In this document: piece by piece, positions 1 through 15,161 of the stretch
Layout of the letters: every line of letters begins with the position of its first letter
How positions within the stretch are numbered: position 1 is the first letter of the stretch
Assembly (NCBI GenBank): GCA_047616325.1
Contig: JBLHGN010000065.1
Coordinates: 1-15,161, forward strand
Direction of reading: 5' to 3'
Length of the DNA: 15,161 nt
DNA from: Lentisphaeria bacterium
GTDB lineage: Bacteria; Pseudomonadota; Gammaproteobacteria; Pseudomonadales; Cellvibrionaceae
Notes under the pieces: generated by a model
Database searches by the model: none
Seen by the model: only the letters and a program-made list of their open reading frames with translations
What the model was told of the DNA's origin: nothing
Program-made: the position numbers and the translations under genes

Positions 1-99
1 TCTTCTGGTGAGCTATCAGGTGTGACTATGTTGATCATGGGCTGCGCCTCTGGAGTGTGGGAATTGGGACGAATTATACAAGAACATAGATTATTTTAT
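1..99 (+). CDS. 3-prime end of an ORF entering from upstream of the window; product unknown
   Basis: Frame 1 is open from the window edge to TAG at 97-99 (...SSGELSGVTMLIMGCASGVWELGRIIQEHRLFY). No recognisable motif; it may simply be an open frame. Confidence 0.2.
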
Positions 100-411
100 T
101 AGTCACTGTTGCTTACCGAAAGCTCACATTAATAAGTCCTGATTTTCTTGTTGCTGCGACTAATGAAATAGTTACTTAGCGACTGTACCACGTTGCACGC
201 CCCTTACCATGTCGTTGAATTCGCCCTGCATTCACCAACTCCCGTAATCTAACTTTAAGCGTATTTTGGTTTGCTCCGGTTAATTCAACCGGCCTCTTTC
301 CAGAGCACATCATCTATATTTTTAAAAGTTTGTTCCAACATCTATCGTTTTCGTCCTATACACATAAGCGTTTTTCATATAATTGCCGCATTACTTTTTA
401 ATTAAAATTTT

Positions 412-1656
412 CTATTGCCAGAGTGTATTCATCGGTACCGCATAACAATTGTCTTGAGTCAGCGGCAAGGTGTTATTGCCACAATAGAGTAAGATGCCAC
501 CCTGAAAGCGCTTACCTGCCTGAGCGGCCAAACGGGCCAGACCTGCACTGTCTTTTGGGTTGATACTGGCTGCTTTTTTTACTTCTACTCCCCAAAGCTG
601 TTGGCCACGTTCTATCACCAGGTCAACTTCTACCTGGTCTTTATCGCGGTAATGGCTGAATTTAAAATCACTGCCTATCCAGCTGGCCTGACAAATAAGC
701 TGCTGAACGACAAAACTTTCTAATACAGGGCCAAAATTGCTTTTATGGTTATTCCAGTCGTCGGTTTTTAACCCGCTGAGTGTTGTCGCAAGGCCGGAAT
801 CAATAACGTGTACTTTGGGTGTCTTCACCAATCGTTTGGACTGGTTACGATGCCAGGCGGAAAGTCTGCGCACTAAAAACAGGCGCTCAAGTATGCTCAA
901 GTATTTTTCAGTGGTCTCCCGGGTCATTTTTAACTCATTAGCCATGCTACTGACATTGAGTAAAGTGCCTGTCCGGTAGGCCAGCATTTCCATCAAGGCG
1001 AGCATTTCATCTTCATCCCGAATGGCCGCAATATCTTTAACATCGCGCTGAATAATGGCATTCAGATATTGCCGATGCCATTGTCTGGCTCTGGCAGCCG
1101 AGCGAGTATTCGGTTCTGGGTAGCCACCCTGGCATACAGCTTCAGCGACACCCTCAATAACACTCTGCTCTCCAATGATTTGCGGCGCTATTTTTCCGCT
1201 AATCAAAGAGCTAAGCAGGGAGTTTTTATTGCGGTGCTTCTCTTGTTCCGTTAATGGAAACAGGTTTAATACTTCAACTCTCCCTGCCAGGGATTCTTGT
1301 ACCTTTGGTAATAGCAACAGATTCGCCGAACCTGTCAGCAGAAAGCGACCAGGTGTTCTGCGCTGATCAACAGCAGCCTTGATCGCTGGTAATAATTCAG
1401 GTGCTCGCTGCACCTCATCTAAAATCACTTGTTCTGGCAAGCCCTGAATAAACCCCGTAGGGTCTTGTTGCGCAGTGTTCAGTAGTGTGCTGTCGTCAAA
1501 GCTGATGTAGGAATAATCAGGGCAGTATTCCCTGGCTAACGTGGTTTTACCCACCTGGCGAGGCCCGAGTAAGCAGACGACTGGAGTATCGCTTAGTGCT
1601 TCCAGCAGCAGTGGGGCGATAACTCTTGGTAGTAATGATTTAGCCATAGCGTCCAT
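412..1656 (-). CDS. AAA+ superfamily ATPase of the COG1373 type: N-terminal P-loop ATPase plus C-terminal DUF4143/PD-(D/E)xK-like domain
   Basis: A 414-aa ORF with Walker A GPRQVGKTT near the N-terminus and a Walker B-like hhhhDE (VILDEVQ). The C-terminal block VEVDLVIERGQQLWGVEVKK resembles the restriction-endonuclease-like E-x-D...E-x-K core typical of DUF4143 ATPases. Confidence 0.8.
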   Translation of the reverse strand: MDAMAKSLLPRVIAPLLLEALSDTPVVCLLGPRQVGKTTLAREYCPDYSYISFDDSTLLNTAQQDPTGFIQGLPEQVILDEVQRAPELLPAIKAAVDQRRTPGRFLLTGSANLLLLPKVQESLAGRVEVLNLFPLTEQEKHRNKNSLLSSLISGKIAPQIIGEQSVIEGVAEAVCQGGYPEPNTRSAARARQWHRQYLNAIIQRDVKDIAAIRDEDEMLALMEMLAYRTGTLLNVSSMANELKMTRETTEKYLSILERLFLVRRLSAWHRNQSKRLVKTPKVHVIDSGLATTLSGLKTDDWNNHKSNFGPVLESFVVQQLICQASWIGSDFKFSHYRDKDQVEVDLVIERGQQLWGVEVKKAASINPKDSAGLARLAAQAGKRFQGGILLYCGNNTLPLTQDNCYAVPMNTLWQ

Positions 1657-1671
1657 ATGCTGGTTATGTTG

Positions 1672-1686
1672 TCGTCTAATTGACTG
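1672..1686. repeat. Direct repeat copy 1 (CGTCTAATTGACTGC) in the 5-prime region of the ATPase gene
   Basis: Exact 15-mer repeated at 1926-1940. A partial copy CCGTCTAATTG lies at 1696-1706, and a degenerate ATCGTCAAATTGC at 1947-1959. Confidence 0.6.
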
Positions 1687-1748
1687 CTATACTACCGTCT
1701 AATTGCATAGCTTAAAAGGGCGCTAAGTAAAATGCTTATATTTCAACG

Positions 1749-1765
1749 TGTCGATCACATCGACA
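1749..1765. repeat. 17-bp palindrome TGTCGAT-CAC-ATCGACA, with two further TCGAT-containing sites nearby (1778-1787, 1799-1808)
   Basis: Perfect 7-bp inverted arms around a 3-bp spacer, read directly from the sequence. It sits between the two CGTCTAATTGACTGC copies. Confidence 0.6.
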
Positions 1766-1925
1766 TATCAGGCTGTTATGTCGATATAATTGAAAAACAT
1801 CGATATGTTAGGATTTGTTGGTACTGAAAGAAAAGGGGCTGACAAGATTATGTATACATATTTTGATTTTCTAACCCTACTTTTGCGTTATGTATAGAAA
1901 ATATAGTTTTAATGTGCCTGTTATC

Positions 1926-1940
1926 CGTCTAATTGACTGC
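1926..1940. repeat. Direct repeat copy 2 (CGTCTAATTGACTGC)
   Basis: Identical 15-mer to 1672-1686. The preceding TTATCCGTC is weakly DnaA-box-like (TTATCCACA with 2 mismatches). Confidence 0.6.
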
Positions 1941-2212
1941 CACTCTATCGTCAAATTGCTTGTTTCAAATATCGTATCATTGAGAAGCTGGGAGCTAACT
2001 TCTCAAAAATGACAATTTTTGATCAAGACAACAACAGTGCTCTCCTATTTTATGAAATTTTAGTGGTGAATTATTGAGCTGTTGAGAGGCGCAGAGGAAT
2101 AGGATTCGCATGGCTAAATGGTTAGATTTTATGTAACACTTAAAGTAACATCGTTATTTTTTATTATTAAATAAATCAAGTAAAAACATACAGTTATAGA
2201 TTTAAATCAAGT

Positions 2213-2228
2213 CCTCTCCTGGGTACCA
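2213..2228. repeat. 16-bp direct repeat CCTCTCCTGGGTACCA (copy 1)
   Basis: Repeated with 1 mismatch at 2385-2400 (CCTCTCCTGGGCACCA). The two copies flank a 156-bp non-coding segment. Confidence 0.6.
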
Positions 2229-2384
2229 AATATAAATCAGCAGTAATTCGGCTTTACCCCCCTCAAAAAAAATAACCGTTCCCCGAACCGAAAAGAGGCT
2301 CACAAACGCAACGCGATTGAAACGTTCGGCAATGCAGCGAAGCCCCAACGGGGTCAAAGCAGCTTCAAGGCTATTTTGATTAAC

Positions 2385-2400
2385 CCTCTCCTGGGCACCA
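2385..2400. repeat. 16-bp direct repeat CCTCTCCTGGGCACCA (copy 2)
   Basis: See copy 1 at 2213-2228. Confidence 0.6.
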
Positions 2401-2504
2401 TTATACTAGGACAGGAGAAATCGGTAGAGTCAAAGCGAAAAACCTCAATAACATATCTGAAGCAGAATTTTCTTATCAATACATAGAAAAGGATTTGTAC
2501 GCTT

Positions 2505-2984
2505 TCATTGAGGGAGAGCGGTATTATTAGAATTCTTGTAGGCCATATTTATAGCTGCTGCAATATGCTGTAATGTCCAAATACTATTGGGGTGCAGCAT
2601 ATTTGAACCATGAGCAAGTGTATTTCGTAAATCAGGAGCAGCTTTGACGAACTTACCCACTAAGTCTAATGAATCTAGTGCTGCTTTAATTTCCTCTTCA
2701 GGCGATTCTTCAATAGGGATGCTATCACCCTCCTTTTTCAAGACACCAGATTGAATCACATCATACATTTCATTTTGTCTTGCTTTTCGGTATGCAATCT
2801 CCTCACGATATGAAAAATCTTCATTTTTTAGCCAGCCGCTCGTTCGTGCATATTTCAGCAAAGCACGTAACATAGGAGGATCTTTATCTGGATTTTCGTT
2901 AATATAGAGCTGTTTTAGCGCCATCTCTAAACTTGCATAAGCTACCATCTCAGAGACTTGATGAAAGCGATACACAAAGGGCAT
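2505..2984 (-). CDS. Small orphan protein with a C-terminal HEPN-like R-x4-H motif (LRNTLAHG); putative HEPN-family RNase/abortive-infection-like domain protein
   Basis: A 159-aa ORF. The R-N-T-L-A-H spacing fits the Rx4-6H HEPN signature near the C-terminus of a mostly helical-looking protein. No MNT partner or antitoxin is visible. Its first ~12 codons overlap the start of the ISL3 fragment, and an alternative start at M13 (2948) is possible. Confidence 0.45.
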   Translation of the reverse strand: MPFVYRFHQVSEMVAYASLEMALKQLYINENPDKDPPMLRALLKYARTSGWLKNEDFSYREEIAYRKARQNEMYDVIQSGVLKKEGDSIPIEESPEEEIKAALDSLDLVGKFVKAAPDLRNTLAHGSNMLHPNSIWTLQHIAAAINMAYKNSNNTALPQ

Positions 2985-3731
2985 AAATACCTAACGCTGG
3001 CCTACCAGGTCGATCGCGACAATACGCGCTTACTGTGGATTGTAGAAGAGCGAACTGAAAAAACGATTCGCGCCTTCTTTGAGTTTCTTGGTCCAGAAAG
3101 AAGTCAACTATTAAAACATGTGTACTCTGACATGTGGCAACCCTATGTCAAGGTAATCTCAGAAATGGCCACCCAGGCGCTACATATATTGGATCGATTT
3201 AATGTTGTAGCTATGCGGCATAAGGCCATCGATGAAATTCGTGCGGGTGAACACAAGCAGTTAGTCGCCGACGGCTATGAGCCTGTTTTAAGGAAGTCTC
3301 GATGGTGCCTACTTAAGCGAAAACAGAATTTAACGTAGAATCAAGATATGAAATTGAAAACCTTGCTTGAATATAATTTGAAGAGCGTTAGGGCCTACCT
3401 GCTAAAAGAAGAATTCCATGCTTTCTGGGAATATGTATCTCCTTATTGGGCCGAACAATACCTTGACCGATGGTGTACTAGAGTAATGCGTGCTCGGCTC
3501 GAACCCATGAAAAAAGTCATCAAGACAATTCGCCGGCACAAGCCTCTTATATTGAATTGGTTTAGAGCAAAATAAGCATACTCAAGCGGCATTGTGGAGG
3601 GGCTAAATACCAAGGTAAAACTCACTACGAGAAAATCGTATGGTTTCAAAACCTATAAATGCGCTGAAATAGCCTTGTATCACTCGCTTGGGCGGTTACC
3701 CACTCCAGAAATGACCCACAGATTTTACTAA
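2961..3731 (+). pseudogene. ISL3-family DDE transposase, N-terminally truncated (about 170 aa missing) with two in-frame nonsense codons (TAG 3339-3341, TAA 3573-3575)
   Basis: Three collinear same-frame segments KGHKYLTLAYQVDRD...DMWQPYVKVI...HILDRFNVVAMRHKAIDEIR / ...AFWEYVSPYWAEQYLDRWCTRVMRARLEPMKKVIKTIRRHKPLILNWFRAK / AYSSGIVEGLNTKVKLTTRKSYGFKTYKCAEIALYHSLG. These match my memory of the ISL3 transposase core and C-terminus (KGHRY..., DMW..., ...ILNYFR..., SNGxIEGxNNKIKxIKRxAYGFRNF). Homology begins only at the KGH motif, so the first catalytic D and the N-terminal DNA-binding region are absent. Confidence 0.8.
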
Positions 3732-3754
3732 CGAGGCAAATAATAAGGGTTTTT

Positions 3755-4391
3755 CAGGATTATGCCGAACTTCTGATGGATCAAATAGAGCGTCATGTTT
3801 TAGACGATGAAACTATTCCCGCCAAGGAAAAAATTTACACAATTTTTCAACCGCACACTGAATGGATTAGCAAGGGTAAAGCGGGGCTTTAGTTGAACTT
3901 GGTGTTAAAGTCTGCATTATGGAAGATCAATATCAGTTTATTTTACATCACGAAGTCATGGAAAAAACTCAAGATGTTGATGTAGCCGTGTCGATGGTGA
4001 CACAAACGCAAGTGCATTTCCCATCGCTCAACTCCTGTAGTTTTGATAGAGGTTTTCATAGCCCCTCCAACCAGGTGGAATTAAGCACACACTTGGGTAC
4101 AGCTTGTACTTCCTAAAAAAGGGAAAATGTCTGCGGAAGAAAAATTAAAAGTACACGCACCAGAATACAAAAAAGTACGGCGTCAGCATTCGGCGATGGA
4201 ATCGGCTGTAAATGCACTGGAGCAACACGGTCTTGACCGTTGCTGATCATGGGATTGACGGTTTTAAGCGTTATGTTGCATTAGGTGTTTTAGCCCGCAA
4301 CCTACAGCGCATTGGCCTCATACTCACGGAAAAAGAGCGCGCTGAAATATTACGAAAGCAGCGACGCCAACCATACTGCCAAGCCGCTTAG
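3755..4391 (+). pseudogene. C-terminal half of an IS1182/IS5-superfamily (IS4-like DDE) transposase, disrupted by at least three frameshifts/stops
   Basis: Pieces in three frames are collinear with DDE transposases of this superfamily: DYAELLMDQIERHVLDDETIPAKEKIYTIFQPHTEWISKGKAG / VELGVKVCIMEDQYQFILHHEVMEKTQDVDVAVSMV...SFDRGFHSPSNQ (D-x-G-[FY] second catalytic Asp) / YKKVRRQHSAMESAVNALEQHGLDRC / DHGIDGFKRYVALGVLARNLQRIGLIL. The last two carry the Y-x2-R-x3-E and ...L..LA.NL.R tail motif. It begins about 25 bp after the ISL3 transposase stop. Confidence 0.6.
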
Positions 4392-4469
4392 CGGCACTTA
4401 AATTGGTTCTTGCATTACGATCGCAGCGGAAGAAGCAGGGCTTCAGGAGGGAGCCTTGAGCCAAAAATG

Positions 4470-4494
4470 TTATTGATCGTATAATGATCAATAA
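4470..4494. repeat. 25-bp perfect palindrome TTATTGATC-GTATAAT-GATCAATAA, with two GATC sites and a TATAAT core
   Basis: The 9-bp arms are exact reverse complements around a 7-bp centre. It lies about 80 bp past the end of the IS1182-like fragment. Confidence 0.6.
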
Positions 4495-5143
4495 ATTGTT
4501 TTCAAGATTAGAGTTCCTGAAGCAAAAAGCACAGATAGGTCCACCTGGCCCAGCGTGTTGTGGTCATATTTTGACCGCCACGCCATTACTGAAGAAAACA
4601 GGGGTTTTCGTGCGGGCACTAAGTAGCTTTTTCCTCGCTTGAAACCATTCAGCATTACATTCACCCGCTCATTGTCACTTAGAAAAATCCTTTATGCGAA
4701 AGCATTTTCAGGGCGAGCCGTATTCCATTATCGTGTGCTATCAAACCGGCCCCTTGCTTAAAGACACTGGCATTATGCGGAAAGTTGCAGCGCTTAATAA
4801 TATGCGTGTGTGTTTTGTCGGCAATATTGAAGTGCTTTTGGCTTTTGGCTGAGGGGTTTAGCGGAGTAAAAATTGCTGGGTGATGTCTGCAGAGTGATGT
4901 GTCGTTCGGCGCACGTTTTTTGTGCTGTATATTTAATGTGCTAAGTGTTTATCGTGCAAAAATAGTTTTTGTTGTTCATTTTAAAAACATCTAATCAATT
5001 TGATGCAGATTTGATTGCTTTTTAGTAACAGTATTTTCGTTTCGCCCATTTTTGTGCCGACCTGGTTTCAAAACAGTGCGTTTATTTTCTTTTCATGATG
5101 AAATTCGCGTCAATACGTTAACTCTGCGTCACATTTAGATGTA

Positions 5144-5159
5144 TGGCACGTTAACTGCT
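5144..5159 (+). promoter_or_regulatory. Putative sigma-54 (RpoN) promoter TGGCACG-TTAA-CTGCT (-24 GG / -12 GC, correct 11-nt G-to-G spacing)
   Basis: The consensus is TGGCACG-N4-TTGCW. Here the TGGCACG matches exactly, the TGC of the -12 element is at the correct distance, and there is a single mismatch (C for T at the first T of TTGC). It lies about 200 bp upstream of the sensor kinase start. The 9-mer ACGTTAACT occurs twice (5115-5123, 5148-5156), once overlapping the promoter and once about 30 bp upstream. Confidence 0.45.
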
Positions 5160-5357
5160 AAGTTTGCTGAGTATGCTCGTTTTCTGAAAAATATATTTTT
5201 TGCTAATGTTCAACCTTAGTATGTTTTGCCATTTATCACTCTTACAAAACATTTTTGCGGCGAACCTTTTGGAGTTTTGGCGAACGTGAAGGCTGACATT
5301 TAAGGGTGGACTTAGTCTAAAAACAAACATTTCGTAGTTAAATATTTGGGGGTTATA

Positions 5358-7445
5358 ATGTTCGCATCTTACCTTGGTAAGTATAAAAGTATCATCGTTT
5401 CTGTAGCGCTTTTTATTATTCTTGATGCCTCCGTACTAATACTTAACTTCTATATTTCGTTTGATATTTCGGAAGATGCGGCAGGGGTTAATTTGGCGGG
5501 CCGCCAGCGCATGCTTTCCCAGCGTATGGTGAAAAGCTTATTGGATATTGATTACTCCAGTGGGAATGTAGAAGTACAAAAAGCAAGCGTCGATGAATTA
5601 GCGTTCACAGTTTCGTTGTTCGATCGCACCCTTACAGCCTTTGATAGCGGCGGAGAGGCAGATGCCGCTGACGGCGGCAAGGTTATTCTCGGGCGAGTGA
5701 ATTCCGAGTCAGGACGCAAAGCCATTGAAAAAGCAAAAATATTGTGGGCTCCCTATAAATCACTGCTAGACCCCGTAATATTGCCTGAATCGCTTGAAAG
5801 AGAGCGTGCATTAGCTACGGCAATTTTCTATGCAAAACAAAACAATCTCACTTTGCTAAAACTGATGAATAATTTAACTGTCGACCTGGAAAATGTGGCC
5901 AAATCAAAAGCTACTCGGCTGAGAGTTATTCAGACAATAGGTATAAGTTTAGCAATTATTAACTTCTTTATCATTATTTTTCACTTTATTGGCGAGTTGA
6001 GAAATGGTGACAGAAAACTCGAAATTGCCGAGGGCGAAACCAAAAAAATACTTAATACGGTCAACGATGGGCTTTTTCTTGTCGATCGCAATTATACCAT
6101 TGCCTCGCAGTACTCCAAAAATGTACCGACGATGTTTGGCGAGTCGGATATCGCTGGTAAAACGCTCGATGCAGTTCTGGCCGAATTGGTGAGTAAGAAG
6201 GACATGGAGACTTCCAAGCGCTTTATAGGATTACTTTTTCGTGAAGATATAAAAAGTAATCTTATTGGTGATCTGAATCCTCTGCGAGAAATTGAAGTGA
6301 ATATTGCCGACGAGAATGGCGGTTATGTTAGCAAGCATCTAAGCTTTAAATTTTCTCGTGCCTATGAGAGCGGCGGCGTAAAAAATGTTTTGGTTACTGT
6401 AAATGATGTGACTGAAAAGGTGAGGCTAGAGCGCGAAATTACTATGGTAAAAGCGCAAACGGAACAGCATTTGGAGGTGTTAACCGGAATTTTACACACT
6501 AATCCAAATGTATTAAAACGTTTTGTAAGCGGTTGCTTTACCGGCCTTCATAGAATCAATCTGTTTTTGCGTGAGCCTGCAAAAACCGAAGTGGTTTTGA
6601 GAAAAAAATTGGATAGCATTTTTGTCGAAATTCACAGCATAAAAGGTGAGGCGGGCGCACTCGGTTTGAACGGCTTTCAGGAGCTTGCTCACAAATTTGA
6701 ATCGGACTTGGTCGAAATTAAAAAACGTGAGAAAATTGCCGGTGATGACTTTTTCCCCTTGGTTGTGCAATTAGATAAGCTGATACGGCATGCGGAAACC
6801 GTCGAAAACCTGTCTGATAAGCTCGTCGCCTTTGGCAAAAGCGACGCAGGGCTTGGCGCTCGAAGCAGTGCCAATGAATGGGAGCACCTGCACAACTTGG
6901 TGAAAACAGTTGCCACACGATGCGGGAAAAAGGTGGAGCTAGTGATGAGTGGGCTTACAGAGATCTCTCTTTCCAGTGGCCAGCGAAAACTAGTCAATGA
7001 TGTTAGTGTGCAATGCATTCGCAACGCGGTATTTCACGGCATTGAGCTTCCGAATGAGCGCATAGAAAATTACAAGAACGAGATCGGAAGAATCGATCTT
7101 CGATTAACGCAGTCTTCCTCTGGTGTGGTAGAGCTTAGTATTAAAGACGACGGCCGAGGCTTCGACTATCGAGCAATTCGAGAACAAGCGATTAAGGTGG
7201 GCTTCTGGGGCGAGCAAGAAATGGAAGCATGGGATAGTAAGAAATTAGCTTCACTTATTTTTGAGCCAGGCTTCTCTACAGCCCAAGAAGAGCAGATGGA
7301 CGCGGGCAGAGGCGTGGGAATGAATATTGTCAAAGAGCGTATTAAGCACTATCGCGGCAATATTCGCATATCCAGCCGTCCCTCCTTGGGAACACACTTT
7401 CTTATCTCTTTACCTCCTTTATTGGGTGAAGCCGCAGCGGCATAG
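5358..7445 (+). CDS. Membrane-bound CheA-like histidine kinase: TM - periplasmic PilJ/NarX-type sensor (NLAGRQRMLSQRM) - TM - PAS-like - HPt (HSIKGEAGALG) - CheA-type P3/P4 ATPase (IRNAVFHGIE, DDGRGFD, GRGVGMNIV); no CheW-like P5 domain
   Basis: The 699-aa ORF in the track starts at TTG 5346; I prefer ATG 5358, preceded by GGGGG. There are two hydrophobic segments (residues ~10-35 and ~190-215). The HPt and HATPase_c N, G1 and G2 boxes are characteristic of CheA. The protein ends about 40 aa after the G2 box. Confidence 0.8.
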   Translation: MFASYLGKYKSIIVSVALFIILDASVLILNFYISFDISEDAAGVNLAGRQRMLSQRMVKSLLDIDYSSGNVEVQKASVDELAFTVSLFDRTLTAFDSGGEADAADGGKVILGRVNSESGRKAIEKAKILWAPYKSLLDPVILPESLERERALATAIFYAKQNNLTLLKLMNNLTVDLENVAKSKATRLRVIQTIGISLAIINFFIIIFHFIGELRNGDRKLEIAEGETKKILNTVNDGLFLVDRNYTIASQYSKNVPTMFGESDIAGKTLDAVLAELVSKKDMETSKRFIGLLFREDIKSNLIGDLNPLREIEVNIADENGGYVSKHLSFKFSRAYESGGVKNVLVTVNDVTEKVRLEREITMVKAQTEQHLEVLTGILHTNPNVLKRFVSGCFTGLHRINLFLREPAKTEVVLRKKLDSIFVEIHSIKGEAGALGLNGFQELAHKFESDLVEIKKREKIAGDDFFPLVVQLDKLIRHAETVENLSDKLVAFGKSDAGLGARSSANEWEHLHNLVKTVATRCGKKVELVMSGLTEISLSSGQRKLVNDVSVQCIRNAVFHGIELPNERIENYKNEIGRIDLRLTQSSSGVVELSIKDDGRGFDYRAIREQAIKVGFWGEQEMEAWDSKKLASLIFEPGFSTAQEEQMDAGRGVGMNIVKERIKHYRGNIRISSRPSLGTHFLISLPPLLGEAAAA

Positions 7446-7453
7446 GCGATGTA

Positions 7454-7825
7454 ATGTTAAAGCTACTGGTAGTAGACGACTCCAATATTATTCGCCGGAA
7501 AATTCAGCGCGCGTGCATAAACGAAACGTTTGAAGTGGTGGGGCTGGCGGGTAACGGCATAGAAGCACTGCGACAGTTTGGTGACTTAGGCCCCGAGGTT
7601 GTGACAATGGATATCACCATGCCGCATATGGATGGCATTGAATGCGTGGAGGAAATGATAGGCAGAAATCCAAATGTGCGCATTTTAGTGGTGTCGGCTC
7701 TGGCCGACAAAGCCACTGGAATAGAGGCACTAGAAAAGGGCGCACGTGGCTTTTTATGCAAGCCTTTTAGTGACAAACAACTTAGCGATGCACTTTACGA
7801 ATTATCTGAGGACATACATGTCTGA
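7454..7825 (+). CDS. CheY-like single-domain response regulator (receiver domain only)
   Basis: A 123-aa ORF with the acidic pocket LLVVDDS, the phospho-acceptor region VVTMDITMPHMDG, the ILVVSA...KATG T/S position, and K in GARGFLCKPF. It starts 9 bp after the kinase stop. Confidence 0.9.
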   Translation: MLKLLVVDDSNIIRRKIQRACINETFEVVGLAGNGIEALRQFGDLGPEVVTMDITMPHMDGIECVEEMIGRNPNVRILVVSALADKATGIEALEKGARGFLCKPFSDKQLSDALYELSEDIHV

Positions 7826-8267
7826 ACAAGCACTTAAAGTATTTGTTGACGGGGTGGTCAATTATTTTCAACACACAGCCGACAAAGATGTAAAAGTTGG
7901 CGCCCCATATTTGGTGGAAAATAAACAGCCCAAAGCCTTTGGTTTTACGGGCATTATCGGCGTTTCGGGGCCCTATAAGGGTACCGTATATTTTACCGCG
8001 CCGCGTATTTTACTCACTCATCTTTTGTTGAGTATCGGAGAGTTGGACACCTCGCTTGCCAATGTTATGGATATTGTTGGTGAAGTGGCCAATACTATAT
8101 CCGGAAACGCACGTGCAAATTTCGGCAAAGAATTTATGATTTCTGTACCGGTTATGGTTGAGGGTGCGCCCAGCGCCATTCACCTACCCTGCCATTTGCG
8201 CTCTTACGTAATACCAATATATTGGAAAGCCTATAGTGCTGCTGTGGTGGTGTGTCTTGAGGTTTAG
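7818..8267 (+). CDS. CheX/CheC-family CheY-P phosphatase-like protein
   Basis: Start ATG 7818 (MSEQALKVF...) overlaps the CheY stop as ATGTCTGA and is preceded by GAGGA. The motif DIVGEVANTISGNARANFG fits the E-x2-N active-site signature of CheC/CheX/FliY. A GIIGVSG glycine-rich segment and the ~150-aa length fit CheX. Confidence 0.7.
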   Translation: MSEQALKVFVDGVVNYFQHTADKDVKVGAPYLVENKQPKAFGFTGIIGVSGPYKGTVYFTAPRILLTHLLLSIGELDTSLANVMDIVGEVANTISGNARANFGKEFMISVPVMVEGAPSAIHLPCHLRSYVIPIYWKAYSAAVVVCLEV

Positions 8268-8486
8268 GGTTGGGTCATTGCCAATAGAGCGCTTACTGCC
8301 AGGTTAGCTCTGTTATCTTGTGAACGGCTCTCTGCTTTTTATACGCCATATAAATTCGAAAACCCCCAGTTGCTTGTGATTGTCTTGGAAGTATTGAGGT
8401 TGTCTTTGTCTTAAAATTCATTAGTGCCCTGTTTATGGGTGAGCACTAATAAATTTCTCGAAAATTACACTTTTCCCGCGCAGCTG

Positions 8487-8499
8487 CCCCCCCCCCCCC
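8487..8499. repeat. Homopolymeric C13 tract
   Basis: Thirteen consecutive C in the spacer between the cheX-like gene and the downstream operon. It falls inside a weak 75-codon GTG-initiated frame (8424..8651) that I do not call as a gene. Confidence 0.7.
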
Positions 8500-8641
8500 G
8501 CATGCCAATATCTACGTATAGCCTCATGTGGATCCTGGGCGGGCTCTTAGTGCTTGCCTTGTTGTTGCCCGCCTATATCCTTCAGATGCGCGTTCATTCC
8601 GTTGTAAAAATCGTTCAATCTGGTTGGTGTGTGACCTGCCA

Positions 8642-8693
8642 TTATATGTAAGTGTGTTTTATTACATGTAATATCTCGACATCTTACATGTAA
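8642..8693. promoter_or_regulatory. Three phased copies of the palindrome TTACATGTAA (8642-8651 degenerate TTATATGTAA; 8662-8671; 8684-8693), a putative operator array overlapping the promoter of the downstream operon
   Basis: The perfect 10-bp palindrome (12 bp as ATTACATGTAAT) occurs twice, plus a 1-mismatch copy. Centre-to-centre spacings are 20 and 22 bp. The array ends 18 bp before ATG 8711. Confidence 0.5.
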
Positions 8694-8710
8694 TAGGATA
8701 GTGTGGCCCT

Positions 8711-9343
8711 ATGAGTGAAAAAACATCAGCGCACTACCAGCGGGAATATCGCCGCCGGCTGCGAGATCAAGGTTTGGTAAAGAAAGAGGTGTGGGTGCTG
8801 CCGGAAAATGCCAAGCATTTGGGTAAGTTTGAAAAGATGCTGCGGGAACCCCTGAACCCATCGGATTTAACTAAAGGAGTGTTAAAAATGACCGAAATGA
8901 AACGTTGGACCACTACGACTCTTTTTGAGGTGCTGGCTGTCGAGCCGCTTTTTGATGGCGACCGAGCAATGGTGGAGCTTATTGATGGTGCTGAGCCAAG
9001 TTTGCATCTGGTGATGCATGAGTTTGGCGACTTGCCTTTGTTTTTAACTGTGGCGGGTGACCAGATAATTATCGATGCCGTGTTGTGGCCAAAAAGCGAA
9101 GTGGCGGACATCTCTGGGTTTAATGATGCAGTGCTGAGAACCCATAAGTATTTTCCGCTATCCACCATTAGTCTAGACACCCTATCGAGCGGGGCCGACT
9201 ACTATCAAATGTTTGGTGCTTTGAGTGCAAGCTCAATTTTGCCAAATATCATTTTTGAAATAGAGATGTTGGCATCCAATGTGATTCAGGCTACCGAAGC
9301 CTATGCCAATTTTTTATCAAACCAACTAAATGTGAAGGTGTGA
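8711..9343 (+). CDS. Two-part ORF: N-terminal basic/ribbon-helix-helix-like segment (YQREYRRRLRDQGLVKKEVWVLPENAKHLGKFEKML) in frame with a YjfI/DUF2170-like (YbjN-clan) domain; the DUF2170 part may be translated independently from ATG 8888
   Basis: A 210-aa frame. K-x-V-x-V-x-LPE followed by a helix is the Arc/MetJ/CopG beta-strand signature. The internal ATG 8888 (MTEMKRW...) has a strong AAGGAG RBS 8 nt upstream, whereas ATG 8711 has a weak RBS. The C-terminal 150 aa are called YjfI-like mainly from synteny, being immediately upstream of a YjfJ-type PspA gene, and from overall character. Confidence 0.55.
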   Translation: MSEKTSAHYQREYRRRLRDQGLVKKEVWVLPENAKHLGKFEKMLREPLNPSDLTKGVLKMTEMKRWTTTTLFEVLAVEPLFDGDRAMVELIDGAEPSLHLVMHEFGDLPLFLTVAGDQIIIDAVLWPKSEVADISGFNDAVLRTHKYFPLSTISLDTLSSGADYYQMFGALSASSILPNIIFEIEMLASNVIQATEAYANFLSNQLNVKV

Positions 9344-9353
9344 GGAGAGGTAA

Positions 9354-10037
9354 ATGAATGTCTGGGCGAAAATGATGACAGCGTTGCGCGGTGGAGTAAA
9401 TGAGGCGGGTGAGTTGATTGTCGATACTCAAGCCCTGCGTATTCTGGATCAAGAGGTGCGCGGTGCCACTGAGGAATTGAAACAGTCAAAAGAGGGTTTG
9501 GCGAGTATAATCGCCCGACAAAAGTTGGCGGAAGAAAAAACCGCGCTACTGCAAAAAGACATTAGCGATTATGAGGGCTATGCTGTAAAGGCTCTCGAGA
9601 AGGGTGACGAGTCGCTTGCCTTAGAGGTTGCGCAAAAAATAGCCAATCTGGAAAATGGCATGTCGACCGAGAAAAAAACCGCAGAGAGCTTTGCTGAAAG
9701 TGCTACAGAGCTCCGCAATGCCATGAAATTGGCCGAGCAGAACATTAAAAGGCTGAAGCAGCAGATCGACACCGTTAAGGCCACAGACAGTGTGCAAAAA
9801 GCGCAGGCGACTGTAGCAGCGCGATACAGTGGTTCAAACTCTAAATTGCGCACAGCGATGGATTCGCTAGACCGAATAAAAGAGAAGCAAGCCCTTAAAA
9901 GCGCGCAAATGAAAGCTGCTAATGAGCTTGCTGCAGAGACAGTAGACGATACATTGCAAACTAAGCTGCAAGCGGCTGGCATTACATCTTCTGGTGCTAG
10001 CGCCCAAGATGTCTTGGACCGTTTAAAAAAGGCTTAG
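9354..10037 (+). CDS. yjfJ: PspA/IM30 (ESCRT-III-like) family protein, YjfJ-type paralog
   Basis: A 227-aa ORF with a GAGGAGAGG RBS. RILDQEVRGATEEL and YAVKALEKGDESLALEV align with E. coli YjfJ RMLEQHIRDAKAEL and AIKALESGDEAFALEV. It is an alpha-helical, coiled-coil-rich protein. Confidence 0.8.
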   Translation: MNVWAKMMTALRGGVNEAGELIVDTQALRILDQEVRGATEELKQSKEGLASIIARQKLAEEKTALLQKDISDYEGYAVKALEKGDESLALEVAQKIANLENGMSTEKKTAESFAESATELRNAMKLAEQNIKRLKQQIDTVKATDSVQKAQATVAARYSGSNSKLRTAMDSLDRIKEKQALKSAQMKAANELAAETVDDTLQTKLQAAGITSSGASAQDVLDRLKKA

Positions 10038-10057
10038 TTGTGTTTATATAACAATAG

Positions 10058-10132
10058 GCTCGCCGAGTTTCGGTGAGCTCTAGCTAGCGTCCTATTTGTA
10101 GGCGAGCACTAGCTAATTGAAGGGCAATTAGC
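10058..10132 (+). other. Structured intergenic RNA region: two 8-bp-stem hairpins (10058-10078 GCTCGCCG-AGTTT-CGGTGAGC; 10112-10132 GCTAATTG-AAGGG-CAATTAGC) and a 14-bp direct repeat GYGAGCWCTAGCTA (10073-10088, 10102-10117); no U-tract
   Basis: Read directly from the sequence. It lies between the PspA-like and NfeD-like genes. It is not a canonical intrinsic terminator because both hairpins are followed by mixed sequence rather than a T-run. Confidence 0.35.
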
Positions 10133-10203
10133 AGAGCCGTACCCGCCTTACGGGAATAAGCTGTAAATAAAAAAATTAATGTAATAGGGTTGGGAGAACG
10201 CCG

Positions 10204-10872
10204 ATGTTTGCAATTTTGCTCACCGATAAAACGGACGGTTTTTATTCAATAGTTCTAACCTTTCCAACGGTAATATTCTCATTCTTGCTCATTGTTAGTC
10301 TCATCTATTGGCTGATTTCATTTCTAGGCGTGATAGATCTAGATATGCTTGATGCAGATGTGGATGGCGCAATGGGGGGCGACGATGTCGGTATGCCAAG
10401 CTCCGTAGCTGGTTTGGCGATGAGGCTGGGTTTAAACGGCGTGCCGTTGCCTATCATAATTTCACTTATTGCCATATTTTCTTGGTCGATTAGCTATTAC
10501 TCCGTGCACTTTATGTATCCTTTTGTACCTGGGTTTCTGGAGTGGTTAGCCGGAATTGTGATTTTGTTTGGTAGTTTATATTTGGCCATATTAATAACGG
10601 CACAAATTATCAAGCCGATACGCAGGTTGTTTAAGCAGGCGGATCAGCAAGTGGAAAAACATATCGTTGGGCGCATCGGCGTTGTTAGAACGGGGCGAGT
10701 AGATAAGTGTTTTGGTGAGGCGGTAGTGGAAGATGGTGGGGCGGGTTTAGTGGTAAAGGTTCGCTCATTTAAAGATGAGGAGTTTTCGCGGGGGGATCGT
10801 ATCGTTCTTTTAGAGTACGTGGCGTCTGGAAATATTTATAAAGTGATTTCAGAAAAAGATTTTAATAAATAA
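10204..10872 (+). CDS. yqiJ: NfeD-like inner-membrane protein with C-terminal OB-fold (YqiJ/DUF1449-like), partner of the downstream SPFH protein
   Basis: A 222-aa ORF with a GGAGAA RBS. It has three to four hydrophobic helices and a C-terminal beta-rich segment IVGRIGVVRTGRVDKCFGEAVVEDGGAGLVVKVRSF...GDRIVLLEY typical of the NfeD OB-fold. It is followed 23 bp later by a flotillin gene, as in E. coli yqiJK. Confidence 0.7.
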   Translation: MFAILLTDKTDGFYSIVLTFPTVIFSFLLIVSLIYWLISFLGVIDLDMLDADVDGAMGGDDVGMPSSVAGLAMRLGLNGVPLPIIISLIAIFSWSISYYSVHFMYPFVPGFLEWLAGIVILFGSLYLAILITAQIIKPIRRLFKQADQQVEKHIVGRIGVVRTGRVDKCFGEAVVEDGGAGLVVKVRSFKDEEFSRGDRIVLLEYVASGNIYKVISEKDFNK

Positions 10873-10895
10873 TTTAATGGTTAAGGAGTAAGGCT

Positions 10896-12854
10896 ATGCT
10901 GTCGGAATATATTGCTAATTTTGGCCCGCTAGTAGTTATTTGTGGGTTTGTAATAACTTTATTGTTGGGTGTGGGGGTTTGGTTTAAATCCTTCTACGTT
11001 AAAGTAGAGCAGGGTGTGGCTCTAATTAAAAATGATATGGGTCCAAAGCCGAAGGTATTTTTTACGGGAACCTTTGTCTACCCAGTTATTCATAAAAAAG
11101 AATTAATGCGAATTTCCCTGATTACCATGGAGGTCGATCGTCGCGGAAAAGATGGTCTCATTTGCAAAGATAATATGCGTGCGGATATCACCGTTGCGTT
11201 TTACCTTCGAGTGAATGAAACCCCTGAAGATGTATTAAAGGTAGCCAAGTCTCTGGGTGCAAATCGTGCCTCGGATAAGGACGCTGTAAGCGAGTTATTT
11301 AATGCCAAATTTTCTGAGGCTTTAAAAACTGTTGGCAAGCAAATTGATTTTGTCAATTTGTTTGAAAATAGACAGCAGTTTCGCGACAAAATTATCGAAG
11401 TTATTGGTAACGACCTCAACGGTTATGTGCTCGAAGACGTCGCTATCGACTATCTGGAACAAACGCCAAAATCTTCACTCGACCCTAGCAATATTCTCGA
11501 CGCCGAGGGGATACGTAAAATTACTGAATTGACGGCTACCCAAAACATTAAAACCAATGTTTTTGAGCGCGATGAAGAGTTGGCAATTAAAAAGAAGAAT
11601 GTTGAAACAAGAGAGGCCATGTTAGAGCTGGAGCGTCAGCAGGCCGATGCCGAGGCTAGGCAGGAAAGAGAAGTTGCGAGCATACGGGCACGAGAAGAAG
11701 CAGAAACTGTGAAAGTGCAAGAGGAAGAACGATTAAAGTCAGAGAGTTCTACCATTCAAACAGATCAGGACCTTGCCGTGCAAACGGAAAACCAAAAGCG
11801 GGAAATTGAAGTGGCCGAACAGAATCGCCAGCGCGCGGTTGTGATTGAGGTTGAAAAGGTTACACGAGCGAAAGATTTAGAAATTGTCTCCCGTGAGAGG
11901 GAGGTAGAGCTACAGCGTATAGAGGCCGAGAAGGCCGTAGAGATACAGCGCAAAGAGATTGCAAATGTAATTCGTGAGCGTGTTGCAGTAGATAAAACTG
12001 TAGCCATGGAAGAAGAGAAAATTAAAGAAGTACGCGAAGTCTCTGAGGCCGATCGTCGCAAGCAAACTAAAATTTTAGATGCAGAAGCCTTGGCAGAAGA
12101 GAAAAAAGTAGAAGAAGTTAAAAAAGCAGAAGGGGAAGAGTTAGCCGCAAAACACCGTGCTGTAGAAATTACCGTATTGGCCCAGGCTAACTTGGAGGCC
12201 TCGGCGAAAGAAGCCGATTCTCAGAAGAAATTGGCCGATGGCATACAGGCCACTCGGGCGGCTCCTGGGCTGGCCGACGCAAAAGTGCAAGAGGCAAATG
12301 CCGATGCATTTGAAAAAGAAGGCTTGGCAAAGGCGCGAGTCATTGCAGCTCAGGGCGAATCTGAAGCAACTGTTACCAGTTCAGTGGGTACAGCAGAGGC
12401 AAGTGTTATCGCCCAAAAGGGAAGTTCAGAGGCACAATCCAAGCGCGAGATAGGGCTTGCTGGAGCTGAAGTAATTCGTCAAACCTTTAAGGCAGAAGCG
12501 GATGGCTTGGTGGACAAATTTGAAGCCATGAATAGCATGAGCGACAAAGCGCGAGACCATGAAGAATTCCGTATGGGTCTAGAAACAGCATTGAAAGAAG
12601 TACTTGCTTCCATTGAAGCAGGAAAAGAGATCGCGAAAGAAAATGCCGATGTGTTGGCGGCTGCACTTCAAACGGCCAAAATTGATATCGTGGGTGGCGA
12701 AGAGCACTTCTTTGATAACTTTGCGAAATCACTTTCTATCGGTAAGGCCGTTGACGGACTAGCCGATAAAAGTGGCATCATTCAAGCGATACTGGCGAAA
12801 GTGATGGAAACCAGTGCGGCTAGAAATGCAGAAACCACTACAGAAATAAGCTAG
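10896..12854 (+). CDS. yqiK: SPFH/band-7 flotillin-like membrane protein (YqiK-like) with a long E/K/A/R-rich coiled-coil region
   Basis: A 652-aa ORF with an AAGGAG RBS. It has an N-terminal TM helix and an SPFH core (VALIKNDMGPKPKVFFTGTFVYPVIHKKELMRISLITMEVD...RADITVAFYLRV). About 250 aa of heptad-like E/K/R/A-rich sequence follow. The C-terminus is flotillin-like (DIVGG..., GIIQAIL). Confidence 0.85.
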   Translation: MLSEYIANFGPLVVICGFVITLLLGVGVWFKSFYVKVEQGVALIKNDMGPKPKVFFTGTFVYPVIHKKELMRISLITMEVDRRGKDGLICKDNMRADITVAFYLRVNETPEDVLKVAKSLGANRASDKDAVSELFNAKFSEALKTVGKQIDFVNLFENRQQFRDKIIEVIGNDLNGYVLEDVAIDYLEQTPKSSLDPSNILDAEGIRKITELTATQNIKTNVFERDEELAIKKKNVETREAMLELERQQADAEARQEREVASIRAREEAETVKVQEEERLKSESSTIQTDQDLAVQTENQKREIEVAEQNRQRAVVIEVEKVTRAKDLEIVSREREVELQRIEAEKAVEIQRKEIANVIRERVAVDKTVAMEEEKIKEVREVSEADRRKQTKILDAEALAEEKKVEEVKKAEGEELAAKHRAVEITVLAQANLEASAKEADSQKKLADGIQATRAAPGLADAKVQEANADAFEKEGLAKARVIAAQGESEATVTSSVGTAEASVIAQKGSSEAQSKREIGLAGAEVIRQTFKAEADGLVDKFEAMNSMSDKARDHEEFRMGLETALKEVLASIEAGKEIAKENADVLAAALQTAKIDIVGGEEHFFDNFAKSLSIGKAVDGLADKSGIIQAILAKVMETSAARNAETTTEIS

Positions 12855-12862
12855 TCATAGGG

Positions 12863-12914
12863 CTACGCCAAATATTGATTTTTTTTTAAGTTGTTGGTCG
12901 ATTATTTGGCGTAG
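12863..12914. repeat. 12-bp perfect inverted repeat CTACGCCAAATA / TATTTGGCGTAG around a 28-nt T-rich loop containing T9; possible attenuator- or terminator-like element or protein-binding site
   Basis: Arms at 12863-12874 and 12903-12914. It starts 9 bp after the flotillin stop and ends 30 bp before the next start. Confidence 0.3.
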
Positions 12915-12944
12915 TTAACATAGGTTTTAAGTTGGAGAGATGCT

Positions 12945-13268
12945 GTGAGCGAATTCAGTGATATTACTCAAGCCTTGGTAGAAAAAGTAAGGCTGGCAGG
13001 AGTAGATGTCGATTCGGAGCTGCTACAAAAAAGTGGCACTATCGCTAAGAATCTGAAGGCAGGCATTGGCCCCGTATCTGGTGCTGGTCTTGGTCTTGGT
13101 GTTGGCGCGATGATGTCTGCAAAGAATGGAAAATTGATCGAGAACGTTTTGCTCGGGGCGGGTGTTGGTGCTCTTTTAGGTTGGACCCTAAAAGAGTTTA
13201 TGTGTGAAAAAAAGCCTGCCGGTAAAGCGCTTCTCGATAGCACCGCCACGGACATTATTCACAAGTAA
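12945..13268 (+). CDS. Small glycine-zipper membrane-associated protein (two GxxxG-type zippers: GIGPVSGAGLGLGVGAMM and GAGVGALLGW)
   Basis: A 107-aa ORF with a GTG start 5 nt after a GGAGAG RBS. It has an amphipathic N-terminus followed by Gly-zipper segments. Confidence 0.55.
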   Translation: MSEFSDITQALVEKVRLAGVDVDSELLQKSGTIAKNLKAGIGPVSGAGLGLGVGAMMSAKNGKLIENVLLGAGVGALLGWTLKEFMCEKKPAGKALLDSTATDIIHK

Positions 13269-13362
13269 TCTTTATGTCTATCTAATAGTCTAAGATTTGG
13301 AACCTTAGAAAACTAAAATCCCCGATAACAGTGTGTTACCTCGGCTATGGATAAGGTGTCGT

Positions 13363-15161
13363 ATGTCGGAAAAAATAGAGAATAATTCGGAAATGTTGGT
13401 CGGTCAAGCAGTAGCAGAGGGCGGTGCGTACGAAGTTATAAAGCGACGCCTCACCGAGCAGGGTAATCGCTTAATTGATCGCGTTGATATTCTAAATAAG
13501 GCGCGCCTGAGTGAGTTTGGAACCTCAGACATGGCGGTCGCCGCGCGCACGAGAGTGCGTACAGAAAACAATTGTATCGCGCGTGACATTGTCCAAGTGG
13601 GCGACTGCCTGTTATTTGGCTACAACGTATTTATAGGCTTAAAAAAAGAAACCTTAGTAAACGATGTTTTTGCGGTGTTTAGTTTGGATCACAGCGGTGA
13701 TCAGTATGAGATGCAGAAAATAAAAACAGAGGATACTTTTTTAGGTGACGAGAGATTTGCCAAGGACTTTCACGAACTCTATCACTACTACAAGCAGACC
13801 CGACTGCAAGAAATTTCAGTAAAAGACGGCAAGCTTTTAATGGGTTTCCAAATAGGCGAACGCTTAGAGGCGGTACGCGTATTTCGCTGGTCGATTTCAG
13901 CTGACGGCACCAAAGTTGAATACATCGACAATCGCGGTGAGCGCGATATTCAGCTACCGCCAGCCTATGATTTTGAGTGGCAGCAATGCACGCGCGAAGA
14001 CGTGGTTCACGGGCGCCACGCCCACGTTAATATTCTAGATACAGTTTTTATCGAGACCATAGCGGGTGACCTGACGCTTAAGGTAGAAAATAACACCGAC
14101 GAAGGTGAGGGAATATACCGCGAAGAGGTTGACAGCAAGACGCAGTCTATTGACGACGCTGAATTTTGGTTCGCAAAACTTGGCGATTTGATTTTATTAA
14201 AAGTATTGCCCTATCAAGAAGAAATATGGCGATACCTTGTTTTTAATACTCTTACACAAAAGGTTAATCGTATCGACGCCATTGGCGCTTCCTGCGTGCA
14301 ATTGCCAGAAGACCACGGCATTGTTTTTCCCGGTGGTTATTACCTGCAGTCGGGTGAGTATAAAACTTACGACGACGAAACCGAAGGCTTAAAATTTAAG
14401 CGAATGATTCGCTCCCCCAATGGAGAAGATGTTCTCTATGTGTTTTACGAGCCGGTCAACGGGCTTTTTGCTTTGCTGGCTTATAATATGATCAACAAGG
14501 CTTTGCTGAACCCCATCGTAGGCCACGGTTACGCTCTAGCAGGCGACGGCACCTTAGTGATTTTTTCTGCTGAGGGGGAACCCACTCGTATACACCCTAT
14601 GCAAATCTGGAATACTCCCTACGTCAGTGATGAGTTCGCCAGCAAACAGCCGGAGAGCCAAACATTTTTTGGTCGGATCGGTAACGCGCCATTGGTAAGA
14701 GGTATTTCCGATCTATACAGCGTTGGCCGCGTTGCGCTAAACCAATCTGTTTCGGCGCGTGTGTACGAAGAGCTTAGCAAAGCAGCTCTAAAGATTTTCG
14801 ACGATCATTTTTGGGTTTTGGATAACCAGCTCAACGAAGTATTGGCGGTAGAGGGCGAGTCGAATAATACAGGCGATGAAAATACCCTTGAGCGATTGCT
14901 ACGGGGCGTTTCCGATACGGCAGAGTTGGCTATAGACGAATTCGAAAAAGTTGAAAGCATCAGCCAGCAATCTGCTTTTGCACTAAAAGACGCTATGGCG
15001 GCGCAAAATAGTTTAGTCAGTTTGGTCACCACATCATCCTGGGAAACCGTAGAAGAATATGTTGGTGCGCTGGATGACATTCGCAAACAGCGCGGCCACG
15101 TGGCTACTATAAAAGATTATCGTTATATCGACGTAGACAAGTTGAAGCAAATGGATGAGAA
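13363..15161 (+). CDS. Large conserved-looking hypothetical protein of at least 599 aa, with no stop before the window end; no motif I recognise
   Basis: My own translation from ATG 13363 runs without a stop codon to position 15161 (MSEKIENNSEMLVGQAVAEGGAYEVIKRRLTEQGNRLIDRVDILNKARLSEFG...DIRKQRGHVATIKDYRYIDVDKLKQMDE). The RBS is AAGGTG 4 nt upstream. It has mixed alpha/beta character and no P-loop in the part visible. It is absent from the ORF track, presumably because it has no in-window stop. Confidence 0.7.
   Translation, partial: MSEKIENNSEMLVGQAVAEGGAYEVIKRRLTEQGNRLIDRVDILNKARLSEFGTSDMAVAARTRVRTENNCIARDIVQVGDCLLFGYNVFIGLKKETLVNDVFAVFSLDHSGDQYEMQKIKTEDTFLGDERFAKDFHELYHYYKQTRLQEISVKDGKLLMGFQIGERLEAVRVFRWSISADGTKVEYIDNRGERDIQLPPAYDFEWQQCTREDVVHGRHAHVNILDTVFIETIAGDLTLKVENNTDEGEGIYREEVDSKTQSIDDAEFWFAKLGDLILLKVLPYQEEIWRYLVFNTLTQKVNRIDAIGASCVQLPEDHGIVFPGGYYLQSGEYKTYDDETEGLKFKRMIRSPNGEDVLYVFYEPVNGLFALLAYNMINKALLNPIVGHGYALAGDGTLVIFSAEGEPTRIHPMQIWNTPYVSDEFASKQPESQTFFGRIGNAPLVRGISDLYSVGRVALNQSVSARVYEELSKAALKIFDDHFWVLDNQLNEVLAVEGESNNTGDENTLERLLRGVSDTAELAIDEFEKVESISQQSAFALKDAMAAQNSLVSLVTTSSWETVEEYVGALDDIRKQRGHVATIKDYRYIDVDKLKQMDE

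Follow-up and report, generated by a model that had tools for sequence, protein, structure and literature searches.

Gene content of the locus

The window considered here, i.e., a whole contig of 15,161 nt from a Lentisphaeria bacterium, carries on its + strand the three genes that had been proposed from the sequence alone (hereafter "the sequence-only reading"), namely a kinase, cheY and cheX, the latter starting at 7818. The features of this trio are as follows:

5358..7445, + strand: sensor kinase, 695 aa, with TM1, periplasmic PilJ, TM2, PAS, HPt (P1) and CheA-type P4, and no P2, P3 or P5
5379..5456, + strand: kinase TM1, residues 8–33, hydrophobic (KYKSIIVSVALFIILDASVLILNFYI) and helical in the AF2 model
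5457..5924, + strand: kinase PilJ-type periplasmic four-helix-bundle sensor, residues 34–189 (Pfam, 6gcv match, model)
5925..5999, + strand: kinase TM2, residues 190–214, hydrophobic (VIQTIGISLAIINFFIIIFHFIGEL), running on from sensor helix 4 in the model
6063..6416, + strand: kinase cytoplasmic PAS-like domain, residues 236–353 (PAS_9, AF2 model, Foldseek)
6504..6836, + strand: kinase HPt/P1 four-helix bundle, residues 383–493 (Pfam Hpt, CheA P1 alignment)
6633–6635, + strand: codon of the predicted phospho-accepting His426 of the kinase, in the motif HSIKGEAG
6882..7427, + strand: kinase CheA-type P4, residues 509–690, with boxes HGIE (560), DDGRG (597), PGFST (637) and GRGVGM (650)
7454..7825, + strand: cheY, single-domain response regulator, 123 aa (Response_reg, E = 1.2e-25)
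7610–7612, + strand: codon of the predicted CheY phospho-acceptor Asp53
7818..8267, + strand: cheX, predicted CheX-type CheY-P phosphatase, 149 aa (Pfam CheX, E = 7.9e-20)
8070–8093, + strand: CheX catalytic motif D85-x3-E89-x2-N92 (DIVGEVAN, residues 85–92)

For the kinase, Pfam profiles matched PilJ (residues 35–102, E = 6.4e-10, above the gathering score of PF13675), Hpt (415–462, E = 1.7e-6) and HATPase_c (552–687, E = 4.1e-13), and no matches to HAMP, GAF or HisKA were obtained. In the AF2 model (pLDDT 79.6), residues 6–226 are helical and include two hydrophobic spans, the sensor forms four long helices, and the cytoplasmic part is divided into PAS (238–350), HPt (383–493), an 18-residue linker, and P4 (509–690). 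By sequence, the PAS assignment is weak, residues 236–353 covering the full PAS_9 profile at an E-value of only 0.045; in the model, strands and helices succeed one another here much as in a PAS domain (pLDDT about 70–80), and Foldseek alignments of the kinase to PAS/LOV histidine kinases span about 480–510 columns. The P4 domain of E. coli CheA aligned to residues 512–689 (E = 2.7e-28) and its P1 domain to residues 415–474, with His426 falling on His48, while Foldseek superposed the kinase P4 on that of T. maritima with a TM of about 0.85 and an rmsd of about 2.1 Å. The catalytic residues are intact: H426, K429, and G430 of the HPt domain and all four P4 boxes are invariant across the family alignment. 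Taken together, the Pfam and PDB matches and the model bear out the PilJ/NarX-type periplasmic sensor, PAS-like domain, HPt, and P4 of the sequence-only reading.

The kinase ends right after its ATPase domain, as had also been proposed. Its last residue lies 8 residues past the HATPase_c match and cheY begins 9 nt later, which leaves no room for P5, and an HMM check of the domain boundaries yielded no Pfam match to CheW (P5) or H-kinase_dim (P3) even at E ≤ 10. A P3 domain had been included in the sequence-only reading, but the kinase has none: the last HPt helix ends at residue 493, the P4 alignment starts at 512, and only 18 mostly disordered residues separate the two domains. One could still suppose an ordinary CheA, working in arrays with CheW and MCPs encoded elsewhere, whose missing domains are an annotation or assembly artefact, as the NCBI and JGI label "chemotaxis sensor kinase CheA" and the clearly CheA-type P1 and P4 would imply. 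We regard this as scarcely credible: besides the failed CheW and H-kinase_dim searches and the tightly spaced cheY, the same length and C-terminus recur in hundreds of homologues, and the CheA models of NCBIfam, the best matches of the kinase, are yet far under cut-off (142 vs 950 bits). A 2023 survey of 13,673 CheA proteins moreover gives P1+P3+P4+P5 as the core, with the CheW-like P5 present throughout (100%) and P4 and P5 never without P3, and reports no two TM helices, periplasmic sensor, or PAS of the kind seen here (PMC10782961).

No CheW or MCP gene that could act as a coupling partner just outside the module was found in the window, nor among the leading 25 of 77 Pfam families in 104 ORFs flanking 16 related loci, a set that includes antisense artefacts in high-GC loci. 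Across the called genes of nine loci, the only MCP was that of Hahella, on the opposite strand and about 5 kb upstream. Since the kinase lacks the array-coupling P5 and has a transmembrane sensor of its own, direct sensing without array coupling, as initially suggested, is the natural reading. A CheR/CheB adaptation system was not found either, so that gradient sensing would be limited if the output is motility.

The cheY gene encodes a receiver with an acidic pocket, Ser, Lys, and aromatic switch residue and without an output domain; among solved structures, T. maritima CheY (1tmy, E = 2.2e-25) is the closest. Residues D8, D9, D53, S81, F100, and K103 are invariant among 22 trio CheYs. The true start of cheX is the ATG at 7818. 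In ATGTCTGA this codon and the stop of cheY overlap, and the protein read from it has the same length as its homologues. CheX is related to solved CheC/CheX proteins, and the D, E, and N of its motif do not vary among 21 trio CheX sequences, with a distal Pro at +19 from the Asn, not +22. These profile matches agree with the domain-less CheY and CheX-type phosphatase described from the sequence alone, and the CheY output is indeed not visible at the locus.

Conservation of the trio

The kinase–cheY–cheX order was kept in all homologous trios for which downstream DNA was available (23/23, from 22 loci, including one tandem duplicate), at kinase identities of 32–68%. Kinase architecture and length were the same in the best 120 of 625 homologues (E ≤ 1e-10). 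At E ≤ 1e-30, the kinase was matched by 1,232 cluster representatives, the best 150 of which agree with it in architecture and length and all stop right after P4; clustering at 50% identity gives about 1,200 clusters with the PAS–HPt–P4 core. One variant kinase, short at the N-terminus and without a match to PilJ, still belongs to a full trio, and a double-PilJ variant retains cheY up to the contig end. In the nearest relatives (67–68% identity), the trio lies between nadA and leuA. Overall, the trio forms a cassette that is both conserved and widespread.

Trio kinases occur in marine and soil Proteobacteria, often within nitrate-assimilation clusters. Many relatives come from Ramlibacter, most species of which lack flagellin. 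This observation, made for the genus at large, speaks against a universal role of the flagellar motor as the CheY-P target.

Putative promoter and flanking genes

Several features flank the trio:

5144..5159, + strand: sigma-54-type −24/−12 promoter-like box TGGCACGTTAACTGCT, 214 nt before the kinase ATG
8268..8710, no strand: cheX–bacA spacer, 443 bp, outside the module; bacA begins at 8711
8489–8500: C12 run in the cheX–bacA spacer
8641–8695: three TTACATGTAA-like palindromic boxes in the cheX–bacA spacer, just before bacA

Besides the upstream box, no site in the window matches TGGCACG-N4-TTGCW at ≤1 mismatch. Similar boxes were detected ≤600 nt upstream of stand-alone trios (L003, L005, L006, L007, L008, L011, L027) and upstream of nrtA where this gene precedes the trio (L013, L016, L017, L089). 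Relative to a background of 0.03 per 600 nt, sigma-54-type boxes occur about 25 times as often ahead of trio operons. Judging from these motifs, a sigma-54 promoter probably drives trio expression, which suggests control by nitrogen limitation. Such a box is no proof of nitrogen control, however, since polar flagellates also use sigma-54 for their flagellar genes.

Downstream, the sequence-only reading had placed the trio immediately upstream of a PspA/flotillin operon and suggested that it might modulate this module. The shared strand and the PspA gene stood (profile match, E = 2.1e-44); the immediate adjacency did not, given the spacer, and for flotillin the sole evidence is a weak match to FloT (E = 2.1e-4). 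Control of this BacA/PspA/flotillin-like cluster by the trio, via read-through or CheY-P binding, would fit two genes sets 443 bp apart on one strand with no convincing intrinsic terminator in the spacer after cheX, but we consider it very improbable. No BacA, PspA, or flotillin homologue was found at any related locus with a full trio (0/22), nor among the called genes of nine loci, and the nearest relatives carry the trio in the nadA–leuA setting described above. In addition, the palindromic boxes directly before bacA suggest that the bac cluster has a regulated promoter of its own, and the IS debris that makes up the left flank of the window, with its broken ISL3 element, is a sign of rearrangement. 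With no such gene at related loci and a spacer that holds its own boxes, the PspA link is unsupported, and the position of the cluster beside the trio is incidental. As no convincing terminator follows cheX, the limits of the trio operon were judged from conservation only. No Rfam families were detected in the window.

Candidate nitrate sensor

One further feature lies within the sensor domain:

5487..5522, + strand: N-box VNLAGRQRMLSQ, kinase residues 44–55, predicted nitrate-binding motif, exact consensus match

This segment fits the published N-box consensus [IVL]-[ND]-x-A-G-x-Q-R-M-L-[ST]-Q exactly, Arg51 being the counterpart of McpN Arg61, although its value as a predictor of nitrate binding has been validated for a single protein, McpN (PMC6381276). 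It is exact in 37/40 aligned homologues, with N45, G48, R49, Q50, R51, M52, L53, and Q55 invariant. The kinase sensor also matches the McpN ligand-binding domain (6gcv, E = 4.2e-5) and is the most conserved kinase region when compared to distant relatives (37–50% identity, vs 23–34% for HPt).

Gene neighborhoods provide a second line of evidence. Among 14 assessable distant loci, nine have the trio after nrtABD, i.e., with nrtA-nrtB-nrtD directly upstream on the same strand (L009, L012, L013, L015, L016, L017, L021, L043, L089). In two of these nine (L015 and L016) narK follows; in the Comamonadaceae clusters, nirB follows in L016/L088 and L089, and nirD and nasA in L088. In the kinase tree the nrt-linked loci fall on several branches, and two of them, L009 and L021, have a 12-residue N-box identical to that of the window. 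The clade of the window (the window and L003–L007) never adjoins nitrate genes, so the ligand call for this particular kinase rests on the motif and on sensor conservation. Nine flanking ORFs of high-GC loci that initially counted as "unknown" were rejected as antisense artefacts over nrtA/B/D, based on tblastn and called genes.

Taken together, these patterns indicate that the trio kinase probably senses nitrate directly. A relay of the same design that responds to another ligand, such as a different anion or a periplasmic protein partner, is unlikely in our view. McpN is the only N-box PilJ domain tested, and both the position of the window's clade away from nitrate genes and the variant without a PilJ match would leave room for such a ligand; against this stand an exact and invariant N-box in the best-conserved region of the protein, its identity with the motif of L009 and L021, and the repeated embedding of the trio in nrt/nas clusters of several branches. 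Both the nitrate-sensor evidence and the widespread nature of the cassette had been missed by the sequence-only reading, which saw the NarX-like fold.

Proposed mechanism and output

We favor, with moderate confidence, a self-contained and array-free three-gene phosphorelay that most likely reports external nitrate, and possibly also nitrite. Nitrate would bind at the dimer interface of the PilJ bundle via N-box Arg51, and the signal would travel through TM2 to the cytoplasmic PAS and on to a linker helix (residues 352–379). The kinase dimer would presumably be held by TM2, PAS, and this helix instead of P3, and the sensor signal may alter the readiness of P4 to phosphorylate His426 on the directly fused HPt; both the dimerization mode and the cis or trans route of phosphorylation are guesses. 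From His426, the phosphoryl group would pass to Asp53 of the single-domain CheY, and co-translated CheX would strip CheY-P via Glu89 and Asn92, such that CheY-P could follow the nitrate level quickly. Ordinary sensor kinases can also act as phosphatases, an activity that HPt-based kinases lack. CheX would thus be needed, and this need for a separate phosphatase may be the reason that the three genes stay together throughout. Expression from the putative sigma-54 promoter would place the relay under nitrogen-limitation control.

The output of CheY-P would be exerted by protein–protein contact on a target encoded elsewhere. Motility towards nitrate is our leading guess, with direct control over proteins for nitrate uptake or assimilation close behind. 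An alternative assigns the output to a distant DNA- or RNA-binding regulator (a NasT-like ANTAR or NarL-type protein) and leaves CheY and CheX as a phosphate sink only. Phosphate-sink CheYs are known from chemotaxis, HPt domains can serve several receivers, and a NasT-like ANTAR protein heads both Comamonadaceae clusters with called genes. We nonetheless hold this to be quite unlikely, as the ANTAR receiver match is weak and N-terminally truncated (E about 1e-4, from profile position 15–16), the ANTAR receivers of these clusters resemble the non-phosphorylated NasT/AmiR, and the clusters already have a candidate nitrate-responsive antiterminator of their own, a REC-ANTAR-PilJ protein in L089. 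Moreover, no such regulator lies near the trio in the window's clade, and the invariant partner of the kinase is always the single-domain CheY.

A bolder and rather doubtful extension of the nitrate relay is that these kinases form an unrecognized histidine kinase class, a ligand-binding TM receptor fused directly to CheA P1–P4 with no dedicated dimerization domain, whose CheY is a non-motor, phosphorylation-dependent switch gating nitrate uptake or assimilation. If so, CheY might bind the NrtD ATPase, or might replace NasS on the NasT-like antiterminator, and chemotaxis hardware would have been co-opted for fast metabolic control. In the literature searched, we found neither a TM kinase with only P1 and P4 nor a CheY/CheX pair in nas clusters described, an absence that is no proof.

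Comparison with known systems

The trio kinase resembles CheA in its P1/HPt with an HSIKG motif (His426 on His48), in its P4 with the CheA-specific boxes HGIE, DDGxG, PGFST, and GRGVGM (about 30% identity, rmsd about 2 Å), and in its pairing with a single-domain CheY and a CheC/CheX-class phosphatase. It differs from CheA in lacking P2, P3, and P5, and hence the CheA-type dimerization hairpin and CheW/receptor coupling, in the short P1–P4 joint of about 18 residues, and in having two TM helices, a periplasmic sensor, and PAS, whereas CheA has no input domain. CheA is taught and surveyed as never self-sensing and always with P3 and P5; this family, which comprises roughly a thousand sequence clusters, challenges that general rule by wiring CheA P1 and P4 straight to a receptor, and the database label "chemotaxis protein CheA" is a misleading name here. 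With one membrane protein, CheY, and a phosphatase, it offers a minimal system for ligand control of P1–P4 phosphotransfer without a lattice.

Proteobacterial flagellar pathways usually use CheZ. The trio CheX shares with CheX/CheC/FliY of T. maritima and B. burgdorferi the Pfam match, the D-x3-E-x2-N motif, and the position beside a Thermotoga-like CheY, but it is found in Proteobacteria, is tied to an array-free kinase, and has its Pro 19 residues after the Asn, not 22.

On the sensing side, McpN (PA2788), the nitrate chemoreceptor of P. aeruginosa (PMC6381276), likewise has a periplasmic PilJ bundle between two TM helices, and the trio kinase, matching its structure 6gcv by sequence, reproduces the N-box exactly, down to the Gly, Arg, and Met that contact nitrate. 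However, McpN is a methyl-accepting receptor that signals via CheW/CheA arrays, whereas the trio sensor is fused via PAS to its kinase. NarX and NarQ are similar in their TM four-helix-bundle sensor, in a box with an arginine that lies at the dimer interface, and in coupling the sensor directly to the kinase; their HAMP, signaling helix, GAF-like, DHp (HisKA_3), and CA domains contrast with the PAS, HPt, and P4 of the trio kinase, and they act as bifunctional kinase/phosphatases on DNA-binding NarL/NarP, whereas the trio kinase would need a separate phosphatase. NasS–NasT and NasR share nas/nrt clusters and a nitrate/nitrite response with the trio, yet rely on cytoplasmic binding-protein or NIT-domain sensors and an ANTAR RNA-binding antiterminator without phosphotransfer, while the trio would sense in the periplasm and use His–Asp phosphotransfer to an output-less receiver. 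This suggests a third nitrate-signaling route, beside NarX/NarQ and NasS–NasT/NasR.

The kinase, CheY and CheX genes and the anatomy of the kinase

Three genes packed tightly on the + strand of the window, which is one entire contig of 15,161 bp, encode a CheA-like membrane sensor kinase, a CheY and a CheX, with Pfam matches that all exceed the curated cut-offs:

5358-7445, +, kinase, 695 aa (Pfam PilJ at residues 35-102, Hpt at 415-462, HATPase_c at 552-687)
7454-7825, +, CheY, 123 aa (Pfam Response_reg)
ATG at 7818, +, start of cheX that agrees with homologues, 149 aa (Pfam CheX)

The cheX frame opens at GTG 7746, and the homologue-matching ATG lies inside ATGTCTGA, where cheX overlaps the end of cheY by 8 nt.

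Against solved structures, kinase residues 512-689 aligned with the catalytic P4 domain of Escherichia coli CheA (E 2.7e-28), and the sensor matched the nitrate-binding domain of McpN (6gcv, E 4.2e-5). Residues 415-474 aligned with CheA P1, so that His426 (HSIKGEAG) falls on the phosphorylation site His48. An AlphaFold2 model of the kinase, built from 40 homologues (mean pLDDT 79.6), contained the following elements:

Residues 6-226, two hydrophobic spans flanking a periplasmic four-helix bundle
Residues 218-235, poorly predicted linker
Residues 238-350, PAS-like alpha/beta domain
Residues 352-379, single helix
Residues 383-493, HPt four-helix bundle
Residues 494-508, linker, disordered at 495-503
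Residues 509-690, P4

The modeled P4 superposed on that of Thermotoga maritima CheA with a TM-score of ~0.85 and an rmsd of ~2.1 A, and the CheA hallmark boxes HGIE (560), DDGRG (597), PGFST (637) and GRGVGM (650) were all invariant across the kinase family. In a relaxed Pfam search, the full PAS_9 profile was covered, but with an E-value of only 0.045. Neither CheW nor H-kinase_dim matched the kinase when the Pfam threshold was loosened to E ≤ 10. This bears out the sequence-only reading that the kinase lacks a CheW-like P5 domain, and its account of the three genes stands except for the dimerization domain P3: with no H-kinase_dim match, and a gap between P1 and P4 too short for a 60-70-residue dimerization hairpin, that assignment was wrong. 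P2 is likewise absent.

Conservation of the cassette

A search for word-sharing homologues of the kinase returned 625 proteins at E ≤ 1e-10; the best 120 listed were mostly ~690-740 aa long, and nearly all of these combined PilJ and HATPase_c, whether or not Hpt was detected. When the PAS-HPt-P4 part was used in a full HMMER scan, 1232 cluster representatives (50% identity) matched at E ≤ 1e-30, and the best 150 all terminate directly after P4. Most representatives carry an N-terminal extension of ~230-270 residues, and those extensions checked by Pfam were PilJ sensors; in some representatives the PilJ is doubled, and others have only ~60 N-terminal residues. The order kinase-cheY-cheX was kept in all 23 trios from the 22 loci with downstream DNA, at kinase identities of 32-68%, and was seen by called genes in Agaribacterium, Hahella, Cellvibrio, Polaromonas and metagenomes. 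The variant with a short N-terminus retained the full trio, and the double-PilJ variant retained cheY as far as the contig end. The trio is thus a widespread conserved cassette and no accident of the window contig. Across trios, CheY residues D8, D9, D53, S81, K103 and F100 and the CheX catalytic D-x3-E-x2-N were invariant, so that all three proteins are evidently under selection as active enzymes. On one marine metagenome contig (L006), the entire trio occurs as a tandem duplicate (6611-9535 and 10001-12923).

Nitrate as the probable input

Martin-Mora et al. solved the PilJ domain of McpN with nitrate held at the dimer axis by Arg61, and defined the N-box [IVL]-[ND]-x-A-G-x-Q-R-M-L-[ST]-Q to predict which PilJ domains bind nitrate (PMC6381276). 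Kinase residues 44-55 (VNLAGRQRMLSQ) match this N-box exactly, as do 37 of the 40 aligned homologues, with key residues invariant; in several distant members, Ser replaces Ala at one position. When the window protein is compared with distant relatives, no part of the kinase is better conserved than the periplasmic domain (37-50% identity, with P4 at 28-38% and HPt at 23-34%), which argues for a single ligand common to the family.

Gene neighborhoods point to the same ligand. The trio lies directly 3' of nrtA-nrtB-nrtD, on the same strand, in nine of the 14 distant loci with enough flank (L009, L012, L013, L015, L016, L017, L021, L043 and L089), and these nrt-linked loci are spread over several branches of the kinase tree; narK follows cheX in L015 and L016. 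Two Comamonadaceae loci with called genes, L088 (a metagenome contig whose nearest named relatives belong to Ramlibacter) and Polaromonas sp. A23 (L089), display the order NasT-like ANTAR gene, nrtA, nrtB, nrtD, kinase, cheY, cheX, narK, a PP2C/kinase gene and nirB, continued in L088 by nirD and then an assimilatory nitrate reductase. The trio often belongs to nitrate-assimilation clusters. Nitrate genes do not adjoin it in the window's own clade (the window and L003-L007), so that for the window kinase we infer the ligand from the motif and the conservation of the sensor; the trio is probably nitrate-responsive.

Several loci carry further genes. Besides the genes above, the nas cluster of Polaromonas sp. 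A23 contains a globin gene between nrtD and the kinase (4453-4872) and a gene (13272-14552, - strand) for a cytoplasmic REC-ANTAR-PilJ(x2) fusion, which would be a NasR-like antiterminator with PilJ replacing the NIT domain. In one clade, represented by L008 (10996-12255) and L011 (10972-12240), a type-II NADH dehydrogenase (NDH-2) gene sits directly 3' of cheX on the same strand, a hint of some link to respiration or redox metabolism there.

Sigma-54-type -24/-12 boxes were found upstream of the trio in the window (5144-5159), upstream of stand-alone trios in L003, L005, L006, L007, L008, L011 and L027, and, in the nrt-linked operons of L013, L016, L017 and L089, ahead of nrtA, against a background of 0.03 per 600 nt. 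These predicted promoters would fit nitrogen-limitation control of the trio operons; flagellar regulons are also under sigma-54.

The PspA/flotillin neighborhood and the flanks of the window

Downstream of the trio, the window encodes the following proteins:

BacA/DUF2170, with a score that passes the NCBIfam equivalog cut-off
PspA
Membrane protein
Flotillin-like protein, whose sole FloT match is weak
Glycine-zipper protein
13366-15161, cut by the contig end, DUF3686 ATPase ("ATPase involved in DNA repair", E 1e-200), which appears to be the final gene of this cluster

The suggestion that the relay modulates this PspA/flotillin module found no comparative support: in no other locus examined does any of these genes lie beside the trio, and in the nearest relatives (67-68% identity) the trio is flanked by nadA and leuA. 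Within the window, 443 bp of spacer lie between cheX and bacA. At 8641-8695, 16-70 bp ahead of the bacA start, are three palindromic boxes of the TTACATGTAA type, which look like an operator for the cluster. The N-terminal extension of BacA, 60 residues long and basic, precedes its DUF2170 domain and might bind the palindromic boxes. Since no clear terminator was found after cheX in the window, transcription may read through into the cluster. The spacer also contains a C12 run (8489-8500) within a doubtful 75-codon ORF (8424-8651); this run may be prone to slippage or may have arisen in assembly.

On the left, an ISL3-family transposase pseudogene, split into ORFs 2958-3338 and 3348-3575, and ~1.8 kb of largely non-coding sequence between it and the kinase suggest a rearranged flank. 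The deposited label "Lentisphaeria bacterium" contrasts with the gammaproteobacterial affinities of every gene checked (BacA exceeds the Pseudomonas equivalog cut-off, and those kinase relatives that have names belong to Agaribacterium, Cellvibrio and Hahella), and the contig is therefore probably mis-binned.

Proposed mechanism and output

We propose that nitrate would be bound by the dimeric periplasmic bundle, and that the signal would travel via TM2, the PAS domain and the linker helix to modulate phosphorylation of His426 by P4. The phosphate would then pass to Asp53 of CheY, with CheX as the off-switch of the pathway. HPt-based kinases, as established for CheA, do not dephosphorylate their regulators, a task of dedicated phosphatases (CheZ, CheC, CheX, FliY), which offers a simple reason for the invariant CheX. 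Both CheY and the kinase P4 are nearer to the Thermotoga/archaeal type, which is paired with CheC/CheX, than to the E. coli type, and this resemblance suggests that the trio derived from such a chemotaxis system.

No output target of CheY is visible. Control of motility is the leading, though tentative, candidate, in keeping with a CheY-type regulator paired with a fast phosphatase; however, adaptation enzymes are absent, and a good number of the relatives belong to Ramlibacter, a genus in which flagellin is missing from most species. Slightly less likely is that CheY directly controls nitrate uptake or assimilation at the protein level, and it is improbable that CheY serves as a phosphate sink beside another regulator.

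Comparison with known systems

Beyond the initial description of an array-independent relay, of which the array independence is upheld and the PspA link is not, the analysis adds that the cassette is widespread, probably nitrate-responsive and often embedded in nitrate-assimilation clusters. Neither this kinase architecture nor the pairing of CheY with CheX in nitrate clusters was described in the full-text literature searched, and databases name the homologues "ATP-binding protein" or "CheA". With McpN the kinase has the sensor type in common, but not the MCP signaling domain; its likeness to the NarX/NarQ sensors is more distant, and it lacks their HAMP/GAF/DHp modules. In a 2023 survey of 13,673 CheA sequences, the core consisted of P1, P3, P4 and P5, CheW was present in 100%, and CheA was described as having no input domain (PMC10782961). 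The kinase has P1 and P4 but neither P3 nor P5, and carries a sensor of its own; it is therefore built from CheA parts, yet is not a CheA.

Follow-up and report, generated by a model that had tools for sequence, protein, structure and literature searches.

Six co-directional open reading frames, all on the + strand and spanning positions 8711-15161 of the 15,161-nt contig that was analysed (the window), contain the orthologue of the Pseudomonas aeruginosa bac operon, i.e. bacA, bacB, bacC and bacD followed by the gene of a large ATPase. We consider it likely, with a probability of roughly 0.7, that bac-type operons are inducible modules for inner-membrane maintenance or remodelling, repressed by BacA, in which the ATPase remodels assemblies of SPFH and PspA-like proteins. 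The combination of PspA, flotillin and ATPase genes, highlighted in the preliminary description of this DNA, is already known, since it corresponds both to bacABCDE(F) of P. aeruginosa, an envelope-stress and biofilm cluster (Mace 2008, Wallart 2024), and to an operon class matching this locus described by Ravi et al. 2024. The operon belongs to a marine gammaproteobacterium with affinity to Cellvibrionales, and the assignment of the contig to Lentisphaeria is probably a binning error. In its left part, the window contains broken ISL3 transposase genes and the gene of an ATPase matching the PADLOC defence candidate PDC-S01 (529 bits).

Gene content and conservation of the operon

All six genes proposed earlier were found in place, separated by short gaps of 10, 166, 23, 90 and 94 nt in order. 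The features of this region are as follows.

8711-9343, + strand: bacA orthologue, 210 aa (NCBIfam BacA, Pfam DUF2170, PDB 8q8o match)
9354-10037, + strand: bacB orthologue, 227 aa, YjfJ-type PspA/IM30 protein, ESCRT-III-like (Pfam PspA_IM30)
10204-10872, + strand: bacC orthologue, 222 aa, YqiJ/YuaF-type membrane protein (hhalign to YqiJ)
10896-12854, + strand: bacD orthologue, 652 aa, YqiK-type flotillin (hhalign to YqiK)
12861-12916, + strand: strong hairpin without U-tract, 3' of bacD (MFE -28.3 kcal/mol, z-score -3.2)
12945-13268, + strand: orphan gene, 107 aa, glycine-zipper-like, in the slot between bacD and the ATPase gene
13363-15161 (window end), + strand: large AAA+ ATPase gene, 5' part, 599 of 1814 codons (DUF3686)

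Profile searches and structure prediction placed most of the products. BacA matches the NCBIfam equivalog 'biofilm formation regulator BacA' over its full length (1-204/206; 311 bits against a cut-off of 300) and Pfam DUF2170 over residues 66-202 (164.7 bits). Residues 61-203 match PDB 8q8o (PA14_16140; E 1.5e-39), to which the AF2 model of BacA (pLDDT 82) aligns in Foldseek with a TM-score of 0.92-0.94. The assignment of the second gene to the YjfJ-type PspA/IM30 proteins was borne out by a PspA_IM30 match over residues 2-226 (152 bits). BacC and BacD have no Pfam match, and their suggested NfeD/YqiJ-like and flotillin/YqiK-like identities were recovered with hhalign: a profile of 21 BacC orthologues aligned to E. 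coli YqiJ with 87.6% probability (E 3.5e-6), and one of 22 BacD orthologues to E. coli YqiK with 99.9% probability (E 3e-33; 32% identity over 409 columns), next to a weak NCBIfam FloT match of BacD. BacC consists of three predicted transmembrane helices and a C-terminal beta-rich domain; BacD has an N-terminal transmembrane helix, an SPFH domain, a long E/A-rich coiled coil and a flotillin C-terminus.

The large protein, at first regarded as unplaceable, is a recognisable DUF3686/DUF7902/AAA+ ATPase, orthologous to P. aeruginosa PA14_16190 (bacE) and encoded in at least 594 species representatives. DUF3686 was already detected in the 599 codons within the window (E 1e-200), which encode an N-terminal helix followed by the DUF3686 beta-propeller (residues 37-483) and the first part of a helical stalk. 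An overlapping contig (L001), identical in the overlap, completes the protein to 1814 aa and adds DUF7902, a coiled coil and a single AAA+ module at 1314-1433, with Walker A (PPGYGKTT) and Walker B (LYLDD) motifs read from the sequence. The AF2 model has a pLDDT of 89.8, and structure searches with residues 1-599 returned beta-propeller and helical-bundle matches only; an MIT-like PspA-binding domain was not identified in the ATPase. On the same contig, a rhomboid protease gene with GASG and HxxxN motifs, also read from the sequence, lies 18 nt downstream of the ATPase gene.

The synteny is not unique to this strain. The order bacA-bacB-bacC-bacD-ATPase is kept in 49 of 66 informative related loci, with bacB directly after bacA in 49/66, and the P. 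aeruginosa locus (L083) has the same gene order as the window; the YjfI/YjfJ-type pair, the YqiJ/YqiK-type pair and the large partner thus form one conserved module, as had been supposed. The bacC-bacD-ATPase part is present in all 66 loci and is the invariant core, while bacA-bacB, the rhomboid gene, a PLD-like gene, a TerB-like gene and the orphan gene of this window are accessories. The open reading frame of the latter proved real: its codon usage fits coding (+0.20 in the reading frame, below zero in the others), and GGAGAG lies 5 nt before its GTG start. Its glycine-zipper matches remained below threshold, its product matched only itself among 5.8 billion clusters, and it is absent from 80/80 related loci; the gene is therefore an orphan, placed in a slot that varies, and not, as first listed, a member of the operon family.

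The ATPase might instead be a DNA-repair enzyme linked fortuitously to membrane genes, as suggested by the Pfam text for DUF3686 ('ATPase involved in DNA repair') and by the name 'DNA repair ATPase' that NCBI gives to many members. This is highly improbable, as all informative loci have the gene after the YqiJ-like/flotillin pair, it is co-transcribed with that pair in PA14 and rises with it in a bacA mutant, and no nuclease, helicase or DNA-binding domain was found in Pfam and PDB sequence searches or in fold searches of residues 1-599.

A role in phage defence had also been considered. As an anti-phage or anti-toxin conflict system, the operon would respond to membrane damage through its large ATPase, either abortively or protectively. 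In favour of this, links of PspA and SPFH proteins to defence have been discussed, about 30 loci combine the operon with a PLD/HKD-family gene, and the neighbourhood resembles a genomic island because of the PDC-S01 ATPase and the broken ISL3 genes. Against this, none of the seven operon products matched a PADLOC model, PspA giving coiled-coil noise only; gene order is stable over many genera, as in a core chromosomal module; and the phenotypes reported in P. aeruginosa are osmotic induction, biofilm, swarming and virulence. We therefore regard a conflict system as improbable. Among the published observations, PA3731 is induced by osmotic shock, and deletion of the flotillin PA14_16180, classed as the SPFH protein PaFlo3, lowers biofilm by only about 20% and has no strong effect under stress.

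Promoter, palindromes and a predicted second start of bacA

The region upstream of bacA and the 5' part of the gene contain the following elements.

8641-8652, no strand: O3 palindrome ATTATATGTAAG, two mismatches to ATTACATGTAAT, operator-like, upstream
8661-8672, no strand: O1, perfect 12-nt palindrome ATTACATGTAAT, directly 5' of the -35 box
8676-8681, + strand: -35 box TCGACA of a sigma70-type promoter, in conserved geometry
8683-8694, no strand: O2 palindrome CTTACATGTAAT, one mismatch to ATTACATGTAAT, inside the promoter spacer
8699-8704, + strand: -10 box TAGTGT, ending 6 nt before the bacA ATG, in conserved geometry
8711-8845, + strand: BacA N-terminal domain, residues 1-45 (helix 6-19, extended GLVKKEVWVLP segment, helix 31-45)
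8874-8890, + strand: internal Shine-Dalgarno AAGGAG (8874-8879) and in-frame ATG of Met60 (8888-8890), from SD/anti-SD energy

The three palindrome copies of the proposed operator array are spaced 20 and 22 nt. Within the window alone the array is mildly improbable (at least three matches in 9/200 shuffles); its significance is decisive because it is conserved across species. Counted from the bacA ATG, almost all of 54 loci have the core palindrome at -50 (+/-2), and an O2-type palindrome is fixed at -27 (+/-1); in about 50 species, the -35 box is thus flanked by two copies in fixed positions, and 8/54 loci have a third one near -73. Within 150 nt 5' of bacA, the motif matches 110 times in these 54 loci, versus 12 scattered single matches in the other 1.55 Mb. 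A behaviour of these predicted sites as operators is thereby supported.

The promoter follows the pattern TTGAnn, a 17-nt spacer (46/53 loci) and TAnnnT, with 6-7 nt from the -10 box to the bacA ATG in 48/53; since in the window the -10 box ends 6 nt before the ATG, a leaderless bacA mRNA is predicted. The dRNA-seq transcription start published for PA14 (1374599), 177 nt upstream of the annotated bacA start, is exactly the A of the ATG of the long open reading frame in the P. aeruginosa locus and is preceded at 7 nt by the -10 box TAGTGT, with TTGAAA as -35 box. RT-PCR in P. aeruginosa has shown co-transcription over all junctions of the orthologous genes. An additional PA14 start upstream of bacD, together with the hairpins that follow bacB and bacD in this window, indicates that expression is not simply one uniform transcript; the post-bacD hairpin is possibly an mRNA-stability or attenuating element.

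The preliminary description had linked the operon to a dedicated sensor-kinase module. A CheA-like kinase/CheY/CheX module does point in the same direction, ending 443 nt before bacA, but genes resembling CheA or CheX were detected beside the operon in 0/80 related loci, and the sole CheY-like match in these 80 (in L020) has 24% identity and lies about 10 kb off on the opposite strand. Moreover, the CheY is a stand-alone receiver without DNA-binding output, the operon has its own conserved promoter and operators, and at the junction lies a poly-C run where an independent assembly of this sequence is interrupted. The adjacency is an accident of this contig, and the operon is very unlikely to be the output of this module.

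In BacA itself, a variable linker joins a basic N-terminal domain to the CesT/Tir-like DUF2170 domain. The suspected in-frame RHH-like head proved conserved, with 19 invariant residues across 24 divergent sequences, and is translated, as judged from its codon-position entropy (0.66/0.44/1.45). It is also found as stand-alone small proteins of 44-80 aa; 12 of the 24 BacA heads and 11 of 30 stand-alone relatives match PF11455 (MazE-like), all below the Pfam threshold. No solved structure was matched by the sequence of the head, and the AF2 monomer models it with moderate confidence (pLDDT 64-79), with an extended segment instead of a paired strand. From the sequence we infer that residues 1-45 form a putative DNA-binding head, distantly PF11455 MazE-like.

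The internal Shine-Dalgarno and ATG are predicted to yield a second, head-less BacA isoform of 151 aa, comprising the DUF2170 domain alone. The SD/anti-SD duplex at this ATG has a median energy of -8.7 kcal/mol (49 loci) versus -2.5 at other codons, a value reached by only 1% of codons, and the amino acids encoded at the internal SD differ between lineages, conservation being at the nucleotide level. In P. aeruginosa, PA3732/PA14_16140 is annotated from this ATG, the crystallised protein likewise begins there, and RsmA is reported as binding around the internal SD.

On sequence inspection alone, both P. aeruginosa papers had argued for a sigma54 promoter. In such a classical Psp scheme, BacA would act by protein binding only, as an anti-activator or chaperone that does not contact DNA, and the palindromes would be bound by an unlinked transcription factor. 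RpoN sites proposed upstream of PA3732 speak for it, as does the T3SS-chaperone/YbjN fold of the BacA body, whose members regulate via protein partners, and DNA binding by the head is itself a prediction. However, no enhancer-binding protein was present among the called or Pfam-annotated genes of L083 or L001, sequence upstream of the operators is not conserved among related loci, no GG-N10-GC element occurs at the mapped PA14 start, and the published RpoN site was positioned relative to the short annotation. In addition, BacA head and palindromes co-occur, both being missing from the operons without bacA among the loci compared. We consider this scheme unlikely and propose BacA as an autorepressor and partner of the PspA-like protein.

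A model for the switching and function of the bac operon

In the BacA-repressed module that we favour, the sigma70-type promoter would direct transcription from the first base of the bacA ATG, so that the mRNA has no leader; two 10-12-bp palindromes (yTACATGTrA) lie on either side of its -35 box and take up the spacer. Long BacA would be a dimer, with a 45-residue basic MazE/RHH-like head and a CesT-like body for dimerisation and partner binding, that is predicted to bind the palindromes (TTACATGTAA sites) and repress the operon; in a P. aeruginosa bacA mutant, BacB to BacF are up 6-13-fold. The internal start would also supply head-less BacA, and the level of repression may be set by this short form and/or by BacB binding to the CesT-like body, which would tie expression to how much BacB is free. 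For the BacA-BacB pair, a published AF2 prediction puts the interaction probability at 0.981.

Homology and conserved linkage suggest that BacB forms an ESCRT-III-like polymer coating the stressed membrane, and that BacC and BacD, as a YqiJ/YqiK-type NfeD-like/flotillin pair, form an SPFH scaffold at the cytoplasmic membrane face. The beta-propeller and coiled-coil stalk of the ATPase may engage BacB/BacC/BacD assemblies or clients, which its single AAA+ ring would remodel or disassemble in a Vps4-like role, and the rhomboid may cleave membrane-protein clients. The comparison of 54 species thereby suggests how the bac operon is switched, namely by a predicted DNA-binding head of BacA, which had been overlooked, and palindromes placed over a leaderless promoter.

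Gene content of the operon and its completed ATPase

The preliminary description had seen six co-directional genes behind a set of palindromes, and this reading holds: six ORFs on the + strand run from 8711 to the window end, preceded by the palindromes. Profile HMMs identified the BacA, PspA and DUF3686 products, and hhalign the YqiJ- and YqiK-like ones.

Genes and hairpins of the operon
8711-9343, + strand: gene 1, bacA; 210 aa, DUF2170 at residues 66-202
9354-10037, + strand: gene 2, bacB; 227 aa, PspA/IM30 (PF04012, 152.2 bits against a cut-off of 33.9)
10056-10082: stable hairpin after bacB, without U-tract
10204-10872, + strand: gene 3, bacC; 222 aa, putative YqiJ/YuaF-type multi-TM protein, precedes the flotillin gene
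10896-12854, + strand: gene 4, bacD; 652 aa, flotillin with TM helix, band-7 domain and coiled coil
12861-12916: stable hairpin after bacD, without U-tract (-28.3 kcal/mol, z-score -3.2)
12945-13268, + strand: gene 5, orphan; 107 aa, glycine-zipper hits, sub-threshold only
13363 to window end, + strand: gene 6, 5' part of the ATPase gene; 599 codons, DUF3686 (E 1e-200)

BacA matches the NCBIfam model NF050185 'biofilm formation regulator BacA' over its full length (311 bits, cut-off 300) and Pfam DUF2170 with 164.7 bits; the published BacA crystal structure, PDB 8q8o, was matched at E 1.5e-39 in a sequence search and with a Foldseek TM-score of 0.92-0.94 when the BacA model was compared. Neither single sequences nor profile HMMs of the flotillin-like and YqiJ-like proteins brought a useful match in Pfam, NCBIfam or the PDB sequences; genes 3 and 4 have no Pfam hit, and for gene 3 this includes NfeD. 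Their identities were settled by profile-profile comparison with the E. coli proteins. A 22-orthologue profile of gene 4 matched the flotillin YqiK with a hhalign probability of 99.9% (E 3.2e-33), and a 21-orthologue profile of gene 3 matched YqiJ over 138 columns (87.6%, E 3.5e-6), giving moderate support to its assignment as a YqiJ/YuaF-type protein. The codon usage of gene 5 looks coding; no homologue was found among 5.8 billion protein clusters and no counterpart in any related locus examined (best 80). Intergenic gaps are short, yet hairpins follow bacB and bacD, and these may tune the relative expression of the operon genes. Scans for Rfam families and tRNA genes found nothing in the window.

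The last gene was completed with the independent, overlapping Logan contig L001, found by exact-protein look-up, which is 100% identical to window 8487-15161 and runs a further 4.7 kb. Its product, a protein of 1814 aa that had earlier been called unplaceable, turned out to carry recognisable domains.

Domains of the completed ATPase (1814 aa)
Residues 37-483: DUF3686, N-terminal beta-propeller
Residues 621-703: DUF7902, then a long helical region
Residues 1314-1433: single AAA+ module, Walker A PPGYGKTT, Walker B LYLDD

Sequence searches of the PDB gave no significant match for the ATPase, no MIT domain was found in it, and a literature search on the name 'DUF3686' returned nothing. On L001, a 191-aa rhomboid gene begins 18 nt past the ATPase stop (PF01694, 61.9 bits); its catalytic residues, the GxSG serine and the histidine of TM6, are intact (HLLNN, GASG, SHLFGAISG), and a convergent small gene (2TM) comes next. 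A PLD/HKD-like bacF is not found behind the ATPase gene, and tblastn of L001 revealed no PLD-like sequence.

Relation to the bac family and to the left-hand neighbourhood

The NCBIfam name BacA led to the 'biofilm-associated cluster' of P. aeruginosa, defined by Mace et al. 2008 as PA3729-PA3732, in which the PspA-like PA3731 is induced by osmotic shock and is required for biofilm, swarming, rhamnolipid production and virulence. In strain PA14 the cluster consists of six genes, bacA-bacF (PA3732-PA3727 / PA14_16140-16200), co-transcribed as judged by RT-PCR over all junctions; BacB-BacF are 6-13-fold up in a bacA mutant, and the BacA structure 8q8o was solved in the same work (Wallart et al. 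2024). Ravi et al. 2024 (mSystems) describe an operon class CesT-PspA-flotillin-AAA+, with a PLD gene in some members and abbreviated versions without the first two genes. A 2026 SPFH survey lists the bacD flotillin as PaFlo3, with only mild deletion effects. The gene combination, seen in the preliminary description as a fusion of loci that are separate in E. coli, is thus already represented by the P. aeruginosa operon and the Ravi 2024 class.

The P. aeruginosa locus (L083) shares the first four genes one-for-one, followed by the DUF3686-AAA+ ATPase gene in identical order and strand and then by a PLD-like gene. This order, together with the PA14 transcription-unit coordinates, according to which PA14_16190 (bacE) encodes the ATPase and PA14_16200 (bacF) the PLD-like protein, makes the large protein of the window the BacE orthologue; its assignment as BacF was rejected on the same two grounds. 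Palindromes, promoter geometry and an internal Shine-Dalgarno sequence (SD) with ATG are shared as well. The window differs by the orphan gene between bacD and the ATPase gene and by the rhomboid behind the ATPase on L001, where P. aeruginosa has PLD-like bacF; moreover, published work used a short BacA (16 kDa, crystal 8q8o). The domain inventory is exactly that of the Ravi 2024 class, whose abbreviated form without the CesT-PspA pair was also seen among the related loci (15/66). As optional extra that paper gives a PLD gene and not a rhomboid; in its passages found by keyword, neither a head on the N-terminus of the DUF2170 protein nor operators, a leaderless start or an internal start are brought up. 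The window operon is therefore a new orthologue in a described operon family, with lineage-specific accessories, and not a new system.

In a scan of one genome per species, at least 594 species encode a relative of the ATPase, and the best 80 loci of these were analysed. The gene order proved to be kept in related genomes.

Gene content of related loci (A-B-C-D, bacA to bacD)
A-B-C-D-ATPase: 49/66 loci with enough flanking sequence
C-D-ATPase only: 15/66 (Providencia, Xenorhabdus, Proteus, Motilimonas and others)
B present, A absent: 2/66
Rhomboid directly 3' of the ATPase gene: 34/71
PLD-like gene nearby: about 30 loci

C-D-ATPase occurs in 66/66 informative loci; the invariant core is the YqiJ-like/flotillin/ATPase triad, and the PspA pair is a frequent add-on. 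This bears on a role of the ATPase in DNA repair, which is what the NCBI family name 'DNA repair ATPase' (window 13363-15161, homologues P0121-P0240), given after the Pfam description of DUF3686, would imply: as the gene is invariantly linked to flotillin and YqiJ-like genes, the name is probably misleading, and such a role seems doubtful. An ESCRT-III-superfamily polymer encoded with an AAA+ ATPase recalls ESCRT-III/Vps4, but the bac ATPase combines a beta-propeller with a long stalk, searches showed no MIT domain in it, and it is the flotillin pair rather than PspA that always accompanies it. The E. coli loci yjfI-yjfJ and yqiJ-yqiK encode homologous DUF2170, PspA_IM30, YqiJ and YqiK proteins; the yqiJK pair, however, has neither an ATPase nor a PspA gene as neighbour. 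E. coli YjfI is a 133-aa protein consisting of the DUF2170 domain only and is not known to carry a basic head.

A TerB-like 79-aa protein (MSEPRDYLEMSFRSIQCF...DGRLD...) also recurs in bac operons at varying positions (among others L041 9565-9804, L015 6723-6959 and L010 17224-17436, all related loci): in the bacD/ATPase interval in Pseudomonas, in the bacB/bacC interval in Hahella and Oleiphilaceae, and downstream in Cellvibrio.

The contig belongs to a MAG labelled 'Lentisphaeria bacterium' (ACI9Y1_001425). Its bac proteins share 60-76% identity with proteins from Agarilytica, Cellvibrionaceae and Alteromonadaceae, and the contig is probably a mis-binned gammaproteobacterial one. A run of 13 C (window 8487-8499) separates the bac promoter from the CheX gene, and L001 ends within a longer poly-C run at the same place. 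A single assembly, reading across a homopolymer, links the operon to the left half of the window.

Features left of the operon
412-1656, - strand: AAA_14 + DUF4143 ATPase, 414 aa; PADLOC candidate defence family PDC-S01, 529 bits
2958-3731, + strand: ISL3-family transposase pseudogene, three ORFs (2958-3338, 3348-3575, 3594-3731)
5346-8267, + strand: CheA-like kinase module, membrane-bound, with PilJ-type N-terminal sensor, Hpt and HATPase
7454-7825, + strand: stand-alone CheY
Ending at 8267, + strand: CheX phosphatase

Control of the operon by this adjacent module, as its position had suggested, is not borne out by the related genomes: no CheA- or CheX-like gene was detected beside the best 80 loci, and the sole CheY-like match (24% identity, locus L020) lies about 10 kb away on the opposite strand. 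In other genomes, this compact, chemosensory-like CheA/CheY/CheX set has no relation to the bac operon. A function of the operon in defence against phages, likewise raised earlier, also appears improbable, since among the products only BacB drew PADLOC hits, weak ones to coiled coils, while BacA, BacC, BacD, the orphan product, the ATPase and the rhomboid matched no model.

Operators, leaderless promoter and the BacA head

Just upstream of gene 1, the palindrome ATTACATGTAAT is present in three copies with 0, 1 and 2 mismatches. The operator array noted from the window was confirmed by comparison: yTACATGTrA is found upstream of bacA in 54 loci from many genera, fixed at -50 and -27 from the ATG, with a third copy at -73 in 8/54. 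The motif gave 110 hits in the 150-nt regions upstream of bacA versus 12 scattered single hits in the remaining 1.55 Mb, and was not found upstream of operons without bacA. The two constant palindromes bracket a -35 box TTGAnn, followed by a 17-nt spacer and a -10 box TAnnnT, which ends 6-7 nt before the ATG (48/53 loci), a distance from which a leaderless bacA mRNA is predicted. In the PA14 dRNA-seq table (Wurtzel 2012, Table S3), transcription of PA14_16140 starts 177 nt upstream of its annotated start; in the P. aeruginosa locus this position coincides exactly with the A of the ATG that opens the long ORF. A generic promoter/terminator scan of the window was uninformative: it gave no more hits than expected from shuffled sequence and, the -10 box being weak, did not pick up the bacA promoter. 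The same PA14 table lists a separate start 129 nt upstream of PA14_16180 (bacD), inside bacC, a sign that the flotillin and ATPase genes may also have a promoter of their own within the operon. As far as the literature consulted on the bac operon shows, this regulatory architecture has not been described.

In P. aeruginosa bac work, a sigma54 promoter was proposed from sequence inspection. The classical Psp system (pspF, pspABCDE) resembles bac in that the partner of a PspA-family effector controls operon expression, and the bac orthologue is induced by osmotic stress. The conserved bacA promoter, however, is sigma70-like, the PA14 transcription start fits it and not the proposed sigma54 site, and neither the ORFs of the window nor the gene calls on L001 and L083 include a PspF-type enhancer-binding protein, PspB or PspC. 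A conserved sigma54 promoter is lacking as well, and the bac logic would be repression by a CesT-like protein with putative DNA-binding activity, where the Psp system keeps an enhancer-binding protein in check by anti-activation; sigma54/Psp-like control seems unlikely.

The putative DNA-binding part of BacA is a head of residues 1-45 with the consensus MKAKSSAHYQREYRRRLREQGLVKKEVWILPENAKQLxxxEKLLR, strongly conserved in more than 1400 homologues and followed by a variable linker. Variation concentrated at third codon positions indicates that the head is translated. Both the PAO1/PA14 annotation (PA3732/PA14_16140, 16 kDa) and 8q8o begin at the internal Met60, without the head, while the long ORF of P. 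aeruginosa spans L083 5722-6342; the mapped transcription start and cross-species conservation indicate that its 206-aa product is made as well. A head profile also finds stand-alone proteins of 44-80 aa (P0300-P0385, alignment A6), made up solely of such a head, with a basic helix, a GLV-x-x-E-V-W-I-x-P strand and a helix, and by these sequence matches the head is an autonomous module. In the AF2 monomer it forms a helix, an extended segment and a helix. PF11455 'MazE-like' is matched by 12/24 BacA heads (best E 0.0023) and 11/30 stand-alone relatives (best E 9.6e-5), all under the 22-bit cut-off; neither the head profile nor the stand-alone-domain profile found a PDB relative by sequence. 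Like RHH/MazE-like autorepressors, BacA would place a small, basic, dimeric head on palindromes overlapping its own promoter, with repression modulated by a partner protein on the rest of the molecule. It differs from them in its sub-threshold similarity, its element order (helix, strand, helix), the fusion of the head to a chaperone-like body and the absence of a toxin gene.

A candidate two-isoform switch

At the internal Met, 49 loci have a strong SD (median duplex -8.7 kcal/mol versus -2.5 at other codons), kept though the encoded amino acids differ, which argues for selection on the RNA. RsmA has been reported to target the region around this SD directly in P. aeruginosa. Two BacA isoforms, a long BacA-L and a head-less BacA-S, are likely on these sequence features. 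We propose that bacA is a two-isoform switch, so far studied in truncated form, which would take the place of sigma54/Psp-like control, a proposal to which we give somewhat less than even odds (about 0.45). From the leaderless mRNA, full-length BacA would be made, whose MazE/RHH-like head would bind the yTACATGTrA palindromes and shut off the operon. That BacA-L is an autorepressor acting on operators which overlap a leaderless sigma70 promoter is supported by comparison and consistent with published data, and would explain the derepression of the operon in the bacA mutant. From the internal SD and ATG, head-less BacA would be produced, which would heterodimerise with the repressor or compete against it and would chaperone the PspA-like BacB.

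Binding of BacB by the CesT-like body would fit the AF2 interaction probability of 0.981 for BacA-BacB, an interaction also cited in the literature as unpublished; BacA-S and/or BacB may then modulate repression, the isoform ratio and the free BacB pool setting expression of the flotillin/AAA+ membrane-remodelling machine. From homology and gene linkage, BacB would coat stressed membrane, BacC and BacD would build an SPFH scaffold, the ATPase would remodel BacB/BacC-BacD assemblies or their clients, and the rhomboid may cleave membrane-protein clients.

A computational description of the gene combination already exists, as does some experimental work in P. aeruginosa, in which the operon affects biofilm, swarming, rhamnolipid production and virulence. 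In the bac operon three membrane-shaping machines come together: a PspA of ESCRT-III type, a flotillin (SPFH) scaffold and a very large AAA+ ATPase. The family is widespread, its ATPase being encoded in at least 594 species representatives. Our comparison points to a truncated bacA annotation behind both the published crystal structure and the promoter model, and gives a concrete handle on how the operon is induced, in the form of a putative DNA-binding head, its operators, an internal start, and a leaderless start confirmed by the published PA14 transcription-start map.

Follow-up and report, generated by a model that had tools for sequence, protein, structure and literature searches.

A BacE/DUF3686-family gene cut by the window end beside flotillin, NfeD and PspA genes: 5′ part of a giant AAA+ ATPase and candidate remodeller of bacterial membrane scaffolds

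The bac cluster of Pseudomonas aeruginosa, or biofilm-associated cluster (PMC10948618; PMC2587700), is the closest described counterpart of the locus considered here. PA3729–PA3732 were defined by Mace et al. (2008; PMC2587700), and RT-PCR has since placed bacA to bacF on one transcript, PA14_16190 (bacE) and PA14_16200 (bacF) included (Wallart et al., 2024; PMC10948618). In a bacA mutant BacB to BacF were raised 6-13-fold; the domains of BacE were not discussed in that study (PMC10948618). Co-induction of PA3728–PA3732 has been observed upon phage infection (PMC12041424) and in another proteome (PMC13637947), and PA3728 figures among the genes mutated recurrently in isolates from cystic fibrosis (PMC8190622). 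The operon class to which the cluster belongs was described in silico by Ravi et al. (2024; PMC11237479), who proposed ATP-dependent membrane-associated remodelling and also noted abbreviated operons without PspA. According to a 2025 review, bacteria seem to lack a Vps4-like ATPase (PMC7619361).

The DNA analyzed here, referred to as the window, is a stretch of 15,161 nucleotides that carries an operon of the same type on its forward strand, with the following features:

8711..9343, + strand: DUF2170/CesT-Tir-like protein (BacA/PA3732, YjfI type; PF09938; NCBIfam BacA, 311 bits against a cut-off of 300)
9354..10037, + strand: PspA/IM30 protein (BacB/PA3731, YjfJ type; PF04012, E = 2e-44)
10204..10872, + strand: NfeD/YqiJ-type protein with multiple transmembrane segments (BacC/PA3730 orthologue; YqiJ/YuaF assignment from PMC11237479)
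10896..12854, + strand: flotillin-like protein with one N-terminal transmembrane segment (BacD/PA3729 orthologue; weak FloT match)
12945..13268, + strand: Gly-zipper open reading frame of 107 codons with a GTG start, between the flotillin and ATPase genes (sub-threshold Gly-zipper match)
13353..13356, + strand: Shine-Dalgarno core AAGG, read from the sequence, 6 nt 5′ of the ATG at 13363
13363..15161, + strand: 5′ part of a bacE/PA3728-type giant AAA+ ATPase gene (assigned from the open frame, PF12458, complete orthologues and the P. aeruginosa locus)
13471..14811, + strand: Pfam DUF3686 match (aa 37-483, profile positions 2-448 of 448)

From the ATG at 13363, frame 1 runs without a stop for 599 codons, the last complete codon ending at 15159, and is still open where the window ends; the first-pass annotation had reported just this, at least 599 open codons running off the window, together with a good ribosome-binding site. 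Base-frequency arithmetic at about 45% G+C (locally the value is about 45-49%) puts the chance occurrence of such a stop-free run at about 2e-15, and in alignments with homologues the N-terminus is colinear with that of the orthologues (query coverage 98-100%). Taken together, the open frame, the Shine-Dalgarno core and the colinear N-terminus show that the reading frame is real and make ATG 13363 a plausible start.

The same annotation had found no recognizable motif in the encoded protein. This holds for Walker A, which is absent from the 599 residues, but not in general: residues 37-483 match PF12458 (DUF3686, "ATPase involved in DNA repair") over practically the full profile, with 667.4 bits against a cut-off of 25 (E = 1e-200). 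This match rules out an orphan gene, and the operon type has likewise been published already (PMC11237479). NCBIfam holds no family that matches the ATPase. The best relatives are 66% identical, and the family is moderately large, with 767 clusters at 50% identity reaching E <= 1e-3 and 253 reaching E <= 1e-30 in a library of 1.84 billion representatives. In P. aeruginosa the locus reads DUF2170, PspA, NfeD-like, flotillin-like and DUF3686/AAA+, followed by a PLDc_2/YaeQ gene; in one P. aeruginosa isolate the ATPase gene carries a frameshift. The window has the same Pfam family in the same gene order, the gene product is 65% identical to that of the P. aeruginosa locus (L081) over the best aligned segment, and the upstream gene passes the NCBIfam BacA threshold. 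It is thus close to certain that the window gene is a BacE/DUF3686-family orthologue of P. aeruginosa BacE (PA3728/PA14_16190). The operon has already been described, and the family has its own Pfam entry and gene name as well as a function predicted in silico in the literature, but it is biochemically uncharacterized.

An AlphaFold2 (AF2) model of the 599 residues is of good quality (mean pLDDT 89.2, pTM 0.84). Its first 18 residues are predicted to be disordered, and three structural regions follow:

13426..13518, + strand: long N-terminal helix, aa 22-52 (AF2 model)
13534..14613, + strand: beta-rich, divergent beta-propeller-like domain of about 28 strands, aa 58-417 (AF2 model)
14629..15159, + strand: helical bundle or coiled-coil region, aa 423-599, which in orthologues continues into DUF7902 (about aa 603-694) past the window end

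The portion of the protein encoded in the window is, as modelled, non-catalytic and made up of a long helix, a propeller-like domain and a helical bundle, in keeping with the earlier description of a non-repetitive sequence of mixed alpha/beta character. A search of PDB sequences with this fragment gave no meaningful match.

The remainder of the protein has to be read from relatives. Protein searches yielded no homologue fragment longer than about 1,040 aa, and complete genes were taken from 80 genome loci, 70 of which hold a complete orthologue of 1,686-1,868 aa (median 1,768). Judged by these lengths, the window would carry about the first third of a gene for a protein of some 1,770 residues. 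The orthologues share a layout in which DUF3686 is followed by DUF7902 (PF25472), lying just beyond the point that corresponds to the window end, then by about 600 uncharacterized, mostly helical residues, one AAA+ module and a helical tail. Pfam searches with two full-length orthologues, from Maricurvus nonylphenolicus (L002) and an uncultured member of the Pseudomonadales (L001), detected DUF3686, DUF7902 and overlapping weak AAA, AAA_5 and AAA_22 matches at about residues 1300-1440. The AAA+ module is found in every complete orthologue (n = 70), about 700 residues past the window end, which bears out the earlier suggestion that the window encodes an N-terminal region ahead of a downstream AAA+ domain. 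The P-loop and Walker B signatures that had been proposed as a check are also there, beyond the part equivalent to the window: conservation in the orthologues is highest in the AAA+ block (column conservation 0.86-0.94), which contains an invariant Walker A (SPPGYGKTT), Walker B (LYLDDIQH) and sensor-1-like motif (GNPYTE) as well as a conserved PDMLANRAD motif.

Structural evidence for the fold comes from a C-terminal orthologue fragment (P0121), of which the AF2 model is moderate (pLDDT 70, pTM 0.47) but has an order of secondary-structure elements that fits the AAA+ fold of an alpha-beta-alpha core with a helical lid. Foldseek comparison of this model with the PDB returned AAA+ ATPases of many clades, among them Cdc48, NorQ, Ycf2/FtsHi, RuvB, ClpX, spastin, Vps4 and RFC, with probabilities of 0.97-1.0, E-values of about 1e-4 and TM scores not exceeding 0.43; the AAA+ core fold is thereby recognized on the orthologue fragment and not on the window sequence. 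Profile searches of PDB sequences with the AAA+ block gave only P-loop matches of about 35 residues at E = 2e-3 or weaker, and no meaningful match was obtained either by a PDB sequence search with the full M. nonylphenolicus orthologue or by a PDB profile search with the middle 650 residues of the orthologues. A second, degenerate AAA+ domain in that middle region was considered and rejected, as its profile-profile probability was 0.1%. The ATPase has no transmembrane segment, its maximum KD19 remaining below 1.6; the flotillin and NfeD proteins reach 2.6.

In the orthologues, Walker B reads DD, with Asp where the catalytic Glu of the usual DE is expected; this position lies outside the window. 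Because the DD is invariant, a slow, switch-like ATPase remains conceivable. The AAA+ module might bind ATP and hardly hydrolyze it, as in DnaA/ORC-type initiators with a DD Walker B, and thereby control the oligomerization of a large cytoplasmic platform that organizes flotillin microdomains and recruits clients. The weak AAA_22 matches would agree with such a nucleotide-regulated scaffold, as would the proportion of the protein, about 1,300 of 1,770 residues, given over to non-catalytic helical and propeller modules of the kind typical of scaffolds. On the other hand, the AAA+ block, including the sensor-1-like Asn and the conserved arginine of ANRAD, is the most constrained part of the protein, which fits an active site that turns over, and its structural neighbors include the motors NorQ, RuvB, ClpX and Cdc48. 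We regard the switch as unlikely, though deserving of serious consideration, and an ATP-hydrolyzing remodeller as the better reading of the module.

The names attached to the family point in another direction altogether. Besides the Pfam title, homologues carry the NCBI name "DNA repair ATPase," and P. aeruginosa BacF combines PLDc_2, with weak similarity to NucT, DrmC and DpdK, with YaeQ; one could accordingly picture a large ATPase with coiled coils that works on DNA, possibly aided by the PLD/NucT-like nuclease that some operons encode downstream. Searches of full-length orthologues, however, revealed no domain of the DNA-binding, nuclease or SMC/RecN type, and the ATPase is of the AAA+ and not of the ABC/SMC type. 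Its constant neighbors are membrane proteins, only 14 of 63 loci have a PLD gene in the 1.5 kb that follow, and no paper in the searched literature uses the term DUF3686. The name has the look of an old label that was never curated. A role in DNA repair is very improbable on these grounds.

The company kept by the gene was assessed in 64 related loci whose upstream sequence extends for at least 4.6 kb. A flotillin gene lies upstream of the ATPase gene in 60 of them and an NfeD/YqiJ gene likewise in 60, whereas PspA and DUF2170 genes are each found in 44. The loci that lack an adjacent flotillin belong to Methylococcales, and three distant loci, one of them from a Myxococcus assembly, keep the NfeD-flotillin-DUF3686 arrangement without PspA. 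Flotillin is the most constant neighbor, with a median identity of 73% that falls to 48-53% in the distant loci. Given these counts, and the retention of both genes without PspA in distant loci, flotillin and NfeD are the constant partners of the ATPase, and PspA with DUF2170 is a frequent add-on. The operon is chromosomal and syntenic across gammaproteobacterial orders at 60-80% identity, and conservation of the family extends from Gammaproteobacteria to the Myxococcus assembly. Co-occurrence with yjfJ-like (PspA) and SPFH genes had been put forward as a test of the idea that the protein is a partner of the PspA/NfeD/flotillin cluster; the synteny supports that idea, as do the co-transcription and co-regulation of the P. 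aeruginosa orthologue (PMC10948618; PMC12041424). The accompanying statement that the gene ends the operon is usually untrue of relatives, in which more genes tend to follow on the same strand: an ORF of about 185 aa, a Zn-ribbon gene (no more than 1.5 kb away in 27 of 63 loci), a PLD/HKD gene (14 of 63 loci) or an MscS-like gene.

Two features set the window apart from the P. aeruginosa cluster. One is the additional Gly-zipper ORF, for which none of 81 loci has a counterpart separating the flotillin gene from the ATPase gene; because it is not conserved at that position in any relative, its membership of the system is doubtful. The other is upstream of the bacA-like gene, where P. aeruginosa has a proposed sigma-54 site: no -24/-12 site was found at this position in the window, in which the total of matches to the motif is below chance expectation, and two TTACATGTAA palindromes are present instead. 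A scan of 8200-13400 for promoters and terminators gave no more hits than shuffled sequence did. The terminator-like hairpins at 13155-13197 fall within the Gly-zipper ORF and not 3′ of it, so that there is no sign of a transcriptional break before the ATPase gene. Rfam and tRNA scans of the window found nothing. Further upstream, the window holds a PADLOC candidate defence ATPase, PDC-S01, at 412-1656 on the minus strand (E = 1.8e-159), and fragments of an ISL3 transposase are found 10 kb upstream.

An anti-phage function, in which the large ATPase and a PLD nuclease would sense infection and the membrane proteins would act as effectors, would draw on these latter elements, on the resemblance of the PLD partner to DrmC, DpdK and MkoB/C, and on the induction of PA3728–PA3732 by phage mentioned above. 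Psp genes are generally induced by phage through membrane damage, however, and PDC-S01 is on the opposite strand, separated from the operon by a two-component/CheX cluster. Neither BacE nor the flotillin has a significant PADLOC match; the best E-values for the ATPase are 0.0023 with the window fragment and 0.00023 with a full orthologue, the latter over the P-loop only, and no stretch passes. The chromosomal position and conserved synteny of the operon are also unlike those of mobile, patchily distributed defence islands. We consider defence improbable, if somewhat less so than DNA repair, and return to a function at the membrane.

The reading to which we incline, by a narrow margin over doubt and by analogy with known systems, is that BacE-type proteins act as soluble, ATP-driven remodellers of the membrane assemblies formed by flotillin and PspA, a prediction at which Ravi et al. 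(2024; PMC11237479) arrived independently. The N-terminus with its propeller and helices, roughly the part encoded in the window, would dock on the cytoplasmic face of the membrane assembly formed by flotillin (SPFH) and NfeD/YqiJ, and in operons that also encode PspA and its DUF2170 chaperone could dock on PspA polymers too. The C-terminal AAA+ module would then spend ATP on building, remodelling or dismantling these scaffolds under envelope stress, making the protein a functional analogue, not a homologue, of Vps4 acting on ESCRT-III. A bolder version, which we put forward tentatively and hold to be distinctly less probable, is that BacE-type proteins are the missing bacterial ATP-driven remodeller of membrane scaffolds, with an N-terminus that recognizes flotillin cages and PspA polymers alike and a divergent AAA+ ring that disassembles or recycles them. 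Were this so, bacteria would possess a non-homologous functional equivalent of the enzyme that the review cited above considered absent (PMC7619361). For the dismantling of PspA and flotillin assemblies in bacteria, the BacE/DUF3686 family is the obvious candidate. The window itself adds little to this, being the non-catalytic third of one more orthologue that takes matters nowhere beyond published comparative genomics, but the family is a good target for experiments.

Comparison with Vps4/CdvC and its ESCRT-III substrates (Snf7, CdvB) is suggested by the presence of an AAA+ ATPase gene beside that of PspA, a polymer of the ESCRT-III superfamily, and it is this adjacency that makes a role in disassembly or remodelling a plausible analogy. 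The first-pass annotation had speculated about an AAA+, Vps4-like or other mechanoenzyme domain; the AAA+ part is upheld in the orthologues, but membership of the Vps4 family is not. There is no Pfam match to MIT, the N-terminus consisting of a helix, a propeller-like domain and larger helical bundles; BacE-type proteins are about four times larger than Vps4, with one divergent AAA+ module and a DD Walker B; and structural matches are spread over many AAA+ clades. An affinity with Vps4/CdvC of the classic clade was likewise rejected: Vps4 appears at E = 0.13 in the PDB profile search and at rank 37 among mixed clades in Foldseek, and similarity to classic-clade AAA proteins is confined to the level of Walker A (E about 2e-3). 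Genetic linkage differs as well, the BacE-type gene being tied more strongly to flotillin than to PspA. By analogy, a Vps4-like function is conceivable.

The pairing of HflK/C with FtsH, and other pairs of SPFH cages with AAA+ enzymes, resemble the locus in that an SPFH scaffold is coupled genetically to an AAA+ enzyme and to an NfeD-type partner. FtsH combines protease activity with a membrane anchor and a classic AAA module, whereas BacE has neither a transmembrane segment nor a protease domain. HflK/C faces the periplasm; the bulk of the window flotillin, unlike HflK/C, would presumably be cytoplasmic. Chaperones of the MoxR/NorQ type (AAA_5) offer a further parallel, in that AAA_5 matches the entire core of BacE orthologues, if weakly, NorQ has the best target-normalized TM scores (0.39-0.43) and a GNP sensor-1-like motif is preceded by a beta-hairpin. 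BacE-type proteins differ from them in the lack of a VWA partner, a DD and not DE Walker B and huge N-terminal extensions, and the scores are too weak to assign a clade. The operon class of Ravi et al. (2024; PMC11237479) shows no essential difference from the present locus, all five components and the architecture of the ATPase having been recovered independently here; what the present counts add to that description is that flotillin and NfeD are tighter partners of the ATPase than PspA.

Across the related loci compared with the window (L001-L081), the flotillin-like gene has a median identity to its counterpart in the window of 73%, against 62% for the N-terminus of the DUF3686 AAA+ ATPase. 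The flotillin-like gene upstream of the ATPase gene returned no Pfam Band_7 or Flotillin match at E <= 0.1; a gene so well conserved and yet without a match indicates that Pfam covers this flotillin subfamily poorly. An insert of about 1.5-3.6 kb separates the two genes in two Methylococcales loci (L005 and L028), and in L008, L011, and L027 no flotillin was found 5' of the ATPase gene within the upstream sequence retrieved. In the window, they are separated by a short frame:

12945-13268, plus strand: Gly-zipper ORF of 107 codons (start codon GTG), 3' of the flotillin gene and 5' of the ATPase gene

None of the 81 related loci carries this ORF between the two genes, and terminator-like hairpins lie inside it at 13155-13197. 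Either the ORF is an insertion specific to this lineage, or it is no genuine gene.

The ATPase frame is itself split or shortened in some relatives. In the P. aeruginosa locus L081 (GCA_900706875.1, 10001-15240), bacE occupies two overlapping ORFs of 566 aa and 1,198 aa, apparently through a frameshift in that isolate, which fits the recurrent mutation of PA3728 (bacE) reported in cystic-fibrosis isolates (PMC8190622). The ATPase frame of L038 is also truncated, at 647 aa.

Upstream of the bac-like operon, the following features were recorded:

412-1656, minus strand: AAA_14 and DUF4143 ATPase of 414 aa, matching PADLOC candidate defence family PDC-S01 (E = 1.8e-159)
2958-3575, probably to about 4900, plus strand: halves of an ISL3 DDE transposase (PF01610) in two neighbouring ORFs
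5144-5159: sigma-54-like match, TGGCACGTTAACTGCT
5346-8267, plus strand: signalling cluster, immediately 5' of the operon
8489-8500, plus strand: unbroken run of 12 C, intergenic, 5' of the operon
within 8640-8700, plus strand: two copies of the palindrome TTACATGTAA, 10-60 nt 5' of the bacA-like start at 8711

The two ISL3 ORFs cover positions 7-128 and 134-205 of the PF01610 profile and are followed by a series of short ORFs, a split match and trail that suggest a broken or decayed IS element. Apart from these transposase ORFs, 1656-5346 contains no long ORFs, and no Rfam or tRNA matches. The signalling cluster encodes a PilJ-N/Hpt/HATPase hybrid kinase of 699 aa, whose start codon is TTG, together with a CheY-like receiver and a CheX phosphatase. 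Its position beside the bac-like operon is not conserved among relatives (0-3 of the 81 loci). Matches such as TGGCACGTTAACTGCT are no more numerous in the window than expected by chance.

Closer to the operon, the 12-C tract could be slippage-prone sequence or an assembly artefact, and the paired palindromes look like an operator. No sigma-54 -24/-12 element was found at 8640-8700, upstream of the bacA-like start; in this the gene differs from P. aeruginosa bacA, for which a sigma-54 site has been proposed.
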